Shown: piece after piece, positions 1 to 64,000 of the stretch
How the letters are laid out: every line of letters starts with the position of its first letter
How positions within the stretch are numbered: position 1 is the first letter of the stretch
Assembly: GCA_021814695.1 (NCBI GenBank)
Contig: JAKAHY010000005.1
Location: forward strand, 1,364 to 65,363
DNA: 64,000 nt
Source of the DNA: a bacterium
Lineage (GTDB): Bacteria > Patescibacteriota > Minisyncoccia > UBA6257 > JAGOQP01
Direction of reading: 5' to 3'
Position numbers and translations under genes: made by a program
The notes under the pieces: model-generated
The model's input: the letters and a program-made list of their open reading frames with translations, nothing else
Database searches by the model: none
What the model was told of the DNA's origin: nothing

Positions 1-804
1 AAATACTTTATCAGGGGCTACGTTTATTTTTATGTATAAATCTCCCGGATTTTTTCCGCGAAGACCGGCTTCTCCTTGGCCGGCTATTTTTATTACTTGT
101 CCGGGAAATACTCCTGGTTTTATATCAACCGTTATATTTTTTGTACCCATCACCCTTCCGGCCCCTCCACATTCGGGACATATTTTGTTTGGAGCCTGTC
201 CGGTTCCAAAGCATTTGTCACATTCCCGAACCTGAACAAAATTGCCGATAAAAGATGATCTTTGTTCTTTAATCTGGCCGGTTCCATGGCATGATTCACA
301 TTTCTTGGTGCCTGCATTTTTATCATACCCCGATCCGGTACATTTAGAGCAGACAACAAATGTTCTGAAAGATATATCCTTCTTAACGCCAAAAAAAGCT
401 TCTTTTAAAGTTATGCCCAAAAGCACCTGAATATCATTTCCTCTTTGTCTCGCTTGAGAGCGCCGGGTTCCACCCCCAAAAAAGCTCCCTAAAATATCAT
501 CCAAATTATCAAACCCAAACTGATCAGCAGAAAATCCACCGAAATCAAAGCCCGCAAACGGACCACCCGCACCTTGAAATCCTCCACCACCGGCATTATC
601 AAAAGTACGCCCAAACCTGTCGTATTGTGCTTTTTTCTGTTTGTCGGATAGAACTTGGTAAGCTTCGTTCACTTCCTTGAATTTTTTCTCGTCTCCGCCC
701 GCCTTATCGGGATGATACTGATGAGCGAGTTTTCGAAAAGCTTTTTTTATTTCATCTTCGGATGCTCCCCGAGGAACTCCCAAAATTTCGTAGTAATCTT
801 TCAT
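1..804 (-). CDS. dnaJ: Molecular chaperone DnaJ (partial, C-terminus beyond window start)
   Basis: Reverse translation of 802-804 gives [34 protein letters not shown] (J-domain with HPD). CxxCxGxG zinc-finger repeats are visible in the reverse complement of ~150-380. The frame is open to position 1. Confidence 0.8.
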
Positions 805-810
805 ATCGAA

Positions 811-1482
811 TTAATTCTCGTCCAAATTATTGTTGGGTTTTTTTATTATTACAAGATAGTCTTCTCTTACTATTCTGTCGGAATCGGATTTTTCTCCATC
901 GATATGCGCCGTTTCTTCATCGGAAAATGACGATTCACGCTTATCTCCGATCTTAATTTCTTCAACGTCAACATTATATTTTTCTTTGACATATTGTAAA
1001 GCCTTCGTAACGGCCGCCGATAGAACCCTATAAGATTCAAAGTAATCTCCCCGAAAAACGGGCGAGAGCCTTACTTCTCCTCCGTCTTTGGCAACTCTTA
1101 CACATTCATCAAATGCATCCACTATTCTTTTTTCTACCGCTTCTTTATTATGGTCAAATTGGCTGGATAAAACATTGGGAATGGCACAGTTTGATATAAT
1201 CAAGTCAAATGTTTTATCCGGAAACGGCAATCGAGTCACATCGGCCACGGCTCCTTTTCCGGTTTCATAAGGAACAAAATGAAAATCAATGCTGTATATG
1301 TCATTAGCAAGACCGCGCTCTTTTGACGCCTTTGCGAATGAACCGATACCGCTCCCTACATCCAAAATCTTTTTATCAAAATCCTCGGGAGAAAGCCTTA
1401 AATTTGTGACATATTCTTTAAAAGTCTGCCCCTCGTGATCCTCTATGTGTTTTAATCTTTCGGGATTAATTGTCATAAACAA
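811..1482 (-). CDS. Class I SAM-dependent methyltransferase
   Basis: DVGSGIGSF glycine-rich SAM-binding motif I. Sits between dnaK and dnaJ. Confidence 0.6.
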   Translation of the reverse strand: MFMTINPERLKHIEDHEGQTFKEYVTNLRLSPEDFDKKILDVGSGIGSFAKASKERGLANDIYSIDFHFVPYETGKGAVADVTRLPFPDKTFDLIISNCAIPNVLSSQFDHNKEAVEKRIVDAFDECVRVAKDGGEVRLSPVFRGDYFESYRVLSAAVTKALQYVKEKYNVDVEEIKIGDKRESSFSDEETAHIDGEKSDSDRIVREDYLVIIKKPNNNLDEN

Positions 1483-2505
1483 CTATGGCAATACGATAGT
1501 TTCCTTGCTCCTTGTCTCATAAATAATAGAACCGAATCTCAAAGCCAAAAGAATTTCATAAAAAAGAAATGAGAGTCCGGCTATAATCGGACGGATAATT
1601 GGAGAAACTGCCAGAACCGTAAAAAGTACTAGTACCGCCCCGATAATCATAATTATATTCCTGACGCTGGGAGGCAAGGTATTAACCTTATTAAGAAGAG
1701 AGTCATAAAGAGCAGAGGATAATTTTTCATCTACATTTAATTTTCCACCGAATATCCCGCCCAAACGTGACTGCAGGTCCTGAAGGCTGTTATCTATTAT
1801 TTGTTGTCTTTGTATAGGAGTAATTTTATCCTTAAGGGCCGGGTCCTGCTGAATCTGTTGGTCGACCATTCCGATTGCGGTATCTCTCAAAGACTTCGAG
1901 AAATCTACCCCGCCAAAAACGCTGGCTAAGGGTTTGGAAAGAATCTGAAGAGTTGTATTCAAAAGACCTTCGGACAATATAGGATTATTTTTTTCCAGAG
2001 GCTTTGTTGAAAAAACATTAAAGAACAGAACCGCTACGATAACGGCTAAAGCCAGAATGCCGAACTTTATTGAACTATTGGCTACCCTAAAAAATGAAAT
2101 TTTGAGCGAATCATCCAAAGCGGCGCGGGTAATCATTCCTCCACCAACAATTATGACGGCCGCCACCGCAAGCGCTAATAAAAGATTCTGGGAAAAATTG
2201 GCAAAAAAACCCAGGCTAAGCCCTACTGACGAAGCAACCAGCATCAGCGCCAGAAAACTTCTCCGGTTTATAAATACGATCTCGAGAGTCAGAAAAATAA
2301 GAAAGAGGATGACGGCAATGGACAAACCTATTACCGTTTTACTTTCTATGTGCAATTGCTGAAATGCGGCGTTATTTATAAGAAAACCGGCCGCAAATGC
2401 AAATACCGCCGTAAAAAAACCGAGAATCGACGATTTAATATAGGAAAACGCGCCGGTGTAAACACTTGGCGCCGATTCCTTTGGAGTCTGTTGTAATCCG
2501 ATCAT
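1483..2505 (-). CDS. Polytopic membrane protein of unknown function
   Basis: 340 aa with multiple hydrophobic segments. Co-oriented inside the chaperone operon. Confidence 0.5.
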   Translation of the reverse strand: MIGLQQTPKESAPSVYTGAFSYIKSSILGFFTAVFAFAAGFLINNAAFQQLHIESKTVIGLSIAVILFLIFLTLEIVFINRRSFLALMLVASSVGLSLGFFANFSQNLLLALAVAAVIIVGGGMITRAALDDSLKISFFRVANSSIKFGILALAVIVAVLFFNVFSTKPLEKNNPILSEGLLNTTLQILSKPLASVFGGVDFSKSLRDTAIGMVDQQIQQDPALKDKITPIQRQQIIDNSLQDLQSRLGGIFGGKLNVDEKLSSALYDSLLNKVNTLPPSVRNIIMIIGAVLVLFTVLAVSPIIRPIIAGLSFLFYEILLALRFGSIIYETRSKETIVLP

Positions 2506-2520
2506 TGTATTTTGAGGAAG

Positions 2521-4371
2521 TTATTGCTGCTGTTCCGTGGTTCCCGCAGCTCCCGCAGCTCCTTCATCTCCCTTATTGTACATCGATTGGCCTATTTTTT
2601 GAAGTTCTCCTGATAATTCGGATGAGGCCGCCTTCATTCTGTCGGCATCATTGTGGGCAATTGCATCTTTGAGCTCCGAGGTCTTTTGTTCAATAGAGGC
2701 TTTTACATCTGGAGTAATTTTATCTTTCCATTCGGTAAGGTTCTTTTCCGCAAGATATACCAGCTGTTCGGCATTGTTCCTGAGTTCGGCGGATTCTTTT
2801 TTCTTTTTATCTTCTTCGGCATGAACTGCAGCTTCCTGTTTTAGGCGCTCAATTTCGTCCTTGGAAAGTTGGGTTGATGCTTCAATTCTTACCGACTGGA
2901 CTTTTCCGGAGGCTTTATCTTTGGCGGAAACGCTTAAAATTCCGTTGGCATCAATATCGAATGCGACTTCAACCTGAGGAACTCCTCTTGGGGCCGGTGG
3001 AATTCCGTCAAGAATAAATCTGGCAAGGGTTTTATTATCCGCTGCCATAGGACGCTCTCCCTGAAGAACATGAATTTCAACCGATGTTTGGTTATCGGCT
3101 GCAGTCGAAAAGACTTGAGACTTTGACGTCGGAACGGTTGTATTTTTTTCTATAACCGGAGTAAATACGCTTCCGTAAGTTTCTATTCCCAGTGAAAGCG
3201 GGGTCACATCCAAAAGCAAAACGTCTTTAACATCGCCCTGGAAAATACCGGCTTGAACGGCGGCACCGATCGCAACTACTTCGTCAGGGTTAATTCCCCT
3301 GTGAGGGTCTTTGCCAAAAAGCTTTTTGACCGCTTCCTGAATGGCCGGCATTCTGGTCTGACCGCCAACGAGAATAACTTCGTTAATATCCGATATTTTC
3401 AGACCCGCTTCACTGATAGTTTGTTTAACAAGTTCTATAGAATGGTCAATCATATCCTGAACCAAGCCCTCAAGTTTGGCTCGCGTCATTTTAATCAGAA
3501 AATGTTTTGGGCCTGAAGCATCCGAGCTTATGTAAGGTAAATTAATTTCTGTTTCGGTAACGGTAGACAATTCGTGCTTGGCTCTTTCCGCGGCCTCTCT
3601 TAATCTTTGCAACGCGAGAGGATCCTTTGACAGGTCAACGCCATCGCTTTTTTTATATTCGGCAACCAAATAATCCATTATTCTCTTGTCAAAATCATCA
3701 CCGCCAAGATGGGTATCGCCTCCGGTACTTTTGACTTCAACAACGTCATCTCCAATTTCAAGAACGGAAATATCGAAAGTTCCCCCTCCGAAATCGTAAA
3801 CACAAATTTTTTCGTTTTTCTGCTTATTTAATCCGTAAGCCAATGCTGCCGCCGTCGGTTCATTAATTATTCTACGGACTTTAAGGCCGGCGATTTCTCC
3901 GGCATTTTTTGTTGCCTGCCTTTGTGAGTCGTCAAAATAAGCCGGAACAGTTATGACCGCTTCTTCTATTTTTTCTCCCGTCTTCGCTTCGGCATCGGCC
4001 TTAAGTTTGGCCAATACCATTGCCGAGATTTCTTCAGGTTTATATTCTCTATCTCCCATTTTTACCTCGACTCCCCCGGTTGAAGATTCCTTCAGTTCGT
4101 AGGGTAACCACTTTACATCCCTTTGTACTTCAACGTCACTGAATTTTCTCCCGACAAGACGCTTTACTGAAAAAATCGTATTTTTGGGATTCACAACCGC
4201 CTGACGCTTGGCAAGCATTCCGGCAAGACGCTCTCCCGATTTACTCACCGCAACCACCGACGGGGTGGTTCTTGCTCCTTCCGCGTTTTCTAAAACTTTT
4301 GGCTCTCCGCCCTCAACAATTGCCATAGCCGAATTTGTCGTCCCCAAATCTATACCTAATATTTTTGCCAT
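2521..4371 (-). CDS. dnaK: Chaperone DnaK (Hsp70)
   Basis: N-terminus [20 protein letters not shown] and full-length Hsp70 signatures. Confidence 0.95.
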
Positions 4372-4465
4372 ATTTGTTTAAAAATTGTTTTTAATTATTG
4401 ATTGTAAATATGAACACCCGCCAATGTTTTGAAACAGGAGAGTGCCGTATTGATAAGGAATATTA

Positions 4466-4954
4466 TTATTTTACCACTTTGACTCTTGCTGCCCGAATCA
4501 ATTTTCCATTCATCATATAACCCCTCTCTACTTCTTCCGCGACCGTTCCTGACGGTTGATCGGATTCAACAACGGTTATTGCATCATGGATGCTGGGATC
4601 AAATTTTTGACCTACCGAAACAGAGATTCTCTCCAATCCATAACGCTTCAGCACATCTTCCAACTGGGTTCTAATAAGATAAATACCCTTCTCTGTTTTA
4701 TCATCCGCACCCAAAGACTGGATAGCCAGATCGAAACTGTCCAATACGCTGATTAATTCCCTGATAATCGTCTCGTTGGCATATTTTAAAACGGTTTCAA
4801 AGCGCTTAGTTTCGTCTTTTTTATAATTAATGAAATCAGCCTTCGCCCGTTTCCAACCATCAAGATAATCATCATTCTCCTTTTTGAGTCTTTCGATCTC
4901 CGACGGCTGAGCGTCCGAACTTGGATTTTGTTGGTTTTCCTGTTTTTCTTCCAT
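4466..4954 (-). CDS. grpE: Nucleotide exchange factor GrpE
   Basis: 162 aa; coiled-coil N-terminus plus GrpE C-terminal domain (ISVLDSFDLA, RAARVKVVK). Lies upstream of dnaK. Confidence 0.85.
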   Translation of the reverse strand: MEEKQENQQNPSSDAQPSEIERLKKENDDYLDGWKRAKADFINYKKDETKRFETVLKYANETIIRELISVLDSFDLAIQSLGADDKTEKGIYLIRTQLEDVLKRYGLERISVSVGQKFDPSIHDAITVVESDQPSGTVAEEVERGYMMNGKLIRAARVKVVK

Positions 4955-5093
4955 ATAAAAATATTCCCCTTGCTTGAATGAATTTCGCTACTATTTTAGT
5001 ACCCTTTGGATAATTGTCAATACTGGATGCTGACAAAATCAGGCTAAAAACGTATAATAAAGGCACTGTCGCAATTATTAATATTCAAGCCAA

Positions 5094-6005
5094 ATGATAA
5101 TCAAAAAAGGCAAGGTCAACTGGATAAATCTGGTTAATCCGAGTGATAAAGAATTAGCAGCTTTAAAAAAGGAATTCGGAATACATCCAATTATTATAGA
5201 GGAGTTAGCCGAACCGTCGGCCCGCTCCAAAGTCGAGATATACGGAAATTATATGTTTGTCGTTCTCCACTTGCCCGTATACGAAACTCAAGGACGCGTT
5301 TCCCGCAGGGGCGAAATGGATTTTTTGATTACCAAAAATGCCGTGATTTCGGTCAGTTACGAAAAACTGGAGCCGATCGAAATGTTGGAAGAAAAAATAG
5401 AGGATAATCCGAATTATAAAGACAGGCTCCTCGGCGGAGACACTGCTCGTCTTCTTTATTATCTTATAGAATCCTGCCTCCTTTATTCGATGAGACAATT
5501 GCACCACGTTGACGAAAAGATCGATGATATACGAAGTACGCTGTTTGAGGATCAGGAAAAAACTCTTCTTGAAAAAATATCTTACGTAAAAAGGGATTTG
5601 CTGAGTTATTATCTCATAACCAAATCGCAATCAAGCATTTTTAACTCTTTGAGCAAAATAGGGCCGGACTTTTTTGGAGACCATACCAAAGTTTATTTCA
5701 GCGATCTGGAAGGAGATTTCTTAAAAGTGCTTCAGTCGTGCGAAAGCTACAAAGATACCATCGAGTCATTTGAAAAAACCAACACCCAGATGTTAACCAT
5801 CAGAATGACTAAAGTAATGCAGAGATTTTCGGTCCTGGCATTTCTGACTTTTCCGATAATGGTATTTCTGGCTTTATTTACAATAGACACAAACTCTAGG
5901 CCAATAGTCGGACACTCTCCTTACGATTTCTGGATTTTATCCGGAATCGTCGTTGGAGCAATACTTATAATGGCGACAATCTTCAGAAAAAAAGAGTGGC
6001 TGTAA
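5094..6005 (+). CDS. CorA-family divalent cation transporter-like protein
   Basis: 303 aa; soluble N-domain followed by two C-terminal TM helices and a terminal RKKEWL, as in CorA. The usual GMN loop motif is replaced by TIDTN. Confidence 0.55.
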   Translation: MIIKKGKVNWINLVNPSDKELAALKKEFGIHPIIIEELAEPSARSKVEIYGNYMFVVLHLPVYETQGRVSRRGEMDFLITKNAVISVSYEKLEPIEMLEEKIEDNPNYKDRLLGGDTARLLYYLIESCLLYSMRQLHHVDEKIDDIRSTLFEDQEKTLLEKISYVKRDLLSYYLITKSQSSIFNSLSKIGPDFFGDHTKVYFSDLEGDFLKVLQSCESYKDTIESFEKTNTQMLTIRMTKVMQRFSVLAFLTFPIMVFLALFTIDTNSRPIVGHSPYDFWILSGIVVGAILIMATIFRKKEWL

Positions 6006-6026
6006 AAAAGACGGCCCAAAGTGCCG

Positions 6027-6227
6027 TCAACCAAAAATCAAACTGGCAATTGCAATCAGAAAATTAAATCCGGAAAGAATATAAGCGACCAGAGAAAACC
6101 TTCTGTGTTTTTCTCTGAATAAATACCCGATGAAGGCGGTTACTACTCCATAAAAGAAATACTCCACAAAGTAGACAACGGCCATTGATTGCATCTCTCC
6201 TCCAATATTCTGCTTATAATATGGCAC
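6027..6227 (-). CDS. Small hydrophobic protein (hypothetical)
   Basis: 66-aa ORF with two hydrophobic segments; weak support. Confidence 0.25.
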   Translation of the reverse strand: MPYYKQNIGGEMQSMAVVYFVEYFFYGVVTAFIGYLFREKHRRFSLVAYILSGFNFLIAIASLIFG

Positions 6228-6303
6228 TAAAAATCGCCATATTCAATATTATAAAAAAGAGCGGCTCCAATGAGTCGCTTTCGTTCAATCTACACACCCC
6301 AAA

Positions 6304-6564
6304 TCATTGCAGCCAAGAAAAAATAATGTTGATGATTGACCACACGGAGCCAAAAAGCAGAGCTAATGATACCGCCCCCATAACAATGGATTCCGCCAGA
6401 TTGATGGCCCACTTACCGAGCCCAATGTCGTTGCTCGCCGCTGAGCTGATACTTGCTAATACCGCAACAATAATGCCCACCAAGGCTCCAAAAATAGCCC
6501 CCGAATAGAAGTGGTGTAGTACAACCATTAGCATCTCTCTTTCTCCTTTCTTGTTGTGTTCCAA
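6304..6564 (-). CDS. Small membrane protein (hypothetical)
   Basis: 86 aa with two predicted TM helices. Confidence 0.35.
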   Translation of the reverse strand: MEHNKKGEREMLMVVLHHFYSGAIFGALVGIIVAVLASISSAASNDIGLGKWAINLAESIVMGAVSLALLFGSVWSIINIIFSWLQ

Positions 6565-6588
6565 TAATATAATGCACTAAAATTAATT

Positions 6589-8055
6589 ATGCGTCAAGTT
6601 TCATTTATTCATTCTTCAAAGTACAATAAACAAATTATGAGACTTCAAGATTCCCTATCGGGAAAGAAAATAGAGCTTAAAAAAACGTCCAAACCAATCA
6701 AATTGTTTGTCTGTGGACCGACGGTTTACGACAAAACCCACATAGGCCATGCCCGGACGTATGTGGCGTTTGATGCATTCGTTCAATACCTCCGATACAC
6801 CGGCCAAAAAGTCTTTTATCTGATAAACATAACCGACGTTGACGACAAAATAATCGCCAAAGCCCAACAGGAACAAAAAAATCCGTTTGAAATAGCCGAG
6901 TTTTTTGAAAATGATTTCCATCAGACCGAAAAGATTTTAAACATAGAATCGGTTACTAAATATGCCCGGGCATCGGATCATATAAAAGAAATAATCGCCC
7001 AAATCAAAGTCTTGATAAAGAGAGGATATGCGTATGAGACTCAACACGGAATATATTTTAAGGTTAAAAAATTCAAAAACTACGGCAAATTATCCAAACA
7101 AAATCTGAATGCTCTCCGCCCCGGATGGAGGATTGATATCGATCCGGAAAAGAAAGACCCTCTGGATTTTGCTCTTTGGAAAAAGTCGGCTTCCGAAATT
7201 AAAACATCGGACAAAAAACAGCCGGCAATTGTCGACTCGGAACCTTTTTGGAAAAGTCCGTGGGGATGGGGCAGGCCTGGGTGGCACATTGAAGACACGG
7301 CTATTACCGAAAAATATTTTGGCGTTCAATACGATATCCACGGAGGAGCGGCGGAACTTAAATTCCCCCACCATGAATCGGAGATTGCCCAGCAGGAATC
7401 AGCGTCAGGCAAAAAACCTTTGGTAAAAATCTGGATGCATACCGGAGTTCTTCTGGTTGGCGGACAAAAGATGTCCAAGAGTTTGAAAAATTTTATTACA
7501 GTGGATGACTTTGTTTCAAAGTATGGCTCCAACGCCTTACGACTTATGATTCTAAACCACTCTTATCACTCTCCTGTCGACTACACCGACGAGACGGCTC
7601 AAGCGGCTCACAATAATATAATCTCTCTTATGCAGTTTTTACTCAAAGCCGATTTTGTATCAAAACACCAGAAAGAAGGCTTCGGATCTTTGCCCCTAAA
7701 AGAGTTCGAAAAACAGATAACGGAATCACTTGACGACGATTTCAATACGCCAAAGGCCATGGGGCTGCTCTTTGAGCTTGTGAACAGAATCGAATCGTCT
7801 ATATACACATTGCCGGCAGGAGAAATCAAAAAGGCCGCCAGATTTGTACAGAAATATTTTGAGATTTTAGGGTTTGTCCTTCCGGTTCCGGAATCGGAAA
7901 TACCCGACAAAATCTTCAATTTAGCCTCCGAAAGGGAGGAATTCAGAGGTAATAAACAATTTATTAAGGCCGACGCCTTGAGAAATGAAATTAATGAGTT
8001 AGGATACAGTGTAGAAGATACGCCATTTGGACCGTTTGTCAGAAAAGATATTTAA
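6589..8055 (+). CDS. cysS: Cysteinyl-tRNA synthetase (true start possibly at 6637, MRLQD)
   Basis: HIGH motif (CGPTVYDKTHIGHAR), KMSKS motif (QKMSKSLKNF), and class I Rossmann-fold architecture. Confidence 0.9.
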   Translation: MRQVSFIHSSKYNKQIMRLQDSLSGKKIELKKTSKPIKLFVCGPTVYDKTHIGHARTYVAFDAFVQYLRYTGQKVFYLINITDVDDKIIAKAQQEQKNPFEIAEFFENDFHQTEKILNIESVTKYARASDHIKEIIAQIKVLIKRGYAYETQHGIYFKVKKFKNYGKLSKQNLNALRPGWRIDIDPEKKDPLDFALWKKSASEIKTSDKKQPAIVDSEPFWKSPWGWGRPGWHIEDTAITEKYFGVQYDIHGGAAELKFPHHESEIAQQESASGKKPLVKIWMHTGVLLVGGQKMSKSLKNFITVDDFVSKYGSNALRLMILNHSYHSPVDYTDETAQAAHNNIISLMQFLLKADFVSKHQKEGFGSLPLKEFEKQITESLDDDFNTPKAMGLLFELVNRIESSIYTLPAGEIKKAARFVQKYFEILGFVLPVPESEIPDKIFNLASEREEFRGNKQFIKADALRNEINELGYSVEDTPFGPFVRKDI

Positions 8056-8092
8056 ATAAAGCCGCGGGCTAAAACCGAAAAACCAGAAATTT

Positions 8093-9439
8093 ATGGACAA
8101 TATAAAATTGCCGCCGCAAGACATCGAAGCAGAAAAGTCTATATTGGGTTCGCTAATGATAGACAAAAACGCCGTAACCAAGGTGGCGGATTCAATTACT
8201 CCCATAGATTTATATAATGCCGCCCACCAAAAAATATATGAGGCGATGTTGGATCTTTTTTCAAAAAACGAACCAATAGACATTCTGAGCGTCACTAATG
8301 TTTTAAAATCCAAAAAACAGTTGGACAGCGTCGGCGGATCATCATATCTGGCTGATTTAATTAATTCAGTTCCTTCTTCGGCACATATCGGTCACTACGC
8401 AAAGATTGTCAGAGAAAAAAGAATTCTCCGCGATCTGATTTCTCTTTCGGCTAATATCAATGATGAAGTTTTTGAGAAAAGAACGGATGTCGATAATCTT
8501 ATCGATTCCATAGAACAGAAGATTTTCAGCGTTTCGCAACGCTCACAGGATAAAAACTTCATAGCTCTGCGGGATGAATTGAAGGAGGCGTACGAAAGAA
8601 TCGAAAAACTGCATCAGGGAGAAAAAGGACTCAGAGGTGTTACAACCGGATTTGAAGATTTGGATAAATTACTTTCCGGATTCCAGCGCTCAGACATGAT
8701 TATTTTGGGAGCCAGGCCTTCTCTTGGAAAAACAACCCTTGCTCTTGATATGGCCAGAGGCGCAGCTCTTAAAGGAAAGGCATCGGTCGGAATATTTTCC
8801 CTGGAAATGTCCCGCGAACAGTTAGTGGACCGCCTTATTGCCGCCGAAGCCAATGTTCCTTTTTGGAGATTACGCACCGGACAACTTAACAGTGAAACGG
8901 ATTTTGCTTTAATTCAGGAGTCATTAGACAGACTGTCGCGAATGAAAATATTCATAGACGACACACCATCACCCAATATTATGCAGATTCGTTCGATAGC
9001 CCGACGCCTACAATCCGAAAACGGGTTAGATTTAATAGTTATAGACTATGTCCAGCTGATACAGCCGCTTACAAACACCGATAATATGGTTCAACAATTC
9101 ACCGAAATTTCCCATGGAATCAAAGCTTTGGCCAGAGAATTGAACGTTCCGGTACTGGCGATTTCCCAGCTTAACAGGCAAGTAGATAACCGCGAGGTAA
9201 GAGTCCCCCGACTTTCGGATCTTCGCGAAACCGGTTCGTGGGAACAAGATGCCGACGTGGTATTGATGATTTATCGCAAAGACCGCGACAAACTTGAACC
9301 GTCCCTGGAAGAGGAGGGCTTGGCAAGCGTCATTATCGCCAAACACCGCAATGGTCCGCTGGGAACCGTTGATTTCAAATTTGATTCGGATAAGGTTACT
9401 TTTCGGCCGATTTCAAAAACTCATACAAATTACGAATAA
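8093..9439 (+). CDS. dnaB: Replicative DNA helicase DnaB
   Basis: N-terminal DnaB domain (DIEAEKSILGSLM), Walker A (GARPSLGKTT), RecA-like C-terminal domain. Confidence 0.9.
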   Translation: MDNIKLPPQDIEAEKSILGSLMIDKNAVTKVADSITPIDLYNAAHQKIYEAMLDLFSKNEPIDILSVTNVLKSKKQLDSVGGSSYLADLINSVPSSAHIGHYAKIVREKRILRDLISLSANINDEVFEKRTDVDNLIDSIEQKIFSVSQRSQDKNFIALRDELKEAYERIEKLHQGEKGLRGVTTGFEDLDKLLSGFQRSDMIILGARPSLGKTTLALDMARGAALKGKASVGIFSLEMSREQLVDRLIAAEANVPFWRLRTGQLNSETDFALIQESLDRLSRMKIFIDDTPSPNIMQIRSIARRLQSENGLDLIVIDYVQLIQPLTNTDNMVQQFTEISHGIKALARELNVPVLAISQLNRQVDNREVRVPRLSDLRETGSWEQDADVVLMIYRKDRDKLEPSLEEEGLASVIIAKHRNGPLGTVDFKFDSDKVTFRPISKTHTNYE

Positions 9440-9447
9440 TATAAATC

Positions 9448-10050
9448 GTGCTTCCTGAAGAGATAAAAAAATTTATAGAGGAGTTCGAAAAACTCCCCTC
9501 AATTGGTCCCCGACAAGCTACCCGCTTGGCGTTCAGGCTCATTGGAGGAGGACAAGCTAAACTTGCCGAGATGGCAAATGCGGTGTCCGGATTAAAGAAG
9601 GTGAAAATATGCCCGCGATGTTTTTTCGTCCACTCTCAAAAAACAGACGTCTGTTCGATATGTGCCGAATCTACTCGGGCCAATGACGTATTTATGGTTA
9701 TAGAAAAAGAGACGGATTTGATGAGTATTGAGCGCACTAAAAAATACCGCGGTAAATATCTGGTCTTGGGAGAACTGACAAAAAGCGGGGTGCTTGAGCC
9801 TTGGCAAAAATTGAGATTAAATGCCCTTAAAAAAATAATCACCGATGAAATGTCGGATAAAATGGCCAAAGAAATAATTATAGCTCTTAACCCGACAACT
9901 TACGGAGATCTAAACGCCTCACTTATAGAAAAAGAACTAAAAAACTACAGCCATAAAATGTCACGCTTAGGAAGAGGAATTCCCACCGGAGGAGAAATAG
10001 AATTCGCCGACGAAGAAACCCTTTCGCACTCGCTTACCAGAAGAGAGTAA
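9448..10050 (+). CDS. recR: Recombination protein RecR
   Basis: HhH N-terminus (LPSIGPRQATRLAF), C4 zinc finger (CPRC...CSIC), Toprim domain. Confidence 0.9.
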   Translation: MLPEEIKKFIEEFEKLPSIGPRQATRLAFRLIGGGQAKLAEMANAVSGLKKVKICPRCFFVHSQKTDVCSICAESTRANDVFMVIEKETDLMSIERTKKYRGKYLVLGELTKSGVLEPWQKLRLNALKKIITDEMSDKMAKEIIIALNPTTYGDLNASLIEKELKNYSHKMSRLGRGIPTGGEIEFADEETLSHSLTRRE

Positions 10051-10109
10051 TTTGTTCTACAAAAAAGCCGCTGGGCAGAACCATGCGGTTAAATTACGTC
10101 TTGCGATAA

Positions 10110-10520
10110 TCAATAACTGTCCCCATCATCCGGAATAAGAGGCTGATACTTTATTTTCCACAAACGGAATGAAATCTTACGAGCTATTTTACCCAGCTCC
10201 TCCAAGTCGCTCTTCTTAAATCCCCTTTCTTGTAGTAGACAAATTGGACAAAATCCTTGAAAGTATCTGCGAATCCCGACTGTACGACGAACATAATAGC
10301 TGACAACTACGGATTTCTCGTGATTACACTTCTTTTGCAAAGAAGACGAAAGAGTATCCAGTTCCGCATTTATTTTATTGAGTTTTTTAGCAAGAGCGGC
10401 TATTTTTTCCCCAATAGCATTGTAGCTATCCGTCTCTCTTTTTAAACTTTCAAAAAGTTTTTTCCTCTTTTTTTCGATACCGGCAAGCTTTTTTCTACTC
10501 ACGTCGAAGTCCTTGTCCAA
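10110..10520 (-). CDS. Hypothetical coiled-coil protein with a CPIC motif
   Basis: 136-aa ORF; no recognisable family. Confidence 0.35.
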   Translation of the reverse strand: MDKDFDVSRKKLAGIEKKRKKLFESLKRETDSYNAIGEKIAALAKKLNKINAELDTLSSSLQKKCNHEKSVVVSYYVRRTVGIRRYFQGFCPICLLQERGFKKSDLEELGKIARKISFRLWKIKYQPLIPDDGDSY

Positions 10521-10585
10521 GACTAGGCCCCTTTTTGTATACTAATACAACCATAAGTGTAATCCCTGTGCGTGTCAACGCCAAA

Positions 10586-10614
10586 ATAAAAAACCGCTTT
10601 AGAGCGGTTTTTTA
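10586..10614 (-). terminator. Rho-independent terminator after rplU
   Basis: Hairpin aaccgctttagagcggtt followed by a T-run on the minus strand; overlaps the rplU stop. Confidence 0.6.
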
Positions 10615-10923
10615 TTTGATACCGGTAATTTTTACTTCTGTAAAATACTGGCGATGGCCCTTAGTTTTCCTTACCCGAGCCTTGGAATGATATTTGAAAA
10701 TAATCTTTTTTCTGTCCCTGGACTGCCTTAAAATTTCTCCTTCAACCTTAACCCCTGAGACTTCCGGTTTTCCAACGGTAGCGCTTGAACCATCCGAGAC
10801 CAAAAGAACCTCATCAAAGGAAACTTTGGAGTTAGGTTCTCCGGCAATCTTTTCTATCTTCAATTTTTGGTCGGGAGTGACAACGTATTGCTTTCCCCCC
10901 GTTTTGATTACGGCAAATGACAT
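10612..10923 (-). CDS. rplU: 50S ribosomal protein L21
   Basis: MSFAVIKTGGKQYVV...KYHSKARVRKTKGHRQ matches the L21 family. Confidence 0.9.
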   Translation of the reverse strand: MSFAVIKTGGKQYVVTPDQKLKIEKIAGEPNSKVSFDEVLLVSDGSSATVGKPEVSGVKVEGEILRQSRDRKKIIFKYHSKARVRKTKGHRQYFTEVKITGIK

Positions 10924-10961
10924 AGTTGAAAAATGTTAACAAAGATGCGGCTGAAAGTCAA

Positions 10962-11324
10962 TTAATTAATCGATGCCAAGTAATATATAACCATCAAGCC
11001 CACGACCATGATAAAACACCCCGAAAAACTCACCAGATATGCAAGAATCTTTTCCCTATAAAACAACCAGAACGCAAGCGCCTGATCAATCGCAAAAATA
11101 ACAGCAAACGTGATTATCAGCCATGCGATATCCCCCGCTGAACCGATAACGTCAACCTCTCTTTGGAAGTTAGTATGCAGTATCATGTTTTTTTCGAGCG
11201 GGAAGAGTTGAACATAGGCAATTCCGAAGGCTATCGCCCACAAAACAATGCCCGTTACGATAACGGACAGAATATATTTATCCAGGATAAATCTCCTAAG
11301 TTTGTGAGGGACATTTATCAGCAT
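10962..11324 (-). CDS. Membrane protein (hypothetical)
   Basis: 120 aa with 3-4 hydrophobic helices. Confidence 0.4.
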   Translation of the reverse strand: MLINVPHKLRRFILDKYILSVIVTGIVLWAIAFGIAYVQLFPLEKNMILHTNFQREVDVIGSAGDIAWLIITFAVIFAIDQALAFWLFYREKILAYLVSFSGCFIMVVGLMVIYYLASIN

Positions 11325-11410
11325 AAACTGGATTGTATCTGAATTCGGGCCCTAATTCAACAGCAAAATAAAACATTGAGAGCAATATAATAGCGTGATA
11401 AAATCAAGAA

Positions 11411-12268
11411 ATGGAAGTACTGACTTTGGGACCGATAAAAGATTATGAATTGATTGATTCCGGCGACGAACAGAAACTGGAGAGATTCGGTGAATATGTT
11501 CTCTCAAGACCCGACCCGAATGCGGTTTGGCCAAGAAAGCTCTCCGATTCCTCCTGGAAAAATGCCGACGCTATTTTTCATAAGGAAAAATTAATAACCG
11601 GAAAACATTGGGAAAACAAGAGGGTTAAGGAGCCTTGGAAATTTTCTTTCGAAAATATTACCATGAATCTTTATCTCTCCCCTTTTAAGCATACCGGTTT
11701 ATTTCCCGAACAAATTCTTAACTGGCAGTGGTTTGGAAAGATTATGGAAAGCTGTGGAGGCAGTTGTCATATTCTCAATCTTTTTGGATATACCGGCGGA
11801 GCCACCTTATATGCCGCTTCCAAAGGGGCCAATGTAACCCACGTTGATGCTTCAAAGCCTTCTATAAATTGGGCTCGCCAAAATCAAAAACTCAGCGGAC
11901 TTGAGGATGCTCCAATACGCTGGATAGTAGACGATGTGGCTAAATTTGTCTCAAGAGAGACAAAAAGGGGGCATAAATATGATGCGGTCATAATGGATCC
12001 CCCGGCTTTTGGACGGGACCAAAAAGGAAAAGTATTCAAGTTCGAAAAAGACATTCCTAAATTATTGCAGCTTATAAAACAAGTAGTTACTCCCAACCCG
12101 CTTTTCTTTCTGTTTAACAGCTATTCTCTCGGATATTCACCGACGGTCATAAAAAATCTACTGGGAGAAATTTTGCCAATAGATAAGATAGAGTCCGGTG
12201 AGTTGCAAATAAAAGAAAAAAATACCGCGCGGTGCTTGCCGTGCGGAGTGTTTGCAAGATACGAGTAA
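11411..12268 (+). CDS. Class I SAM-dependent RNA methyltransferase (RlmI/RlmK-like)
   Basis: N-terminal ELIDSGDEQKLERFG, SAM-binding core LFGYTGGATLYAA, and DPPAFGR catalytic motif. Confidence 0.6.
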   Translation: MEVLTLGPIKDYELIDSGDEQKLERFGEYVLSRPDPNAVWPRKLSDSSWKNADAIFHKEKLITGKHWENKRVKEPWKFSFENITMNLYLSPFKHTGLFPEQILNWQWFGKIMESCGGSCHILNLFGYTGGATLYAASKGANVTHVDASKPSINWARQNQKLSGLEDAPIRWIVDDVAKFVSRETKRGHKYDAVIMDPPAFGRDQKGKVFKFEKDIPKLLQLIKQVVTPNPLFFLFNSYSLGYSPTVIKNLLGEILPIDKIESGELQIKEKNTARCLPCGVFARYE

Positions 12269-12273
12269 TTTTA

Positions 12274-12675
12274 TCAAAAGAATCTGGGCCTGTTCCCTTC
12301 CGCCAAATCCCTGACAACAGCAGGAAAGCTTTTCTTTCCGCTTTCTATTTTGATGCTTCTGCGATTGGCAAAAACAATCTTTTTCTTATAACCGAGACAC
12401 AATAGAGTATACGTCACCCCAATATCGAAGTGAGATCCGGAGCTTGTCTTGTCATACCAGATATGGACTTCGTCGGCATTGAAAATAGCCCTAAAATTAT
12501 CCAATAGAATTCTGGTCCCGACAGGATCATCCTGATTTGTGTCATATAAAGGCCAGTGAACCCGATATCCCTTTTTCCCCAATTTTTCTACATATTTTCT
12601 GATCTTATCGTTTACTTCATCCTTAACATCACGAACGGGACAAATAAGAAAAATCCTTTTGGTTTTCTTTTTCAC
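12274..12675 (-). CDS. Nucleoside 2-deoxyribosyltransferase-like (Rossmann-like) protein
   Basis: IFLICPV N-terminal strand and SSGSHFDIGVTY, resembling the DSGTAFExGYA motif of that fold. Tentative. Confidence 0.35.
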   Translation of the reverse strand: MKKKTKRIFLICPVRDVKDEVNDKIRKYVEKLGKKGYRVHWPLYDTNQDDPVGTRILLDNFRAIFNADEVHIWYDKTSSGSHFDIGVTYTLLCLGYKKKIVFANRRSIKIESGKKSFPAVVRDLAEGNRPRFF

Positions 12676-12787
12676 CTTGGCATCCTCGTATGAACTGCCT
12701 GCATTATATTATTTCGCAGGCTCTTTGCAAGTATTTGTGCCTGAAGGGCTATTTTGATACCTTTAATTCAGAACAAGGAGCGGGCAT

Positions 12788-13192
12788 ATGAAGCTAAAAC
12801 AGCTTCTACTGTGTATATTTCTTCTGTTTCCAAGCGTTTCATCCGAATGGCCGATCCCCAAGGTAATAGCTTCCGGTAAGGGAATGCAAATTGTCGAGAA
12901 TAAGTTGCCGGTTTCATTCCTGTGGTTTGTGGGAATATCATTGTCCGAAGAAAATAACGTCTACGCCCTGTTGCCCATCCATAACAACGGGACGGACAGA
13001 AACAGATTTGAGTCATCGGGAATTGACGTCATCTTTCACGATAATGAAAGTATTTTTATTAAAATTGTTCTGGAAACGAACAAAATGGATTCCCGCCAAA
13101 TAACCCGCGCCGTCATAAAAAAACTGGAATCGGTAGATTCTCGCCTTATGTTTTTCTTAGACGACAGCACTCTTTACGTACCCCGCCCATAA
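12788..13192 (+). CDS. Secreted hypothetical protein
   Basis: N-terminal signal peptide MKLKQLLLCIFLLFPSVSS. Confidence 0.4.
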   Translation: MKLKQLLLCIFLLFPSVSSEWPIPKVIASGKGMQIVENKLPVSFLWFVGISLSEENNVYALLPIHNNGTDRNRFESSGIDVIFHDNESIFIKIVLETNKMDSRQITRAVIKKLESVDSRLMFFLDDSTLYVPRP

Positions 13193-13234
13193 AGCGGGAT
13201 TTTGTTTAAAAAGGACGGCTATATACAGCCGCCA

Positions 13235-13804
13235 TTATTTAATGTACTCACGCCAGAGAGGATCCCAATCTTTCTTGAATACCGCCAGCATAACTTCGTC
13301 CCAATATCTTCCTTTGCGAAAGTGCTGGTTTTTTCTTACCCCCTCAACCTTATAACCACAATGAAGATTGTGACCGATACTCCTTCCGTTATACGAAAGA
13401 GCCGAGGAACAAATTTTTCTTAGGTTCAGCGTACTGAAAGCGTAGTTTAACAGATTCATTTTAGCGTCGGTCCCGAAACCCTTGCCCCAGAATTCTTTTT
13501 CACCAATCAGCGCTCCGGTAAAGGCGGTGCGAGATATCCAATCTATCCGATGAAGACCCATAGTGCCGATAGGGATTTTGCTGTCTTTTATCTCAATAAC
13601 AAGAATTACATTTTTATCGTCTTTATTGGCATTTTCTATCCACTCCCTTTCCCGCTTGATTCCTGAAGGAAAGACCGCAGAAACAAAATGTCTAACTTCC
13701 GGATCATTTATCCAACGATAAAACAATTCGACGTCGGTATTAATATCGGGAGGCCTAAGAATTACTTTTTTACCAATAATGAATACTGTTTTTTGGTTTT
13801 CCAC
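13235..13804 (-). CDS. GNAT family N-acetyltransferase (RimJ/RimL-like)
   Basis: Acetyl-CoA binding motif ...GALIGEKEFWGKGFGTDA.... Confidence 0.75.
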   Translation of the reverse strand: MENQKTVFIIGKKVILRPPDINTDVELFYRWINDPEVRHFVSAVFPSGIKREREWIENANKDDKNVILVIEIKDSKIPIGTMGLHRIDWISRTAFTGALIGEKEFWGKGFGTDAKMNLLNYAFSTLNLRKICSSALSYNGRSIGHNLHCGYKVEGVRKNQHFRKGRYWDEVMLAVFKKDWDPLWREYIK

Positions 13805-14051
13805 TTTCCCCTCCTTTTTGGGTTGTTAAGGTTCAAAAACTGCTCCGGTCATCGGAGCAGTTTTTGGTTTCAAATGTCAAAAAGTATTGTTTATATATTT
13901 AAAATCAAAGATTGCTCCAATGAAAGCCGGCCTCCGTTAAGGGATGCCGGGCAAATCATATTAATTTGGAACAACCCGTGTTTATACATAATTTTATTGC
14001 TTGTATTGTACATAACGATAAACAAATCAATTTGTTTCATTTTTTGTGGCC

Positions 14052-14071
14052 CCTGCCTACCGGCAGGCAGG
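14052..14071. repeat. 20-nt GC-rich palindrome cctgcctaccggcaggcagg (copy 1)
   Basis: An identical 20-mer occurs at 28160-28179; both copies sit beside tRNA-derived fragments. Confidence 0.7.
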
Positions 14072-14088
14072 CAACACGGGGGTTCGCC

Positions 14089-14102
14089 GTTCGAATCCCG
14101 AG
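14089..14102 (+). repeat. Inverted partial copy of the tRNA-Glu T-arm
   Basis: gttcgaatcccgag on the plus strand matches the T-arm of the minus-strand tRNA-Glu, about 50 nt downstream of the tRNA 3' end. Confidence 0.55.
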
Positions 14103-14111
14103 GGCAAAAAC

Positions 14112-14140
14112 AAAACATCCCGCTTACGCGGGTATGTTTT
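14112..14140 (-). terminator. Terminator after tRNA-Glu
   Basis: Hairpin cccgcttacgcggg followed by a T-run on the minus strand. Confidence 0.5.
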
Positions 14141-14148
14141 TGTTTTTG

Positions 14149-14223
14149 TGACCCCATCGGGATTCGAACCCGAGTTTTCGCGATGAGAACGCGACGTCCT
14201 GGACCGGACTAGACGATAGGGCC
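14149..14223 (-). tRNA. tRNA-Glu (anticodon CTC)
   Basis: Reverse complement folds as a cloverleaf: acceptor GGCCCTA/TGGGGTC, anticodon loop TTCTCAT, T-arm TCGGGTTCGAATCCCGA. Confidence 0.8.
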
Positions 14224-14241
14224 AATAACACACTACTTTTA

Positions 14242-15492
14242 TCACATAGCTCGCACTTCTTCAACTATTTTATCCAGTCCTACGACGCGAGAGCCCTTTA
14301 TCAAAATCAAATCCCCTTTTTTGATAACCTCCTGAAGTTTTAAGCCCGCCTCTCTAGCTTCGTCAAATGAGAATACGGATCTTTCATCCATATCCTTTTT
14401 TATAGCTCTTTGGGCAATAAACCTCGCTCTGGGCCCTACGGTAATAAGAATATCGGTACAAGAAGGAACCAGATCTCCTATCGTCTCATGAGCTTTAACC
14501 GTATAATCGCCCAACTCCATCATATCCCCCAGTACCGCAATCTTCCGTGTATGAGACACCATTTTGAGCGTTTTTAGGGCCATCTCCAGAGCTATCGGAG
14601 AGGAATTATAACTTTCATCGACAATCTGGGTTAATTTGATCCCCTCAATGATTACCGAGCGTCCTTTTATGGGGGCATAGTTTAACGTAAAGGCATTGGC
14701 GGACTCTATGAGATTAACTTCAAAAATAGTACCAACACAAGCAGCACAGGCGGCCGCATAAGCATGGGATATGGAAAATGCGTTCTTTAAGATAATCGGA
14801 ACGGAAGCTCCTTGATTTTCCATTTTAAAAGCAATTCCGTCTATTCTTCCTTCATCAATCATGTGCTTGAAATTGGATATCCTGACATCGGAATCTTTTT
14901 CAAATCCGAAAGTTACCGTCTTGGCACGGGTTTTTTCTTTGAGTTTAGTGATTATCGGATCATCTGAATTCAAAACGGCATAATCATCCACCGAGAGTTC
15001 AAAGATCAGTTTTCCTTTTTCTCTGGCAACTTGTTCTATGCCTTGAGGATAATTTTCTACATGGACGGGAAGCTGCCCGATTGCCGAAATTACCGCAACG
15101 TGCGGCTTGGCAATGGACATTAATTCCGTAATATCTCCGGGCTTATCAGCTCCGTATTCCAAAACTAACATTCGAGGATATGAATTTCTGGATTCAAATA
15201 TCAAATGCCAAAATCCAACCGATAAAACTTTTATCCAAAAAAACCACACCGGCCTGGATACCTTGGAATAATTCCCGATAATCGAAAGCGGCACCCCTAG
15301 TTCGTTATTGAAATTGGCCGATGTTTTTCTGGCATAAAATCTGTTCTTGAGTGCGGCCCAAATAGCCTCTTTAGAAGAAGTTTTTCCGACACTTCCGGTA
15401 ACAACAATGATAGCCGGCTTAAATCGTCTTATGGTCAGCCTTGATATAAAAACAAGGATAGATTTTAGAAACGAAATTATTTTCTTTTTCAT
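14242..15492 (-). CDS. murF: Mur ligase, most likely UDP-MurNAc-pentapeptide synthetase MurF
   Basis: P-loop VTGSVGKTS and Mur ligase central and C-terminal domains; last gene of the mraZ cluster. N-terminal domain unusually short. Confidence 0.7.
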   Translation of the reverse strand: MKKKIISFLKSILVFISRLTIRRFKPAIIVVTGSVGKTSSKEAIWAALKNRFYARKTSANFNNELGVPLSIIGNYSKVSRPVWFFWIKVLSVGFWHLIFESRNSYPRMLVLEYGADKPGDITELMSIAKPHVAVISAIGQLPVHVENYPQGIEQVAREKGKLIFELSVDDYAVLNSDDPIITKLKEKTRAKTVTFGFEKDSDVRISNFKHMIDEGRIDGIAFKMENQGASVPIILKNAFSISHAYAAACAACVGTIFEVNLIESANAFTLNYAPIKGRSVIIEGIKLTQIVDESYNSSPIALEMALKTLKMVSHTRKIAVLGDMMELGDYTVKAHETIGDLVPSCTDILITVGPRARFIAQRAIKKDMDERSVFSFDEAREAGLKLQEVIKKGDLILIKGSRVVGLDKIVEEVRAM

Positions 15493-15500
15493 CGGTTAAA

Positions 15501-17159
15501 TTAACGGCTTGAAGACGTTTGGGACGGCCTGTCCGGGGCAATATTATAGTAATTGAGGAGAAATTCAACCATTGTTCTGAATTGGGGCACGACGGTTTCT
15601 CCGGCCAAGGGAGCGTTTTGCGGCCTATCCAGTTTTATAAAAACGGTGAATTTGGGATTGGAGGCAGGGGCATAACCTATAAAAGTATTAATCAGCTTCT
15701 CATGGTTATATCCTTTAACATCATAATCCGTGGTATAAGCAGTTCCGGTTTTTCCGGCAACTTCATATTGGGAAATGGCGGCGACTTTGTTCACATCCAC
15801 TGCCGATACCATCATTTTGGTTACTTTTTGCGCAGTATCCTGGCTGATAACCCTTCTGACAACCTGAGGTTGTTCGTTTGCCAGTATCAACGGTTTCATC
15901 AAAAGTCCCCCGTTAGCAACAGCGGAAAACGCCGTGACTAACTGGATTGGAGTCGCTGTAATCCCCTGACCATAAGAAGCGGTCGAATAATTGGAGCCTA
16001 TGCCACTGTTTAGATTGCTTAAATTACCCGCAAGTTCTCCGGGGAGTTCTATGCCTGATTTTGCTCCAAATCCGAATTTCTTGATGTAATCGGTGAATAT
16101 TGAATTGCCTATTTGTTTTTGGGCAAATACTGCTCCGACATTGAGAGAATGCTCAATAACATTAGTCATTGTTATTTTCCCGTAAGGTCCATGAGTTTTG
16201 TAATCCCAATTGCAAATAGTCCATTTGCTATCCAGTTTTACACAAGCGGTATCAACATATGTCGTATCGGGAGTAATTTTACCAGAATCTATTCCGGTGG
16301 ACATCGTAATTACCTTAAACACCGATCCTGGTTCGTAAGGAAGCTGAACCGCATTGTTTATGAAATTATTAAGGGGATAATCCTGATAATTGTTGGGATC
16401 AAACGTAGGAACCGATGCCATTGCCAAAATCTTACCGGTGGAAGGCTCTTGAACAATCATCGTAGCGCCGGCGGCGTGCCACTGCTTATTTAAAGCATCA
16501 ATCAACAACTCCGCTTCATTTTGAATATTTCTGTCAATTGTCAGATAAATATCCTGTCCATTTTGAACATCCTGTATTGTCCCGCCCTCAACCCCACCAC
16601 CGGAACCGCGAAGCTCACTGTTATATTCCAATTCCAATCCATATCTTCCGGCAAGTTCGCCGTCATTACCCGGAGAGATAAACCCGAGCACCTGTGAGGC
16701 CATAGTGCCAAACGGATATGAACGGTAAATTTTTGGCCTTAAATATACCCCCTTCAAATTCAAATCTTTTATTTGCTGGACTTGTTCGTCTGTGGCCTTT
16801 TCTATGAGCAAGGTATATTGGCTCTTTGGCCTGGACAAACTAGCGACCAAAGATTTAACGTCTTTTCCGGTTATGGGAGCTAATTCGGTCGCTGCCTCTT
16901 GCGGATCCGAAATTTCTATAGGAACGGCATAAGCAGTCTCAAATTCTTTGTTTAAAACAATCGGAGTAAAAACTCCATTTTTATCGGAAGCGTAAATAAT
17001 CCCCCTTGACGGTATAAAATATCCCATAGCTTCACCTTGAGCCTGGGCCTTAGCGACATAGTTTGCTTTATTATCTATCTGAACCGTATAGAGATAGGCT
17101 CCAAGAATCCCAAAAAAAGCCAAAAACGATATTCGAATTAGCCATAATCTCCACTTCAT
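15501..17159 (-). CDS. ftsI: Penicillin-binding protein 2 / FtsI transpeptidase
   Basis: N-terminal TM, dimerisation domain, transpeptidase motifs SVFK...SxN...KTGT. Confidence 0.85.
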   Translation of the reverse strand: MKWRLWLIRISFLAFFGILGAYLYTVQIDNKANYVAKAQAQGEAMGYFIPSRGIIYASDKNGVFTPIVLNKEFETAYAVPIEISDPQEAATELAPITGKDVKSLVASLSRPKSQYTLLIEKATDEQVQQIKDLNLKGVYLRPKIYRSYPFGTMASQVLGFISPGNDGELAGRYGLELEYNSELRGSGGGVEGGTIQDVQNGQDIYLTIDRNIQNEAELLIDALNKQWHAAGATMIVQEPSTGKILAMASVPTFDPNNYQDYPLNNFINNAVQLPYEPGSVFKVITMSTGIDSGKITPDTTYVDTACVKLDSKWTICNWDYKTHGPYGKITMTNVIEHSLNVGAVFAQKQIGNSIFTDYIKKFGFGAKSGIELPGELAGNLSNLNSGIGSNYSTASYGQGITATPIQLVTAFSAVANGGLLMKPLILANEQPQVVRRVISQDTAQKVTKMMVSAVDVNKVAAISQYEVAGKTGTAYTTDYDVKGYNHEKLINTFIGYAPASNPKFTVFIKLDRPQNAPLAGETVVPQFRTMVEFLLNYYNIAPDRPSQTSSSR

Positions 17160-17163
17160 AAGT

Positions 17164-17478
17164 TTAGTTAGTCGCTTGCGACACGACGCTTAATGTAGAG
17201 GAGTAGGAAGGATTTTTATCGAGAATAAATCCTGTTGTCTGGATAAAATTAGGATCATAAGCTCCATCCAAAAGTTTATTAAGTTTGTTTCCCAATTCAG
17301 CTGTTTGAACTTGAATTTTAGCAAGTAAATCTTCGTTGTTTGAAACGTCGTGTCTAAGACTTATAAGACGAATGTAAAGAAAAACACCACAAACAGCCGA
17401 AATGATAAGAACGGCTATCATAACCACTATAAGCGAATTGATTTTCAGATCTCTTTTTCCGAACTCTATGACTGTCAT
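17164..17478 (-). CDS. FtsL-like bitopic cell-division protein
   Basis: 104 aa; single TM followed by a coiled coil; position between rsmH and ftsI. Confidence 0.45.
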   Translation of the reverse strand: MTVIEFGKRDLKINSLIVVMIAVLIISAVCGVFLYIRLISLRHDVSNNEDLLAKIQVQTAELGNKLNKLLDGAYDPNFIQTTGFILDKNPSYSSTLSVVSQATN

Positions 17479-17531
17479 ATATTAATAAATGGTAACCGGT
17501 AATTGGTAATTAGTTATAAAAAATAAAAACA

Positions 17532-18434
17532 TCAGATAAATTCCAAGACTCTTAATTTGGCTGAACGGCTTTTGGGATTTCGCGCAACTTCTTCTCGTGA
17601 TGCCGTAATGGGTTTTTTTGTGATAATTTTTGCCAATCCCTCTTTTTTAAAATCGGCGAACGCATTTTTTACTATTCTGTCTTCAAGCGAGTGAAAAGAG
17701 ATAATGGATACTATTCCGCCTTTAGCAACCAGTGTCGGAACTTTCTGTAGGAACTCGGAAAGGTTTCTCAATTCATCATTCACATATATCCGTAATGCCT
17801 GAAAAGTTTTGGTGGCAGGATTGATTCTTCCTTTTCTATAGAATGCCGGTACTGCCCCAGCAACCACTTCCGCCAATTGGGACGTCGTTTCGATTCTGTT
17901 CTTACGACGAGATTGCGCAATGGCCTTTGCAATTTGTCTTGAAAATCTTTCCTCACCGAATTTCCATATCATATCCGCCAATACCCTCTCATCTGTCGAG
18001 TTAACCGCTTCCGCCGCCGAAATACCCGAGGTCATGTCATAACGCATATCCAAGCGTTCGTCTTTCTGGAAAGTAAATCCTCTTCCGGAATCATCCAGAT
18101 GAAAAGAAGAAAACCCTAAATCCAAAAGTATTCCATCCGGCTTTCCAAGATGATTTTGCTCCAGAATATAATCCAAGTCTTTATAATTTCCCCACTCCAC
18201 TCGGATATCACATTTATGTCCGGAAAAGTCTTTCATAAACGATTCCTTAATCTTTTCGAGTAAATCTATATCCAGGTCTATTCCCAAAAAACTTCCTCCG
18301 GGCATTATTTTAGAAATTATTTCCCGGGCATGCCCTCCTCCGTCTATTGTGCCATCAACGATGAATTTCCCCTTGGAAAGATTCAGGGATTCAAGCACTT
18401 CTTTTAAAAGAACCGGAATGTGCCTTACCGTCAT
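17532..18434 (-). CDS. rsmH: 16S rRNA m4C1402 methyltransferase RsmH (MraW)
   Basis: MTVRHIPVLLKEVLE...DGTIDGGGHA N-terminus typical of RsmH. Confidence 0.9.
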   Translation of the reverse strand: MTVRHIPVLLKEVLESLNLSKGKFIVDGTIDGGGHAREIISKIMPGGSFLGIDLDIDLLEKIKESFMKDFSGHKCDIRVEWGNYKDLDYILEQNHLGKPDGILLDLGFSSFHLDDSGRGFTFQKDERLDMRYDMTSGISAAEAVNSTDERVLADMIWKFGEERFSRQIAKAIAQSRRKNRIETTSQLAEVVAGAVPAFYRKGRINPATKTFQALRIYVNDELRNLSEFLQKVPTLVAKGGIVSIISFHSLEDRIVKNAFADFKKEGLAKIITKKPITASREEVARNPKSRSAKLRVLEFI

Positions 18435-18862
18435 ATCCCCAATTGCCCTAATTTTTCGGCAATTTCATCGGAGGCACTCTCTGTTTTTGATTTATAGCGA
18501 TTCCATTCATCTTCATCCCAAATTTCAATGCGATTATAAAGTCCGGTCACTACGGATTTCTTTGAAAGCTTAGCGTATGCCCGTAAATTTTCCGGAATAA
18601 GAATTCTTCCCTGATTATCAAATTCCACATCTCCGGCCCCGGCCAACATCAATCGAACAAATGCTCTGGAGTCGGATTGTGAGAGAGGAAGGTTAACCAG
18701 CTTGTTTGCTAGTGCGTCCCACTCTTTTTGCGGAAACAGAAAAAGACACTTATCCAATCCCCTGGTTATAATTGCGCCCCCACTAAGACTCGCGCGAAAT
18801 TTAGCCGGAATGGCCAATCTGCCTTTGCTGTCTATTGTGTGTTTGAATTCTCCCAAAAACAT
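18431..18862 (-). CDS. mraZ: Transcriptional regulator MraZ
   Basis: MFLGEFKHTIDSKGRLAIPAKFR; duplicated SpoVT/AbrB-like domains. Confidence 0.9.
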   Translation of the reverse strand: MFLGEFKHTIDSKGRLAIPAKFRASLSGGAIITRGLDKCLFLFPQKEWDALANKLVNLPLSQSDSRAFVRLMLAGAGDVEFDNQGRILIPENLRAYAKLSKKSVVTGLYNRIEIWDEDEWNRYKSKTESASDEIAEKLGQLGI

Positions 18863-18904
18863 ATAGGTGGATAAATTATCCAGATAATTTCTAACTTTTT
18901 AACT

Positions 18905-18940
18905 GTTTCCACACAGTTGTCCACTTTTCCCCACTTTCAT
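18905..18940 (-). promoter_or_regulatory. Candidate MraZ operator boxes upstream of mraZ
   Basis: On the coding strand, GTGGG, GTGGA and GTGTGG repeats at roughly 10-nt spacing, 50-75 nt upstream of the mraZ start. Confidence 0.35.
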
Positions 18941-19026
18941 GTATTATGCGCCACAGACCCACACAAAGCAAGTGGATAAGTAATTTGTTTTTGGACCGCC
19001 TCCTGTTTGGCCGGAGAGCAACAAAA

Positions 19027-19052
19027 AACCGCATATTTTACAATGCGGCTGA
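19027..19052 (-). terminator. Terminator after the 19067-19546 ORF
   Basis: Hairpin ccgcatattttacaatgcgg followed by a T-run on the minus strand. Confidence 0.45.
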
Positions 19053-19066
19053 GATTAGCGGGCTGT

Positions 19067-19546
19067 TTAGAGCCGACCGTTAAACACTTTCCTGGCTTGT
19101 TGAAATGCAGTCAGGCGTTTGATATTAAAAACGGATTGCATTTCTTTTCTTAGCTCTTTCCATCGCTCATCAATAGATTCGGAATCGGATACCAAAAGAT
19201 TATGTCGGACACATACCCGAGAGTCGTCATAGTCCGGATTTTCTCCTATGATAATTATCTTGGCGATCTTCTTCCAAAAATCGTTATCACTCATTGACCC
19301 GACAAGTAATACCGTTGTTCCGAAAAGATCCAATTCAACCCCATCATCACCCCTACGCTTCAAATTAAAAAACGGAATTTGTTGTCTATCACATTCAACT
19401 TCACAACGATGTAGACTCTTTGATTCTTTTCCCCAAATAAAGTCGGTGCAGAAAAGCGCCAATGCAACATCGCTGCCGTTATTGGTAAGATAACCTGACG
19501 CATTATCAAACGACAGGTATGGAATAATTTCTATTACATCGCTCAT
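19067..19546 (-). CDS. Hypothetical protein
   Basis: 159-aa ORF, no family recognised. Confidence 0.3.
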   Translation of the reverse strand: MSDVIEIIPYLSFDNASGYLTNNGSDVALALFCTDFIWGKESKSLHRCEVECDRQQIPFFNLKRRGDDGVELDLFGTTVLLVGSMSDNDFWKKIAKIIIIGENPDYDDSRVCVRHNLLVSDSESIDERWKELRKEMQSVFNIKRLTAFQQARKVFNGRL

Positions 19547-19713
19547 CTCAGAAAGACTGAGTTGAATTGCAATAGCAATATCGATATCCAGACTAACCGC
19601 CAGTAGATGAAGCGGCTTTTTTTCCAGAGCTTCCTCTTTTCAGATAGCTAAGTTTAAGCTAACACAATACACAGTAATGTAAAGTGCGCCAATATATTTC
19701 AAAGAAATACAAA

Positions 19714-20472
19714 CTATTGGGCCAGAACCGAATCAATAGTTTGTTTTACCGAAGCAAAACCATAAGCTCCATCGATAGAAGCAACCGGTTTATTGTCGGC
19801 TATAACAACGCTGTAGGGAGTGCCCCGAGCTCCGGATTTTATCGCATCCTGAATTTGAGACGATATCTTTTGATCGTAGCCGGTACCTGAAAGACAAGAG
19901 TCGAATTTTTGCATATCAAGCCCAAGACCTCTGGCTATAACATCAAGCTGGTTTGGATCAAGCTGATTATTGGAAGGCGTGATTTTAAATACCCCATCTA
20001 CGTATTTCCAAAACATATCATTACCCCCCTGCTCTGCGGCACACTCCGAAGCAACCGCTTCGTGGCGGGCCTTAGGGTGAAGTTGATCTATCGGATAATG
20101 TCTATAAACCCAAGCCACTTTATTCCCGTAGGTCGCGAGTACTTGCTCCATTGTAGGTTGAAACTGTTTGCAAAAAGGACATTCAAGATCAGAAAATTCC
20201 ACTATTTTTATCGGAGCGTCGGGATTGCCTCGAATATGATCCAGAGAGCTAACCGGAACAATGTTGTTAATGGAGGAAACGGACGCCGTCGGACCGGGAT
20301 TCTGTTGCTGTCCGGATTGATTATTTTCTCCGGCTAAAGACTGGCGATTACTAAACGCAAAAATGACAGCCGCCGATATAATCACGCCCGCAAATATAAT
20401 TGCGAACGGAATTATAAGCGGATTCTTTTCATCGATCTTTTCTTCAATAACATTCTTTTCTTTTTCGTCCAT
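19714..20472 (-). CDS. DsbA-like thiol:disulfide oxidoreductase (membrane anchored)
   Basis: N-terminal TM; thioredoxin fold with CPFC active site (FSDLECPFCKQF). Confidence 0.75.
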   Translation of the reverse strand: MDEKEKNVIEEKIDEKNPLIIPFAIIFAGVIISAAVIFAFSNRQSLAGENNQSGQQQNPGPTASVSSINNIVPVSSLDHIRGNPDAPIKIVEFSDLECPFCKQFQPTMEQVLATYGNKVAWVYRHYPIDQLHPKARHEAVASECAAEQGGNDMFWKYVDGVFKITPSNNQLDPNQLDVIARGLGLDMQKFDSCLSGTGYDQKISSQIQDAIKSGARGTPYSVVIADNKPVASIDGAYGFASVKQTIDSVLAQ

Positions 20473-20478
20473 ATATTT

Positions 20479-20823
20479 TTAGTTATGTCCTAATTTTAAT
20501 TTTTTGTACCTGTTTTCAATTTTTTTCATTTTAACCTGGAGTGACTTTTCTACATCAATTTTCATCAAGTCCGCGATAAGAAGAGAGCATAAAATAACAT
20601 CGGCAAATTCGTACTTCAAATTATCGTCTTTAAATTTATCGGATTTGTCCTTTCTCTGAAGCGAGTAATGGAATAATATTTCTTCACTGAGCTCTCCCAA
20701 CTCTTCCATAAGTTTTACAACCATAGCAAATACTTCCGCATCTCTGCTCAAGCGGCGCTTATCGCGTTTTCTTAAGCGCTTATTCTCGGCAACCGCAAAT
20801 TTTGTAAGTTTATTGAAATTCAT
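20479..20823 (-). CDS. MazG-like nucleotide pyrophosphohydrolase
   Basis: EELGELSEE and EFADVILCSLLIADL motifs of the small MazG family. Confidence 0.65.
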   Translation of the reverse strand: MNFNKLTKFAVAENKRLRKRDKRRLSRDAEVFAMVVKLMEELGELSEEILFHYSLQRKDKSDKFKDDNLKYEFADVILCSLLIADLMKIDVEKSLQVKMKKIENRYKKLKLGHN

Positions 20824-20988
20824 AAATTATATTTTATTTATTCTCCAAAAACTGCGGGCGTTACTGGATTTGTCCCTCAAAATCATTCAGATTTTATCGG
20901 GATTGCGTTATTCAAACCTATCTTTGCTCGGGATAATAACGGGAAAACTCGTGACCTTTGCAATGCTTTCCCCGTTAGATTTCTGCGG

Positions 20989-21060
20989 TGCACCCTGCAG
21001 GGATCGAACCTGCGGCCTTCGCAATGTGAATGCGACGTTCTACCACTAAACTAAGGGTGC
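20989..21060 (-). tRNA. tRNA-Val (anticodon CAC)
   Basis: Reverse complement GCACCCTTAGTTTAGTGGTAGAAC...TTCACAT...GCAGGTTCGATCCCTGCAGGGTGCA forms a cloverleaf. Confidence 0.8.
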
Positions 21061-21120
21061 AAATAAATCTAGCGGGGCTTAACAGGTAAACGCCCCCTTA
21101 ATTGCCAACGATTAGCATAC

Positions 21121-21165
21121 AAAAAAAGACGCCCTGATACAAATCGCATCAGGACGCCTTTTGTC
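21121..21165 (-). terminator. Terminator after rplL
   Basis: Hairpin gacgccctgat...atcaggacgcc followed by a T-run on the minus strand. Confidence 0.55.
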
Positions 21166-21215
21166 CGTATAAATCGGAGTTTAATCCGCATTTATCCGAG
21201 AATTTTCAATGGATT

Positions 21216-21584
21216 TTACTGTAATTCGACAACCGCTCCGGCTTCCATTAATTTCTTTTTCATTTCTTCGGCATCCTCCTTTTTAACGTTCTCTTTTATC
21301 GGTTTAGGAGCTCCATCAACTAAATCTTTGGCTTCCTTAAGTCCAAGTCCGGTGATTTCCTTAACCGCTTTAATGACGTTTATTTTCTGTTCTCCGGCAG
21401 CCTTCAAAACAACCGTAAAGGAAGTTTTTTCTTCGGCCGCTGCTGCTCCGGCTGCGCCTCCGGCCATTACCGGCATAGCTGCCGAAACTCCGAATTTTTC
21501 TTCCAGAGCTTTGACCAGTTCTGAAATTTCCAAGGCGGTTAATTTTTCAACTTGCGAGACAATGTCTTCTATTTTTTTATCCAT
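21216..21584 (-). CDS. rplL: 50S ribosomal protein L7/L12
   Basis: Ala-rich hinge and conserved C-terminal domain [23 protein letters not shown]. Confidence 0.9.
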
Positions 21585-21596
21585 ATTTTTTATTGA

Positions 21597-22100
21597 TTAT
21601 TGACCTTTCTTTGATATTTGATCGAGAACATTCGCTAAAGTTCTCAGAGGTGCCTGAACCATTCCGACAAGCTGGCCCAAAAGAATTTCTCTTGTAGGTA
21701 ATTGTCCCAAACGCTTAATCTCATCCGCCGAATAGAACCTCGAAGCAAGAACATCGTACCCTCCCATCATTTTGAATTCCGGAAGTTCTTTCTCTTTGCT
21801 CTTGGCGAAACGATACACGGTGCCGGCCGCATCAACAATATCGCGGGAAGAAAAAATAGTTCCCAACTGCGATTCAAATTGAGCAACATCAACATCGACG
21901 TTTTTTTGTTTGAAAACAAGACCCAGAAGCCTCTTCTTGATGACTTTATACGTGCTTTCAATCGCCGCAAGGGCATTTTTAAGAACACCAACTTCCCGAG
22001 TCGGGGTTTTTGAAAAATCCACGAACACGAGTGACTTGGAGCCTTCAAGCAATTCGGTTGCTTTTTTTATGTCCTGCGTTTTTTGTATTTTTGTTTTCAT
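21597..22100 (-). CDS. rplJ: 50S ribosomal protein L10
   Basis: L10 family; immediately upstream of rplL. Confidence 0.9.
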   Translation of the reverse strand: MKTKIQKTQDIKKATELLEGSKSLVFVDFSKTPTREVGVLKNALAAIESTYKVIKKRLLGLVFKQKNVDVDVAQFESQLGTIFSSRDIVDAAGTVYRFAKSKEKELPEFKMMGGYDVLASRFYSADEIKRLGQLPTREILLGQLVGMVQAPLRTLANVLDQISKKGQ

Positions 22101-22418
22101 TATAGCTTACGCTAATGCGATACTAATATACGAATACATGCGAATAATACGGATGCATTCTAATATTTACCAACGCAAATCGACCTTTTATTTTTGGTCT
22201 CCGGCCCTTGCCTTTTATACAAAAAAGCGGCCAGATTCCCTAAGACCGCAAACAAAAAGTTTGTCTCCTCGGTATGTCTTATTCCCTATTTGGGACGCAT
22301 ACTGTCTGCGGATCTTGTTTTTAATATACTATTTGAAGACCGCAAAGTCAATCCTGAACCTTTTGTAAACACAGGCTCCACCCGTAAGCCAAGGGCAGTT
22401 TATAAAAGGTACGGGATC
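22101..22418 (-). promoter_or_regulatory. Putative L10 leader / 5' UTR of the rplJ-rplL operon
   Basis: About 320-nt non-coding, structured region upstream of rplJ; by analogy with L10(L12) autoregulatory leaders. Confidence 0.3.
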
Positions 22419-22456
22419 AATAAATAAAAAGCCGCCTTATATTCAATGACGGCTTA
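22419..22456 (-). terminator. Terminator after the 22454-22699 ORF
   Basis: Hairpin aagccg...cggctt followed by ttttatttatt on the minus strand. Confidence 0.45.
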
Positions 22457-22699
22457 ACCCAAAACAATATCAGAAGGGCTTCTGGTTGGAGGAAAATGCT
22501 CTCCCCTGAAGTTAATTTCGCATTTAACTTCCGAAATCCTTGCCCCGTCACAACCAAGGGCAGTATTCTGATAGAATTCGACATGATCCCTCACATATGT
22601 GGCAACCAATTCAAAATCACTTGCCCAGACAGATTGGGAGAGCGAAAATCCCATTTCATCTGATCCATATTCAACCACAAACTTTGTCATTTCGGGCAT
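22454..22699 (-). CDS. Hypothetical small protein
   Basis: 81-aa ORF downstream of the giant surface-protein gene. Confidence 0.3.
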   Translation of the reverse strand: MPEMTKFVVEYGSDEMGFSLSQSVWASDFELVATYVRDHVEFYQNTALGCDGARISEVKCEINFRGEHFPPTRSPSDIVLG

Positions 22700-22810
22700 T
22701 TGATTTCCTCCGATGCTGACTAAAATATATGTCCCATTTTAAAAATAGTCAATAAATAAGCCCCGCAATTGCGGGGCTTATTTATTTGCGGACGTCACTC
22801 ACTCAATTTG

Positions 22811-25800
22811 TTATTTGTTCATCACGAACGGTTTTGCCTCAAGAACATCTTCGTCTTTCGTATTATCATTAGTGTCTTTGCGGAAGAAAATCCAGTAGAT
22901 AAGGAATAGTAAAGCGATAAACAGAATAAGATCAAATATCCAATTTCCGAGCAAAGCTCCAAACGCGGTGATAACCGTAGCTCCTAAGGCCGGACCACTG
23001 CCGACAATTGAAGTCAGGTAGGCTGAAATAGACTGGAATCTTCCCCGAACATCATTAAAGTTAAGAACCGAAGAAAAGATTACGGTATCTCCGTTAGAAA
23101 GAGAATCCGAAGCAATTCCATCAATGCTTATAGCTGATTGGAAATTAGCCGCGACCGCCCCAAGATTGTAGGAAATCCCATTAGCATCGTGATTGAAGAA
23201 AGGATAGTTGGTTGAAGAAAATTCAGTTCCCGGAGGCAAGATAACTTTCAGAAATGCGTTAGATAAGTTGTATGTGCATCCGTTACGATAAGTGATAGTC
23301 AAAACGAAATGCTGTCCCGGAGTTAACTGACTGACGTTTATCGAAGGAACAAGCATGAGACACGAGAGTCCGGTAGTGGTCGGCTGAACAATGATCGGAT
23401 TAGTGGGAGTAACCGGATTTACGATGATAGTTTGCTGTTTGGCAGTCGTAAAACTCAATATTGAACCGTAAGCTGTTCCGGAGCCGTTCTGAGCCACTGC
23501 GCGATAGTAATAAGTAGTATTCTGAGCAAGTCCCGAAACTGCGGTTGAGAGATTTGCATATGAACTTCCAGCCCCAACGGGTTGACTGACGGTTTGTGAT
23601 CCGAGACTCATAGTTGTCCCGTATTCAAACCAACCGTTGGCAGAATTGCCATTGGGATTTACCTGCCCGTTAAGCAATGCCGACGTTTGATAAATATACG
23701 ATGCCTGATTGGTTATGACCAAAGGCGTAACGTTGTAGTTATTATTTCCTCCGGTAGAAAAACTCAATATCTGGCCGTAAGTCGTTCCGGAATCGTTTCT
23801 GGCTGCTGCGCGATAATAATAGGTAGTCCCTTGAGACAATCCTGAAACAGATTGATTGAAGTACTGGGTTCCGCTGTATGAACCGATGCTCTGCGAAAAA
23901 GTAGTGTTACCAAGATAGTTATAGTTGGTTCCATACTCAAACCAGGCGTAAGTATTTCCACCATTGGGGTTTACCTGACCATAAAGTGTAGCTGAATTGT
24001 AGGAGACGTTAGAGCTGTTGGTCTGAACATAAGGAGTGCTTCCGTTATAGCAGTTATTTCCATAACATCCGCCTCCGTTGTTTGTAGAGAAACTAAGAAT
24101 TGATCCGTAAGCGGTTCCGGCGCTATTTTGGGCGACAACCCGGTAATAATAAGTCGTGTTGTAGTTGAGTCCGGATATATAAGTAGAGACATTGATTGAG
24201 CTGTTGTTGGAACCGGCCGACTGATAGGAAGTCATGTTCCCTAAGTTAGTCGAAGCTCCATACTCAAACCAGTAGTTGGTGGAACAATTGTTCGGATTTA
24301 CCTGTCCGTTAAGTTGAGCCGAATTCTGATAAACATTTCCGACACTCAAAGACGAGGCCATCGGAGACGAACACGATCCTCCACTGCCTCCATTGGTTGT
24401 AAAGCTTAAAATTGAACCCTGAGAAGTTCCGTAGGAATTCTGAGCAACAATCCTGTAGTAATAAGTGGTGTTAGAAGAAAGATTTGATAAGCTTGCCGAA
24501 TAAGGTTGAGCGCTATTTCCGGAACCGGCTGATTGAAATCCGGTGGAATTACCCAAAGACTGGGAAGTTCCGTATTCAAACCAATATGATGTTGAAGCGC
24601 TGTTAGGATTTACGGTACCGGTTATCTGAGCCGAAGATTGAGAAAGATTATTCGTTCCGCCGGTAACCACAATAGGAGTATTTCCTCCTCCGCCTCCGCC
24701 ATTAGCAGTTGTGAAACTAAGAACTGATCCCTGGGTAGTTCCGTAAGAATTCTGGGCGACTACTCTAAAATAATAAGTAGTGTTAGCCGACAATCCCGTT
24801 ACACCAGCCAAAACATTTTGATTTGAAGTTCCGTTTCCGGCCGATTGAGCCGAAGTCGTATTACCCAAAGACTGGGAGGTCCCGTATTCGAACCAATATG
24901 ATGTTGAAGCGCTGTTGGGATTTACCGAACCATTAAGAGTCGCCGAAGTCTGAGAAACGTCGGAGGCTGAATTGGTAATCGCCAAAGGAGCCGATCCTTG
25001 ATGTGTCTGGCTGATTTGAACAGTAACGCTATCGGTTGCCAAACCGCTTGAATTGCTGCAAGAAATAGAATAGGTGGTCAAACTATAAATAGCTCCGGTT
25101 AAAACCGATCCCGAAGTTGCCCCTCCGGTAGAAAAATTACCTCCGGTAGCATGACATTCGGTGGCATTGGTCGAACTCCAATTTAAAGTTGAGGAACCGC
25201 CACTGGTTACAGTTGTCGGGTTAGCAGAGATATTAGCCGTCGGATATTGTGCGGGCGGATTACTTACACTAACAGTAACGCTATCGGTTGCCGAACCGCT
25301 TGAATTGCTGCAAGAAATAGAATAGGTGGTTGAGCTATAAAGGACTCCGGTTGAAGCAGATCCGGATGTCGCTCCTCCGGTAGAAAAATTACCTCTGGTA
25401 GCATGACATTCGGTGGCATTATTTGAACTCCATTGAATCGTAGATGAATTTCCGGAACCTATAATTGTCGGGTAGGCGGAAATATTCGCCGTCGGTTGTG
25501 AAACCGGAGGCGGATTGTTTATCACGCTTACGGTTGCATTAGCCTGAATGGAACCACCCGAAGAATTTGTACATTGAATTGAAAAAGTTGTGGTGCCAGC
25601 CAACGGAGAAACCTGGTCTTGTCCCTGGGTCGCGTTACTGGTAGAAAAACCGGCTCCGGCCAAAGCATGACATTCGGTGGCGTTGGTTGATGTCCAGTGC
25701 AGATAAGGAGCTGTTCCTAACGAAACCTGAGTTACGGCAGTGCCGTTGGGATACTCTGCCCAAAGATTAGCCGTGGGTTGCTGTTGCTGAATCGATTGTC

Positions 25801-26287
25801 CGGTAATGCTATAAAGTCCGGTTGTATAATATTCGATATTCCCGCTGCCCGGTAAAACATCCCCTACCCCGCCAAAACTGGCGCTCATGGGAGAAAGAGA
25901 GATGGTGTATCCCGGAGCTGCATAAATATCTACAGATTGCGAAATTGATGGCGCGTTTTGAGCCCAAATTGTTCCGGTTACTCTGATGTGATTACCGTCA
26001 CCGGTAGCGCTATAACTGGATTTGGCATCAATAGCGGTAACCGAAGAATTGTTTAAAAAGGTGAATTCGAAAGCAACCTGATCTCCAGGCTTCATATTAG
26101 TAAGCGATGTCGTCCAGTTGTATGTTCCGGCATATGCGTGATTTCCAACCGTAAACATTCCGGATTGAGAAAATGACGCTTGACCGGCAGCCAATGCAAA
26201 AGAAGGCACGAGCGAAGCCGCTACGCCTATAACTACGACCAAAATTGATGATATTTTGAATAATTTATTCATTTTAGAATTAGGCAT
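22811..26287 (-). CDS. Giant cell-surface protein with fibronectin-III-like repeats
   Basis: 1158 aa. Signal peptide; three Cys-containing about 50-aa repeats (NATECHA...SISC.NSSG); six or more about 100-aa repeats (YWFEYGTSQSLGN...TTYYFRVVAQNSYGT...LSFTT); C-terminal TM helix with a short charged tail. Confidence 0.8.
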   Translation of the reverse strand: MPNSKMNKLFKISSILVVVIGVAASLVPSFALAAGQASFSQSGMFTVGNHAYAGTYNWTTSLTNMKPGDQVAFEFTFLNNSSVTAIDAKSSYSATGDGNHIRVTGTIWAQNAPSISQSVDIYAAPGYTISLSPMSASFGGVGDVLPGSGNIEYYTTGLYSITGQSIQQQQPTANLWAEYPNGTAVTQVSLGTAPYLHWTSTNATECHALAGAGFSTSNATQGQDQVSPLAGTTTFSIQCTNSSGGSIQANATVSVINNPPPVSQPTANISAYPTIIGSGNSSTIQWSSNNATECHATRGNFSTGGATSGSASTGVLYSSTTYSISCSNSSGSATDSVTVSVSNPPAQYPTANISANPTTVTSGGSSTLNWSSTNATECHATGGNFSTGGATSGSVLTGAIYSLTTYSISCSNSSGLATDSVTVQISQTHQGSAPLAITNSASDVSQTSATLNGSVNPNSASTSYWFEYGTSQSLGNTTSAQSAGNGTSNQNVLAGVTGLSANTTYYFRVVAQNSYGTTQGSVLSFTTANGGGGGGNTPIVVTGGTNNLSQSSAQITGTVNPNSASTSYWFEYGTSQSLGNSTGFQSAGSGNSAQPYSASLSNLSSNTTYYYRIVAQNSYGTSQGSILSFTTNGGSGGSCSSPMASSLSVGNVYQNSAQLNGQVNPNNCSTNYWFEYGASTNLGNMTSYQSAGSNNSSINVSTYISGLNYNTTYYYRVVAQNSAGTAYGSILSFSTNNGGGCYGNNCYNGSTPYVQTNSSNVSYNSATLYGQVNPNGGNTYAWFEYGTNYNYLGNTTFSQSIGSYSGTQYFNQSVSGLSQGTTYYYRAAARNDSGTTYGQILSFSTGGNNNYNVTPLVITNQASYIYQTSALLNGQVNPNGNSANGWFEYGTTMSLGSQTVSQPVGAGSSYANLSTAVSGLAQNTTYYYRAVAQNGSGTAYGSILSFTTAKQQTIIVNPVTPTNPIIVQPTTTGLSCLMLVPSINVSQLTPGQHFVLTITYRNGCTYNLSNAFLKVILPPGTEFSSTNYPFFNHDANGISYNLGAVAANFQSAISIDGIASDSLSNGDTVIFSSVLNFNDVRGRFQSISAYLTSIVGSGPALGATVITAFGALLGNWIFDLILFIALLFLIYWIFFRKDTNDNTKDEDVLEAKPFVMNK

Positions 26288-26409
26288 ATTTTATCACAAC
26301 ATACGATAAAAGTCAATACATATGACTATTAGGGTTGCGTGTAATTGAAACATACAGCAATAGCGCCAATAATCAAGATCTTATCATTTTAAGAGCCTCA
26401 AAATCATAT

Positions 26410-26452
26410 TTTGAAAACCTTAAAATAACGGGGTGCCTTTGGGGGCACCCGC
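26410..26452 (-). terminator. GC-rich terminator after the 26476-27300 gene
   Basis: Hairpin gggtgcctttgggggcaccc followed by a T-run on the minus strand. Confidence 0.5.
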
Positions 26453-26475
26453 ATCAAATGTTCTAAAAGTGCGAT

Positions 26476-27300
26476 TTAAGGAATCGTCGATCCTGGACGG
26501 ACCGCCTCGGAATGGCCGCTTCCTCCTGACACACCTTCGACGATGGCTCCGGCGACAATTAGCCCCACCGTTGCCCAAAGCACGTTGTGGTTGTTGATGT
26601 CGATGTATACTCGACCCATAACACTTCCGCCCAGGCCGGTACACTCGAAGATGTACGTCTCGTCATGCTTGAGATGCGGAGTGAGAAACTCCCCCGATGT
26701 TTTGCTGTCCGTGTTCAGACCCACACCGCCAAGAGCGTGGCACTCAGAGGTGAACTGCGAATCCCACAGGATTCTGACCTGGGATCCTCGCTTCACCTTC
26801 ATGCCTGCGACATCCTGGCCGATCCACGTTGCTTGAAGCGACAGGGTCGGCTTGGGTGCCGTCCTTGGAACCCCAACGACTTGCGCCGGTTGAGGTACGG
26901 TCGGAGGTGGCGGTGGCGCGGTCGCCTCGTAGCATTGGATGCCGATCGCCCTGGATGTATCCAGGTCGATCGCGGGGATAAATCCGTTTCCACACTGCCA
27001 CAGCACGAGATGTGTCCTGGCGGGAATCACCTTCCCGTTAAACTCAGCGGGAAAAATGATCGGCGTCAGAGGCGCAAGAGACTTGCTCCCCTTGAAGCCA
27101 AAACGCGTTTGCATCAGCCCAGGGACAGGGGCGTCCCACTTGGCCATACACTCCCCCTGCCGAACCGTTCTGTCCGGCTCGATTGGGTCGGTGCCAATGA
27201 CATAATATACATGTGGTTCGGCGGCAATCGCATAGCTGGGAACCAGCCATGCAAAGGCCAAAATGAGACAACCAAAAACAACCCACGTCGTCTTTTTCAT
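26476..27300 (-). CDS. Secreted/membrane-anchored protein encoded in a GC-rich (likely horizontally acquired) segment
   Basis: Strong RBS aaaggagagg; signal peptide MKKTTWVVFGCLILAFAWLVPSYAIAA; poly-Pro linker PPPPPTVPQP; a SECHA-containing domain related to the repeats of the adjacent giant protein; C-terminal hydrophobic segment. GC content is visibly much higher than the surrounding genome. Confidence 0.6.
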   Translation of the reverse strand: MKKTTWVVFGCLILAFAWLVPSYAIAAEPHVYYVIGTDPIEPDRTVRQGECMAKWDAPVPGLMQTRFGFKGSKSLAPLTPIIFPAEFNGKVIPARTHLVLWQCGNGFIPAIDLDTSRAIGIQCYEATAPPPPPTVPQPAQVVGVPRTAPKPTLSLQATWIGQDVAGMKVKRGSQVRILWDSQFTSECHALGGVGLNTDSKTSGEFLTPHLKHDETYIFECTGLGGSVMGRVYIDINNHNVLWATVGLIVAGAIVEGVSGGSGHSEAVRPGSTIP

Positions 27301-27425
27301 CGTCCTCTCCTTTCGTTTTCTAACAGCTTTTTAGATATTATCACAAAATAGTACTTATGTCAATAAAAAGTTGCCAAAAACCCAGCTATTTATCAAATAA
27401 ATGTTCGTTCACAAAATTTATTTCA

Positions 27426-28085
27426 TCAGCCCGCTATCAGGGGAACAAAAGAAAATCCATGAAATGCCCTTTCTTCAAAATCATTCTTTTCTGTTTTATC
27501 CAGAACAACAATGCTCTCCCCCAGCGGAGCGACAATTCTTCCTCCAATAATAAGCTGGTCCTTCCAAGACTCGGGAATCTTATCCGCAGAAGCAGCTGCA
27601 ATAATCTTGTCGAAAGGAGCTTCGGTTTCATACCCCTTTGTGCCATCAAAATTTATAATCTTTGCCACCTCTCTTTCGACAAACCCGTATTTGGAAAGAT
27701 TGTTTATTGCCATCTGAGCAAGAGAATCGATACGCTCGAGAGAGATAACTCCATAGCGTCCATCTTTGTCTTCGGTAATTCCTCCGGGATGTTCAATCAT
27801 TTTGGCAATCAGTGCCGTCTGCCAACCGGAACCCGAGCCAATCTCCATAACCTTATCCCCCGCCCGCAAATCCAGGAGCTCGAGCATAAAGGCAACCGTC
27901 AGCGGTTGAGAAATAGTTTGTCCGTTTCCTATTGAAAGAGGCTCATTATGATATGCAAACTCCGCCAAAGAAGGCGGAACAAAGTCTTTGCGGTCAATCG
28001 CGTTAAAAGCATCTATAAGCAGCTGGGATTTAAGATATCCCAACTCGGTAAGTTCTTTTACAAGCTCGGAGTTTGAATAGGCCAT
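27426..28085 (-). CDS. pcm: Protein-L-isoaspartate O-methyltransferase
   Basis: SQPLTVAFMLELL and VMEIGSGSGWQTALIA motifs. Confidence 0.85.
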   Translation of the reverse strand: MAYSNSELVKELTELGYLKSQLLIDAFNAIDRKDFVPPSLAEFAYHNEPLSIGNGQTISQPLTVAFMLELLDLRAGDKVMEIGSGSGWQTALIAKMIEHPGGITEDKDGRYGVISLERIDSLAQMAINNLSKYGFVEREVAKIINFDGTKGYETEAPFDKIIAAASADKIPESWKDQLIIGGRIVAPLGESIVVLDKTEKNDFEERAFHGFSFVPLIAG

Positions 28086-28150
28086 TTACTATATAATAGC
28101 AGATGTTAAGCGTTGAAAAAATGCCTGTTGTGATGTATTTTGTAAACATT

Positions 28151-28230
28151 GGGGTCATACCTGCCTACCGGCAGGCAGGGTTCAAGAGCTCATTGGTAGA
28201 ATTGCTTCGTCTTCATTAACATTATTAATA
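28151..28230 (+). pseudogene. Degenerate duplicate of the tRNA-Trp 5' half, interrupted by the 20-nt palindrome
   Basis: ggggtcata[cctgcctaccggcaggcagg]gttcaa[gagctcat]tggtagaattgc parallels the start of the downstream tRNA-Trp (ggggtcatagttcaatggtagaattgc). Confidence 0.55.
28160..28179. repeat. 20-nt GC-rich palindrome cctgcctaccggcaggcagg (copy 2)
   Basis: Identical to 14052-14071. Confidence 0.7.
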
Positions 28231-28231
28231 T

Positions 28232-28305
28232 GGGGTCATAGTTCAATGGTAGAATTGCGGTCTCCAAAACCGCTGATCTAGGTTCGAATCCTAGTGACCC
28301 CGCCA
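28232..28305 (+). tRNA. tRNA-Trp (anticodon CCA), 3' CCA encoded
   Basis: GGGGTCATAGTTCAATGGTAGAATTGCGGTCTCCAAAACCGCTGATCTAGGTTCGAATCCTAGTGACCCCGCCA. Confidence 0.85.
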
Positions 28306-28480
28306 GTGTAAAAATAATACCCGCAGTCGTGTTATTTTTATACAAGTGAGTCCTTGGATTCGAATTGGAAAAGGGTCGGGAAAACAACGTTTTCCCGTGT
28401 TGGAAAACAGCGAAGCGTTAGAAACCGAGGGTGTCTAAGGAGAAGCGAAGCGACGACGTGAGATTCCTAGTGACCCCGCA
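28306..28480 (+). mobile_element. GC-rich tRNA-Trp trailer bounded by a direct repeat of the tRNA 3' end (integration scar or mini element)
   Basis: 28462-28480 (gattcctagtgaccccgca) repeats the tRNA-Trp 3' end (28287-28305). The segment holds an inverted T-loop-like ggattcgaa (28356-28364) and the hairpin gggaaaacaacgttttccc. Confidence 0.4.
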
Positions 28481-28483
28481 GAT

Positions 28484-28516
28484 AAAAATAGAGCTTAATT
28501 TTAAGCTCTTTTTAAT
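28484..28516. terminator. Bidirectional terminator hairpin
   Basis: agagcttaattttaagctct flanked by A/T runs, between the tRNA-Trp locus and the convergent 28512-28895 gene. Confidence 0.5.
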
Positions 28517-28895
28517 TCGATCTCTTAAGTTCCGGAGCGAAATAAAGCATCGTCTTCTTCTTATGGCAGATAGGACAGATATATTCGACCTCATATTTAA
28601 AAACGTGCTTATCGTACCAACCTTCGCGAGCCTTGACCCATTTCGTCTCCTCTCCGCTTACCAGCTGCGGCCCAATAACGGCAATCACTTTACCCTGCAT
28701 ACGGTAAGTTTTTCCAAAATTGCATTGCCTTTTTTCGAAAGCCCTGACATCATCCCCGATGTTGAATTTCTGAACTTCGCAACCTTTGGATTCGCATCTT
28801 AATGCGGCAGATTCCGTTCTGTGCTTTTTACCACAAATCTCACACAAAAAACGGACAATGGTCCTGGAAGGGACTGTTCTCTCCACTCTTTTCAC
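28512..28895 (-). CDS. Zinc-ribbon protein (hypothetical)
   Basis: 127 aa; CEICGKK...C.SKGC and CPICHKK motifs. Confidence 0.4.
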   Translation of the reverse strand: MKRVERTVPSRTIVRFLCEICGKKHRTESAALRCESKGCEVQKFNIGDDVRAFEKRQCNFGKTYRMQGKVIAVIGPQLVSGEETKWVKAREGWYDKHVFKYEVEYICPICHKKKTMLYFAPELKRSN

Positions 28896-28955
28896 AAGTT
28901 TTCTCCTTGTTCTGCAAAAATTCTATCATGTAGTACCGAAGTGTCAAATAAAAAT

Positions 28956-29684
28956 TTATTTGACAAACTTGAACGTACCGATAATATTTTTCATCAACGA
29001 ATTTATTTTTTTCTCGTCAAACGGCCTAAGATTGTACGAGGATGGATAGTTGGCAATCTGGCTGGAATGAACGGTGTATTCCAATGCATAACATCGGCTA
29101 TTGTGCAGCGTACGATAACTGGTTGTTTCGTAGTAATTTCCGGCACCGGCATCGGCCGAATGGAAAACAGTGAATTGGACACCGTTAACATCGGCAGTTG
29201 AGGTTGCCATAGCCGGTCCCCCGCTTGAGTCGGCATTCATACATTGAGCCACGGCAGATTTATCAGAACTGGCCCCAATCGTAAATTTGGTATCAATAAA
29301 ATTAGTTTGAGGCTCAAATGCTCTGGGAACGGTCAGCTCAAAATATTTTATTCCCGAAATATTATTAGCTCCCGCTCGCCAATCGACCGACGGCAAATTT
29401 AAATAACTACCTTGAGCATCAAAATCAATCGGATAGGCTATGCTAAAGCCACTGTTATTCGCATCAACTTGCCATTCGGCAGGATTGCTGTAATACTCCG
29501 TCACACAAGATAAATTCTGAGTTGAGGAGCTCACGGCAGTGTCGGGTGAAATATTTTCGATAGATAAAAGAGTTTTTTGATATTCCATCCCGTAATAAAA
29601 TCCTAAAAACGGCAGTGCCACGAATAAAATCAAGGCCAGCAATTTTGAATACCAAGTTACTTTATTCCATTCTATTTTTTGCAT
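28956..29684 (-). CDS. Membrane-anchored extracytoplasmic protein (hypothetical)
   Basis: N-terminal TM (LLALILFVALPFLGFYY) followed by a Ser/Thr-rich ectodomain. Confidence 0.4.
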   Translation of the reverse strand: MQKIEWNKVTWYSKLLALILFVALPFLGFYYGMEYQKTLLSIENISPDTAVSSSTQNLSCVTEYYSNPAEWQVDANNSGFSIAYPIDFDAQGSYLNLPSVDWRAGANNISGIKYFELTVPRAFEPQTNFIDTKFTIGASSDKSAVAQCMNADSSGGPAMATSTADVNGVQFTVFHSADAGAGNYYETTSYRTLHNSRCYALEYTVHSSQIANYPSSYNLRPFDEKKINSLMKNIIGTFKFVK

Positions 29685-29720
29685 GTTATTAACATAATAG
29701 CATATACGCTTTTATATTCT

Positions 29721-29750
29721 AAAAACCCGCCTTTCGGCGGAATTTTTATA
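29721..29750 (-). terminator. Terminator after rpmG
   Basis: cccgcctttcggcggg-type hairpin followed by a T-run on the minus strand. Confidence 0.5.
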
Positions 29751-29812
29751 TTTTAATTCGCGTGAGCGCATTCGTGTCGCCGAAGCTTTGGCAAAGGCGC
29801 GCTATTCGCATA

Positions 29813-29983
29813 CTATCTTTTGGCTTCAGCGTGTTTAGTGTGATCGCGGCACCATTTGCAATATTTTTTAAGCTCCAATTTTCCCTCAAAAGTTTTTTTG
29901 TTTTTTCGGGTGCTGTAATTTATCCGCTTACAAACGGTGCATCTTAATTTTGTTAAATTTTCGGTGAATTTTGATTTTGCCAT
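29813..29983 (-). CDS. rpmG: 50S ribosomal protein L33 (below the 60-aa cut-off of the ORF track)
   Basis: Reverse translation: [56 protein letters not shown]; L33 zinc-ribbon signature. Confidence 0.8.
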
Positions 29984-30000
29984 ATTTTTTTATTTATGTG

Positions 30001-30074
30001 AGCCAATGGCCGGAATTGAACCGGCGACCTACTCCTTACCATGGAGTTGCTCTACCAGCTGAGCTACATTGGCC
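30001..30074 (-). tRNA. tRNA-Thr (anticodon GGT)
   Basis: rc GGCCAATGTAGCTCAGCTGGTAGAGCAACTCCATGGTAAGGAGTAGGTCGCCGGTTCAATTCCGGCCATTGGCT. Confidence 0.75.
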
Positions 30075-30120
30075 TGGATCACAGACATTATCCTAACGAA
30101 AACCAACATAACTTTCAAGC

Positions 30121-30196
30121 TGGAGCCACCTCCCGGATTCGGACCGGGGACCTTCACTTTACAAAAGTGTTGCTCTACCAGCTGAGCTAAGGTGGC
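30121..30196 (-). tRNA. tRNA-Thr (anticodon TGT), CCA encoded
   Basis: rc GCCACCTTAGCTCAGCTGGTAGAGCAACACTTTTGTAAAGTGAAGGTCCCCGGTCCGAATCCGGGAGGTGGCTCCA. The T-loop reads TCCGAAT (C at position 55). Confidence 0.7.
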
Positions 30197-30209
30197 ACGA
30201 TTCGAAATG

Positions 30210-30294
30210 TGGGCAGGGTGAGAGTCGAACTCACGCGGGCACATTGGCCAACGGTTTTACAGACCGCCCTCGGCCCCTACGAGACTACCTGCCC
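30210..30294 (-). tRNA. tRNA-Tyr (anticodon GTA), long variable arm
   Basis: rc GGGCAGGTAGTCTCG...GGTCTGTAAAACC...GTGAGTTCGACTCTCACCCTGCCCA. Confidence 0.75.
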
Positions 30295-30308
30295 TTTTAA
30301 CGAACTAA

Positions 30309-30674
30309 CTAATTATCTTTTACTTCCTCACTCTTTTCTTCCCTTTTTTCATCCTTTTTTTCCTCCTGTTCTATCTCTTTGAGGATGTTTTGTTGGTCTG
30401 AATTTGAGGCGTGTCTGTTTTTTATCCTTTCTATGTGCCTGGAAACGTAATTGTCCAATCGCATAACCAACAATTTCATCTTTCTGAGCCATTTAGAAAG
30501 CAGAACTATTAATTTGCGGTCAACTTCGTCTATCCATTCCGCTTTAAAAAAAGTTTTCCGTGTTGATGGCTCTTCCGATGAAATATCACTGACATAAGGA
30601 AGTTTGCGCACAAACAAAAACACAATAGCCCCAAAGGCGATGAAAAAAACAAATTCCAGAATGAATAACGACAT
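30309..30674 (-). CDS. Membrane protein with acidic/lysine-rich C-terminal tail (hypothetical)
   Basis: N-terminal TM; EEKKDEKREEKSEE tail. Confidence 0.35.
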   Translation of the reverse strand: MSLFILEFVFFIAFGAIVFLFVRKLPYVSDISSEEPSTRKTFFKAEWIDEVDRKLIVLLSKWLRKMKLLVMRLDNYVSRHIERIKNRHASNSDQQNILKEIEQEEKKDEKREEKSEEVKDN

Positions 30675-30695
30675 GTGATTTATGCTACGGAATAA

Positions 30696-31136
30696 TTATA
30701 GTTCGTAGCGGCAGAATCTTTCAACCTTTATGTTTTCACCTGTTTTTGCGATTGCTTGCGTAATAAGATCGCCTACGGTAATCGATTCGTCCTTAACAAA
30801 AGGCTGTTTAACTAATTCTTCCGAAGTTTCCGGATTCATCGAGGCTACGTGCATTGCCAAATCGTGAGCCAATGTTTTGAAAACATCGGTCTTTGCGACA
30901 AAGTCGGTTTCACAGCGAAGCTCCAAAATAACACCGATGCGGCCATTATGAACATAAGTCTCCAGCAGTCCGGCACCAGTTTTTCTTTCGGCTCTTTTTT
31001 CCGCTTTGGCAACTCCTCTTTCTAAAATCAGCTGCTTGGCTTTATCAAAATCACCTCCGGCATCATCCAAAGCCTTTTTACAATCCATAACACCCGCACT
31101 TGTTGCTTCGCGAAGACGAATCAAAACGTTATCCAT
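30696..31136 (-). CDS. tsf: Elongation factor Ts (short form, 146 aa)
   Basis: UBA-like N-terminus [26 protein letters not shown]. Confidence 0.85.
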
Positions 31137-31142
31137 TGTTGT

Positions 31143-31895
31143 TTAAGATTTAATTTTATCTACTAAAGCATTTATAACCCATTCCACCGATGCCTTGGAG
31201 TGGTCGTTTGCCGGAATAAAGTAGGTCATTTGTCCGGGATTGTCGTCGTTGTCAATTATTCCCACCAACTTCATTTTGTGAAGAGTAGCTTCATGAACGG
31301 CAGTTGAATGCCCCTTAAGAGAAGGATCTATAACAAACATTATATCCGGAATCTTTGTAAAATTCTCCAGACCCGTGAAAAGGATTCCCATTTTTTCTAC
31401 CTCTCTTGAAATAAGAAGTTTTTCCTTTTTTGTATATCCTTCAAATTTTCCTTGTTCCAGATCAAGTTTCCTTTTCTTGAAATAATCAATTCTTTTCCCA
31501 ACAATACCGAAATTAGTGATCAGACCTCCTATCCATCGATTTACTACGTAAGGCGCATTACCGAGAGCTTCGGACAATTTTATTACCGCATTTCTTGAGG
31601 CCGCTTGAGTTCCGACTATCATAAATGTCTTCTTTTCGGCCAAGCTGCTTTTGATAAATCCGGCGACAATATCAATTGCCTTGATTGTTTTAACCAGGTC
31701 GATTATGGCAACACCATTGCGTAATCCGTAAATATACTCGTCAAATTGAGGGTCTTTACGTGATTTTTTATGGCCGTAAAAAACTCCGGCTTTGGCCATT
31801 TCCGTTAAAACCACTTCGTCTACTCCTACTTCGGATGCCAGGCTCTGAATATCAAACAGTGCCGATCCGTTATTTTTTTCTTCGTTTTCACTCAT
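31143..31895 (-). CDS. rpsB: 30S ribosomal protein S2
   Basis: S2 family (FMIVGTQAASRNAV...NRWIGGLITNF). Confidence 0.9.
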   Translation of the reverse strand: MSENEEKNNGSALFDIQSLASEVGVDEVVLTEMAKAGVFYGHKKSRKDPQFDEYIYGLRNGVAIIDLVKTIKAIDIVAGFIKSSLAEKKTFMIVGTQAASRNAVIKLSEALGNAPYVVNRWIGGLITNFGIVGKRIDYFKKRKLDLEQGKFEGYTKKEKLLISREVEKMGILFTGLENFTKIPDIMFVIDPSLKGHSTAVHEATLHKMKLVGIIDNDDNPGQMTYFIPANDHSKASVEWVINALVDKIKS

Positions 31896-32128
31896 AGATA
31901 TAACAACGCTGCGCCTTTCACGCAGCCAATTCCGTTGCTATCCGATAAGCCGGTCGGACACGGAACTTGCTGTCTCCGCTTGATAGCAGAGGGTTATTTT
32001 ATATAAATGGGTTTCCCCATGGCTCACAAAGATAATACATTACCATAACCAGAAAATCAATATAACACCAATAATTTGACCTTAAAAGCCAAGAAGGTTA
32101 TTATATCCGGCAGAACAAAGGAAAGAAA

Positions 32129-32341
32129 ATGATTCCAAGACTGACACCGGCTCAGGAAGAATTGCAGAATATGGTTAGCGAATTGACACAGAATAATCCG
32201 GATAAAATCCGAAAACTTGCCGATGAGCTTGGATTCTCACTGCCGATAATTGAGCAATGGTCAAAAGGGGAAAATATGGCCCACCCAATTATTGCCGAAG
32301 CAATCGTTATATATCTTAAAAATAAGTCGCAGGCATCATGA
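32129..32341 (+). CDS. Small HTH-like protein (hypothetical)
   Basis: 70 aa; good RBS aaaggaaag; possible helix-turn-helix LADELGFSLPIIEQWSKG. Confidence 0.3.
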   Translation: MIPRLTPAQEELQNMVSELTQNNPDKIRKLADELGFSLPIIEQWSKGENMAHPIIAEAIVIYLKNKSQAS

Positions 32342-32356
32342 CTATGTCCTGCTTTT

Positions 32357-33001
32357 TTATTTTTTATTTTGTCTTTTGCGCCATTCTTCAATTTTCTTGT
32401 GGTTTCCGGACAAAAGAATGTCGGGAACTTTCCATTTATTCTTCCCTGATTTAAAAACTTCCGGACGGGTATATGTGGGATAACTCCCCTTAATCTCTTC
32501 AAGCGATTCGTTTTTGCCCAAAACTCCGGGGATAAAACGGGAGACGGCATCCACAACAATCATCGCCGGGATCTCCCCTCCCGAAAGAACAAAGCCTCCT
32601 ACGGAAATCTCTTCATCGGCGACATACTTTGCAACTCTCTCATCAATGCCTTCATAGCGGCCACAAATTAATATCAAATTTTTGTATTTGGACAATCTCT
32701 TGGCTTCTTTTGCGGTAAATAATTTTCCTCTTGTACTAAACAAAACTACTCTTGTTTTATTATTTTTAGCCTTAGGCTTAAGACTCTTTACCGCCTTAAA
32801 TATAGGCTCAACTTTCATAACCATACCCGGCCCTCCACCAAAAGGAGAATCGTCAACTTTGTGGTGTTTGTCGGTTGTCCAGTCGCGTATATTATGGATG
32901 TGTATATCGATAATGCCGCGTTTTTGAGCGTGTCCAAGAATAGAGTGATGAAAATACTCTCCAAAAGATTCCGGTATCACCGATAAAATATTGAATTTCA
33001 T
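32357..33001 (-). CDS. trmD: tRNA (guanine37-N1)-methyltransferase TrmD (start taken at MKFNILSV)
   Basis: SPOUT knot motifs (ILICGRYEGIDERV; GGEIPAMIVVDAVSR). Confidence 0.9.
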   Translation of the reverse strand: MKFNILSVIPESFGEYFHHSILGHAQKRGIIDIHIHNIRDWTTDKHHKVDDSPFGGGPGMVMKVEPIFKAVKSLKPKAKNNKTRVVLFSTRGKLFTAKEAKRLSKYKNLILICGRYEGIDERVAKYVADEEISVGGFVLSGGEIPAMIVVDAVSRFIPGVLGKNESLEEIKGSYPTYTRPEVFKSGKNKWKVPDILLSGNHKKIEEWRKRQNKK

Positions 33002-33104
33002 TTGAGTGTTGCGGTTAAAATTTAATTGTAACAGTAAAAGCCGCAATTACAAAAAAGCGCCGTTTTGCAACGGCACTTTTTATACGTATAAATCTGAGTT
33101 TTTA

Positions 33105-33416
33105 CTAAAGAGATTTGAGGTCTTCCATCGCCTGGTCAACCGCTGACCCATGTCCTCCCGTGCCGCCTTCCGGCTCCAGGATTTTAAGGTTAACACGAGC
33201 GTTGTTCTTTAAGCCCACGATGCGAAGGAGCGAGCGAATAGCTTTAGCAGTGGCGCCTTTGCGGCCAACTACCTGCCCCATATCATCCTTGTGGACCTGA
33301 AGAGTCAGGAGTACTCCCATCTCGTCGATTTTCCTTTCAACTTTTACATCTTCAGGATGGTCGACTATGGATTTTACGAGAAACTCGAGAAAGCTAATAT
33401 CCTTTGACGCGTCCAT
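33105..33416 (-). CDS. KH-domain RNA-binding protein (YlqC/KhpA-like)
   Basis: VGRKGATAKAIRSLL GxxG KH motif; lies between rpsP and trmD as in the canonical operon. Confidence 0.8.
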   Translation of the reverse strand: MDASKDISFLEFLVKSIVDHPEDVKVERKIDEMGVLLTLQVHKDDMGQVVGRKGATAKAIRSLLRIVGLKNNARVNLKILEPEGGTGGHGSAVDQAMEDLKSL

Positions 33417-33498
33417 GATAATCGGGATTATTACAGAACCTCGACCTTTAATTCTATTTCGGCAAATTACGATGAAAAACTTTCAGGTAACTTATCTG

Positions 33499-33813
33499 CT
33501 ATGCAGAAGGAGCGGGTTCAGTTTCGGCCGGTTTTTCCTTCTGTTGTTTTGATTTCTTATGCAAAGGAATTTTTTTACCTTCAATAATCTTGGCGTCCAC
33601 CAAAAGATTATGGACCGTATCCGTCGGCTGAGCACCGTTAGCCAACCACTGTTTGGCTTTTTCCGCATTTATCAGGAATTTATTGGTGTGAGGATTATAC
33701 CATCCCAAATCATCTATATATTTACCTACAAGCTTGGACTTCTTGGGAAGTATGACTACTCTGTAGGAAATCTGTTTTTTCTTGCCCACTGGGCGAAGTT
33801 TGATTGATATCAT
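33499..33813 (-). CDS. rpsP: 30S ribosomal protein S16
   Basis: MISIKLRPVGKKKQISYRVV N-terminus of the S16 family. Confidence 0.9.
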   Translation of the reverse strand: MISIKLRPVGKKKQISYRVVILPKKSKLVGKYIDDLGWYNPHTNKFLINAEKAKQWLANGAQPTDTVHNLLVDAKIIEGKKIPLHKKSKQQKEKPAETEPAPSA

Positions 33814-33888
33814 GCTGAATTTTTGTCTGTTTACGTTACAATTTAAGTTATTCGATTCTAACTACAAACACCAGAAAAGTCAATAAAT

Positions 33889-36081
33889 TTATTTAACCAT
33901 AGGTTCGGCTTCCTCAAGCTTTATGGATAAAAGTTTTGACCCACCTCCTTCGTCCATAGTCACTCCATACAAAACTTGAGCCGCTTCCATAGAAACCCGA
34001 TTGTGAGTCACCATAACAAATTGAGTTTCTCCGGAAAAATTCTTAATAAGATCGGCGTATCTTTTGGAATTTTTCTCGTCCAAGGCCGAATCGGCTTCGT
34101 CCAGAACCAGAAACGGAGGCGGACTAACCGAAATCAGAGCAAATAACGCCGCCAAAGAAACCAGGCTCTTTTCTCCCCCCGAAAGCATTTCCAGACTGGT
34201 TATTTTCTTTTGCGGTATGGAAACTTCCAAATCCAAGCCTGCCAGAGACTCATCAACTCCTTCATTCTCCGGCGAAGGTTCTTGGATTTCAGTACCGTCC
34301 TGATTTTCTGCGACGGCTTTTTCTTTTTTGATGATTTTCATTTTGGCCGAACCGCCACCGAACATTATTCTGAAGAAATTATTGAAAGCGTCGTTGACTT
34401 TCTTAAATGAGGCCTGAAAATCATGGGATATTCTTTGGCTAAGTTCGCTGATAAGAATACTTAAATCAGCCGAGGCTTTTTTGAGGTCTGAGGATTCCTT
34501 GGTTAAAAACTCATGGTGAGTTTCCACTTCCTTGGCTTCTTTAATCAAAACTTCGTCGATTTCTCCGATACTGGCCAGTTCTCCCCGCATTCGGTAAATT
34601 TTACGCTCCATTTCGGAAAGTTCGGACTCGCTAAACGATTTTTCAAACGTTGGAGAAAGAGCCATCTGTTCAAATTCGTTAAAGTGCCCCCCAAAGGAAC
34701 GAATCTGATTTTCAAGCTCCTGAATCTTGAAGGTTATTTTTTCTTCTTCAAAAAATATCTTGTTTTTCGCATCTTCAAGATGTTTTATTTTGGAGCGTAA
34801 CTGTTCCAATTGGGTAAATGTCTCTTTAAAGTTTTTATTAAAATCTTCCACTCCTTTAGAAATATCGCGTTCGGTTGATTCGATTTTTTCTATATCCTTT
34901 TCGATTCCGGACAGGATGGATTCTATCTCCTTTTTCTTTACGGAGAGTTCCCCCTGTTGCGGAGAAGTTTGGGATTTTTTTGGAGAGATCACGCTTTCCA
35001 CAATCTCTATAATTTTTTTTATTTTGATTTTTGCCTCATCAAAGCTGGCCGAGGAAAGCATGTTCTCTAAATCATTTTTTATATTCGAAAGGGTTTGATG
35101 CATCTGCTCGACCGAGACCGATTGTGTTTGGACCGCTCTCTCAAGCTGTTCCAGTTGAGCCTCAATCTTATAGACGTCTTTTTCGAGAGCCGATTTTTTT
35201 ATAAATAGATCCCGCTTTTCTTTTTGGAGAATTTCAGTTTTCCCGGAAGGTAAAGATTTATCCTCTAAAGATTTGAGTTGTTTTTCTATCTCGGCTGATT
35301 TTTTAACTGCATCTTTTAATTCCGACTCATTTGAAGAAAGAGGTTCTTTGATTTTCTTTCTGGAGTCGTAAAGAAATTTGATTTTGAATGAATAAAAGTC
35401 GCTTTCCAGATTTTTCAATTCCTGTTCTACTTCAAAACGCTTCTCCCATTTAGCCGTTTGGCGCTTAAGCATGCGCAACCGAGGCGCAACCTCTTGAATC
35501 ATAGCCTCAACTTTGTCCAAATTGATTTTAGTATTTTTCAGCTTGCGCTCGCTTTCGGATTTTTTGAGCTGAAATTCTCTTAATCCCAGGATTTCTTCCA
35601 TCATTGCAACGCGTTCGGCGGGAAGAGCACGGACAAAAATATCATTTGCTCCCTGGCCAATTATAGTAAGCCCCTTGCTACCAAGCTTTATTTTTGCAAA
35701 AAAATCAATGATGTCCTTAAGACGAACCTCGTTGTCATTTATGAAATATTGAGAAACTCCGTTACGGCTTATTTTTCTGGATATTACCACCTCCTTGAAA
35801 TCAACCGGTAATTTACCCGAGGAATTATCAAAAACCAGGCTCACTTGAGCCATGGACATTCTGGGTTTTTTGGCCGTACCCGCAAAAATAAGGTCTTCGA
35901 TTTTATCACCTCTCAAGTTTTTTGCTTCACGCTCACCCAAAAGCCACCTGATGGCATCTATAATATTAGACTTCCCCGATCCGTTGGGGCCGACTATAGC
36001 AACAATACCCGTCGGAAATTCAAAGACGGTTTTTTGGGCGAACGATTTAAATCCGTTTATTTCAAGACGTTTTAAAAACAT
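33889..36081 (-). CDS. smc: SMC-family chromosome segregation ATPase (unusually short, 730 aa)
   Basis: N-terminal Walker A VGPNGSGKSNIIDAIRWLLGE, long coiled coil, C-terminal signature LSGGEKSLVSLAA, and Walker B VLDEADSALD. Confidence 0.8.
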   Translation of the reverse strand: MFLKRLEINGFKSFAQKTVFEFPTGIVAIVGPNGSGKSNIIDAIRWLLGEREAKNLRGDKIEDLIFAGTAKKPRMSMAQVSLVFDNSSGKLPVDFKEVVISRKISRNGVSQYFINDNEVRLKDIIDFFAKIKLGSKGLTIIGQGANDIFVRALPAERVAMMEEILGLREFQLKKSESERKLKNTKINLDKVEAMIQEVAPRLRMLKRQTAKWEKRFEVEQELKNLESDFYSFKIKFLYDSRKKIKEPLSSNESELKDAVKKSAEIEKQLKSLEDKSLPSGKTEILQKEKRDLFIKKSALEKDVYKIEAQLEQLERAVQTQSVSVEQMHQTLSNIKNDLENMLSSASFDEAKIKIKKIIEIVESVISPKKSQTSPQQGELSVKKKEIESILSGIEKDIEKIESTERDISKGVEDFNKNFKETFTQLEQLRSKIKHLEDAKNKIFFEEEKITFKIQELENQIRSFGGHFNEFEQMALSPTFEKSFSESELSEMERKIYRMRGELASIGEIDEVLIKEAKEVETHHEFLTKESSDLKKASADLSILISELSQRISHDFQASFKKVNDAFNNFFRIMFGGGSAKMKIIKKEKAVAENQDGTEIQEPSPENEGVDESLAGLDLEVSIPQKKITSLEMLSGGEKSLVSLAALFALISVSPPPFLVLDEADSALDEKNSKRYADLIKNFSGETQFVMVTHNRVSMEAAQVLYGVTMDEGGGSKLLSIKLEEAEPMVK

Positions 36082-36754
36082 GTAATCCTTTTCTGGCAGC
36101 TTCCAGTTCGGCCTCCTGTTTGGACAATCCCGACCCTTCGGCTACTTTATTTTCATTAAGAAATACTCCGACGACAAAAGTTTTGTGATGATCTGGTCCG
36201 TATTCTTCAAGCACTTTATACATCGGGGTAATTTTAAATTGTTCCTGTGCAATTTCCTGAAATAGGCTTTTGGCATCCTTATCCAAATTGCGCCTGACTA
36301 TTTCTTCAACTCCGACAAGTACGTGTTTATAAACAAAATCTTTAACCACCTCATATCCTTTATCCAGATAAATGGAACCCAAGAGAGCCTCAACGCTGTT
36401 GGCCAGAATAACTTCGCGGGCCTTTCCGGTATCACGAGCTTCTCCTTTAGACAAAAGTAAATAATCTTCAATTCCGAGAGTTTTTGCCACCTTAGAAAGC
36501 GCCACATAATTTACCAGCGCCGCCCGAATACTTGTGAGCCTTCCTTCCTCGTATTGTGGATATTTGGAAAACAAATAATCGGTGACTATAAGCTCAAGAA
36601 CGGCGTCCCCCAAAAATTCCAAACGTTCGTTGTGCGGCAAATTCCACGAAGGATTTTCGTTTATATAAGAGCGATGAGTCAGGGACTCTTTAAGAAGGTC
36701 CACATTCGAGAATTGAATTCCCAACTGTTGTTGCAATAACGAGATGTCTGACAT
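36062..36754 (-). CDS. rnc: Ribonuclease III
   Basis: ERLEFLGDAVLE catalytic signature plus C-terminal dsRBD. Confidence 0.9.
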   Translation of the reverse strand: MSDISLLQQQLGIQFSNVDLLKESLTHRSYINENPSWNLPHNERLEFLGDAVLELIVTDYLFSKYPQYEEGRLTSIRAALVNYVALSKVAKTLGIEDYLLLSKGEARDTGKAREVILANSVEALLGSIYLDKGYEVVKDFVYKHVLVGVEEIVRRNLDKDAKSLFQEIAQEQFKITPMYKVLEEYGPDHHKTFVVGVFLNENKVAEGSGLSKQEAELEAARKGLHVFKTS

Positions 36755-36756
36755 GC

Positions 36757-37215
36757 TTATTCTTTCTTATTTTCTGTTGGAGACGGCGAGGTTTCAACTA
36801 TTTCTAATTGCTTATAAACAGTTCCCAGAACTCCGTTTATAAATTTACCGGAATTGACTCCGCCGTAATTTTTAGCCAGTTCAATAGCTTCGTTGATGGC
36901 GACTTTATAAGGGACTTCGTTATGATCGACATAAAGCAATTCGTAAACGCCTATGCGCAAAACATTCCTGTCAATTAAAGCTATCTGATCAAAAGGCCAC
37001 TCAACCGCCGATTTTGAGATAATAGCGTCAATCTCCGGAAGATGATCAACTACTCCCTTAACTATTTTCCACACAAACTCAGGTTCGTTGATTCCGGGCC
37101 CAAACTCATCCATATTTCTCTGGACAATTTGAACGAGGTCTTTTTCCTTATTGGAAAAATCCCACTCGTAGAGCGACTGGAGAACAATCGAACGCGCGAG
37201 ATGTCTTGTTGCCAT
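36757..37215 (-). CDS. nusB: Transcription antitermination factor NusB
   Basis: NusB family fold ([15 protein letters not shown]...). Confidence 0.85.
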
Positions 37216-37235
37216 TTTTATTTAGTCAAAATTCA

Positions 37236-37270
37236 AATAAAAAAACGAGGCGAATTTATTTTTTCGCCTT
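37236..37270 (-). terminator. Terminator overlapping the rpmF stop
   Basis: Hairpin ggcgaa...ttcgcc followed by a T-run on the minus strand. Confidence 0.45.
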
Positions 37271-37423
37271 GTGCCGATAGCCGCAGTTGGGACACGCCCT
37301 ATGGGAAATCATCGGATGTTTGCATTCGGGGCAAACAGCCAGATTCTGGGGCTTTAAGGCCATATGCGAGCGCCTGCTTCCCGTCTTTGACCGAGTGTGA
37401 TGTTTTGTAGGTACTCCACCCAT
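37256..37423 (-). CDS. rpmF: 50S ribosomal protein L32 (below the ORF-track size cut-off)
   Basis: Reverse translation: MGGVPTKHHTRSKTGSRRSHMALKPQNLAVCPECKHPMISHRACPNCGYRHKAKK; L32 zinc-ribbon signature. Confidence 0.75.
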   Translation of the reverse strand: MGGVPTKHHTRSKTGSRRSHMALKPQNLAVCPECKHPMISHRACPNCGYRHKAKK

Positions 37424-37512
37424 TGCTCAGTAATTAGTAACTAGTAATGAGTAATTAGTGAAAAAAGACCAATGGCCTATTTTTTCGGCCGATAGTCACT
37501 ATTCACTAATTA

Positions 37513-38193
37513 CTACCGTATTTTAGTGAACTTTCCAATAAATGTCAAACGATGAATCGGGCTTGGCCCATATTTTCTTATGGCCCGGATATGGCTTTTT
37601 GTGCCGTATCCTTTATGTCCGTCAAATCCATATTGAGGATATTTTAATTTCATTCTTTTCATCTCCAAATCCCTTTTTACTTTGGCAATTATAGAAGCGA
37701 TGGATACTGCGGGAACGGTTTCGTCGGCTTTCGGAAAACTCTCAAACGAACCGATTCTATCACTGGGCTTTATGTGAATACCCGCATCCGCAATTATCCG
37801 AACATGATTAAGTCCATATTTTTTTATTAATTTTAAAACGGCACGATTGGCGGCTTTATCGCAGGCACGGGCAATATTAATTTTATCTATTTCCGAGGGC
37901 GATACGGCCGAAAGCGCAAACGGAATTTTATTTTTCTTTACCCACGAAAACCACTCTTCTCTTTGTTTCTCGGAAAGTTTTTTCGAATCGGTCAATTTTT
38001 TTGGCGAATTAGATTTTTTCAGAAATTTTTTGGGATTTTTAGGAAATAAAACCGCACCCACAAAAATTCTGCCCGCCAGCGGTCCCCGTCCCACCTCATC
38101 AATGCCTATAATATAATTATGAGACAAGACTCGCTTCTTTGAAGCGGCCCTTCTGGATTCATCCGTTCCCAAAATCAATCTCTCTTTTTCCAT
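37513..38193 (-). CDS. rnhB: Ribonuclease HII
   Basis: GIDEVGRGPLAGRIFVGAV catalytic motif. Confidence 0.9.
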   Translation of the reverse strand: MEKERLILGTDESRRAASKKRVLSHNYIIGIDEVGRGPLAGRIFVGAVLFPKNPKKFLKKSNSPKKLTDSKKLSEKQREEWFSWVKKNKIPFALSAVSPSEIDKINIARACDKAANRAVLKLIKKYGLNHVRIIADAGIHIKPSDRIGSFESFPKADETVPAVSIASIIAKVKRDLEMKRMKLKYPQYGFDGHKGYGTKSHIRAIRKYGPSPIHRLTFIGKFTKIR

Positions 38194-38251
38194 TGTCTTT
38201 ATTTAATCATACTCGCCCAAAAACAAAAACTCCTGAAAATAGAAATATTTT

Positions 38252-38587
38252 TCAGGAGTTGATTTTAATGCCTACGGAAATCAATTCCATCGGAGATTTT
38301 ACCGGTTCGCTCCGGATACGGCTTATCGATTCCAGAATTTTTCCAAAAATATAGTCATCAACCGCGGAATCGAATATTGCCAGAGCTTCTTTGTCGCTTC
38401 TTGAAGAAATCAGGTCACGCTCTAGGGCGGCATCCATGTAGTAGACGCGGGCCACATTTATTAATTTAGCGAAACTCTCAGCAAATTCCGTTCCGTTAGG
38501 CATGCGGGTGTCCAAATCTACGCAAATAGTCACTTCCAGATAATCTTTGGCAAGATTGATAAGGGCCTGATGCCTGTTTATGTCCAT
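38252..38587 (-). CDS. Hypothetical protein
   Basis: 111-aa ORF, no family recognised. Confidence 0.3.
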   Translation of the reverse strand: MDINRHQALINLAKDYLEVTICVDLDTRMPNGTEFAESFAKLINVARVYYMDAALERDLISSRSDKEALAIFDSAVDDYIFGKILESISRIRSEPVKSPMELISVGIKINS

Positions 38588-38693
38588 ATTTATGCCTCCT
38601 CATACGAGCTTTACCTAGTAAATCATTTTTTACCCATTGAGTCCAGTTGTCATCGGCAAAGCATGCACTATAATGAAAGTAAATTTTTATTCT

Positions 38694-41600
38694 ATGTCTG
38701 AATTTGTTCATCTCCACAATCATAGCCACTACTCTCTACTGGATGGACTCGCAAAAATAGATGATTTTGTGGCACAAGCAAAAAATCTGGGGATGGAAGC
38801 GATCGCTCTTACCGATCACGGCAACTTATACGGCGCAATTGAGTTTTATAAAGAGGCAAAAAAACAGGGAATAAAACCGATTTTGGGAGTCGAGGCATAC
38901 CTGGCTCCAAAAAGCCGGCACATAAAGACCGCAACCGAAGCGGATAAATATTTTCATACAACTCTCCTGGCAAAAAATAATGTTGGTTGGCACAACCTGA
39001 TACAATTGATAACCAAAGCCAACCTTGAAGGATTCTATTACAAGCCGAGAATAGATAAGGAACTCTTGGAACAATATAAGGAAGGTCTGATAGTCTTATC
39101 CGGTTGTCCGTCGGGAGAAATTCCAAGAATGATCCTAAGAAATCAAATCGATGAAGCTTATAAAGCGGCGGATTATTATAAAGATCTTTTGGGAGAGGAT
39201 TTCTATATAGAGATATGGAATCAGCCCAAACTGAAAGATATCCATAAAGCAGTCCCCTATCTACTGGATATAGCAAAAGAAAAAAATATTCCCTTGGTAG
39301 CCACTCAAGACACTCATTATTTAAAAAAAGAAGATGCATTTTATCACGACGTTCTTCTGGCTGTACAAACAGGAAATAAAATAACCGATGATGACAGATT
39401 CTCGTTGAGAGCCGGAGAGTTCCATATGAGGTCAGTGGATGAAATGAAAAAGATATTCATCCAGCATCCCGAAGCAATATCCAATACGGTAAAAATCGCC
39501 GAAAAATGCAATGTTGAAATTCCTTTAGGAAAAACTCTGCTTCCTAAATTTCCGATTCCGGAAGGATTTACAAGCTTCTCTTTTCTAAAAAAGCTCATAG
39601 ACGAAAGAATCGCGGCCCGCTATCCGATTTTGGAGAATGAAATAAAAGACAGGTTGGACTACGAGCTTGGCGTTATAGAAAAAACAGGTTTTTCAGATTA
39701 CTTTCTTATAGTTCAGGATTTTGTTAATTGGGCCAAAGACCGCAAAATTGTCGTCGGCCCAGGAAGAGGATCGGCTGCCGGAAGCATAGTGTCTTACATT
39801 TTAAGAATAACCGAAATCGATCCCATTAAATACAACCTTCTTTTTGAACGTTTTTTGAATCCGGATCGTATCCAAATGCCGGATATAGATATAGATTTTA
39901 CCGACGTACGCAGAGATGAAGTTATGGGATATTTGCGGGAGAAATACGGCGAAAACAGCGTTGCCCACATTATAACCTTTGGAACAATGGCTTCCCGCGC
40001 AGCCATCAGAGACGCAGGTAGAGCTTTGGGCTTTTCTTACGGTTTTTGCGATGAAATAGCAAAGATGATTCCTTTTAATGCCGACTTGTCAGAAGCCCTG
40101 GAACAGGTACCTGAATTTAATAAACAGTATCAGGAAAATTCCGATGTTCATCGCCTAATTGATACCGCTCAACACTTGGAAGGGGTTGCCAGACACGCGT
40201 CGGTCCATGCTTGCGGAACGGTTATCGGAGCCAAGCCTCTTACCGAATATATGCCTCTGCAATATGCCCCTCAGGATCCGGATACAATCATCACTCAATT
40301 TGAGATGCACACCGTAGAAGATTTGGGCCTCCTTAAAATGGATTTGTTGGGATTGAAAAATCTGACCATTATAGAAAATACCATCCGCCTTATCCGGGAC
40401 ACACAGGGAGTAGAACTGGATATTTCCAAAATTCCTTTAGACGATGAAAAGACTTTCTCAATTTTGCAGGCAGCAGATACTACCGGAGTATTTCAGCTAG
40501 AATCCAGCGGAATGCGGAGATATCTTAAAGAGCTCAAACCCACAGAACTTGAAGATATAATCGCCATGGTAGCGCTTTATCGTCCGGGCCCAATGGAGCT
40601 TATTCCTCAATACATCGCGCGTAAACATAAAAGAGAACCCGTGACATATATTCATCCGTCACTTGAACCTATTTTGGGTAATACATACGGCATAGGAATT
40701 TACCAAGAGCAGATGATGCGCATAGCCAGAGACCTTGGAGGATTCACTCTCGCCGAAGCGGACACCTTAAGAAAGGCTATCGGAAAGAAAATAAAGGAGC
40801 TTTTGGATTTACAACAAGAGAGATTAGTGTCCGGAATGATTAAAAATGGAATAGATAAACCGATTGCTCTTCAGATTTGGGATCTTTTTCCTCCGTTTGC
40901 CAGATATGGGTTTAACAGAAGCCATGCCGTATGTTATGCGCTTATCGCTTACCAGACTGCTTATCTAAAAACCCATTTCCCTATCGAGTTGGTGACATCA
41001 CTTTTAAATAACGACTCCGGAGATGTTGAGCGTGTAGCTTTTTTGGTTTCGGAGTCAAAAAAAATGGGGATTCAGGTTTTACCCCCCGATATCAATCAGA
41101 GCTATTCCATATTTGCTCCGGAAGGAAACCACATTCGATTCGGTCTGTCGGCAATTAAAAATGTCGGCTCCAATATAGTTGAAGCGATTGTATCCGAAAG
41201 GCAGAAAAACGGACCGTTTAAATCGTTTACCGATGTTTTGGCCCGGGTTACCCACAAAGACCTCAATAAGAAGTCGTTAGAAAGCCTCGCAAAGGCCGGT
41301 GTTTTTGACAGCCTCGGCATCGAAAGAAATTCTATTCTCGCAAACCTGGATAAAATTCTGGTATTTTCACAGCAAATAAAGAGACAGTCGGCGACTTCCC
41401 AAAACGGCCTCTTTTCCGGATCGAGTGAGAATTTTTCAATTTCTTTAGCTAAAGCTCCTCCCACAAACGAAGACGAAAGACTGCGCTGGGAAAAAGAGCT
41501 GCTTGGATTTTATATATCCGACCATCCGCTAAAAAAATATCAGAAGTTTTTTCAGGAGAAAAAAGTCTCGCCCATAAAATCAGTGCTTAATAGAACCGCT

Positions 41601-41861
41601 ACATCCAGTCTGTCAGGAACATATCGCGTTGCCGGAATCGTCACGGCGGTCAAAAAAATAATGACCAAGACGAAGAAACCCATAGCATTTGCAAGAATTG
41701 AAGATTTGAGCGATACTCTAGAAATAGTGGTTTTCTCGGAAATTTTGGAAAGAAAACCAGAAGCCTGGGAGCCTCAAAATATAATTATCGTCCAGGGAAA
41801 ATTATCCCAGAGGGAAAATGAGCCGAAAATAATCGCCGATCAAGTCATAAAGATAAATTAA
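38694..41861 (+). CDS. dnaE: DNA polymerase III alpha subunit DnaE (start taken at MSEFVHLHNHS; the ORF is open from 38637)
   Basis: PHP domain HLHNHSHYSLLDG, polymerase core, C-terminal OB fold. Confidence 0.9.
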   Translation: MSEFVHLHNHSHYSLLDGLAKIDDFVAQAKNLGMEAIALTDHGNLYGAIEFYKEAKKQGIKPILGVEAYLAPKSRHIKTATEADKYFHTTLLAKNNVGWHNLIQLITKANLEGFYYKPRIDKELLEQYKEGLIVLSGCPSGEIPRMILRNQIDEAYKAADYYKDLLGEDFYIEIWNQPKLKDIHKAVPYLLDIAKEKNIPLVATQDTHYLKKEDAFYHDVLLAVQTGNKITDDDRFSLRAGEFHMRSVDEMKKIFIQHPEAISNTVKIAEKCNVEIPLGKTLLPKFPIPEGFTSFSFLKKLIDERIAARYPILENEIKDRLDYELGVIEKTGFSDYFLIVQDFVNWAKDRKIVVGPGRGSAAGSIVSYILRITEIDPIKYNLLFERFLNPDRIQMPDIDIDFTDVRRDEVMGYLREKYGENSVAHIITFGTMASRAAIRDAGRALGFSYGFCDEIAKMIPFNADLSEALEQVPEFNKQYQENSDVHRLIDTAQHLEGVARHASVHACGTVIGAKPLTEYMPLQYAPQDPDTIITQFEMHTVEDLGLLKMDLLGLKNLTIIENTIRLIRDTQGVELDISKIPLDDEKTFSILQAADTTGVFQLESSGMRRYLKELKPTELEDIIAMVALYRPGPMELIPQYIARKHKREPVTYIHPSLEPILGNTYGIGIYQEQMMRIARDLGGFTLAEADTLRKAIGKKIKELLDLQQERLVSGMIKNGIDKPIALQIWDLFPPFARYGFNRSHAVCYALIAYQTAYLKTHFPIELVTSLLNNDSGDVERVAFLVSESKKMGIQVLPPDINQSYSIFAPEGNHIRFGLSAIKNVGSNIVEAIVSERQKNGPFKSFTDVLARVTHKDLNKKSLESLAKAGVFDSLGIERNSILANLDKILVFSQQIKRQSATSQNGLFSGSSENFSISLAKAPPTNEDERLRWEKELLGFYISDHPLKKYQKFFQEKKVSPIKSVLNRTATSSLSGTYRVAGIVTAVKKIMTKTKKPIAFARIEDLSDTLEIVVFSEILERKPEAWEPQNIIIVQGKLSQRENEPKIIADQVIKIN

Positions 41862-41883
41862 CGCGATACGAATAAATGCGAAT

Positions 41884-43659
41884 ATGCCCAAGAAGAATAA
41901 CGAAAAGGAAAATCAAATACACAAAATAAGGCACTCGCTGTCTCATTTATTAGCTACTGCTGTTTTGGAAAAATGGCCGGATACAAAACTCGGAATTGGA
42001 CCCGTTATTGAAAACGGATTTTACTACGACTTTGATTTTAAAAAACCTATTGCCGATTCCGACCTCAGTGGACTTGAGGGAAGGATGAAAGATCTAATAA
42101 AAGAAAAAATCGATTTCAAGAAGAAACCGATTTCCCCCGCACAAGCGAAAAAAATGTTTGCCAAGGCAATCTATAAACTTCAGCTTGTAAATGAGTTGGT
42201 TAAATCCAAAAAACCTCTTTCTATATATGTGAGCGGTAAATTCACCGATCTTTGTTCCGGGCCTCATGTAAAAAATACATCGGAAATTGATTTCCGGGCT
42301 TTTAAACTGACCTCTATCGCCGGTGCTTATTGGAAAGGAAGCGAAAAAAACAAGATGCTTACCCGCATCTATGGCGTGGCATTTTCTACAAAACAAGAAC
42401 TGGAGGCGTACCTAAAAAACCAGGAAGAGGCGGAAAAAAGAGACCATCGTAAATTGGGAAAAGAGCTCAAGATATTCACTTTCAACGACTATGTCGGACC
42501 GGGACTACCCCTATGGTTGCCCAACGGCGCGGCTATGATAGAAGAGCTGGAAAAACTAGCCAAAGAAAAAGAATGGAAAGCGGGATATTCAAGGGTTAAA
42601 ACACCGCATATTGCCAAAGAAATAATGTACAAAACATCAGGACATCTGCCTTACTATGCAGACTCAATGTATCCTCCGATGATATTGGACGAAAACGGAC
42701 AGAAGGTAACATATTACCTGAAAGCAATGAATTGCCCTCATCATCACCAGATTTATGCATCCGAACCCAGAAGTTACCGAGATTTACCCGTCCGCTTAGC
42801 CGAATATGGAACCTGCTACCGGTACGAAAAAAGTGGAGAACTTTTTGGTTTAATGAGGGTTCGCTCAATGCAAATGAATGATGCCCATATTTATTGCACG
42901 GAAGACCAGTTTTCCGATGAATTTGTGGCTGTTATAAAAATGTACCTTGAATATTTCAAGATTTTCGATATCAAAAGATATGTTATGCGATTCAGCACTC
43001 ACAGCAAGGAGGGGCTGGGAAAGAAATACATAAATAACGAGAAACTTTGGATAAAAACGGAAAAAATGGTTCGTGATGTTTTGAAGAAAGAAAAAATTGA
43101 ATTTGTAGAAGTCCCCGATGAAGCCGCATTCTACGGACCAAAGATTGATGTTGAAGTTTGGAGCGCTATCGGAAGAGAATTTACGCTGGCAACAAACCAG
43201 GTTGACTTTGCCGTTCCCGAAAGATTTGGCCTTAAATTCACAAATGAAAAAGGCAGGGAAGAAACTCCACTTTGTATTCACAGAGCCCCTCTTTCAACTC
43301 ACGAAAGATTGATAGGATTTTTAATAGAACATTACGCCGGAGCTTTTCCCACTTGGTTATCCCCGATTCAGTCAACTATTTTGCCGATTTCAGAAAAACA
43401 TATGGATTATGCCAAAGAGGTAAAGTCAAAACTTATGGATTCCGGAATCCGGGTTGAAATATCAGAAGCCAACGAAACTCTGGGGAAAAGAATTAGAGAG
43501 GCTGAGATGAAAAAGATTCCCTACATTCTGGTTGTCGGCGATCAAGAAAAACAATCAAACTCTGTCAGCGTCAGAAGCCGCCAAAACAAACAGATGGGAG
43601 AAATGAGTTTTGACCAATTTCTGGAACAGATTAAAAAAGAAATAGCCGAAAGAAAATAA
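41884..43659 (+). CDS. thrS: Threonyl-tRNA synthetase (shortened N-terminus, 591 aa)
   Basis: Class II aaRS catalytic core and C-terminal anticodon-binding domain. Confidence 0.9.
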   Translation: MPKKNNEKENQIHKIRHSLSHLLATAVLEKWPDTKLGIGPVIENGFYYDFDFKKPIADSDLSGLEGRMKDLIKEKIDFKKKPISPAQAKKMFAKAIYKLQLVNELVKSKKPLSIYVSGKFTDLCSGPHVKNTSEIDFRAFKLTSIAGAYWKGSEKNKMLTRIYGVAFSTKQELEAYLKNQEEAEKRDHRKLGKELKIFTFNDYVGPGLPLWLPNGAAMIEELEKLAKEKEWKAGYSRVKTPHIAKEIMYKTSGHLPYYADSMYPPMILDENGQKVTYYLKAMNCPHHHQIYASEPRSYRDLPVRLAEYGTCYRYEKSGELFGLMRVRSMQMNDAHIYCTEDQFSDEFVAVIKMYLEYFKIFDIKRYVMRFSTHSKEGLGKKYINNEKLWIKTEKMVRDVLKKEKIEFVEVPDEAAFYGPKIDVEVWSAIGREFTLATNQVDFAVPERFGLKFTNEKGREETPLCIHRAPLSTHERLIGFLIEHYAGAFPTWLSPIQSTILPISEKHMDYAKEVKSKLMDSGIRVEISEANETLGKRIREAEMKKIPYILVVGDQEKQSNSVSVRSRQNKQMGEMSFDQFLEQIKKEIAERK

Positions 43660-43685
43660 TCTCCTCCCGAAAGGGAGGTTTTAGG

Positions 43686-44615
43686 ATGCAGAATCAAAAA
43701 ATTATAGCAGTCGTAGGACCGACCGCGTCTGGAAAATCCGATTTGGCGGTAAATATTGCGTTATTCATAAAAAAGAACGCCAAGAGGTTGGGCGTTAACG
43801 GTGCTGAAATAATTTCGGCCGATTCTCGTCAGATTTACAAATGGCTGGACATAGGCTCAAACAAAATAACCGCAAAAGAAATGCGGGGCATTCCCCATTA
43901 TTTGTTAAGCATCGCCAGTCCCAAAATAAATTTTTCCGCGGCCCGATACCAAAGGCTTGCGGTAAAAGCCATAAAAAATATTACAAAGAACAATAAAATC
44001 CCTATTATATGCGGAGGAACGGGGCTTTATATAGATTCGGTAATATATGGAATTAAATTTCCAGAAACAAAACCGGACTTAAAACTTCGTAAAAAATTGG
44101 AAAGAATGGAAACCAAAAAACTGTTTGAACTTCTTCAAAAAAAAGACAAAAACAGATCGCTTTCAATAGACCCTCATAACAGAAGACGACTCATCCGGGC
44201 ATTGGAAATAAATTTTTCTACGGGAAGGCCGGTTTCTGCTCTGAAGAAAGAACTGCAGTTTAACGCGCTTTGGCTGGGATTATCCGCAGACAAAAATATT
44301 TTAAAAGGAAAACTCGCCATCAGACTCGATAAGCGCCTAAAAAAAGGAATTGTTCCGGAAGTAAATAATCTTCATAAAAAACACGGCTTGTCCTGGAAAC
44401 GCCTGGAATCATTCGGTCTCGAATATAAGTTCGTAGCTCAATTTCTTCAGAATAAAATATCAAAAGAAGAAATGAAGGAAAAAATAATAAACGAAAGCGC
44501 TAAATACGCCAAGCGCCAGATAACGTGGTTTAAAAGAAACTCCCAAATCCATTGGATTGAAGGCAAACAAAAAGCCCTCGATCTTGTCGAGAGCTTTTTG
44601 CGGGTTTCTTATTAA
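43686..44615 (+). CDS. miaA: tRNA dimethylallyltransferase MiaA
   Basis: P-loop VVGPTASGKSDLA plus DSRQIYK motif. Confidence 0.85.
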   Translation: MQNQKIIAVVGPTASGKSDLAVNIALFIKKNAKRLGVNGAEIISADSRQIYKWLDIGSNKITAKEMRGIPHYLLSIASPKINFSAARYQRLAVKAIKNITKNNKIPIICGGTGLYIDSVIYGIKFPETKPDLKLRKKLERMETKKLFELLQKKDKNRSLSIDPHNRRRLIRALEINFSTGRPVSALKKELQFNALWLGLSADKNILKGKLAIRLDKRLKKGIVPEVNNLHKKHGLSWKRLESFGLEYKFVAQFLQNKISKEEMKEKIINESAKYAKRQITWFKRNSQIHWIEGKQKALDLVESFLRVSY

Positions 44616-45100
44616 AGACCAACCTGATCCTTAAACTGGCCCCAGTAATTTTTTTCTATCATCTTTCTTGCCAACTCTTTTCCTTTATCACCTTGAGTTT
44701 TTGCAAGAACGCTTTCCGTTTCTTTACCAACCTCAAGCCCCAAATATGCGGCGATATCTTCCGATTTTGCCATGCTGTAGGAATGGCCCATGAGCCATCC
44801 GTTTAGAGTGCCCTTCATTGTCTCTATCTGTACTTTTAAGGCGTCGTCCACAACAATCTTATCCAGATTATTAACACACGCATCCGCGAATAAACGTGCA
44901 ATTTGCTCAACGGACATTTTCAATAATCCGTTTTCTTTATTGAAATCCGCGACTTTCTCACTAAATGAAGGCTCTTCAAACCCTGCCGGCTGATAAGTAA
45001 CCGATTCCTCCTTTATTACTTCTCCTTCCGGAGTTTTTTCTTCCGGAACTACCTCTAATTCCTTTCCTTTATCCTGTACAAATTTATTTTCAGACATCAT
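44612..45100 (-). CDS. Hypothetical acidic protein
   Basis: 162-aa ORF. Confidence 0.35.
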   Translation of the reverse strand: MMSENKFVQDKGKELEVVPEEKTPEGEVIKEESVTYQPAGFEEPSFSEKVADFNKENGLLKMSVEQIARLFADACVNNLDKIVVDDALKVQIETMKGTLNGWLMGHSYSMAKSEDIAAYLGLEVGKETESVLAKTQGDKGKELARKMIEKNYWGQFKDQVGL

Positions 45101-45123
45101 ATTAATTTTAATTGTAATAATTG

Positions 45124-45513
45124 TTATTCGTTATTCGACTTTTGTTCAGAAAGCATATATTCGCGCCCTAAAGTATTCTTAGCGATATATTGCCATGCCT
45201 TTTGGGTTCTTGTTACCTTTTCAATAACATCCTGGCCCAAGCCCCCAAGGTTGAGGCGCTCTATTTCTTTTTGCACGCCCCGATTAATTTCCTCAAAAAC
45301 ATCGTCCCAGTTGAGCGCGCTGTTTCTTTTGATTATTTCCTCAAAGGCCCCGACAGCTTCAGCCATTCCCTGCTCATTGATTCCTTTCCCGGGCATACTG
45401 ACTACTTTTCGAATTTCACGCATGGCCGTATCAACAACCGCCCTCATGCGATCTTCCGTTTCCATAGACTGATTGTTTTTTTCCTTGCGTATTGGCATTT
45501 TTTCTATGTTCAT
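45124..45513 (-). CDS. Hypothetical protein
   Basis: 129-aa ORF. Confidence 0.35.
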   Translation of the reverse strand: MNIEKMPIRKEKNNQSMETEDRMRAVVDTAMREIRKVVSMPGKGINEQGMAEAVGAFEEIIKRNSALNWDDVFEEINRGVQKEIERLNLGGLGQDVIEKVTRTQKAWQYIAKNTLGREYMLSEQKSNNE

Positions 45514-45515
45514 AA

Positions 45516-46955
45516 TTATGATAATAGTTTTTTAAGCAATTGTCTCGCAACCTCCGGATTTGCTTTTCCTCTGGTTTTTGCCATTACTTGGCCGACGAGA
45601 AACTGCATTGCATTTTCTTTTCCTTGCTTGTAATCATAACACACTTTACTATTATTGTCAATTATGTCCTGAATTATACTCTCCAACCCGCTTTCGTCGG
45701 AAATTTGGCCCAGTCCCTCGCTATTAATTATATCTTCGGGCACCTGGCCGGTTTCAAAAGATTTAGCCAATACATCTTTGGCAACCCGACTGGATATTTT
45801 GTTTTCAGACAAAAATGCAACTGTTGTTCCCATGCTTAGTGGAACAAGCTTTGACTCCGAAAGAGCTATCCCTTTTTCTGCCTCTATGCCCTTAATATCC
45901 GATACCAGATAATTATACACCATCTCAGGATTACCGTCGGGAATAATTGATTTTAATTCCGAAACAGACTCCTCAAAAAAATCGCTCAAGAATTGGTCGC
46001 GGACCAGAATTTCTACTTGGGTTTTTGAAAGATTATATTCGGCTGATATTCTTTCCCTTTTTTGAGACGGCAATTCGGATATTTCTGATTTTATCTTATT
46101 TATGTAATCGTCATCAAAAGTCATCGGGGGTAAATCGGGCTCAGGAAAATACCGGTAGTCGTGAGCCTCTTCTTTTGATCGCTGGGATATGGTTTTTTGT
46201 TTTGCCTCATCCCAACCCCGAGTTTCCTGAATAATTTTTTCTCCTTTTTCGAGCGCCTTCTGTTGCCTCTCAATTTCGTAAGCTATGGATCCGGAAACCG
46301 CCCTAAAAGAATTGAGGTTTTTTACTTCAACTTTTGTGCCTAATTTTTCGGAATCCTGTTGAGCAATGGATATATTGGCTTCAATTCTCAGTTGGCCCTT
46401 TTCCATATCAGCCATCGAAACCTTAAGCGTTCGGATAATGAGTTGAAATTCCTGGGCAAATTCAACAACATCCTCGGCATTATCAAAATCAGGCTCGGTC
46501 ACAAGTTCCATAAGAGGAACTCCGGCACGGTTAAAATCGACAAGGCTATGTTTACCATCGGCGGCATGGGCCAATCTGCCGGTATCCTCCTCAAGATGTA
46601 TTCTGGTAATCCTTATTTTTTTACCGTTTGACGGCAAGATAAGATAGCCATTAAGACAAAGCGGCTGGTCGTATTGGCTGATTTGGTAGGCCTTGGGAAG
46701 ATCGGGGTAAAAATAATTCTTCCTGTCGAACTTGGAGATTTTGTTTATTTCGCAGTTTAAAGCCAGTCCGGTTTTAATAACCATATCCACCGCTCCTTTG
46801 TTCATTTTTGGAAGAGTCCCCGGATGACCCAGACAGATAGGACAAACATTAACATTGGGTTTTATTTGTTCGGGGTCATTGTCGCAGTCGCAAAACATTT
46901 TGGTTTGCGTTGCCAATTCAGAGTGAATCTCTAATCCAATTGTCGGTTTATACAT
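45516..46955 (-). CDS. gatB: Asp/Glu-tRNA amidotransferase subunit B
   Basis: IGLEIHSEL...FCDC...NVCPICLGHPGTLP N-terminus plus YqeY-like C-terminal domain. Confidence 0.9.
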   Translation of the reverse strand: MYKPTIGLEIHSELATQTKMFCDCDNDPEQIKPNVNVCPICLGHPGTLPKMNKGAVDMVIKTGLALNCEINKISKFDRKNYFYPDLPKAYQISQYDQPLCLNGYLILPSNGKKIRITRIHLEEDTGRLAHAADGKHSLVDFNRAGVPLMELVTEPDFDNAEDVVEFAQEFQLIIRTLKVSMADMEKGQLRIEANISIAQQDSEKLGTKVEVKNLNSFRAVSGSIAYEIERQQKALEKGEKIIQETRGWDEAKQKTISQRSKEEAHDYRYFPEPDLPPMTFDDDYINKIKSEISELPSQKRERISAEYNLSKTQVEILVRDQFLSDFFEESVSELKSIIPDGNPEMVYNYLVSDIKGIEAEKGIALSESKLVPLSMGTTVAFLSENKISSRVAKDVLAKSFETGQVPEDIINSEGLGQISDESGLESIIQDIIDNNSKVCYDYKQGKENAMQFLVGQVMAKTRGKANPEVARQLLKKLLS

Positions 46956-46965
46956 AAATAAAAAA

Positions 46966-47610
46966 TTACAAATATTCTTTAAGCCTGTCTTTAACTATTT
47001 CGAAAACCTGTTCAGGAGAACCGCTGGCATCAACCACTTCGAATCCATCAAAATGAGCGCCGATAGAAAGATAGTTTTCTCTTACAGCCCTTAATTTATT
47101 CAAGCTTTCAAATATGGTCTTTCCATTGTTCCTCTTTTCTATCCTGGATAAGGCTACGTCGGGCTCCAAATCAAAGAAAATGGTCTTGGCGGGCATTACC
47201 ATTTCATCCCCTATTAATTCTTTGTGGTGATTCCAAAGAGTCTTCCAATGTAATGAGCCGTCCAAGCTTCCATATGCCAGATTCGAAAGAAAAAATCTGT
47301 CACAAAAAACCATTTGCCCTTTTTTGAGAGCAGGGCTGATTACTTTTTCAATATGTTCTTTTCTGTCCAGAATAAACAGCAGCTGCAACTGTTCGGCGGG
47401 AACATTTTTTATGCGCCCTCCGACTATATCCTCTATCTTTTCTGACCAAAATCCTTTTCGCGTATGTTCAAATGTAAAAATAACATCTTTGCGTTTTTTG
47501 GATTCAAAATGTCCTTTAAGCAGTTCTATTTGAGCCCCCTTACCCGAACCGTCTATACCCTCAAAAACAATGAAGTTTTTATTTATTTTTTCACTTAATA
47601 AACCGGCCAT
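46966..47610 (-). CDS. tmk: Thymidylate kinase
   Basis: P-loop FEGIDGSGKGAQ. Confidence 0.85.
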   Translation of the reverse strand: MAGLLSEKINKNFIVFEGIDGSGKGAQIELLKGHFESKKRKDVIFTFEHTRKGFWSEKIEDIVGGRIKNVPAEQLQLLFILDRKEHIEKVISPALKKGQMVFCDRFFLSNLAYGSLDGSLHWKTLWNHHKELIGDEMVMPAKTIFFDLEPDVALSRIEKRNNGKTIFESLNKLRAVRENYLSIGAHFDGFEVVDASGSPEQVFEIVKDRLKEYL

Positions 47611-47711
47611 ATTCCAAATTGTATAAGATTGAGCGATAAATATAAAGCCCCCGCTTTACAGCACTTTGATGCAGTGATATAACATAGCCAGCTACTTTAA
47701 AGGAGGCCCTA

Positions 47712-47939
47712 ATGGCCGGCGGAATTCCGGGACCGATTTTGTACGGATTTTTTGTCGCGCTTTATGTACTCGCTGATATAACGTGCATCAGGTTCATTGA
47801 AGACGGTTTGTGGCGCCACTTGGCGGAAAACGCTTTCATTAAGTTTCTGCTTTACGCCTTTGCTCCAATATTTTTTGTTTTCTATCTTCTAACGGTTGCA
47901 GTTCGACTCTTACGCGCAAATGTCTTCGGAGACAAGTAA
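47712..47939 (+). CDS. Small membrane protein (hypothetical)
   Basis: RBS aaaggagg; two TM helices. Confidence 0.3.
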   Translation: MAGGIPGPILYGFFVALYVLADITCIRFIEDGLWRHLAENAFIKFLLYAFAPIFFVFYLLTVAVRLLRANVFGDK

Positions 47940-48202
47940 TGAGCTTGGTATTCTTCGCTAAACTGGCAATTACAGCAATTATCTGGCTAGTTTTTGGAGC
48001 GGCCCTAACCAAAGGAGTTTGCGCCGCCCTTAAAACCGAGCATGTTTTTAAAAATTGGCCATGGTGGAAGAAATTTGCAACGATATCGGCAGCACCACTG
48101 GCGGCCGCGCTCTACTTATTTATTACGCTGCTATTTGGTGTTTTCCCAAATCTTCCCGAAAAACTTGGACGTCTGTTGTACCGCTTCAAACACCCCGATT
48201 GA
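47939..48202 (+). CDS. Small membrane protein (hypothetical)
   Basis: 87 aa, two TM helices; translationally coupled to the previous ORF. Confidence 0.3.
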   Translation: MSLVFFAKLAITAIIWLVFGAALTKGVCAALKTEHVFKNWPWWKKFATISAAPLAAALYLFITLLFGVFPNLPEKLGRLLYRFKHPD

Positions 48203-48220
48203 TTGTCGGGGATTTTTTAT
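48191..48220 (+). terminator. Terminator after the small membrane-protein pair
   Basis: Hairpin ccccgattgattgtcgggg followed by ttttttat. Confidence 0.5.
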
Positions 48221-48278
48221 ACCATAAAAAAACAGCTCACCTCACATGAACTGTCCTTTTATAAATTTTGATTCGGTC

Positions 48279-48704
48279 TTATTTTTCTACTTCAATTCCC
48301 ATGGAGCGGGCGGTTCCTTCAATGATTTTCATTGCCGCATTGATATCCCGCGCATTCAGATCTTTCATCTTCTTTTCGGCTATTTCTTTAACCTGAGCTT
48401 TGGTTACTTTTCCAACCTTAGTCCTCAGAGGATCTCCGGCGCCCTTGGCGGCTCCGGCGGCTTTTTTGAGCAAATCCGATGCCGGCGGGGTTTTTAAGAT
48501 AAACTCAAATGACCTGTCTTCATAAATAGTAATAACTGCGGGGACAACGCTTCCGGCCATATCCTTGGTTGCATCATTAAATTGCTGGCAGAACTGGCCC
48601 AAGTTTATTCCATGAGGTCCCAAAGCTGTACCAACCGGAGGTGCCGGAGTAGCTTTACCGGCTTCTAATTGCAGTTTAATTGTTGTTTTTATTGCTTTTG
48701 CCAT
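48279..48704 (-). CDS. rplK: 50S ribosomal protein L11
   Basis: L11 family [13 protein letters not shown] motif. Confidence 0.9.
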
Positions 48705-48748
48705 TGTTAGTGAATAGTAATTGGTAAATAGTAATTAGTCAAAAAGGA

Positions 48749-49348
48749 TTATATTTTTTGAACCTGAAGAGAATCTATTTCAACCGTTGTCTCTCTTCCG
48801 AAAACAGGAACAGTCACTTTTATGCGGCCGTGTTCTTCATCAACTTCCGTTATTTTTCCCTCATATTCCTTGAACGGACCGTCAATAATCTTTACCAAAT
48901 CCCCAACCGAGTAGTCAACAGTAAATTTCGCTTCTTTCTCCTTTTCCATTCTGGACATCAGATATTCTATTTCGTCTCTTGAGAGCGGGGTGGGTTTTGT
49001 AGAATCCGGACCGACAAATCCCATTACACGCGGAGTATTTCTGACAACATACCACGAGTCTTCGGTCATAATCATATCAACCAAAACATATCCGGGATAA
49101 ATTTTTTCTTCGATGGTCTTTCGTTTTCCGTTTTTTATTTTTATTTTCTGATCTTTGGGAACAACGACGTCAAATATCTTATCGGTCATACCAAGAGATT
49201 CAACGCGCTGTTTTAAATAGCGCGCTACCGCATCTTCGTAGCCAGAATAAGTGTGGACTGCATACCAACGACGAGTATCCTTGTCCGCATCTGAAATTTG
49301 CAGACCTGATTTTTTTTCTTCTTTTTTTTGCTGATTGCTTTCCGACAT
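48749..49348 (-). CDS. nusG: Transcription termination/antitermination factor NusG
   Basis: NGN domain WYAVHTYSGYE and KOW motif GDLVKIIDGPFKEYEGKI. Confidence 0.9.
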   Translation of the reverse strand: MSESNQQKKEEKKSGLQISDADKDTRRWYAVHTYSGYEDAVARYLKQRVESLGMTDKIFDVVVPKDQKIKIKNGKRKTIEEKIYPGYVLVDMIMTEDSWYVVRNTPRVMGFVGPDSTKPTPLSRDEIEYLMSRMEKEKEAKFTVDYSVGDLVKIIDGPFKEYEGKITEVDEEHGRIKVTVPVFGRETTVEIDSLQVQKI

Positions 49349-49354
49349 AATGAT

Positions 49355-49540
49355 TTATAACAATAATTGACTGAGCAGGTATGAAAACAACATATCTAAA
49401 AATCCAAGAAATATGGCGATTGCCAAAGAAAAACCGACTACAACAAGTGTCAAATTTATAGTCTCGTTTTTGGTCGGCCAATTAACCTTCCTTAATTCGT
49501 TATATGACTCTTTAAAATAATTTTTGATTCTGGCTATCAT
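49355..49540 (-). CDS. secE: Preprotein translocase subunit SecE
   Basis: 61 aa; ELRKVNWPTKNE followed by a single TM. Confidence 0.75.
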   Translation of the reverse strand: MIARIKNYFKESYNELRKVNWPTKNETINLTLVVVGFSLAIAIFLGFLDMLFSYLLSQLLL

Positions 49541-49745
49541 GGATTATGTGGATTTAAAAAAGGCCCACGCGCCTATGCACATATCGTACCTACGCCAATA
49601 CTAAATGTCAATCCCGAACCTTTGGTAAATTGCGCGAAGTGCCAGAACTGCCCCATACATAAAATAATTTCTGAATTCAATAACTTAAACATAATGGCTT
49701 TAAATATATACTATTTATAATATTTACCGAAGGTGCGGGATCAAG

Positions 49746-51776
49746 TTATATATCCAGATTCTTCACAGTTGCCGCACGGCTTTGAATGAAGTGTTTTCTG
49801 GGCTCAACTCTTTCCCCCATAAGAATGTCAAAAAGGCGGTCAGCTGCCTGGGCATCCTCTATTTTCACCTGTTTCATAATTCTTGTGGTCGGATCCATTG
49901 TCGTTTCCCACAATTGCTGGGGGTTCATTTCTCCAAGACCCTTATAGCGCTGTATTAAAACGCCTTTGACTTTTTCCTCCCCTCCTTCTTCGGTAGAAGT
50001 TTCAACGTTCTTCTCCTCTTTTTCTTCTTTGTCTTCTTTAGCTTTCTTTTTTGCAGCTTTTGCCGCCTGCATTGAAGCTGAAATTTTATCCTTCTCCTGG
50101 TCGGAAAAAGCATACGCGAACTCTTTTCCGGATTGCACCCTGAAAAGCGGCGGCTGGGCAATATACAAATATCCCCTTTCTATAATTTCTCTAAAATAAC
50201 GGTAAAAAAGAGTCAAAAGAAGAGTGCGAATGTGAGCGCCGTCAACATCGGCATCGGTCATAATTACTATCTTGTGATAGCGGATTTTTTCCACATTAAA
50301 ATCGTTGCCAATGGCAGTCCCAAGAGCAATCACGAGCGATTTGATCTCGTTATTAATAAGCATTTTATCCAATCGGGATTTTTCGACATTGAGAATTTTC
50401 CCTCTGAGCGGCAATATAGCCTGAAATCTCCGATCTCTGCCCTGTTTTCCCGAACCTCCGGCCGAGTCTCCCTCGACAATAAATAATTCAGATTCTGAAG
50501 GTTCTTTCGATGTACAGTCGGCAAGTTTACCGGGAAGCGCCAGTCCTTCCAACGGACCCTTGCGCAATACGGTTTCTTTGGCTGCTTTAGCCGCCTTTCT
50601 GGCCTTTGCGGCCAAAAGACACTTACCCACAATGACCCTGGCTTCAGACGAATACTTTTGTAAGAACTCTTTTAGAGCTTCGGCAACAACAGCCTCAACG
50701 GCGGTTCTGGCGGGAGGATTTCCTAGGCGGGCCTTGGTCTGTCCCTCAAACTGAGGCTCTCTGATTTTTACCGACACAATGGCTACTATGCCCTCTCTCA
50801 CGTCATCACCGGTAAGATTTTCTTCCTTATCCTTAATATAGCCGTTCTCACGGGAATAGTCGTTTAAAACACGGGTAAGCGCGCTGCGAAATCCGGTCAG
50901 GTGCATTCCCCCGTCGGGCGTATAAATATTGTTTGCAAAACTCAACTCCTGAGTCTCGGGATCATTGTCATAGACAAATGTGGCCTCTACCTGTATATCC
51001 TCGTATTCCTTGTTTACATAAAATGGAGTTTCCTGCGCCGTTTCACCAAACTCATTCAAATACGAAAGAAATGAAAGCAATCCTCCTTCAAAACAGAACG
51101 AGTAATATAAGGGAACTTCTTCCCGCTCGTCTATAATTTCAATTGTTATCCCTTTGACCAAGAAAGCCTGTTGCCTTAAATGGTCTATGATTTTCTTCCG
51201 GTCGAATTCTATCTTGGAGAATATTTCCTCATCCGGTTGAAATGTTATTTTTGTACCCGTTGTTTTGGAATTGCCTATTTTTTTGACTTTATACTGCGGG
51301 ATTCCTTTTTTATATTCCTGAATATACGAACCTCCGTCTTTGTTTACTTCCGCCTTCATCCATTTGGAAAGGGCGTTAACAACCGCCGCTCCGACACCGT
51401 GCAAACCTCCCGAAACTTTATATGAATCTCCTCCAAATTTTCCTCCGGCATGAAGCGTGCAGAGAGCCGTTTCAAGAGCGGATTTTTTTGTCTGAGGATG
51501 CACATCAACCGGAATTCCTCGGCCGTCATCCGTAACGGCTACTATATTGTTCTTCAGCAGTTCTACTTTTATATGTTTTGCAAAACCGGCCATCGCTTCG
51601 TCGATAGAGTTATCAACGATTTCCCACACCAAATGATGCAAGCCATCGACTCCGGTGGAGCCGATGTACATTCCTGGGCGCTTTCTGACAGGCTCAAGAC
51701 CCTCAAGAACATAAATGTCCTTAGCGCTATAAGAAGCTCCGTTATTTTGTTCCTTTTTTTCCTCTTTTTTTGCCAT
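49746..51776 (-). CDS. gyrB: DNA gyrase subunit B
   Basis: GHKL ATPase (LHHLVWEIVDNSIDEA), Toprim (EGDSAGGS) and C-terminal tail motifs. Confidence 0.95.
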   Translation of the reverse strand: MAKKEEKKEQNNGASYSAKDIYVLEGLEPVRKRPGMYIGSTGVDGLHHLVWEIVDNSIDEAMAGFAKHIKVELLKNNIVAVTDDGRGIPVDVHPQTKKSALETALCTLHAGGKFGGDSYKVSGGLHGVGAAVVNALSKWMKAEVNKDGGSYIQEYKKGIPQYKVKKIGNSKTTGTKITFQPDEEIFSKIEFDRKKIIDHLRQQAFLVKGITIEIIDEREEVPLYYSFCFEGGLLSFLSYLNEFGETAQETPFYVNKEYEDIQVEATFVYDNDPETQELSFANNIYTPDGGMHLTGFRSALTRVLNDYSRENGYIKDKEENLTGDDVREGIVAIVSVKIREPQFEGQTKARLGNPPARTAVEAVVAEALKEFLQKYSSEARVIVGKCLLAAKARKAAKAAKETVLRKGPLEGLALPGKLADCTSKEPSESELFIVEGDSAGGSGKQGRDRRFQAILPLRGKILNVEKSRLDKMLINNEIKSLVIALGTAIGNDFNVEKIRYHKIVIMTDADVDGAHIRTLLLTLFYRYFREIIERGYLYIAQPPLFRVQSGKEFAYAFSDQEKDKISASMQAAKAAKKKAKEDKEEKEEKNVETSTEEGGEEKVKGVLIQRYKGLGEMNPQQLWETTMDPTTRIMKQVKIEDAQAADRLFDILMGERVEPRKHFIQSRAATVKNLDI

Positions 51777-51905
51777 TAAAATCTATAAAAAGCCACTAAA
51801 AATGGGATCAATTTAACCCCTTTTGTTGATCTAAGATTAGCATATTTTGAGCTAAAAAACAAGCCGGAATTGTGTTAAAACAGGGTAAAAATAGACACGG
51901 AAATT

Positions 51906-51924
51906 TGGGTGGCCTACGGGATTT
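51906..51924 (+). repeat. 19-nt direct repeat of the tRNA-His 3' end (attR-like)
   Basis: gggtggcctacgggatttg is identical to 52050-52068 (T-loop through acceptor 3' end of the minus-strand tRNA-His), 122 nt away. Confidence 0.65.
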
Positions 51925-52049
51925 GCCTCTCGCTCTGCTGAGTCTCGAGACCTTCGCAGCCTCTTCGGCAGCTGCGGCCCGCGGTTCAAATTCTATGAAG
52001 ATTTCCCAGAAAATAATAAGTTCTCCGAAGGGAGAACTTATTATTTCTT
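51925..52049 (-). mobile_element. GC-rich tRNA-His trailer between the tRNA and its 3'-end repeat (scar or mini integrative element)
   Basis: Contains an inverted T-arm-like cgcggttcaaattc (51979-51992) and a strong hairpin taagttctccgaagggagaactta (52016-52039, followed by a T-run on the minus strand) that likely terminates the tRNA-His transcript. Confidence 0.4.
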
Positions 52050-52122
52050 GGGTGGCCTACGGGATTTGAACCCGTGATAACAGTGCCACAAACTGTTGTG
52101 TTACCACTACACTAAGGCCACC
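52050..52122 (-). tRNA. tRNA-His (anticodon GTG); G-1 not encoded
   Basis: rc GGTGGCCTTAGTGTAGTGGTAACACAACAGTTTGTGGCACTGTTATCACGGGTTCAAATCCCGTAGGCCACCC; anticodon stem ACAGT/ACTGT. Confidence 0.7.
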
Positions 52123-52217
52123 ATACAACTTACAAAGACACTATAAATTATCTCAAGATATATTTCAATACCATTTTTCTTGATTTTATCAATAGTTATC
52201 AATAGAATGGATGTATT

Positions 52218-52289
52218 GCCCCCATAGTTCAATGGATAGAACGACTCCCTTCTAAGGAGTAGATCTAGGTCCGATTCCTGGTGGGGGTA
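52218..52289 (+). tRNA. tRNA-Arg (anticodon TCT), non-canonical T-loop TCCGATT
   Basis: GCCCCCATAGTTCAATGGATAGAACGACTCCCTTCTAAGGAGTAGATCTAGGTCCGATTCCTGGTGGGGGTA; G1-U72 wobble. Confidence 0.6.
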
Positions 52290-52368
52290 CATAATCACAA
52301 AAACGACTTTATGATGTTTTTTGCGCTTAACCTCTAAAAGACGCTCTGATGAAGATATAAGGATAAAG

Positions 52369-52743
52369 TTATAAATCAAGTTTTCTACCCTTATAATTTA
52401 AAGCTTCTTTAATAAATTTTTTTTCGTCCCTACTGCTATGCTCTATCAAATGACAGTTAGCGCATAATAAAATACATTTCTTAATTTCGTTTTTTATAGA
52501 ATTCCAACTTTTATTTCCAACATTTCCAAGATTAAATTCTTTATTTTTTGGGTTTGTGTGGTGAAATTGGAAAGCTGATTGATTACCAGACCAACCACAT
52601 TTTTTACATTTTCCTCCAAGATATTTTATTGCAGCTAATTTTGTTCTATATCTCCTAATTTTTGTATTACAAGAACCACATCTGCTTCTGCACTTATTTT
52701 GATAATCTTTAAAATTATTTTTACAAAGCTTACATATTCGCAT
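52369..52743 (-). CDS. HNH endonuclease with N-terminal zinc fingers (homing-endonuclease-like)
   Basis: FQFHHTNP...N...N...KKCILLCANCHLIEH is a canonical HNH motif; CKLC...CGSC...CKKC zinc clusters; the region is markedly AT-rich. Confidence 0.7.
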   Translation of the reverse strand: MRICKLCKNNFKDYQNKCRSRCGSCNTKIRRYRTKLAAIKYLGGKCKKCGWSGNQSAFQFHHTNPKNKEFNLGNVGNKSWNSIKNEIKKCILLCANCHLIEHSSRDEKKFIKEALNYKGRKLDL

Positions 52744-52833
52744 ATTCTCAGTATAACACGTGTCGCTCTACCAAAAAACAGAACATTGCAAAAACGAATC
52801 CTTGTGATAATATTTGTTGGTACATTTAAATAT

Positions 52834-53200
52834 GCCGCGGTAGCTCAGTGGTAGAGCGCATCCCTAAACTCTTTGGGGCTTTTCCGAGTAATCGGGATTG
52901 AAAAATCGGGTGAAATCGGTGGAAATCTCTAAATAAATTTTATTTTTAGACAATACCGAGCCAATCCTTCGCTAAAGCTTCGGATTGCAAGCAAGCTGTA
53001 TCTAAATTTTGCATAGAATAGAAAGTTTGCCTGCCGTAGCCTTCAGCGTAGGCAGGTGTAGAGACTATCCTTTATGGAGTACTCCGGCGGTTCCGCCAGA
53101 GGAAGCGCCCGATCCCCGCCTTTTGGTGGGGAATGATATAGTCCAAAACTCTTAGTCATGGAAGAGGATGGCGTCGGGGGTTCAATTCCCTCCCGCGGCA
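52834..53200 (+). tRNA. tRNA-Phe (anticodon GAA) interrupted by a group I intron between positions 33 and 34
   Basis: 5' exon GCCGCGGTAGCTCAGTGGTAGAGCGCATCCCT (52834-52865). 3' exon GAAGAGGATGGCGTCGGGGGTTCAATTCCCTCCCGCGGCA (53161-53200). Spliced loop CTGAAGA; acceptor GCCGCGG/CCGCGGC. Confidence 0.7.
52866..53160 (+). ncRNA. Group I self-splicing intron (295 nt) in the tRNA-Phe anticodon loop
   Basis: 5' exon ends in U paired to the intron GGGG (P1 CCCU/GGGG with a U-G pair); the intron ends in G (omega-G, 53160). R-like element AGAGACTA (about 53059-53067) and S-like GATATAGTCC (53135-53144) can form P7. Candidate cctgcc/ggcagg helix at 53032-53058. Confidence 0.65.
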
Positions 53201-53206
53201 CAATAA

Positions 53207-53240
53207 AAAACATTCACATTTTAAGTGGATGTTTTTATTT
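53207..53240 (+). terminator. Terminator after tRNA-Phe
   Basis: Hairpin acattcacattttaagtggatgt followed by ttttattt. Confidence 0.5.
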
Positions 53241-53392
53241 GCTGCGGGGAGCGAGCAAACTGATTTGCTTGCGTTAGGGAATTGAACGCCGGAGCATGTT
53301 TCGGCCAGCAGGCAGAAACGCGAGGCGGCGGCTAGACCAATTCGAGCGACGGCGAGAATTGAGTCGGAGCCAATATTATCCCGCGGCACAAT
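53241..53392 (+). mobile_element. GC-rich tRNA-Phe trailer ending in a direct repeat of the tRNA 3' end (scar or mini element)
   Basis: 53379-53392 (tcccgcggcacaat) repeats 53191-53204; inverted T-arm copy gggaattgaacgcc at 53277-53290; composition far more GC-rich than the flanks. Confidence 0.4.
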
Positions 53393-53405
53393 GAACAAAA
53401 AAGCC

Positions 53406-53813
53406 CTAAAAGGCTTTTTTGTTCATCATGACCGATTCCACTAAATCCCCCACGAAAGGTAATTTATACCTTTCGCCTTTATACGCCTTAAACATAGTAA
53501 TCACCCACACCGCAAATCCAAGCAGTGAAAGCAGGCCACCGACAAACCAACCAAAAAATGGAATTATTCCTACGATAAAAGACAGGACATTGAGCGACAA
53601 AAACACGAAGATTGACTGAAGTGCGTGGAACCGAATAAAATCGTTTTTATTTTCTATAACCAGAAAAACAATCCCTCCAACCCAAGCAAACAGATAACAC
53701 AAGACCGCCTCTATATTTTCCGGCAATCCCAATGCCGTCTTCTTGTGATCGGCCTGGGATTCCTTAATTTTATCCCCGTGAACGTGGTTACTCTCTTTTT
53801 TTGTTTCGTCCAT
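53406..53813 (-). CDS. Membrane protein (hypothetical, 3-4 TM)
   Basis: 135 aa; charged N-terminus followed by hydrophobic helices. Confidence 0.45.
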   Translation of the reverse strand: MDETKKESNHVHGDKIKESQADHKKTALGLPENIEAVLCYLFAWVGGIVFLVIENKNDFIRFHALQSIFVFLSLNVLSFIVGIIPFFGWFVGGLLSLLGFAVWVITMFKAYKGERYKLPFVGDLVESVMMNKKAF

Positions 53814-53873
53814 AATATTTTGTTTAACTTATTGAATTATAACCTACCTTGGCTATACTGTATAGGTAAATTA

Positions 53874-53944
53874 CGGGCCGTAGTGTAACGGTAGCACGAG
53901 TGCTTTGGGAGTATTTAGTCCGGGTTCGAATCCCGGCGGCCCGA
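53874..53944 (+). tRNA. tRNA-Pro (anticodon TGG) with C1-G72 pair
   Basis: CGGGCCGTAGTGTAACGGTAGCACGAGTGCTTTGGGAGTATTTAGTCCGGGTTCGAATCCCGGCGGCCCGA; acceptor CGGGCCG/CGGCCCG is perfect. Confidence 0.75.
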
Positions 53945-53950
53945 CTTGAA

Positions 53951-53983
53951 CAAAATACTCTGCCTTGTGCAGAGTATTTTTTT
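53951..53983 (+). terminator. Terminator after tRNA-Pro
   Basis: aatactctgccttgtgcagagtatt followed by tttttttg. Confidence 0.6.
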
Positions 53984-54011
53984 GAGATTCAACCAAGATA
54001 AATCCGACATC

Positions 54012-55199
54012 TTAAACTCTGACCTTCTGCCTGGCTAATGCCGATTTTACTATTCCGTCAACCAATTCATCATAAGATATTCCGGATGCTTGAGCGGCCA
54101 TAGACATAATATCTTCCCGGGCCAAATATGGATTAAGGTTGGCCTCAAGAACGTAAAGCTTGCCGTCATTGTCCATTCTCATATCAATACGGGCATAATC
54201 GCGGACATCCAAGGCTCTGGCGACTTTTACCGCTAAATCGCCCATTTTCTTTTGAATCTCTTCCGGGAGCGTTTTTTTAAGGTCTTGTCCGTAATTAAAA
54301 TCTATTTTTTTGAACTCTTCCGACTTTTCGTCGATTTTGGCCTTGTTGGAATAAATTTTAGGTTTTCCTGCCGGCCATTTGGAAAAATCCAGCTCAACAA
54401 TAGACAGCGGCTTGGCATTACCGTCATCGCCTATAACCGAAACATAAAATTCCCTGCCATCAATAAATTCCTCCACCATAACGTCTCCCCCCAATGTTTC
54501 ATGAAGTTCTTTTACCTTCTTAACCAGAGATTCATAATTATTAGCGACAGAGTTATCGTCAATGCCTATAGAAGCATCTTCTCTAACCGGTTTTACAAAC
54601 AGTGGATATGTAAATCCTTTAGGTACTGCAACGTCCTGGCCGACGCGCACCACGAAAAAATCGGCATACGATATTCGATGGAAATCAAAAATCTTTTTAC
54701 TTACGTGTTTGTCTCCACTCAGAAAAAGCCCTCCCGATGTAGCTCCGGTAAATGGTATCCTGAACATTTCTATTAAGGCGGTAACATTGGAATCGAACCG
54801 GTCGTTGTTTCGGAAAGTTTCAACAAGATTAAAAATTAAATCCGGCTTTGCCTCTCTTATGCCGTTAGTTATCTTGTCGATGCTTTGATTAATCGGCAGA
54901 AGAGCCACCTGATATCCTCGGGATATAAGAACTTCTTCAACATTATCGACAACTTCGTCGTGAGTAGGAATCTGATTGGGATATTCCTGATAGAAAAGAA
55001 TCAGGATTTTTGTTACCGGTTTAGACAACAAATTTTTTTTGACGTCACCATCCCCGGACGAATTTAAAACCGGCGATGAAGGCGTCTGGACATCCATCTT
55101 CCTTGAAGAAATCTTTTGTAATTCCGGTCTGGAATTTAATTGCGTATCGGACATTGTTGTCTTTTTATTAACAATATCATAACGGATATTCAAATACAA
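54012..55199 (-). CDS. ddl: D-alanine--D-alanine ligase-like ATP-grasp enzyme (long N-terminal extension; start uncertain)
   Basis: ATP-grasp motifs (PLFVKPVREDASIGI, EEFIDGREFYVSV, YVLEANLNPYL). Confidence 0.65.
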   Translation of the reverse strand: MYLNIRYDIVNKKTTMSDTQLNSRPELQKISSRKMDVQTPSSPVLNSSGDGDVKKNLLSKPVTKILILFYQEYPNQIPTHDEVVDNVEEVLISRGYQVALLPINQSIDKITNGIREAKPDLIFNLVETFRNNDRFDSNVTALIEMFRIPFTGATSGGLFLSGDKHVSKKIFDFHRISYADFFVVRVGQDVAVPKGFTYPLFVKPVREDASIGIDDNSVANNYESLVKKVKELHETLGGDVMVEEFIDGREFYVSVIGDDGNAKPLSIVELDFSKWPAGKPKIYSNKAKIDEKSEEFKKIDFNYGQDLKKTLPEEIQKKMGDLAVKVARALDVRDYARIDMRMDNDGKLYVLEANLNPYLAREDIMSMAAQASGISYDELVDGIVKSALARQKVRV

Positions 55200-55255
55200 A
55201 AAATTTATGCAAAAAATCCCCCCGGAATCGTCCGGAGGGGTTTTATTTAAAAGGT

Positions 55256-55645
55256 TTATTTCATTCCCAAGGTATCTCTGACTTTAGTGACAACGTCTTC
55301 GATTTTCCAATCGGATTTTATCAGATAGTATGCCGGCTCATCTTTGGCCACGGCCCAGGTAATTTTATCATCCGCCGTCAAGTTGGTAAGAATTATTATA
55401 GGAACTTTGCGGCCGTATACGTTTTCTTCCCTTAAACGCCTCATCATCTCCACCCCATCCATCTTTGGCATTGCCAAATCCAATAGGATAAGATCGGGGC
55501 GTTTTTCCAATGCGGTTCTCAGGCCTTCCGCTCCGTTTTTTGCCTCATGAACGGTAAATCCTTCCCGGATAAATTTTTCTGACAAGGCATTCAAGACCGA
55601 TGGCTCGTCTTCCACAATCAGCAGTGATTTTGCTTGCTGTTCCAT
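55256..55645 (-). CDS. Single-domain response regulator (CheY-like receiver)
   Basis: LLIVEDEP...DLILLDLAMPKMDG...VPIIILTN. Confidence 0.8.
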   Translation of the reverse strand: MEQQAKSLLIVEDEPSVLNALSEKFIREGFTVHEAKNGAEGLRTALEKRPDLILLDLAMPKMDGVEMMRRLREENVYGRKVPIIILTNLTADDKITWAVAKDEPAYYLIKSDWKIEDVVTKVRDTLGMK

Positions 55646-55712
55646 GTCTAATTTATATTAATATTGACCTTTGGGTTTATAAAAAAATAATAGCACAAAA
55701 AACTCCCAAGCA

Positions 55713-58700
55713 CTATATCAGCTTTTTAGTGCCTGATTTTTGAATCATCCCCTTAACAGGCAGAGAAACATAAAATTTCGTCCCTTTATTTTCTTTGGAT
55801 TCAAACCAAATTGAACCGCCGGATTTTTCGACTATTTCTTTGACTATATAAAGACCCAATCCGGTTCCATCGGTTTCAACCTCCCTTATATTATCTGCTC
55901 TGAAAAATTTCTCGAAAATCCTTGACTGCTGTCGTTCTGGAATCCCATAACCGCTATCGGAGACGGATATTATGATGTCATTCCCTATCTTATGAACCTC
56001 AACCTTGATCGACCCTTTGTTGGGCGTATATTTGACCGAATTTGAAATCAGATTCTGAAGCACCACGCGCATTAAACTTTGGTCAATACTAAGCAATCCT
56101 ATTGTTTTATCATATTGTTCTGTTAATTTTTGATGGCGCTTTTTTATTTCGTGTGAAAGCTCTTTTATTACGGATTTCAATATTTCGATGATATCGGTAG
56201 GTTTGGGTTCTATAGCAAAGGTTCCAAGCTCAATTCTAGAAACGTTAAGCAGAGACCCGACCAAATCGGCCATGCGCTTGCTCGAATGATAGATTTCCCC
56301 GAGATAATCTTTCTGTTTTTTATTAAGTTTACCGACGTCTTCATCCAATAACATTTCCGTATACCAATTTATTGCCGAGAGGGGCGTGCGTAATTGATGG
56401 GATGCCAGTGATACAAATTCTGACTTAGATTTATCAATCGCCCTTTCTTTTGTTACGTCGCGCTCAATTCCGACAAAGAATATAATATTTCCCTTTTCAT
56501 CAAGAATCGGAGCAATACTCATGACAGCCTGGTAAGACTCTCCCGATTTGCGCCTGTTTGTAACTTCTCCGGTAAATGATTTCTTTTCTTCCTTAATTGT
56601 CTTCCACATTGTTTTATAGAAATCCGCCGGCATCTGACCGCCCCACAATCTTGGGTTGGCTCCTATCATCTCGTTTATCGGATAACCCGTGATTCTGGAT
56701 GCCGCATTGTTGGCATAAAGAATTTTAGCGTCCGCATCGGTAATAATAATATGATCGGAAGCATTCTGAACCGCCAGCTTAAACTTCTCCATATCAGCAT
56801 TTACCTGTTTTAAATGCTCTTCACTGCGCTTAATTTCGGAAATATCATGAACGATTACCTGTATCGCTTTAACACCCTCAAAAACAACCGGAGCGGCAAT
56901 AACTTCAACATCAATGGGCGTGCCGTCGATTTTAAGGAACTTTTCGGCATTGAGAGAAACTGATTTGCCTGTTTCTATCATTTCCGAAATCCTTTGCTCG
57001 ACAACCTTTTGGCTATCAGGATGAACAAAGCTCATTGTTGGCCTACCTATCAAGTTCTCTGCCGATTTTGCCCCAAATAATCTCACAGCTGCCATATTAA
57101 CGAATAAAACGCTTTTTCCGGAATGAACAGCAATGGCATCGGGAGATAAATCCACTAACAAGCGGTAATTTTCTTCGCTCTTCTTCAGATTTTCTCTGGA
57201 GATGACTTCGTTTGTGACATCGGCATATATAGCCACAATATTTCCGTCGGGAGTTTTGTATATAAAATTTCTTCTCCAGGAATCCTTGCCGTTGTTGCTG
57301 TATTTTTTTTCGGGGAAATACTGGGAATTGCCGGTTTTATACACGTGCTTGAACACATCCACAATCCCCATTTGAACTGCTCCGGGGAATGCGCGGGTAA
57401 CATCTTTGCCTATAACATCCTGTTTTTTAACGCCTTCTATTTTTTCGGCAACAGAGCTGAAATCTTTTAATATAAAACTTTTACCGTCATCCTCGGTTTT
57501 ATAAACAACGACGGCTAATCCCAAATTATTTGTCATTTGGGTATATATCTCCTCACTTTCTATCAAACTTATTTGAGTTCGAATACTGCCTATCCCAAAG
57601 CCTATATCGTTGGCCAACTCGGTCAAAAGTTTTATTTCACTTTCACTAAACGCGTCCGGTTCCGAGGAATAAATATTTAATGCTCCAAAAATACCGGAAG
57701 CCAAAGGTATTGGAAAAGCCGCAGAAGATGCATACCCCCGCTTTGATGCCGCCTCTCTCCACAACACATATGATGGGTCGTTTAATATATCTTTCATAAC
57801 AGAAACCTTTCCGTATCTTATCGCAATTCCGGTTGGGCCCTGACCATATTCGTTGTCTCCCCAGGATATTTTAACGGAGCTAAGATACCCGTCTTCGTAT
57901 CCGACCTGAGCTATCGGTTTGACGGTTTTTTGAACATCATTTATTGCCGTTCCTATCCATGCCAGACGATAGCCACCGACATTAACCACAATGTCACAGA
58001 CTTTTTTTACAAATTCATCTTCGTTTTTTATACGGACCATCGCCTGGTTGCTTTCGCTAAGAACCCTAAGGGCGCGGCTGGTTCTGGCCATGGTTATCTC
58101 CGTCAATTTTCTATCTGTCATATCTTCAGAAAATATGGCCAACTGATAAACTTTGCCGGAAGAATCGTGTATGGGATAAATGCTATTGCGGAAATATCTT
58201 CCGGAACGAAAATCTTCGTACTTAGTGGGCTCGCCGCTATCAATAACCGCGGAAGCTCTGTCTCTGCGCACTTTGGCTAATTCCGGAGGAAAATACTCAT
58301 ATATTATTTTTCCGGACAATTCGCCGGGCTTCATATTAAAACGAGCTGCTCCGGATTCATTGGCAGTAATTATCCGTCCGTCCAAATCGATAAGATAGAC
58401 GGCTTCTACGGTAGCGTTGAGAATCGCACTGTTGACTTCATTGCTTTGTTTTAGCGCAGCTTCAATCTGGCGATGATGAGTAACGTCTCTAATTATGACC
58501 AAATTAAGTCCCGGCAAATAATGCGCCGTTGCCGTAACTTCCATATACCTGTTTTGACCGCTTATGGGACCCTTAAACATAAAATCGAATCTCATTTTCC
58601 CCTCCACCAAAAATCTATCCCATACTTTTCTATCGACATTTTTTTCGTCCGGAGAAATAAAATCAAAAACGGTATGGTGTAAAATCAGTTCTTTTTTTGA

Positions 58701-59897
58701 AAGACCGTGCATTGCAATTCCGGCAGAATTAGCATCAACAAAACGCCCGTCATCATCAATGACAAACATGGCGTCGGGAGCCTGTTCAAAGATAGATTTG
58801 AGCTTTGCTTCGCTGTCCTGAAGTTCTTTTGTTACTTTGTCGGCCAATCTCAACGCCCGCGAGCGCGATGTTAAAAATATAAAAATGATAAGAGATACCA
58901 GAAAGCTTGTTAAAATAGCGGCTATGGGGTATACGATAAGAAAAATTACATCCGAAGTTTTTACCCCAAATTGCGGAAGCGCTTTAAACTTTATGAGCCA
59001 TTGACGCCCCTGAAAATAAAAAGATTTTTGATATACAAACTGGGGAATAATCTGATTATTCGGATTGCTGTCAAAAAACGGATTGGCCGATGGATTATCG
59101 GTTATGTCATAAACTTCGTAATCAATATATTGTCCAAAAGAACTCAAAATAATTCCGGCCTCGCATTTATCAATGTCTGAAATAGCAAGGACAAATCCTC
59201 TCAATTGTCCTTGGCTGGTGGGAATAGTCGACGATTTATAATATATGGGCATAATCGTATCGACTCTTGAGTGATCACTATTCCACATCTTTTGAATAGG
59301 CGTTGCTACCGCGCGGCCACTACTGCCCGCTTTTTGTAAATCCTGTAGAAGTTGGGGTTGCGAAGAATAATCATATCCTTCCAAAACCGATGAGCTTTCG
59401 GTAAGCGGCGTAATATATTTGATTATGTAGTATTCGTCTTTATTTACATCGGGATGCAAGACAACGTCGGTCTGTTTTTTAAAAACGGTCGATGAATAAT
59501 CACCGGCAGTTTTTAATTCTGTTTTAATCTGGTCTTTGTTTATTTTTTTTATGTATCCCAATTCATCTATGCAGGATGTCACTAAAGACGCGGTTTGTCC
59601 TTGGGTGTATGCTGACCACTCTTCGGGGCTTATGGTATGAGGCATCGATTCATAGTATCCTTTGACACCGATAAGGATGGAGTTGCTAACATTTACTCGA
59701 TTAGTTATTTCGCCCACAACCCGATTAACCTCAGTATCAAACGCGGCCCTCCTCTCATACATAACCTGATCGAGTATTTTAGTCCAAAAAATATAAGTAA
59801 TAATCAAGAGAACAATAAAAACAGCGGTCGGTAAAATCGTTTTTTTTAAACTAAACACGCGAATTTTTTTATAAAGTTCGAGCCAGCTGTCACTCAT
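55713..59897 (-). CDS. Giant sensor histidine kinase (1394 aa) with periplasmic sensor domain, multiple PAS/GAF domains, HisKA and HATPase_c
   Basis: Two TM helices flank an extracytoplasmic domain of about 300 aa; H-box SHQLRTPLSAINWY; G-boxes DSGYGIP...GTGLGLYIVKEIV. Confidence 0.85.
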   Translation of the reverse strand: MSDSWLELYKKIRVFSLKKTILPTAVFIVLLIITYIFWTKILDQVMYERRAAFDTEVNRVVGEITNRVNVSNSILIGVKGYYESMPHTISPEEWSAYTQGQTASLVTSCIDELGYIKKINKDQIKTELKTAGDYSSTVFKKQTDVVLHPDVNKDEYYIIKYITPLTESSSVLEGYDYSSQPQLLQDLQKAGSSGRAVATPIQKMWNSDHSRVDTIMPIYYKSSTIPTSQGQLRGFVLAISDIDKCEAGIILSSFGQYIDYEVYDITDNPSANPFFDSNPNNQIIPQFVYQKSFYFQGRQWLIKFKALPQFGVKTSDVIFLIVYPIAAILTSFLVSLIIFIFLTSRSRALRLADKVTKELQDSEAKLKSIFEQAPDAMFVIDDDGRFVDANSAGIAMHGLSKKELILHHTVFDFISPDEKNVDRKVWDRFLVEGKMRFDFMFKGPISGQNRYMEVTATAHYLPGLNLVIIRDVTHHRQIEAALKQSNEVNSAILNATVEAVYLIDLDGRIITANESGAARFNMKPGELSGKIIYEYFPPELAKVRRDRASAVIDSGEPTKYEDFRSGRYFRNSIYPIHDSSGKVYQLAIFSEDMTDRKLTEITMARTSRALRVLSESNQAMVRIKNEDEFVKKVCDIVVNVGGYRLAWIGTAINDVQKTVKPIAQVGYEDGYLSSVKISWGDNEYGQGPTGIAIRYGKVSVMKDILNDPSYVLWREAASKRGYASSAAFPIPLASGIFGALNIYSSEPDAFSESEIKLLTELANDIGFGIGSIRTQISLIESEEIYTQMTNNLGLAVVVYKTEDDGKSFILKDFSSVAEKIEGVKKQDVIGKDVTRAFPGAVQMGIVDVFKHVYKTGNSQYFPEKKYSNNGKDSWRRNFIYKTPDGNIVAIYADVTNEVISRENLKKSEENYRLLVDLSPDAIAVHSGKSVLFVNMAAVRLFGAKSAENLIGRPTMSFVHPDSQKVVEQRISEMIETGKSVSLNAEKFLKIDGTPIDVEVIAAPVVFEGVKAIQVIVHDISEIKRSEEHLKQVNADMEKFKLAVQNASDHIIITDADAKILYANNAASRITGYPINEMIGANPRLWGGQMPADFYKTMWKTIKEEKKSFTGEVTNRRKSGESYQAVMSIAPILDEKGNIIFFVGIERDVTKERAIDKSKSEFVSLASHQLRTPLSAINWYTEMLLDEDVGKLNKKQKDYLGEIYHSSKRMADLVGSLLNVSRIELGTFAIEPKPTDIIEILKSVIKELSHEIKKRHQKLTEQYDKTIGLLSIDQSLMRVVLQNLISNSVKYTPNKGSIKVEVHKIGNDIIISVSDSGYGIPERQQSRIFEKFFRADNIREVETDGTGLGLYIVKEIVEKSGGSIWFESKENKGTKFYVSLPVKGMIQKSGTKKLI

Positions 59898-59950
59898 ACG
59901 AGCGGCGCAAAGCTTCTGATCTTTGCAAATTTATTTTTACTGGAAAATTG

Positions 59951-60322
59951 CTATTTTGACTTTATGGAGACTGTCTTAACCTTGGAAACGATCTCGTTAA
60001 TCGGGTGCTGCGCTTTGACAAAATAATCAACAGCCCCCAAAGAAAGAGCGCGTTTTATATCCTCATCTTCTCCTAAATTGGAAACTACAACAACGGGGAT
60101 GGTTTTGAGTGAATCTTCGGATTTCAATTCCGAGAGCACTTCAAAGCCGTTTTTTTTCGGCAAAACCAGATCAAGAACAATAACGTCGGGGTCAAAACTT
60201 TTGGCCAAATTAAGAGCCACCTCTCCGTCCGAAGCTATCTTTACGTCATAGTGGGCTTTTGAGAACTTTTCCTCAAAAACTTTTGCCAGTATTTGTTCGT
60301 CTTCAACAACTAAAATTTTCAT
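59951..60322 (-). CDS. Single-domain response regulator (CheY-like receiver)
   Basis: ILVVEDEQ...DVIVLDLVLPKKNG...PVVVVSN. Confidence 0.8.
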   Translation of the reverse strand: MKILVVEDEQILAKVFEEKFSKAHYDVKIASDGEVALNLAKSFDPDVIVLDLVLPKKNGFEVLSELKSEDSLKTIPVVVVSNLGEDEDIKRALSLGAVDYFVKAQHPINEIVSKVKTVSIKSK

Positions 60323-60369
60323 AAAACTTTCAATAAATAATTAATTCAACCTTCTTTGTCAGTATACAA

Positions 60370-61824
60370 CTAACCTTCTATTTCCTCAATGTTACTCGCT
60401 ACATAATCTTTTATTTTATCCGCAGCCGCTTTAAGACGCTTTAAGGCAAATTTCATTTCTTCGGCTTCTCTTTCGTCTATTTTATCATCGGCATATTTTC
60501 CCAAAAGATTGTCTATCTCTTTTGTAATAATATTAAAGGATGTTATAACGTCTCTTTGAGCAATAACTATTCTCATCTGGCGTTTCTTTTTTTCAAGCCT
60601 TCCGACATACCAACCACTGGCAACTCCTAACATAATCAACACTATAATTGCCACAAAGAAAAAAGTTTTTGACACGCCTAGTCCACCGATCATAAAAAAC
60701 GGCTTTTCTTGAATGTAAAGATTTATCCGAGAAGCGGTGATGTTTCCGGCTTCATCAACGGCCTCAACAACAACAACGTGACTACCCGAACTTTGCGGAG
60801 GCAACACAAACGAGGTCAAAGGTGTCGAGGTTATTGTCTTACTGTCAATAACTATCCGGTAAAAAGCGATCCCGGAGGGCTGGTCCGTCGTTTCAAACGT
60901 CAGAGTCGGATTTATAACATCAGTATTATTACCCTCTTTAACCAGGGCATCAAATGGTTGGGGAGGGGCGGTATCAATGGATATTTTATAGTGAAGAGTC
61001 GGGCCCCATCCGATATCATTTTTAAATCTTACGTGCAAATACCACGCCCCATCATCCAAAGCTCCAAAAGTCTTGTTGTCAAAAAGACCTTCCGATTTAG
61101 TCGGGCTAAAAGCCGGGTCTTTATTTAAATCGGTCGCAATACCGGTAACATCCGGGGGTAAATCTATGTGGGTTATAAAATTAGAACTGACATTATACCA
61201 ACTTGATGAATCGGGATAGAGAGGAACTTGAATTGATGGCTTTTGAGGAAGTTTCCCTGTCGGAACCGCCGGTCTTGATACGGGCGTTATTTGCTGAGGA
61301 GTCGATGTCGGAGCGGTAATTATCTGAGTCCCCTGTGTAGTTGCAATGGTTATTTGTAAACCATTCATAGCCGTTAAAACATTTGACCCGCTTCCATCGC
61401 TTGCAGTTATAGCTCCATCTGTAAGAGATATATTCGCCTGACCCGCTCCCTTGACCACAAAAAATATTCTAAAGGCTTCCAATGATTTTCCGGTAAATCC
61501 CACAGTCGCTCCGGCCACAAATGTAACGGTTCCGGCATTATTATTTACGGTTGGATCCTGCAGCCAAAAATTAAATACCGAATTTGTTTTATCGGTGCTG
61601 GTAACACTTAAGATATCGGCCGGAAACTTTATTGTTGCCTGAACGGCATTGACACCGGCATTTTCGCTGTCGATTTTTACATCGACACTAAATTTATCCC
61701 CGATATTAAAAATATTTTGACTTGTAACAAGATTAATCGTTGCCGCCTTTGCCGATGGTGGCAACAGAGCAATAAAACAAATCGCAAATACGGCGGATAT
61801 TACAATTACTTTTTTATTTATCAT
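60370..61824 (-). CDS. Membrane-anchored surface protein with N-terminal cohesin-like domain
   Basis: Signal peptide; about 140-aa beta-rich domain (GDKFSVDVKIDSENAGVNAVQATIKFPADILSV...GTVTFVAGA...FRIFFVVKGAGQANISL) resembling type-I cohesin; Pro/Thr/Ser linker; C-terminal TM plus a cytoplasmic coiled-coil tail. Confidence 0.5.
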   Translation of the reverse strand: MINKKVIVISAVFAICFIALLPPSAKAATINLVTSQNIFNIGDKFSVDVKIDSENAGVNAVQATIKFPADILSVTSTDKTNSVFNFWLQDPTVNNNAGTVTFVAGATVGFTGKSLEAFRIFFVVKGAGQANISLTDGAITASDGSGSNVLTAMNGLQITIATTQGTQIITAPTSTPQQITPVSRPAVPTGKLPQKPSIQVPLYPDSSSWYNVSSNFITHIDLPPDVTGIATDLNKDPAFSPTKSEGLFDNKTFGALDDGAWYLHVRFKNDIGWGPTLHYKISIDTAPPQPFDALVKEGNNTDVINPTLTFETTDQPSGIAFYRIVIDSKTITSTPLTSFVLPPQSSGSHVVVVEAVDEAGNITASRINLYIQEKPFFMIGGLGVSKTFFFVAIIVLIMLGVASGWYVGRLEKKKRQMRIVIAQRDVITSFNIITKEIDNLLGKYADDKIDEREAEEMKFALKRLKAAADKIKDYVASNIEEIEG

Positions 61825-61864
61825 CAGATTTTGATTTGGTTTTACTTACGATGATTATAACACG

Positions 61865-64000
61865 TTATTTTTGCTGAAGAGTCCTCACAAAGATGCTGAA
61901 GTCTTGAACGTCCACTTTTCCGTCACCATTAAGATCATCCAGAGCTCTCGTTTTCGGATCAGTTGAGCTCCAGCGAGAAATAAATATGCTCCAATCTTTT
62001 ATATCTATTACTCCATCGTTATTGAAGTCCATATTCGGAGTAAATATATTGGTTATAGAAAACACTTGTTGGGGAGAAAAGTCGCTCTTGATGTAATCCG
62101 GCGATACTTGCCGAGTTGCGACCGTATGGCTTCCAAAATCAAGATTAGCGGTATTGACCAATACTTTATAGTTTCCTCTGGAATCTGCGGTAACGGTGTT
62201 GGATATAAGTTGTCCGTCTATTTCTGTTTCGATGTTATATCCGGGAGCGGCCAGTCCGATAATGCCCAGAAAATCTCCTTTGGTTATGGATGAACGTATA
62301 AGGCCCAGAGTCGGCGAGAGTAAAATATTTTGAACCTTCAACAGCTGACTCGGATCTGTAAGATTGGCACCGAAGATCTTGGCTTGAGTCGTACGATTGG
62401 AGCTGTCGGTCGCGACTATTGAATAAGAACTCGCTCCCGGAGGAAGCCCTCCGACAGATATAGAGAAGTTACCGTTTGGGGAAGCGGTAGACTGCTGCTG
62501 TATTGGAGTTTGTCCCCCGCCTTTAATTGCGATGATATTTATTTTTGCATTAGTAAAGGCCTTACCGGACAGCTGGACTCCGGAGATTGCCGGAGGAACA
62601 AAGCCTCCCGATATTTGTGCGCTTTGTGTTGTAGCAGGTCCGTAGGTAATGACAAAAGTAACCGTTTGTTGAGAAGAAACATCTAGGCCGGTACTGGCAA
62701 TATCCTGAAGAGAAAGAGTAATCGTTTCCAGTTTCGGATCCGATATATATATCGTTCCGACTCCATTGGTGATAGTTATTGGACCGGCTCCGGTAGCTGA
62801 ACCCGTCGTCACAAGTCTTACGTTTGAATGGTACAGAGTGTCGGTATTCCCGCTATCATCCTGAACTTTAACCGTAACAAGCATTGACGCTCCTACTGGG
62901 TATTGAGAGCTTAATGGCATTATATTTATTCGAGTCGCAACAATCGGAACGGTAGAAACAACAACCGTATCGGCAGCGTCCTGAATTCCGGAAGTTCCGT
63001 TGGCAATCGGCGTACCGTCGGAAGCTGTTATAACCCAAGTCCCGGGAGTTTCGTCAAAATACCAAAACTGAGCAGAAGATTGATTGTTGTTAAAAACAAT
63101 AAATGTTTCGGTGCCTCCACCGGAAGAGGCGTCATAAAATGCTGTAGTTGTTCCCGAAGACGATGAGTAAAGATATGCGGTAACGACTCCGGATGTCACG
63201 AGGTTATTATATTGATCTTTCCTGGTAATTGTATAACCCAAACGGGTTCCGGCAGTCATATTGCCCGGATCATCGAGAACAAATTTATAAATTGCTCCGG
63301 GCGTCACGGAAAATGTACTGGCAGAATCGGCAATACCGGATGATCCATCCGGAGCGGTAGCGTTGTCTGATGCGGTTACAGTTGTCGTAGCTGATTTCTC
63401 GTCATAATACCAGAAACTAACCGAAGAAGTTCCGCTGACAAAATCTATGGAAGTAATGGAACTGCCTCCACTGGCAGCATCATAAAAGTGGTACGTCCCG
63501 GAAGACATTGAATACAAATATGAAACTGTTGATCCGAGAGTAACGGCATTTCCGTACTGGTCTTTGCGAGTGAGCTCAAATCCAAGACGAGTTCCGGCAG
63601 CCATATTGCCCGGATTGTTTAATGCAAATTGAGCCACAGCTCCTGGATTAAACGTAGCAGTGCCGACTGAAGAAACGTTAAGGCCGGTATGCTGGGTATC
63701 TGAAAGCGATAAATTAACTGTTTCAGCAGTATGGTCGGAGATATCTATCGTGCCGACTCCGTTAACCATTGTCACCAATCCCCCTCCGGTTGCCGAACCG
63801 CTGGTAACAAGAGTGACGCTGCTGGTTGCGGTAGTATCCAAATTACCGCTGTTGTCCTGAGCTTGTATGGTTACCGTTATGGGGCCGTCAACGGTCCCGG
63901 CAGTTGTGGAAAGTATGACAAATTTTGTCGCAACGATAGGTGCCGCATTAACAGTCACTGAGTCCGTTCCGTCGGCAATTCCGGTTGCGCCATCAGGAGC
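61865..64000 (-). CDS. Giant Ig-repeat surface protein with C-terminal dockerin domain (N-terminus beyond the window end)
   Basis: C-terminus DFNNDGVIDIKDWSIFISRW...DLNGDGKVDVQDFSIFVRTL gives two canonical dockerin calcium-binding repeats. Upstream are repeated Ig-like modules of about 95 aa. The reading frame is open through 64000. Confidence 0.65.
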   Translation of the reverse strand, partial: APDGATGIADGTDSVTVNAAPIVATKFVILSTTAGTVDGPITVTIQAQDNSGNLDTTATSSVTLVTSGSATGGGLVTMVNGVGTIDISDHTAETVNLSLSDTQHTGLNVSSVGTATFNPGAVAQFALNNPGNMAAGTRLGFELTRKDQYGNAVTLGSTVSYLYSMSSGTYHFYDAASGGSSITSIDFVSGTSSVSFWYYDEKSATTTVTASDNATAPDGSSGIADSASTFSVTPGAIYKFVLDDPGNMTAGTRLGYTITRKDQYNNLVTSGVVTAYLYSSSSGTTTAFYDASSGGGTETFIVFNNNQSSAQFWYFDETPGTWVITASDGTPIANGTSGIQDAADTVVVSTVPIVATRINIMPLSSQYPVGASMLVTVKVQDDSGNTDTLYHSNVRLVTTGSATGAGPITITNGVGTIYISDPKLETITLSLQDIASTGLDVSSQQTVTFVITYGPATTQSAQISGGFVPPAISGVQLSGKAFTNAKINIIAIKGGGQTPIQQQSTASPNGNFSISVGGLPPGASSYSIVATDSSNRTTQAKIFGANLTDPSQLLKVQNILLSPTLGLIRSSITKGDFLGIIGLAAPGYNIETEIDGQLISNTVTADSRGNYKVLVNTANLDFGSHTVATRQVSPDYIKSDFSPQQVFSITNIFTPNMDFNNDGVIDIKDWSIFISRWSSTDPKTRALDDLNGDGKVDVQDFSIFVRTLQQK

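Follow-up and report, generated by a model that had tools for sequence, protein, structure and literature searches.

To our knowledge, work on free-standing homing endonucleases has dealt almost wholly with phages. Group I introns of bacterial tRNA genes are known from cyanobacterial tRNA-Leu(UAA) and tRNA-fMet and from proteobacterial tRNA-Arg and tRNA-Ile.

The T4 endonuclease SegB, a GIY-YIG enzyme whose gene lies in a tRNA cluster, recognizes a conserved T-arm motif, cuts inside the tRNA genes of phages that lack SegB, and is inherited with the flanking tRNA genes (PMC2330249). The tRNA region of T5 carries HNH genes, F-TflI/II/IV, that encode homing endonucleases (PMC2330249). Free-standing enzymes can also act on introns that do not encode them: T4 MobE mobilizes the neighboring nrdB intron in trans (PMC2790892), and collaborative homing by a free-standing endonuclease and an ORF-less intron has been reviewed (PMC3984707). 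Among tRNA introns, this review cites cyanobacterial tRNA genes, the Anabaena pre-tRNA intron, tRNA-Leu(UAA), and tRNA-fMet and makes no mention of tRNA-Phe (PMC3984707). For Patescibacteria, mention of group I introns in tRNAs is anecdotal only (PMC8172020).

Here, we analyze a small HNH endonuclease gene in a 64,000-nucleotide stretch of DNA, referred to as the window. Like segB and the F-Tfl genes, it is a free-standing nuclease gene among tRNA genes. However, SegB belongs to another nuclease family, and SegB and F-Tfl act in phage co-infection, not between bacterial chromosomes. The HNH genes of the T5 tRNA region were considered as close homologues and discarded, identity to hegA being 23% at E=0.01. 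Like mobE with the nrdB intron and the pairs known from collaborative homing, the HNH gene adjoins a gene with a group I intron that is incapable of moving on its own and lies inside an apparent conversion tract; unlike in those pairs, most copies of either element occur here without the other. The intron differs from the known bacterial tRNA introns in its host gene, tRNA-Phe(GAA), and in its insertion after position 32/33.

We consider it likely that the ORF, together with a private promoter of ~40 bp, is a free-standing homing-type HNH cassette of ~415 bp that occupies a single site next to the tRNA-Phe promoter. It shows several hallmarks of free-standing homing genes, namely an intergenic ORF, presence and absence at the same site, and co-conversion of flanks with an incongruent phylogeny. 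The cassette would be a compact, apparently active representative on the chromosomes of uncultivated bacteria with tiny genomes. Its interest is moderate and stems chiefly from the fact that nature already supplies a system in which homing and the hitch-hiking of introns can be studied in cellular genomes.

The HNH Gene and Its Surroundings

The HNH endonuclease (His-Me finger) ORF occupies positions 52369–52743 on the minus strand, starts with ATG, and encodes 124 aa; the assignment draws on the ORF list, Pfam, and PHROG. The preliminary description of this DNA had recognized an HNH motif in the ORF and suggested a search with Pfam HNH (PF01844), which the protein passes narrowly (22.4 bits; cut-off, 21.4). 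The ORF is real; PHROG 2255 'HNH endonuclease' matches with E=1.6e-24, and four further HNH PHROGs match as well. The protein is laid out as an N-terminal double CxxC zinc ribbon followed by a CxxC...CxxC HNH core. Three CxxC clusters had been counted beforehand; CxxC motifs are indeed present, but there are four pairs (4/7, 22/25, 46/49, and 94/97). All four are invariant across 25 homologues, as are H61, H62, N77, N96, H98, and H102. The signature residues of the HNH class are kept: a catalytic His, an Asn, a metal-binding His, and two CxxC pairs for zinc (C46/C49 and C94/C97).

The AlphaFold2 model of the protein was poor (pLDDT 63), and Foldseek with this poor model returned weak HNH matches alone (Cap5 and Gme HNH, E>0.5). 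Searches of the PDB with Foldseek and by sequence gave nothing informative, and the NCBIfam search gave noise alone and no curated family match. The contig index holds no record of the exact protein, and there is no second HNH copy in the 64-kb window.

The ORF had been described as far more AT-rich than its flanks, and its G+C content of 27.2% is in fact the minimum of all 64 kb (window mean 41.6%, SD 3.6%, 375-bp windows). Its GC3 is 0.177, compared to 0.41 ± 0.056 (minimum 0.325) in the 32 ORFs of the window that encode 200 aa or more. Since the AT-richness sits at synonymous sites, amino-acid composition does not explain it. A mobile cassette would account for this local compositional anomaly.

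The 3′ neighbor of the HNH gene, which varies between genomes, is tRNA-Arg(TCT) (52218–52290, plus strand). The 78 bp that separate this tRNA from the HNH stop codon (52291–52368) matched only themselves in blastn and have no homologue in any other locus. On the other side, tRNA-Phe(GAA) (52834–53201, plus strand) was called with aragorn -i as a gene split by an intron, with exon 1 at 52834–52865, the intron at 52866–53160, and exon 2 at 53161–53201. The HNH start codon and the tRNA-Phe 5′ end are 90 bp apart on opposite strands, so that the two genes are divergent. The placement between tRNA-Arg and an intron-containing tRNA-Phe and the distance of about 90 bp both agree with the preliminary description. 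The HNH ORF is intergenic between the two tRNA genes and lies 122 bp outside the intron, on the other strand.

Family, Genomic Position, and Phage Relatives

A protein search returned 381 cluster representatives with 65–76% identity to the HNH protein, nearly all of 124 aa. Among the best 120 of the 381 (68–76% identity), every source name that gives an organism denotes a Patescibacteria lineage. One family member carries the label McsA in one source, which is wrong. In annotation, the family should be labeled as a mobile HNH endonuclease and not as a conserved hypothetical protein.

Scanning one genome per species yielded 71 true loci, one per genome. In 66 of these, the HNH start lies 51–225 bp (mostly 73–120 bp) from a divergent tRNA-Phe(GAA). 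The other five comprise two loci with the tRNA at a contig edge, one that is not evaluable, L041, where the adjoining intron-bearing tRNA was called as tRNA-Leu(CAA), and L003, where tRNA-Phe lies ~230 bp upstream in tandem. L003 is the sole exception to a divergent tRNA-Phe among ~85 evaluable loci, and the divergent layout recurs in four loci sampled from metagenomes and in nine loci found through a neighboring Hsp20 gene. The far-side neighbor varies and can be tRNA-Arg (CCT or TCT), tRNA-Val, or a protein-coding gene. Since tRNA-Phe adjoins the gene nearly always, whereas an intron is present in 20 of 68 loci, the gene is tied to tRNA-Phe and not to the intron. Conserved synteny with a housekeeping role had been named beforehand as an observation that would speak against mobility. 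The gene keeps its position, yet it is mobile and its occurrence is sporadic, and the resemblance to such synteny is superficial.

No relative of the HNH protein was found in the viral contigs of IMG/VR. GenBank phages, suggested for comparison in the preliminary description, gave 479 records with homologues, the best with 47.5% identity over 90% of the query. In all ten phage loci sampled, from phages of Klebsiella (three), Escherichia (two), Acinetobacter, Streptomyces, Salmonella, Aeromonas, and Prevotella, the homologue lies between tRNA genes. In Klebsiella phage BIS47, it follows tRNA-Phe(GAA) by 139 bp and abuts tRNA-Met; in Klebsiella phage K54_rec5, which has a similar tRNA cluster, tRNA-Phe and tRNA-Met are adjacent at this site, and the phage's own homologue sits inside a tRNA cluster. 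In Streptomyces phage CeilingFan, the homologue lies 48 bp after tRNA-Phe(GAA). The broader family thus consists of free-standing HNH genes that dwell in tRNA clusters.

The HNH protein shares the zinc ribbon and HNH core with the phage members of PHROG 2255 (BIS47, Felix-O1-like coliphages, Lak megaphages, CeilingFan, and others). The phage genes lie downstream of the tRNAs on the same strand and are apparently co-transcribed with them, whereas the Patescibacteria genes are chromosomal and divergent and have a promoter and palindrome of their own. The window gene would belong to a new family that is chromosomal, specific to Patescibacteria, and equipped with a putative promoter of its own; the kind, a tRNA-gene-associated free-standing HNH homing endonuclease, is known. 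We found no biochemical characterization of phage or Patescibacteria members in the literature.

The resemblance to phage HNH proteins, the location beside tRNA genes, and the partial duplicates of tRNA 3′ ends nearby could also point to a nuclease that acts in defense or as a toxin, or to what is left of a prophage after integration at a tRNA gene. We regard this as very improbable. PADLOC gave no model match, no partner gene is conserved and the far neighbor is variable, no integrase or other phage gene is present at the window locus or at 85 related loci, and the inserted unit measures merely ~415 bp.

Filled and Empty Sites at tRNA-Phe

To sample the site by the tRNA sequence alone, we searched metagenomes with a 26-nt tRNA-Phe pattern, which returned 120 stretches, and scored those 68 tRNA-Phe loci for which 300 bp or more were available upstream. 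Four of these 68 loci carry the HNH gene, each divergent and at a distance of 91–107 bp. In one clade sampled through the neighboring Hsp20 gene, 9 of 14 loci have the gene and 5 do not. Empty sites in relatives were found at L195, L210, L214, L207, L096, and L194.

The clearest borders come from L212 and L214, which differ by a clean insertion of ~415 bp consisting of the ORF and a promoter of ~40 bp. The insertion lies between the stop codon of a small ORF and a point 5 nt before the -35 box of tRNA-Phe. Two further pairs of filled and empty sites, L009/L096 and L031/L194, gave the same picture. The preliminary description had proposed to look for relatives with an empty spacer between tRNA-Arg and tRNA-Phe, and L195, the nearest HNH-less relative of the window (gyrB 75% nucleotide identity), has such a spacer: the two tRNA genes are 48 bp apart, with neither HNH gene nor intron.

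The loci L209 and L210 encode identical Hsp20 proteins and have flanks that are 98–100% identical, and only one of them carries the cassette. Identity between the two drops to 66–82% over tRNA-Phe and to 74–78% for ~150 bp past the HNH stop codon and then recovers. These divergent patches look like conversion tracts. In near-identical genomes that differ in the cassette, the tRNA-Phe body and ~150 bp on the other side are thus replaced as well. The cassette takes the tRNA-Phe allele along, and probably the intron too when one is present.

Exchange is also evident between two filled sites. L054 and L056 have flanks that are 94–96% identical, whereas their HNH proteins share 64% and their tRNA-Phe genes 78% identity. 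Each of the two haplotypes, comprising tRNA-Phe and the HNH gene, recurs in genomes whose flanks are ~72% identical, with a tRNA identity of 100% and an HNH identity of 88–92%. Over 714 locus pairs, HNH identity correlates weakly with the identity of flanking proteins (r=0.39). The cassette is exchanged between lineages, is kept intact by purifying selection, and now and then decays. Its patchy occurrence in the tRNA-based and the Hsp20-based samples, its presence or absence in close relatives, the incongruence, and these signs of a life cycle all argue for a mobile insertion and against housekeeping synteny. An independent selfish insertion in a tRNA cluster, one of the two origins that the preliminary description had offered, is strongly supported by the empty sites, the incongruent phylogeny, the low GC3 of the gene in 67 of 69 loci, and the phage relatives.

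As to mechanism, the enzyme would cut or nick HNH-less alleles at or near the 5′ region of tRNA-Phe, and repair from an HNH-bearing copy would install the cassette together with flanking markers. Such a process would explain the mosaic tRNA-Phe alleles that are at odds with the genome tree in Patescibacteria. Against this stands that the tRNA-Phe of the HNH-less L214 is identical to that of the HNH-bearing L212, L052, and L054, so that in that lineage the target cannot be confined to the tRNA exons. Nature already offers dozens of alleles with or without the cassette, and their conversion tracts are visible, so that target and mechanism are directly testable. A type-B tRNA-Phe allele that is carried by the cassette was considered and dropped, since type-B alleles without the HNH gene occur in the Hsp20-anchored sample and L214 has the same allele as L212.

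Sequence Evolution of the HNH Gene

In 67 of 69 loci, the HNH gene has a lower GC3 than its flanks (mean difference -0.12), and its GC3 tracks the host (r=0.85). A low GC3 that nevertheless follows the host suggests long residence with repeated import. In close pairs, dN/dS is 0.05–0.08, and this selection on the sequence implies that the HNH gene is functional. Two of ~85 copies are degenerate: L069 is interrupted by an in-frame stop and lacks a start codon, and C46 and the C-terminal motif are missing from L070. Intact copies are nearly constant in length. So few degenerate copies together with a constant length exceed what is usual for a purely parasitic gene, which makes some benefit to the host possible.

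A gene domesticated by the host, which would serve tRNA-Phe in promoter regulation, processing, or repair and would be inherited vertically with frequent loss, accords with several of these observations. Its position by tRNA-Phe is strictly conserved, dN/dS is ~0.06, the length of 124 aa is constant, the promoter palindrome is conserved, and GC3 tracks the host with the correlation given above. We nonetheless consider domestication improbable. The gene is missing from 64 of the 68 tRNA-Phe loci sampled by tRNA sequence and from strains whose flanks are 98–100% identical to those of carriers; sister alleles are 64% identical, whereas alleles of distant genomes share 88–92%; GC3 is 0.12 below that of the flanks; pseudogenes occur; the nearest relatives are free-standing HNH genes of phages; and there is no match to a curated NCBIfam family.

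Putative Promoter Regions of the HNH and tRNA-Phe Genes

Directly upstream of the HNH start codon, conservation between loci delimits a putative promoter and operator block (52744–52785, minus strand). Read on the minus strand, it consists of GGTAGAGCG (52764–52772), 5 nt, TGT-TATACT with the -10 hexamer at 52750–52755, 6 nt, and the ATG. Across 69 loci, the sequence before the ATG reads GGTAGA[G/A]CA-N4-aTG[C/T]TATACT followed by 6–7 nt, with 85–100% conservation per position over 30 bp. An imperfect palindrome, GGTAGAGCG-N5-TGTTATACT (52750–52772), overlaps the putative HNH -10. In L212 and L054, the palindrome is perfect, AGTATAGC-N7-GCTATACT, and L218 has an imperfect version.

From its conservation, we infer that the block is the cassette's own extended -10 promoter with an operator. 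The block falls within the ~415-bp segment that is missing from the empty site L214. A -10 element only 6–7 nt from the ATG implies a leaderless or near-leaderless mRNA. The palindrome over the -10 could be an operator that holds expression low, possibly by autorepression. The conserved element GGTAGAGC in the HNH promoter had also been considered as a mimic of the tRNA D-arm, which would be the nuclease target. This idea was downgraded, as the varying arm becomes a perfect mirror of the -10 arm; since the arm variants mirror the -10 arm, palindromic symmetry is the conserved property.

A putative tRNA-Phe promoter lies on the plus strand at 52786–52813, with a -35 element TTGCAA (52786–52791), a 16-nt spacer, and a -10 element TAATAT (52808–52813). 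Across loci, this tRNA-facing block reads TTGCAA, 16–17 nt, TAnnAT. The block TTGCAAAAA...TTTTTrGTAyTATA upstream of tRNA-Phe is kept in HNH-bearing loci; as the empty sites L207 and L214 have it too, it is part of the tRNA locus and not of the cassette. That the tRNA-Phe promoter belongs to the cassette is excluded for the L212/L214 clade, in which the empty site has the same promoter; the comparison of L031 with L194 had pointed to the tRNA-Phe promoter as a cassette part. In a generic scan for sigma-70 promoters and terminators, neither the HNH block nor the tRNA-Phe promoter was called, and nothing relevant was found.

The Group I Intron in tRNA-Phe and Its Relation to the HNH Gene

The group I intron that the preliminary description had placed in tRNA-Phe finds support in a full-length match (1–253) of positions 52856–53165 to Rfam RF00028 (Intron_gpI) with E=8.6e-11, its 48.3 bits falling just short of the gathering score of 50. 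With aragorn -i, the intron measures 295 nt (52866–53160) and is inserted after tRNA position 32. Read from the sequence, a U precedes the 5′ splice site and the intron ends with a G. Homologous introns occupy the same tRNA site in 36 other loci. No other intron-bearing tRNA is present within the 64-kb window. The intron contains no endonuclease ORF, the overlapping ORFs being 48 aa and 56 aa, the latter running past the intron end; with the HNH gene located outside, an intron-encoded homing endonuclease does not describe this arrangement.

The two elements are frequently found apart. The tRNA-Phe gene is intron-less in 48 of the 68 HNH-bearing loci and has an intron in 20, and in the set sampled by tRNA sequence, the HNH gene is missing next to 14 of 17 intron-bearing alleles. 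At L164, a full-length HNH match stands beside an intron-less tRNA-Phe that equals the spliced exons of intron-bearing alleles, and L212 and L214 have identical intron-less tRNA-Phe genes with and without the HNH gene. The introns of HNH-bearing and HNH-less loci intermix in clustering. The intron is an element separate from the HNH cassette, separable from it, and older.

At the same time, the two co-occur. In the tRNA-sampled set, the HNH gene is present in 3 of 17 intron-bearing and 1 of 51 intron-less alleles (p=0.046). Taking all alleles with the 26-nt pattern, there are 17 with and 4 without intron among the HNH-bearing and 14 with and 50 without among the HNH-less ones (odds ratio 15, p=2e-6, a comparison that ignores phylogeny and mixes two sampling frames). 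This enrichment fits two readings, linkage by co-conversion or true collaborative homing. The intron site is ~120 bp from the cassette and lies inside the apparent conversion tract, so the intron can be carried along in trans. Mobilization in trans by hitch-hiking is therefore plausible.

In collaborative homing, the HNH enzyme would recognize intron-less tRNA-Phe at the anticodon-loop intron site, the intron would protect its carrier, and the partners would spread. The enrichment of the HNH gene with the intron agrees with this, in the combined comparison as well as in the tRNA-sampled set, and one of the four intron-less exceptions, L070, has a degenerate HNH gene. In the window, 122 bp separate the cassette from the intron site, and precedents are known (PMC3984707). 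We nevertheless judge collaborative homing unlikely. The 48 of 68 HNH-bearing loci that are intron-less speak against it, the introns intermix in clustering, and linkage by co-conversion would give the same enrichment. L164 and the L212/L214 pair are counter-examples and make it less likely as a general rule. The proposal in the preliminary description that the HNH enzyme could mobilize the intron is thus upheld at best indirectly: co-occurrence is found (17/4 vs 14/50), whereas a dedicated partnership is not supported, with 48 of 68 HNH-bearing loci intron-less, 14 of 17 introns without an HNH gene, and the ORF located outside the intron.

For the lineage of the window, a more specific version is equally doubtful. 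Here, the HNH enzyme would attack the single-copy essential tRNA-Phe of cassette-less genomes at or near the intron site, the linked tRNA-Phe allele, with an intron or in variant form, would act as the resistant rescue copy, and the trio made up of the HNH gene, this allele, and the ORF-less intron would spread. If this were true, the trio would be a natural cleave-and-rescue or collaborative-homing unit that spreads through Patescibacteria chromosomes, and a living intermediate in the presumed route to mobile group I introns, in cellular genomes and not in phages. With the HNH gene as a free-standing cassette, the reading that we prefer, the locus still offers a cellular test case of whether a neighboring nuclease gene keeps an ORF-less tRNA intron circulating. 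Intron-less HNH-bearing alleles may have T31-A39 in excess in the anticodon stem, but the numbers are too small and the sampling frames differ.

In three comparisons of a filled with an empty site, L166/L136, L035/L080, and the window with L195, the HNH-bearing genome has tRNA-Phe inverted with respect to the flanks that both have in common. Such inversions are not expected from simple homing. The window also holds partial duplicates of the 3′ ends of tRNA-His and tRNA-Phe. Together, the inversions and the partial 3′ duplicates suggest break-associated rearrangements at tRNA genes.

A GC-rich segment follows tRNA-Phe

Directly 3' of tRNA-Phe, on the forward strand, a GC-rich segment spans about 170 nt (window 53211-53378; boundaries 53191-53210 and 53379-53398). 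The tRNA-Phe 3' end is duplicated (20 nt, 90%) where this segment terminates, and a T-arm-like inverted copy is found within it. The region 53205-53395 is predicted to adopt a strong fold of -81.5 kcal/mol, in which the helix GCUGCGGGG...CCCGCGGCA closes the structure. We detected homologues of the segment at 70-83% in 10 other Paceibacteria loci, HNH-bearing as well as HNH-less, and these are frequently located directly 3' of tRNA-Phe. A search of the segment against Rfam returned no family at E<=10. The segment may represent either a structured RNA not yet described or a small repeat element.

Repeats and possible insertions at tRNA genes

At window positions 51905-51925 and 52048-52068, a 21-nt stretch of the tRNA-His 3' end is repeated exactly and in direct orientation, with the copies 143 bp apart. 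Between them we found a hairpin (52005-52052) with 22-nt arms that are 91% complementary. Together, the repeat and the hairpin look like a recombination or integration scar at the tRNA-His 3' end.

In L210, the HNH-less partner of the HNH-bearing L209, the "empty" site includes, about 50-65 bp upstream of tRNA-Phe, the sequence GCCCCGAGATAGCTG, an imperfect copy of the initial 14 nt of the locus's own tRNA-Phe gene (GCCGAGATAGCTCA), and this site may be a deletion scar instead of a never-occupied site. L003 (1-305) is the sole locus in which tRNA-Phe stands in tandem with the HNH gene instead of divergent from it; that tRNA-Phe carries an intron, and a duplicated fragment of its 3' end lies between tRNA-Phe and HNH.

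Adjoining tRNA-His, the HNH-bearing locus L035 has a Cys-rich ORF of 162 aa (1815-2303, reverse strand) that is distinct from the window HNH and gives weak, sub-threshold matches to HNH and HNH_3. L080, its HNH-less partner, is without this ORF, and the sequence common to both loci up to tRNA-His is 92% identical. The ORF would be a second, predicted tRNA-adjacent nuclease insertion in the same bacterial group.

In L195, the nearest HNH-less relative of the window, the genes follow each other on a single strand in the order D-Ala-D-Ala-ligase-like ORF, tRNA-Pro, tRNA-Arg, tRNA-Phe, tRNA-His, and gyrB, whereas in the window (49746-55199) tRNAs Pro, Arg, and Phe are inverted and reordered. The window also has an additional gene relative to L195, encoding a DUF4870 membrane protein (53406-53813).

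Intron and anticodon loop of tRNA-Phe

Group I introns inserted after position 32/33 of tRNA-Phe(GAA) are found widely across Patescibacteria, in the window (52834-53201) and among loci L004-L055 and L076-L195; 17 of 68 sampled alleles (25%) have one. In a review devoted to bacterial group I introns, tRNA-Phe is nowhere mentioned (PMC3984707). With 295 nt, the window intron is the longest among the 37 collected. In almost every one of the more than 130 tRNA-Phe genes from Patescibacteria (loci L001-L070 and L076-L195), the anticodon loop reads CUGAAGA and position 37 is G, where A is usual in bacterial tRNA-Phe; a few sampled genes have CUGAAAA.

What the first reader, a model, noticed from the sequence alone, without database searches (positions are those of the whole stretch)
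52834..53200. tRNA-Phe(GAA) gene split by a 295-nt group I intron in the anticodon loop
Read directly, the 5' exon (52834-52865) ends ...CATCC-CU and the 3' exon (53161-53200) begins GAAGA-GGATG. Joining them gives a canonical tRNA-Phe with anticodon loop CUGAAGA and a perfect acceptor stem. The intervening sequence has group I hallmarks. The exon-terminal U pairs with an intron GGGG to form P1 with a U-G wobble at the splice site. The intron ends in G (53160). R-like (AGAGACTA) and S-like (GATATAGTCC) elements that could form P7 are present. Known bacterial tRNA group I introns are mainly in tRNA-Leu(UAA), tRNA-fMet, tRNA-Ile and tRNA-Arg. An intron in tRNA-Phe at position 33/34 is unusual. 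If this is the only tRNA-Phe gene in the genome, splicing is essential.
Basis: partly seen in the sequence, partly recalled or inferred. Interest (0 to 1): 0.7.

Follow-up and report, generated by a model that had tools for sequence, protein, structure and literature searches.

The report
Self-splicing intron inside a tRNA-Phe gene
The phenylalanine tRNA gene in this window is split in its anticodon loop by a 295-base group I (self-splicing) intron, a real feature that standard tRNA finders miss but that was already reported for this bacterial group (Patescibacteria) in 2026.

Summary
The 5' exon is 52834-52865, the intron 52866-53160 and the 3' exon 53161-53200. Joined, the exons give a 72-nt cloverleaf tRNA-Phe(GAA) with loop CUGAAGA. 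Rfam's group I model matches full length (48.3 bits, E 4e-11, 1.7 bits under the curated cut-off). It places the U·G wobble of P1 exactly at U52865. One internal guide, CUCUUUGGGG, pairs with both exon ends (P1 and P10).

A core-motif scan of GTDB species genomes found 67 loci, almost all Patescibacteria. About 60 are tRNA-Phe(GAA) split at the same 33/34 site. P1, P10, P2 and P8 covary across this family, and three homologues score 70-83 bits.

This kind is already published. Nakagawa et al. 2026 list Phe(GAA) 33/34 in a Doudnabacteria genome, and that pre-tRNA is 79% identical to ours. Position 33/34 is also the classical tRNA-fMet intron site. The verdict is a new member of a known kind.

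Two extras:
- A conserved 124-aa HNH gene sits divergently next to tRNA-Phe in many relatives. In one of them the tRNA-Phe has no intron.
- A roughly 150-nt structured element (53241-53392) ends in a copy of the tRNA's 3' end. It belongs to a widespread family linked to tRNA and tmRNA genes, with no Rfam match.

The parts
52834..52865 (+). tRNA-Phe 5' exon (acceptor 5' strand, D arm, anticodon-stem 5' strand CAUCC, C32, U33)
52866..53160 (+). Group I intron, 295 nt, no ORF; ends in ωG at 53160
52862..52878 (+). P1 hairpin: exon CCCU plus intron AAA (52862-52868) paired with UUUGGGG (52872-52878); the U52865·G52875 wobble marks the 5' splice site
   Evidence: covariance-model alignment
52869..52878 (+). 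Internal guide sequence CUCUUUGGGG. GGGG pairs with the 5' exon (P1). CUCUUU pairs with the first six bases of the 3' exon, GAAGAG 53161-53166 (P10)
   Evidence: P10 of 6 bp in the window; covaries across the family
52883..52896 (+). P2, UCCGA/UCGGG with a GUAA (GNRA) tetraloop
   Evidence: all 5 pairs show changes on both sides
52906..52912 (+). P3 5' strand UCGGGUG; pairs with 53106-53112 (CGCCCGA)
   Evidence: invariant
52916..52959 (+). P4 (52916-52921 with 52954-52959) enclosing J4/5 GAAA, P5/P5a (52926-52950) and J5/4 CAA
52961..53056 (+). P6 (CC/GG) with a roughly 90-nt peripheral extension (hairpins 52963-52986, 52987-53030, 53031-53055), shared with L018, L021, L026 and L052
53063..53067 (+). 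P7 5' strand GACUA (inside the R-like AGAGACUA); pairs with UAGUC at 53139-53143 (inside the S-like GAUAUAGUCC)
53068..53102 (+). Two hairpins lying between the P7 5' strand and the P3 3' strand (53068-53078 and 53082-53102), in the P7.1/P7.2 position typical of subgroup IA
   Evidence: read directly; the subgroup was not scored
53106..53112 (+). P3 3' strand CGCCCGA
53113..53132 (+). P8, UCCCCGCC/GGUGGGGA with loop UUUU
   Evidence: all 5 counted pairs show changes on both sides
53139..53143 (+). P7 3' strand UAGUC
53144..53160 (+). Short 3' tail with no P9 hairpin. GUCAU pairs with AUGGC of the 3' exon (the 3' strand of the anticodon stem). Ends in ωG
53161..53200 (+). tRNA-Phe 3' exon (G34 A35 A36 G37 A38, anticodon-stem 3' strand GGAUG, variable loop, T arm, acceptor 3' strand, A73; CCA is not encoded)
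52369..52743 (-). 124-aa HNH-motif ORF, transcribed divergently, starting 90 nt upstream of the tRNA. A conserved neighbour of tRNA-Phe in relatives; its link to the intron is unproven

Best explanation
This is a functional tRNA-Phe(GAA) gene of a Patescibacteria (CPR) bacterium, interrupted between U33 and G34 by an ORF-less group I intron. The precursor is transcribed as one RNA.

Inferred splicing mechanism, from the established group I pathway:
- A free guanosine bound in the P7 pocket attacks after U52865.
- The guide then holds the start of the 3' exon (GAAGAG) in P10.
- The terminal G (53160) enters the same pocket.
- The freed 3' OH of U33 joins to G34, giving a mature tRNA with loop CUGAAGA.

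The anatomy and its conservation are shown here. Catalysis is inferred. If this is the genome's only tRNA-Phe gene, as is usual in this phylum, splicing is essential.
For: - Exact exon and intron boundaries and a cloverleaf for the joined exons.
- Full-length RF00028 match at E 4.2e-11, with the model's U·G pair on U52865.
- Homologous introns in L005, L041 and L001 score 82.7, 78.7 and 70.2 bits against a gathering score of 50.
- 67 genomes carry the same core, and about 60 of them have it in tRNA-Phe(GAA) at 33/34 with U-1 and ωG.
- P1 and P10 follow the anticodon-stem sequence and position 37. Examples are GGACU/GGUCC, GCCCU/GGGGC and GGAUU/GAUCC for P1, and GAAGAG/CUCUUU against GAAAAUC/GAUUUUC for P10. 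Mean P1 is 4.8 bp and mean P10 is 5.95 bp, against 3.0 and 3.9 bp when exons are swapped between members.
- 98.7% of the cells in P2, P3, P4, P6, P7 and P8 pair across 59 sequences, against 32-43% when the partners are slid. All 10 pairs of P2 and P8 show compensatory changes.
- The window's pre-tRNA is 79% identical, over ungapped aligned columns, to the published Doudnabacteria pre-tRNA-Phe. [quoted passage not shown]
Against: - The Rfam score is 1.7 bits below the curated gathering score, probably because of the large P6 and P7.1/7.2 insertions.
- P3, P4, P6 and P7 never vary in the alignment, so they give no covariation evidence. Part of that invariance is ascertainment, because the search pattern fixed P7 and the P3 3' strand.
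- There is no P9 hairpin.
- No RNA data or splicing assay exists for this sequence or for any Phe intron.
- G37 is unusual for a bacterial tRNA-Phe (my own knowledge), although it is shared by a whole sub-lineage and by an intronless relative.
Confidence: 0.9

Rival explanations
1. The intron is a dead relic. This copy would be a tRNA-Phe pseudogene, with the working tRNA-Phe encoded elsewhere in the genome.
For: The RF00028 score is just under the gathering threshold. There are unusually large peripheral insertions. Only 64 kb of the genome is visible.
Against: Every core helix and both splice-site pairings are intact. The exons make a perfect cloverleaf. No other tRNA-Phe lies in the window. 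Complete Patescibacteria genomes usually have a single tRNA-Phe, including the one whose only copy carries this intron.
Confidence: 0.05
2. The intron and the neighbouring HNH gene (52369-52743, minus strand) form a two-part mobile unit. A free-standing homing endonuclease would cut intronless tRNA-Phe genes and so spread the ORF-less intron, as in the 'collaborative homing' described for a cyanophage psbA intron (from my own knowledge).
For: - The ORF has an HNH motif (Pfam 22.4 bits; PHROG HNH endonuclease E 1.6e-24).
- Weaker homologues (34-47% identity) map, by coordinates, inside the long related introns of L010, L031 and L033. The 2026 paper reports HNH homing genes in tRNA-Asn introns of this phylum.
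- The HNH gene lies divergently, about 70-100 nt from a split tRNA-Phe in L001, L004, L008, L009, L052, L308, L311/L312 and L313, while the outer neighbours differ.
Against: In GCA_018061145.1 (L309, with L310) an intact, 71% identical HNH gene sits next to an intronless tRNA-Phe whose loop and stem (CCCCU|GAAGAGGG) nearly match the insertion site. The family is very uniform: the 120 listed hits are 68-76% identical and about 124 aa long. The ten homologues whose position was examined all lie beside tRNA-Phe. This looks more like vertical inheritance of a resident gene than like a selfish element. Most intron-bearing loci show no adjacent HNH match in the sequence fetched.
Confidence: 0.15
3. 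The insertion is not a ribozyme. It would be removed by proteins, like an archaeal bulge-helix-bulge intron, or it is an unrelated mobile insertion that happens to sit in the anticodon loop.
For: None found. Considered only because default tRNA finders do not call the gene.
Against: There is a full-length match to the group I model with the correct P1 wobble. The group I core is supported by covariation, and P1 and P10 covary with the exons. I did not test for a bulge-helix-bulge motif at the boundaries. From my own knowledge, bacteria lack the splicing endonuclease.
Confidence: 0.01

Closest known systems
Group I intron at 33/34 of tRNA-Phe(GAA) in Candidatus Doudnabacteria GCA_016699995.1 (Nakagawa et al. 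2026, mSystems, PMC13011429, Table 1 and supplementary table)
   Same: Same tRNA, same anticodon loop CUGAAGA, same insertion site and same core blocks (AAUCGGGUGAA, UAGACAAU, CCGAGCCAA, GGUGUAGAGACUA, AGCGCCCGA, AUGAUAUAGUCCAAAA). 79% identity over aligned columns. It matches my search pattern.
   Different: The window's intron is 295 nt against 211 nt. It has a roughly 90-nt P6 extension and a two-hairpin insert between P7 and P3' where the published one has a single hairpin. The host lineage differs: the closest relatives are Parcubacteria-type MAGs labelled Yanofsky-, Wolfe-, Harrison- and Sungii-bacteria.
Cyanobacterial tRNA-fMet(CAU) group I intron ('fMet.2Ug')
   Same: Same insertion point, after U33 of the anticodon loop, with U-1 and ωG.
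   Different: A different tRNA. It is classed as IC3, whereas no Patescibacteria tRNA intron was assigned to IC, and ours has inserts in the IA-type P7.1/P7.2 position.
Patescibacteria tRNA-Asn and tRNA-Asp 35/36 introns (subgroup IA; self-splicing shown in vitro)
   Same: Same phylum. Related core: my motif also retrieved long introns that ARAGORN places in Asn, Thr or Asp-type genes (L010, L031, L033). Some of these appear to encode HNH proteins homologous to the window's ORF.
   Different: They are inserted two bases further 3' (35/36) in other tRNAs. Some carry the HNH gene inside the intron, whereas here it is outside and on the other strand.
Azoarcus tRNA-Ile and Anabaena tRNA-Leu(UAA) introns (IC3 model ribozymes)
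   Same: Small ORF-less bacterial tRNA introns in the anticodon loop. P1 and P10 are built from anticodon-arm sequence, and L2 is a GNRA tetraloop (own knowledge).
   Different: They insert at 36/37 and 34/35. They belong to subgroup IC3 and have P9, which the window's sub-lineage lacks.

Membership tests
Group I intron (Rfam RF00028) | Significant full-length match to the family covariance model | tested here: met
   48.3 bits, E 4.2e-11, model 1-253/253. This is 1.7 bits under Rfam's curated gathering score of 50, so a gathering-threshold scan does not list it. Homologues L005, L041 and L001 score 82.7, 78.7 and 70.2 bits.
Group I intron (Rfam RF00028) | P1 helix between the 5' exon end and an internal guide, with a U·G wobble at the 5' splice site | tested here: met
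   CCCU|AAA pairs with UUUGGGG. The model's U·G pair falls on U52865·G52875. P1 covaries with the anticodon stem in about 60 homologues.
Group I intron (Rfam RF00028) | Terminal guanosine (ωG) and P10 pairing of the guide with the 3' exon | tested here: met
   G53160 precedes GAAGAG, which pairs with CUCUUU at 52869-52874 (6 bp). 57 of the 60 members analysed pass my strict U-1/ωG/GAA filter. L055 and L063 also fit once U32 is allowed, and L027 does not. P10 covaries with position 37.
Group I intron (Rfam RF00028) | Conserved core P3-P4-P6 and P7-P8 with the P3/P7 pseudoknot topology | tested here: met
   All helices can be drawn in the window. 98.7% of cells pair across 59 sequences. P2 and P8 are fully compensatory. 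P3, P4, P6 and P7 are invariant and so uninformative, partly because of ascertainment.
Group I intron (Rfam RF00028) | Guanosine-dependent self-splicing | not testable with these tools
   Needs in vitro transcription and splicing, or RNA-seq.
tRNA-Phe | Cloverleaf with anticodon GAA after intron removal | tested here: met
   Fold and ARAGORN call. U20, G34-A35-A36, U59, U60 and A73 are present by direct reading. Their role as PheRS identity elements is from my own knowledge of E. coli tRNA-Phe.
tRNA-Phe | Charged with phenylalanine; sole tRNA-Phe of the genome | not testable with these tools
   Only 64 kb is available, with no second tRNA-Phe in it.
Group I subgroup IA (as against IC3) | Extra P7.1/P7.2 hairpins between the P7 5' strand and the P3 3' strand | tested here: inconclusive
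   A 38-nt stretch (53068-53105) holding two hairpins (53068-53078, 53082-53102) lies in that position, and most relatives have one hairpin there. No subgroup covariance models were available. The paper assigns no Patescibacteria tRNA intron to IC.
Intron-associated HNH homing endonuclease | HNH nuclease motif | tested here: met
   Pfam PF01844 at 22.4 bits (cut-off 21.4). PHROG HNH endonuclease E 1.6e-24.
Intron-associated HNH homing endonuclease | Encoded within the intron, or strictly co-occurring with it | tested here: not met
   The gene lies outside the intron on the opposite strand. In L309/L310 it accompanies an intronless tRNA-Phe.

The most novel reading that the evidence does not exclude
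The tRNA-Phe gene is not only split by an intron. Its 3' end also adjoins a previously undescribed family of very small (about 100-190 nt) structured elements. [quoted passage not shown] Each starts with a stretch antisense to the T loop and T stem, and each ends with a copy of that gene's 3' end, running from C56 of the T loop to the discriminator base. The window holds three of them: 53241-53392, 51906-52007 on the minus strand, and 28344-28480. They could be miniature integrative elements whose folded strand imitates the tRNA attachment site, or small RNAs that mimic the acceptor/T-arm half of a tRNA. Either would be a new kind of element. A weaker novel reading is that the adjacent HNH gene is a free-standing homing endonuclease for the ORF-less intron.
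Probability: 0.4. Interest if true: 0.7.

Novelty: new member of a known kind. Interest (0 to 1): 0.3.

Why it matters
For annotation, default ARAGORN and Rfam gathering thresholds both miss this gene. A genome annotated that way would seem to lack tRNA-Phe. The window adds a long-form member to a Phe-specific intron lineage that is far more widespread than the single published case suggests (at least about 60 species-level genomes). The compensatory changes in P1 and P10 are a clean natural data set on how a group I guide sequence follows its host tRNA.

For biology, it supports the published picture that genome-reduced Patescibacteria keep self-splicing introns in single-copy essential tRNA genes. 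The unexplained elements that copy the 3' ends of tRNA and tmRNA genes may be the more valuable lead for follow-up.

Tried and rejected
- Default detectors: ARAGORN and Rfam at gathering thresholds do not call the split gene. Only the E-value scan and ARAGORN with introns allowed do.
- Alternative splice registers: a 5' exon ending CUA, CUAA or CUAAA would give anticodon AAA. I rejected these because the model's U·G pair, the ωG, P10 and about 60 homologues all point to 33/34.
- Source contig: an exact-protein look-up with GyrB found nothing, so the taxon is inferred from relatives only.
- Partner protein for the side element: clustering ORFs within about 3 kb of about 120 copies gave no family in more than 6 loci.
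- Strand test for the side element: G·T against A·C mismatches came out 27 to 25, which is uninformative.
- Promoter and terminator scan: it did not flag the AT-rich hairpin-plus-T-run structures that I read after the tRNA (53209-53236) and after the element (53393-53424).
- Literature: searches for a description of the side element found nothing relevant. Williams' 2020 list of 21 intron classes is held only as an image, so I could not check whether Phe is among them.
- Formatting failures with no result: two DNA-pattern searches, two paper searches and two paper look-ups.

Full report
**1. The observation**

- 52834-52865 is GCCGCGGTAGCTCAGTGGTAGAGCGCATCCCT: the acceptor 5' strand, D arm, anticodon-stem strand CAUCC, then C32 and U33.
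- 53161-53200 is GAAGAGGATGGCGTCGGGGGTTCAATTCCCTCCCGCGGCA.
- The joined 72 nt fold into a cloverleaf with loop CUGAAGA, at -32.2 kcal/mol.

Default ARAGORN lists nine other tRNAs in the window and no tRNA-Phe. Rfam at gathering thresholds lists only those tRNAs.

**2. Is it a group I intron?**

An E-value scan of 52700-53500 against all of Rfam gives RF00028 at 52856-53165. The score is 48.3 bits against a gathering score of 50, E is 4.2e-11, and all 253 model positions align.
- The alignment places the model's invariant U·G pair on U52865 and G52875. P1 is therefore CCCU|AAA paired with UUUGGGG, and the 5' splice site follows U33.
- The bases just 5' of that strand, CUCUUU (52869-52874), pair with the first six bases of the 3' exon (GAAGAG). 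This is the P10 pairing, and it fixes the 3' splice site after G53160.
- The remaining helices can all be drawn: P2 with a GUAA loop; P3 52906-52912 with 53106-53112; P4 52916-52921 with 52954-52959; J4/5 GAAA; P5/P5a; P6 with a roughly 90-nt extension; P7 GACUA 53063-53067 with UAGUC 53139-53143; two hairpins between P7 and the P3 3' strand; and P8 53113-53120 with 53125-53132.
- The 3' tail is 17 nt and has no P9 hairpin.
- The whole precursor folds much better than shuffled sequence (z = -4.9).

**3. Relatives**

A pattern built from three core blocks (GTAGAGACTA, GCGCCCGA, GATATAGTCC) found 67 loci among 185,579 species-representative genomes. Nearly all are Patescibacteria MAGs. In about 60 of them ARAGORN finds tRNA-Phe(GAA) split at the same place.

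I resolved ARAGORN's one-base ambiguity with the U-1/ωG rule. Of the 60 members analysed, 57 passed a strict filter requiring C32, U33, ωG and GAA. L055 and L063 have U32 and also fit. L027 looks degenerate. Three homologues score 70-83 bits on RF00028. The window's lower score is best explained by its extra peripheral insertions.

Two sub-lineages appear. One has A37 and a P9 hairpin with a GAAA loop. The other, which includes the window, has G37 and no P9.

**4. Covariation**

P1 and P10 change with the host tRNA. P1 examples are GGACU/GGUCC, GCCCU/GGGGC, CGCCU/GGGC and GGAUU/GAUCC. For P10, GAAGAG pairs with CUCUUU in G37 genes and GAAAAUC pairs with GAUUUUC in A37 genes.

| Helix | Mean length, own exons | Mean length, exons swapped between members with different anticodon stems |
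|---|---|---|
| P1 | 4.8 bp | 3.0 bp |
| P10 | 5.95 bp | 3.9 bp |

(All.)

On a 59-sequence alignment, the 30 pairs of P2, P3, P4, P6, P7 and P8 are paired in 98.7% of cells. With the partners slid by one to three columns the figure is 32-43%. None of 500 shuffles reached the observed covariation score. All ten pairs of P2 and P8 show changes on both sides.

P3, P4, P6 and P7 never vary, so they neither support nor contradict the structure. Part of that invariance comes from my search pattern, which fixed P7 and the P3 3' strand.

The intron's 3' tail also tends to pair with the 3' strand of the anticodon stem. The mean is 4.8 bp against 3.5 bp when swapped, and the window has 5 bp.

**5. What is already known**

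- Williams' 2020 preprint names the classical bacterial classes Leu.3Ug, Arg.5Ug, fMet.2Ug and Ile2.5Ug. The site after U33 is therefore the classical tRNA-fMet site. He reported 17 further classes, but that table is held only as an image.
- Nakagawa et al. 2026 (PMC13011429) list 'Phe (GAA) 33/34' in Doudnabacteria GCA_016699995.1 and give the sequence. It matches my pattern and is 79% identical to the window's pre-tRNA over 272 ungapped columns.
[quoted passage not shown] It found no Patescibacteria tRNA intron in subgroup IC, and it found HNH homing genes only in long tRNA-Asn introns.

The window's intron is therefore a new, longer member of a published kind. What is new here is the breadth of the Phe lineage and its P1/P10 covariation.

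**6. Host and context**

The window is a bacterial chromosome at about 41% GC. It carries rplK, nusG, secE and gyrB (named from reading the translations) and ten tRNA genes. The nearest relatives of the locus and of the HNH protein are MAGs labelled Yanofsky-, Wolfe-, Harrison-, Giovannoni- and Sungii-bacteria and Paceibacterota. The host is therefore inferred to be a Parcubacteria-type member of Patescibacteria. The exact contig was not found.

**7. The HNH gene**

52369-52743 (minus strand) encodes a 124-aa protein with an HNH motif. Homologues at 62-68% identity occupy the same divergent position next to a split tRNA-Phe in L001, L004, L008, L009 and L052, even though the gene on the far side differs (tRNA-Arg, tRNA-Val and others). 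Weaker homologues map, by coordinates, inside the long related introns of L010, L031 and L033.

The protein family has 381 clusters at E ≤ 1e-5. The 120 listed are all 68-76% identical to the query. I examined four of them on longer contigs:
- Three are beside a split tRNA-Phe (L308, L311/L312, L313).
- One (L309, with L310; GCA_018061145.1) is beside an intronless tRNA-Phe whose loop is CUGAAGA. Its HNH protein is intact and 71% identical to the window's.

In the examples examined, the gene therefore follows the tRNA-Phe locus rather than the intron. A homing role remains possible but is weakened, and I give it about 0.15.

**8. Side finding: a structured element after the tRNA**

After the tRNA comes a hairpin with a T run (53209-53236). 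Then comes a GC-rich 152-nt stretch, 53241-53392. It folds very stably (z = -5.65). It ends with the same 14 nt (TCCCGCGGCACAAT) as the tRNA gene plus its trailer: 53191-53204 matches 53379-53392. No Rfam family matches it.

Many are from 0.1-µm groundwater filtrates.
- In 81 of 125 motif hits, a tRNA gene on the same strand ends 14-103 nt upstream. These tRNAs carry about 30 different anticodons.
- In three further cases the upstream gene is a tmRNA gene.
- In 71 of 83 cases, an exact copy of that gene's 3' end, 10-33 nt long, lies about 40-60 nt past the motif. It usually starts at C56 of the T loop.

*Architecture*, in order:
1. often the acceptor 5' strand;
2. a 9-bp hairpin;
3. GGGAnUUG, which is antisense to T-loop positions 56-60 and the T-stem 3' strand;
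4. AA(C/A)GCCGGAGC;
5. a hairpin;
6. GCGAGGC;
7. a long irregular hairpin;
8. CAAnUCCC..., the copied 3' end.

*Support for the structure.* Covariation supports these helices. 88% of cells pair, against 73% in shuffles and 33-47% when slid, and 17 of 27 pairs show changes on both sides. The pair opposite T-loop position 59 is U-A 15, C-G 12, A-U 7, G-C 2, and never unpaired.

*Copy number and other types.* A covariance model finds one copy in the window (81 bits) and seven in the 67 genome loci. Other core types follow the same layout.
- In the window, tRNA-Trp (28232-28305) is followed by one at 28344-28480.
- tRNA-His (minus strand) is followed by one at 52007-51906.
- The closely related loci L001 and L019 carry different core types at the same tRNA-Phe site.

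*Other observations.* No protein gene recurs nearby. One 3.5-kb contig (L218) has a 141-nt terminal overlap by my reading of its ends, so it may be circular. It carries the element without any tRNA gene, and its ORFs hit only phage families of unknown function. The strand test was uninformative.

*Reading.* I read these as either miniature integrative elements whose folded strand imitates the tRNA attachment site, or small RNAs that mimic the tRNA top half. I could not decide between the two, and I found no description of them.

**9. Verdict**

- The mechanism is inferred with high confidence from the anatomy, the family-wide covariation and the published assays on related introns.
- Novelty is low: a new member of a known kind.
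- Interest in the finding itself is modest. The neighbouring elements linked to tRNA 3' ends deserve a separate look.

Noticed in passing
window 53241-53392 (+); covariance-model core 53270-53384; repeat 53191-53204 = 53379-53392: A 152-nt highly structured element lies just downstream of tRNA-Phe and ends in a 14-nt copy of the tRNA's 3' end. It belongs to a large family (the metagenome scan hit its 120-locus limit) found after tRNAs of about 30 anticodons and after tmRNA genes. Each member ends in a copy of that gene's 3' end, starting in the T loop, and has an internal stretch antisense to it. The helices are supported by covariation. There is no Rfam match and no recurrent neighbouring protein.
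   Followed up: yes
window 28344-28480 (+), downstream of tRNA-Trp 28232-28305: A second element with the same layout but a different core (GGGUCGGG...CCCGUGUYGGAA...AAACCGAGGGU). It ends in a 15-nt copy of the tRNA-Trp 3' end. The same core type follows tRNA-His in L001 and L019 and tRNA-Phe in L019.
   Followed up: partly
window 51906-52007 (-), downstream of tRNA-His 52050-52121 (-): A third, shorter element (about 100 nt). It begins GAAUUUGAAC and ends in a 19-nt copy (CAAATCCCGTAGGCCACCC) of the tRNA-His 3' end. Three of the ten tRNA genes in this window therefore carry such an appendage.
   Followed up: partly
window 52369-52743 (-); L309 2332-2407 and 2501-2875: The conserved 124-aa HNH protein gene is a fixed divergent neighbour of tRNA-Phe in the ten relatives examined. 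This includes one genome (GCA_018061145.1) whose tRNA-Phe has no intron. Weaker homologues map inside long related tRNA introns in L010, L031 and L033.
   Followed up: yes
L218 (metagenome contig OBEQ012715008.1, 3654 nt): The contig has a 141-nt terminal overlap by my reading of its ends, so it may be a 3.5-kb circle. It carries the type-1 element with a tRNA-like 3' end but no tRNA gene. Its small ORFs match only PHROG families of unknown function. It may be a free form of the element family.
   Followed up: partly
L001 2411-2563 against L019 1238-1380: Two syntenic genomes (about 82% nucleotide identity) carry different core types of the tRNA-linked element at the same site after tRNA-Phe. 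This suggests turnover at a fixed attachment site.
   Followed up: partly
window 53164 (tRNA position 37); family alignment A1: The tRNA-Phe has G37 rather than the A37 usual in bacteria (my own knowledge). A whole sub-lineage of the intron-bearing genes shares G37, as does the intronless L309 gene. G37 covaries with a C in the intron's guide sequence.
   Followed up: partly
L010, L031, L033 (genome loci): The same intron core occurs in 550-600-nt introns that ARAGORN places in tRNA-Asn, Thr or Asp-type genes. HNH tblastn matches fall within these introns by coordinates. They are probably the 35/36 tRNA-Asn introns with HNH homing genes described by Nakagawa et al. The boundaries were not re-derived here.
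   Followed up: no

Follow-up and report, generated by a model that had tools for sequence, protein, structure and literature searches.

A conserved cohesin–dockerin gene pair in Paceibacteria as a probable tether for a large surface protein

Introduction

What use would an ultra-small bacterium of the Paceibacteria (CPR) have for a very large repeat protein ending in a dockerin, encoded side by side with a membrane protein that appears to carry a cohesin? Such a pair lies at one end of the window analysed here, a stretch of 64,000 nucleotides, and is followed by genes of a two-component system. All five genes discussed below (cargo, anchor, regulator, kinase, and regulator, as we call them) are encoded on the minus strand. 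All related genomes sampled have the same pair, usually beside a two-component system, and its most likely role is therefore that of a dedicated device for keeping a large surface protein on the cell. We consider it probable that the locus encodes a one-to-one cohesin–dockerin surface tether, with binding between the two modules predicted and the cargo perhaps an adhesin or a surface coat. Cohesin and dockerin modules themselves are already known; what is new here is the fixed two-gene cassette, for which a literature search gave no describing paper.

The cargo protein and its dockerin

The cargo gene runs off the end of the window, its reading frame being still open at base 64000. The following features belong to it:

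61865..64000, minus strand: 3' part of the cargo gene, whose product is a secreted repeat protein of very large size (frame uninterrupted as far as base 64000)
62048..62557, minus strand: two Ig-like beta-sandwich domains just before the dockerin (AF2 model, pLDDT 81, strands within residues 5-169)
61877..62032, minus strand: dockerin module at the extreme C-terminus of the cargo (PF00404 match)
61994..62029, minus strand: calcium loop 1, DFNNDGVIDIKD, with D, N, or S at loop positions 1, 3, 5, 9, and 12
61901..61936, minus strand: calcium loop 2, DLNGDGKVDVQD (read from the sequence)

Both calcium loops are intact in the dockerin that ends this very large Ig/TIG-repeat protein, which is exported by the Sec route. 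Its gene stops with TAA (61867-61865), and L001, a contig from the same organism, lengthens the product to at least 1862 aa, the N-terminus still missing, with TIG-like and Ig-like repeats in the extension. Complete orthologues, 1307-3054 aa in size, begin with a signal peptide. Across related genomes, the size of complete partner proteins ranges from ~420 to >3000 aa, and the longest, itself incomplete, has 3304 aa. Conservation among these proteins extends over the C-terminal ~400 aa; the last ~240 aa align almost without gaps (conservation profile of 67 loci), and the dockerin is the best conserved segment of all. A Pfam scan of three cargo proteins found almost nothing besides this module. 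In a Foldseek search with the cargo C-terminus, which was uninformative on the short dockerin, Ig tandems of the adhesins Bap, MpIBP, SiiE, and intimin dominated the matches. The cargo may act as an adhesin in host attachment, as a preliminary description of this DNA proposed. A homologue search with the same query returned 6 proteins only, and a profile search matched mainly short fragments at contig ends; current contigs break within this long gene.

The dockerin named in the preliminary description was confirmed. Dockerin_1 (PF00404) matches the last ~55 cargo residues with a score of 30.0 bits (E 5.8e-7), where 22.9 is the cut-off, and the longer L001 product with 28.4 bits. The two repeats, DFNNDGVIDIKD-WSIFISRW and DLNGDGKVDVQD-FSIFVRTL, are spaced 31 residues apart, and the calcium-ligand positions 1, 3, 5, 9, and 12 are kept in both of them in 76 of 78 partner proteins. 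As in type I dockerins, there are two 12-residue calcium loops, each followed by a helix (model residues 186-196 and 217-229). The AF2 model, which is of moderate confidence (pLDDT 66-84) and has 7 sequences behind it, shows an F-hand layout of loop-helix, short helix, and loop-helix that lacks an entering helix: loop 1 comes straight after a beta strand and coil, and a short linker helix alone precedes loop 2. When the 59-aa dockerin was compared with PDB sequences, mostly EF-hand proteins were returned, at E > 1e-4, and solved dockerins scored about equally, which is why sequence alone cannot tell a dockerin from an EF-hand here. The Ig-like domain just N-terminal to the dockerin is conserved along with it and may possibly correspond to the Ig-like X module of an X-dockerin dyad. 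In type II and type III dyads, the X module stabilises the dockerin and contacts the cohesin.

The membrane-anchored cohesin protein

The anchor gene was described as co-oriented with the cargo gene and lying 41 nt downstream; position and orientation hold, and the gap measures 40 nt. The gap contains TGtTATAAT (61862-61854), an extended -10-like element by pattern match only. The gene and its product comprise the following parts:

61825..61864, minus strand: gap of 40 nt between the cargo and anchor genes (read from the sequence)
60370..61824, minus strand: anchor gene, encoding a 484-aa cohesin-bearing type I membrane protein (ATG at 61824)
61744..61824, minus strand: signal peptide, aa 1-27, ending in AKA|A (sequence; model helix at aa 4-19)
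61336..61743, minus strand: predicted cohesin domain, aa 28-163, with a beta-sandwich at aa 28-161 (model)
61216..61335, minus strand: disordered linker rich in Pro, Thr, and Gln, aa 164-203 (pLDDT 41-43)
60706..61215, minus strand: stalk of two beta-sandwich domains, aa ~204-288 and 289-373 (model)
60601..60669, minus strand: single membrane helix, aa ~386-408, with basic residues after it (sequence and model)
60373..60600, minus strand: conserved helical cytoplasmic tail, aa 409-484 (tail HMM)

From the N-terminus, this type I membrane protein comprises a single predicted cohesin, a flexible linker, a two-domain stalk, a membrane helix, and a tail. The signal peptide, beta-sandwich, linker, membrane helix, and helical tail had been recognised before, while the two beta-sandwich domains of the stalk had been overlooked; the membrane anchoring then proposed agrees with the model. 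The linker varies in length across the family alignment. The second stalk domain is Big_13-like, and Big_13 matches 27 of the 34 family members; some relatives have an SH3_3 insert in the stalk region.

As for the cohesin-like domain, its fold is supported, whereas a Pfam match of the window protein's own sequence is not: the model gives a flattened beta-sandwich (jelly-roll) of ~140 residues, as in solved cohesins, and Pfam Cohesin does not match the protein up to E = 1. Among the 34 aligned relatives, which are 45-84% identical to the window protein, 17 have Cohesin matches at E <= 0.01 (best 6.5e-10), and a precomputed assignment to PF00963 is listed for many relatives in databases. PDB sequence searches with the whole anchor protein and with the family profile gave insignificant matches only, and a carbohydrate-binding module (2c4x) is among the structural matches of the fold.

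The cytoplasmic tail is matched by its HMM in 75 of 81 loci (E 1e-31 to 4e-3), and is 69-80 aa long in 74. In three relatives (L042, L079, and P0211), a PAS domain stands in its place, and in the two of these whose loci were read, the adjacent regulator is absent. In Pfam and PDB sequence searches, the tail matched no signalling domain on record; a zf-HC2 hit (E 0.11) was dismissed as noise.

Conservation of the gene pair in Paceibacteria

The sample consisted of 81 distinct Paceibacteria loci, 80 of which had upstream sequence that could be tested. Each of these 80 has, upstream of the cohesin gene and co-oriented with it, a gene whose product ends in a dockerin. In 78 loci nothing separates the two genes (74 satisfy a strict adjacency rule and 4 differ only in the ORF start chosen), and a regulator gene stands between them in the other 2. 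The reverse test agreed, as all three independently found dockerin proteins are encoded just upstream of a cohesin gene. That the two genes are neighbours in every testable Paceibacteria locus is the strongest support for the interpretation first given to this pair, every checkable part of which was borne out, and this neighbourhood extends throughout the class. Chance does not account for the observation: the dockerin scores above Pfam's curated cut-off, and each of the two proteins is a member of a large, conserved family. Within the 1.36 Mb of loci sampled, neither a further cohesin gene nor a further dockerin was found.

The two modules also vary together. Distances between cohesins correlate with those between dockerins (r = 0.67, or 0.52 once the rest of the anchor protein is removed), and a dockerin variant with a loop spacing of 41 residues occurs only alongside cohesins with a (G/A)DGTGAN motif, as seen on reading the sequences of 6 loci. 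Such co-variation could largely reflect shared ancestry.

In the mechanism that we propose, the exported dockerin would bind the cohesin with calcium, and this non-covalent hold would keep the cargo on the outside of the envelope, the stalk crossing the wall. The cargo may serve as an adhesin or a surface-coat protein. Archaeal non-cellulosomal cohesin–dockerin pairs are reported as specific binders, according to a summary in PMC9012536.

The two-component module

Directly downstream of the pair, and co-oriented with it, lie a regulator, a kinase, and a second regulator:

59951..60322, minus strand: receiver-only response regulator, 123 aa (PF00072, E 5e-24, aa 3-113)
55713..59897, minus strand: sensor histidine kinase, 1394 aa (CHASE, PAS, GAF, HisKA, HATPase)
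55256..55645, minus strand: second receiver-only response regulator, 129 aa
55218..55239, minus strand: terminator-like hairpin of 9 pairs, 7 of them G-C, with a T run (consensus match only)

The 123-aa regulator has the residues of a receiver (E7/D8, D51, S81, and K103) and is without an output domain. The hairpin, which follows the fifth gene, is the strongest among those listed and the sole intergenic one in the co-oriented cluster. A link between the pair and this module had been suggested from the window, and it is kept across genomes: 57 of 80 loci have a receiver-only regulator immediately next to the pair, and 47 of 81 have a kinase no more than 1.5 kb away. In about a quarter of the loci, no regulator adjoins the pair, though a contig end truncates many of them. 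The receiver-only regulator and the PAS kinase may control the operon, or they may take a signal from the anchor tail.

Alternative explanations

The second of these options, taken further, would make the anchor mainly a transmembrane transducer, in which occupancy of the cohesin, or load on it, is relayed via the tail to the PAS kinase and receiver. We regard this as a tentative possibility. It is favoured by the conservation of the tail in sequence and length, which exceeds the need of a passive anchor, by the relatives with a cytoplasmic PAS domain instead, together with the missing regulator at the two loci read, by the frequent proximity of regulator and kinase, and by the co-orientation of the five window genes up to the hairpin after the last. 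However, the tail resembles no known signalling domain, a two-component system that merely regulates the operon explains the neighbourhood equally well, and the loci in which no regulator adjoins the pair also count against it, even if many of them end at contig ends. A related and rather doubtful proposal is that the cohesin-bearing anchor senses contact or load: the giant protein, on engaging a partner cell, would signal through the membrane helix to the cytoplasmic tail (or PAS domain in some lineages) and on to the PAS kinase and receiver-only regulators. To our knowledge, signalling through a cohesin–dockerin joint has not been described to date. A transducer role is compatible with tethering, and the probable tether for a large adhesin-like cargo is possibly coupled to signalling.

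Other readings concern the cargo and the binding itself. The cargo might be the building block of a CPR surface layer, with the cohesin protein as its membrane attachment point; in cryo-EM of groundwater CPR cells, an S-layer has reportedly been seen. A single copy conserved at each locus throughout the class, the conserved C-terminal ~400 aa, and the S-layer structures 8cka and 7ptp among the Foldseek matches point this way, but a partner that varies so widely in size would be unusual as a lattice former, and the structural matches are generic Ig-like folds, so that we find this unlikely. A complete lack of binding between the two proteins is very unlikely, the dockerin end then being a calcium-stabilised module and the cohesin-like domain binding, say, a glycan or a host protein. 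The EF-hand-like scores of the dockerin segment would allow it, as would the general nature of a beta-sandwich fold shared with 2c4x; against it stand the strict gene pairing in both directions, the joint shifts of dockerin and cohesin variants, and the dockerin's place as the most conserved part of its protein. Finally, cellulosomes are defined by their cohesin and dockerin modules, and a metaproteomic study has read cohesin/dockerin proteins of CPR bacteria (Shapirobacterales) as a cellulosome (10.1101/2021.08.21.457207). A small cellulosome-like complex that degrades polysaccharide is nevertheless extremely improbable here, and this reading was dropped because enzymes and multiple cohesins or dockerins are lacking: there are one cohesin and one dockerin partner, the 1.36 Mb of loci hold no further dockerins, and no glycoside hydrolase, carbohydrate-binding module, or SLH domain scored above the Pfam threshold in the pair or the window proteins scanned. 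The preliminary description had likewise judged a cellulosome less plausible than a tether.

Comparison with known systems

The tether proposed here resembles the anchoring scaffoldins of Clostridium thermocellum (SdbA, OlpA, and OlpC) and Ruminococcus flavefaciens (ScaE), and the earlier label "anchoring scaffoldin" stands as an analogy only. Those proteins work with type I/II pairs and SLH or sortase anchors, whereas neither an SLH domain (Pfam) nor an LPXTG motif (sequence reading) was found in the 484-aa anchor, which has a C-terminal membrane helix and a conserved cytoplasmic tail instead. Unlike cellulosomal scaffoldins, the anchor has one cohesin and one partner, in which no catalytic domain was detected, and the cassette is tied to a two-component system in a CPR host. 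Nor does it resemble a multi-enzyme scaffoldin in the 1.36 Mb of loci sampled, where each locus has one dockerin and one cohesin gene.

Non-cellulosomal cohesin and dockerin modules are known from the Archaeoglobus fulgidus pair, from ANME archaea, and from a survey reportedly made by Peer et al. in 2009. There the modules are scattered among varied proteins, in contrast to the fixed, class-wide two-gene cassette of Paceibacteria, in which the anchor architecture is fixed as well. The cohesin/FIVAR-dockerin toxin-enzyme complexes of Clostridium perfringens (GH33, GH84) link secreted glycoside hydrolases to each other; their partners are enzymes, and a membrane anchor is absent. RsgI of Clostridium thermocellum is a single-pass protein with an extracellular binding module, a cytoplasmic signalling end, and an adjacent gene for its signalling partner. 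The anchor would share this layout of a binding module outside, a possible signalling end inside, and a possible partner gene beside it, but the cytoplasmic domain of RsgI is N-terminal, giving the opposite orientation, and RsgI works with a sigma factor where the cassette has a kinase and receiver. Pfam showed no relation in sequence between the two, apart from the zf-HC2 match at E 0.11.

Significance

Knowledge of surface building and host attachment in CPR/Patescibacteria comes largely from Saccharibacteria, where work has centred on type IV pili and where an essential dockerin-domain protein has been noted without a partner (PMC10633639). The cassette, present in every sampled Paceibacteria locus, offers a concrete candidate for the display of a large surface protein of variable length, and it brings with it a built-in hypothesis for how the cargo is held. 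It also serves as a warning that cohesin and dockerin annotations in CPR genomes are not evidence of cellulose degradation. Both the tie with a two-component system and the variants that have a PAS tail make signalling across the cohesin–dockerin joint a possibility; if the anchor were indeed a sensor, host-dependent ultra-small bacteria would have an attachment-sensing pathway built on this joint.

Organization of the Locus

All of the relevant genes are located on the minus strand of the window:

61865–64000, minus: large dockerin-ended protein; TAA stop at 61867–61865, frame open up to base 64000
60370–61824, minus: 484-aa cohesin-like anchor protein; ATG at 61824, 40 nt downstream of the large-protein gene
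59951–60322, minus: receiver-only response regulator, 123 aa
55713–59897, minus: CHASE/PAS/GAF histidine kinase, 1394 aa
55256–55645, minus: second receiver, 129 aa
55239–55218: terminator-like hairpin (pattern match), 3' of the fifth gene

As the preliminary description stated, the cohesin gene is co-oriented with the large-protein gene and directly downstream of it, with a gap of 40 nt rather than 41, and the pair lies directly upstream of a regulator–kinase–regulator module, whose genes follow on the same strand after short gaps. The hairpin is the only terminator-like one between the genes of this five-gene stretch and the strongest among the matches listed. Within the 40-nt gap there is an extended −10-like pattern match, TGtTATAAT (61854–61862, minus), given which the anchor gene might have additional transcription of its own; no Shine-Dalgarno-like GGAGG was found 5' of the ATG at 61824.

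Since its frame is open to base 64000, the large-protein gene runs past the end of the window. A locus of the same organism with identical downstream genes (L001, GCA_027423305.1) shows that the product has at least 1862 aa, its N-terminus still incomplete; this repetitive gene is the point at which that assembly and a second one break. The protein is composed of TIG-like and Ig-like repeats.

The other window genes scanned are housekeeping genes (DnaK, DNA polymerase III alpha, SMC, GyrB, tRNA synthetases, PBP, GatB), alongside nine tRNA genes. The earlier remark that no glycoside hydrolases were in sight holds, with no such domain above the Pfam threshold in the window proteins scanned. Directly 3' of the two-component module (53406–55199, minus) are genes for a D-Ala-D-Ala ligase-like ATP-grasp protein and for a membrane protein of the MamF/MmsF family; at two other loci (L003, L005) the cassette is instead placed after an mraZ-rsmH-PBP-murE cell-wall cluster. 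A second large protein (1158 aa; 22811–26287, minus), with fibronectin-III-type and PhoD_N/purple-acid-phosphatase-N-like repeats, is encoded within the highest-G+C stretch of the window (0.46–0.48 versus about 0.41). The Cys-rich 124-aa ORF at 52369–52743 (minus) adjoins two oppositely oriented tRNA genes (52051–52289) and ends in CANCHLIEH, which by eye looks like an HNH-type nuclease motif.

Conservation of the Gene Pair

The decisive evidence for a dockerin–cohesin cassette is the conserved pairing of the two genes. With each species represented by one genome, a scan yielded 80 loci, giving with the window 81 distinct loci, 80 of which have upstream sequence. A profile built from four dockerins matched a single ORF at each locus; this ORF was co-oriented with the cohesin gene and upstream of it in every case (80/80), with the dockerin at, or a few residues from, the C-terminus in all but one. 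A strict adjacency rule is passed by 74 of the 80 pairs; four more fail solely through an early start picked by the ORF caller, and in two a receiver gene lies between. In the reverse direction, all three dockerin proteins from a profile search were encoded directly upstream of a cohesin-family gene. Neither a second dockerin (by the profile and a generic two-loop pattern) nor a second cohesin was found in 1.36 Mb of loci, the sole extra cohesin match being the remaining fragment of a gene split in two. Across these loci the pairing is invariant and, like the domain make-up of both proteins, established.

Nearly all 80 loci are labelled as Parcubacteria-type CPR (Nomura-, Wolfe-, Colwell-, Yonath-, Staskawicz-, Jorgensen-, Harrison-, Adler-, Azam-, Magasanik-, Uhr- and Falkowbacteria), the labels being those of database records, some plainly generic or wrong, such as 'uncultured Gammaproteobacteria'. 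Five cassette contigs are filed under that name or as Methylococcaceae (L051, JAUGSS010000063.1; L043; L061; L081; L082), which may reflect mis-binning or generic labels; co-binning could alternatively stem from an epibiont–host association.

Partner lengths run from 420 aa to over 3300 aa, and the proteins that are complete begin with a signal peptide. Over the last ~240 residues the alignment of the partners has almost no gaps, the dockerin being the most conserved part. Cohesin and dockerin distances between genomes are correlated (r = 0.67; 0.52 once the rest of the anchor is regressed out), and a dockerin variant with a 41-residue loop spacing was found solely alongside a distinct cohesin variant. 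These patterns fit co-evolution, with shared ancestry partly remaining in them. In two further genomes (L086, 3865–6432; L088, 3896–6297), the dockerin protein is encoded in two pieces, a repeat protein of ~690 aa and a dockerin ORF of its own (98–143 aa); the division may be genuine, or it may stem from a frameshift or an assembly error.

The Dockerin End of the Large Protein

The proposed C-terminal dockerin was borne out by both profile and model. Pfam Dockerin_1 matches the last ~55 residues at 30.0 bits (cut-off 22.9), while EF-hand families stay under their own cut-offs there. Within it are two 12-residue loops, DFNNDGVIDIKD and DLNGDGKVDVQD, spaced 31 residues apart and each followed by an amphipathic helix with the expected SIF motif (WSIFISRW, FSIFVRTL); in 76 of 78 partner proteins of other genomes, both repeats have D, N or S at calcium-ligand positions 1, 3, 5, 9 and 12. 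A plain sequence search does not distinguish this segment from EF-hand proteins, so that its assignment as a dockerin is based on the Pfam profile, layout and context. When the final 230 residues were modelled with AF2 (7-sequence alignment, pLDDT 81), the result had two Ig-like sandwiches followed by loop-helix, short helix and loop-helix, with no entering helix before loop 1. This predicted arrangement is that of a dockerin, not of an EF-hand.

The Cohesin Anchor Protein

The AF2 model of the 484-aa anchor (pLDDT 80.6) contains a signal-peptide helix, a beta-sandwich at aa 28–161, a disordered Pro/Thr/Gln linker (aa 164–203), two further beta-sandwiches, and a long helix that spans the membrane at aa 386–408 and runs on into a helical tail, in agreement with the signal peptide, linker, C-terminal span and tail described earlier. 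The cohesin-like sandwich was likewise recovered in the model; Pfam Cohesin, in turn, did not match the anchor alone, where a sub-threshold Big_13 was the sole output, and PDB sequence searches gave insignificant matches only. The cohesin signal comes from the family. A word-indexed search scored 426 relatives at E ≤ 0.001, many with a precomputed PF00963 assignment and some called 'cohesin domain-containing protein' in NCBI records of Paceibacteria, Minisyncoccia or Parcubacteria MAGs; in a 34-member family alignment, Cohesin matched 17 members (best E 6.5e-10) and Big_13 matched 27. An exhaustive search returned 2258 cluster representatives at E ≤ 1e-30, some of them giant Ig-repeat proteins.

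With a signal peptide at its start and basic residues behind the membrane helix, the anchor is predicted to have its N-terminus outside and its C-terminus inside. In a subgroup of 660–690 aa anchors (P0193, P0197, P0198, P0199, P0241), a bacterial SH3_3 domain interrupts the extracellular stalk (E 2.6e-14 to 7e-10). Such domains are frequent peptidoglycan binders and therefore agree with a wall-spanning stalk; the insert may be a wall-binding element.

Link to Two-Component Signalling

At 57 of 80 loci the gene next to the pair encodes a receiver-only regulator (45 3' of the cohesin gene, 12 upstream of the dockerin gene); at many of the others, a contig end truncates the locus or a hybrid receiver protein takes the regulator's place. 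At 47/81 loci there is a histidine kinase no more than 1.5 kb away from the pair. The cytoplasmic tail of the anchor is recognisable in 75/81 loci, with a length of 69–80 aa in 74. In three anchors (L042, 5193–7121; L079, 1756–3675; P0211), a PAS domain stands in place of the 76-aa tail (PAS_9 E-values 8e-17, 1.8e-16 and 9.8e-15), and at L042 and L079, the PAS-tailed loci read, no response regulator adjoins the pair. This replacement, a fusion-type form of evidence, points to an anchor that might signal to or from the two-component system instead of simply being under its control, which is a minority reading.

Comparison with Known Systems and Proposed Role

Cohesin–dockerin pairs outside cellulosomes are established (the Peer et al. 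2009 survey, the A. fulgidus pair, and ANME archaea, as cited in PMC9012536 and PMC10066038). For CPR bacteria, our literature search found just two mentions: an essential dockerin-domain protein in a Saccharibacterium, noted in passing (PMC10633639), and a metaproteomic report in which Shapirobacterales cohesin/dockerin proteins were read as a cellulosome (10.1101/2021.08.21.457207). No paper describing the dockerin–cohesin cassette was found in the literature library searched. Domain-level annotation of its proteins is already in NCBI records; what is new is that the two genes form a fixed cassette, that the anchor combines a membrane-anchored architecture with a conserved tail, and that the pair is tied to signalling. 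The likening of the locus to an anchoring scaffoldin survives as an analogy for its proposed way of working, whereas the defining SLH or sortase anchor, multiple cohesins and enzyme partners are missing at the loci examined.

We propose that the dockerin of the exported large protein would bind the single anchor cohesin in a calcium-dependent manner, holding the large protein non-covalently on the cell, while the linker and two-domain stalk would raise the cohesin through the wall. The function of the large protein is less certain, a surface-layer role being the less probable alternative to that of an adhesin. With an Ig-tandem end similar to those of Bap, SiiE, intimin and an ice-binding adhesin, and with its greatly varying length, the large protein would fit an adhesin.
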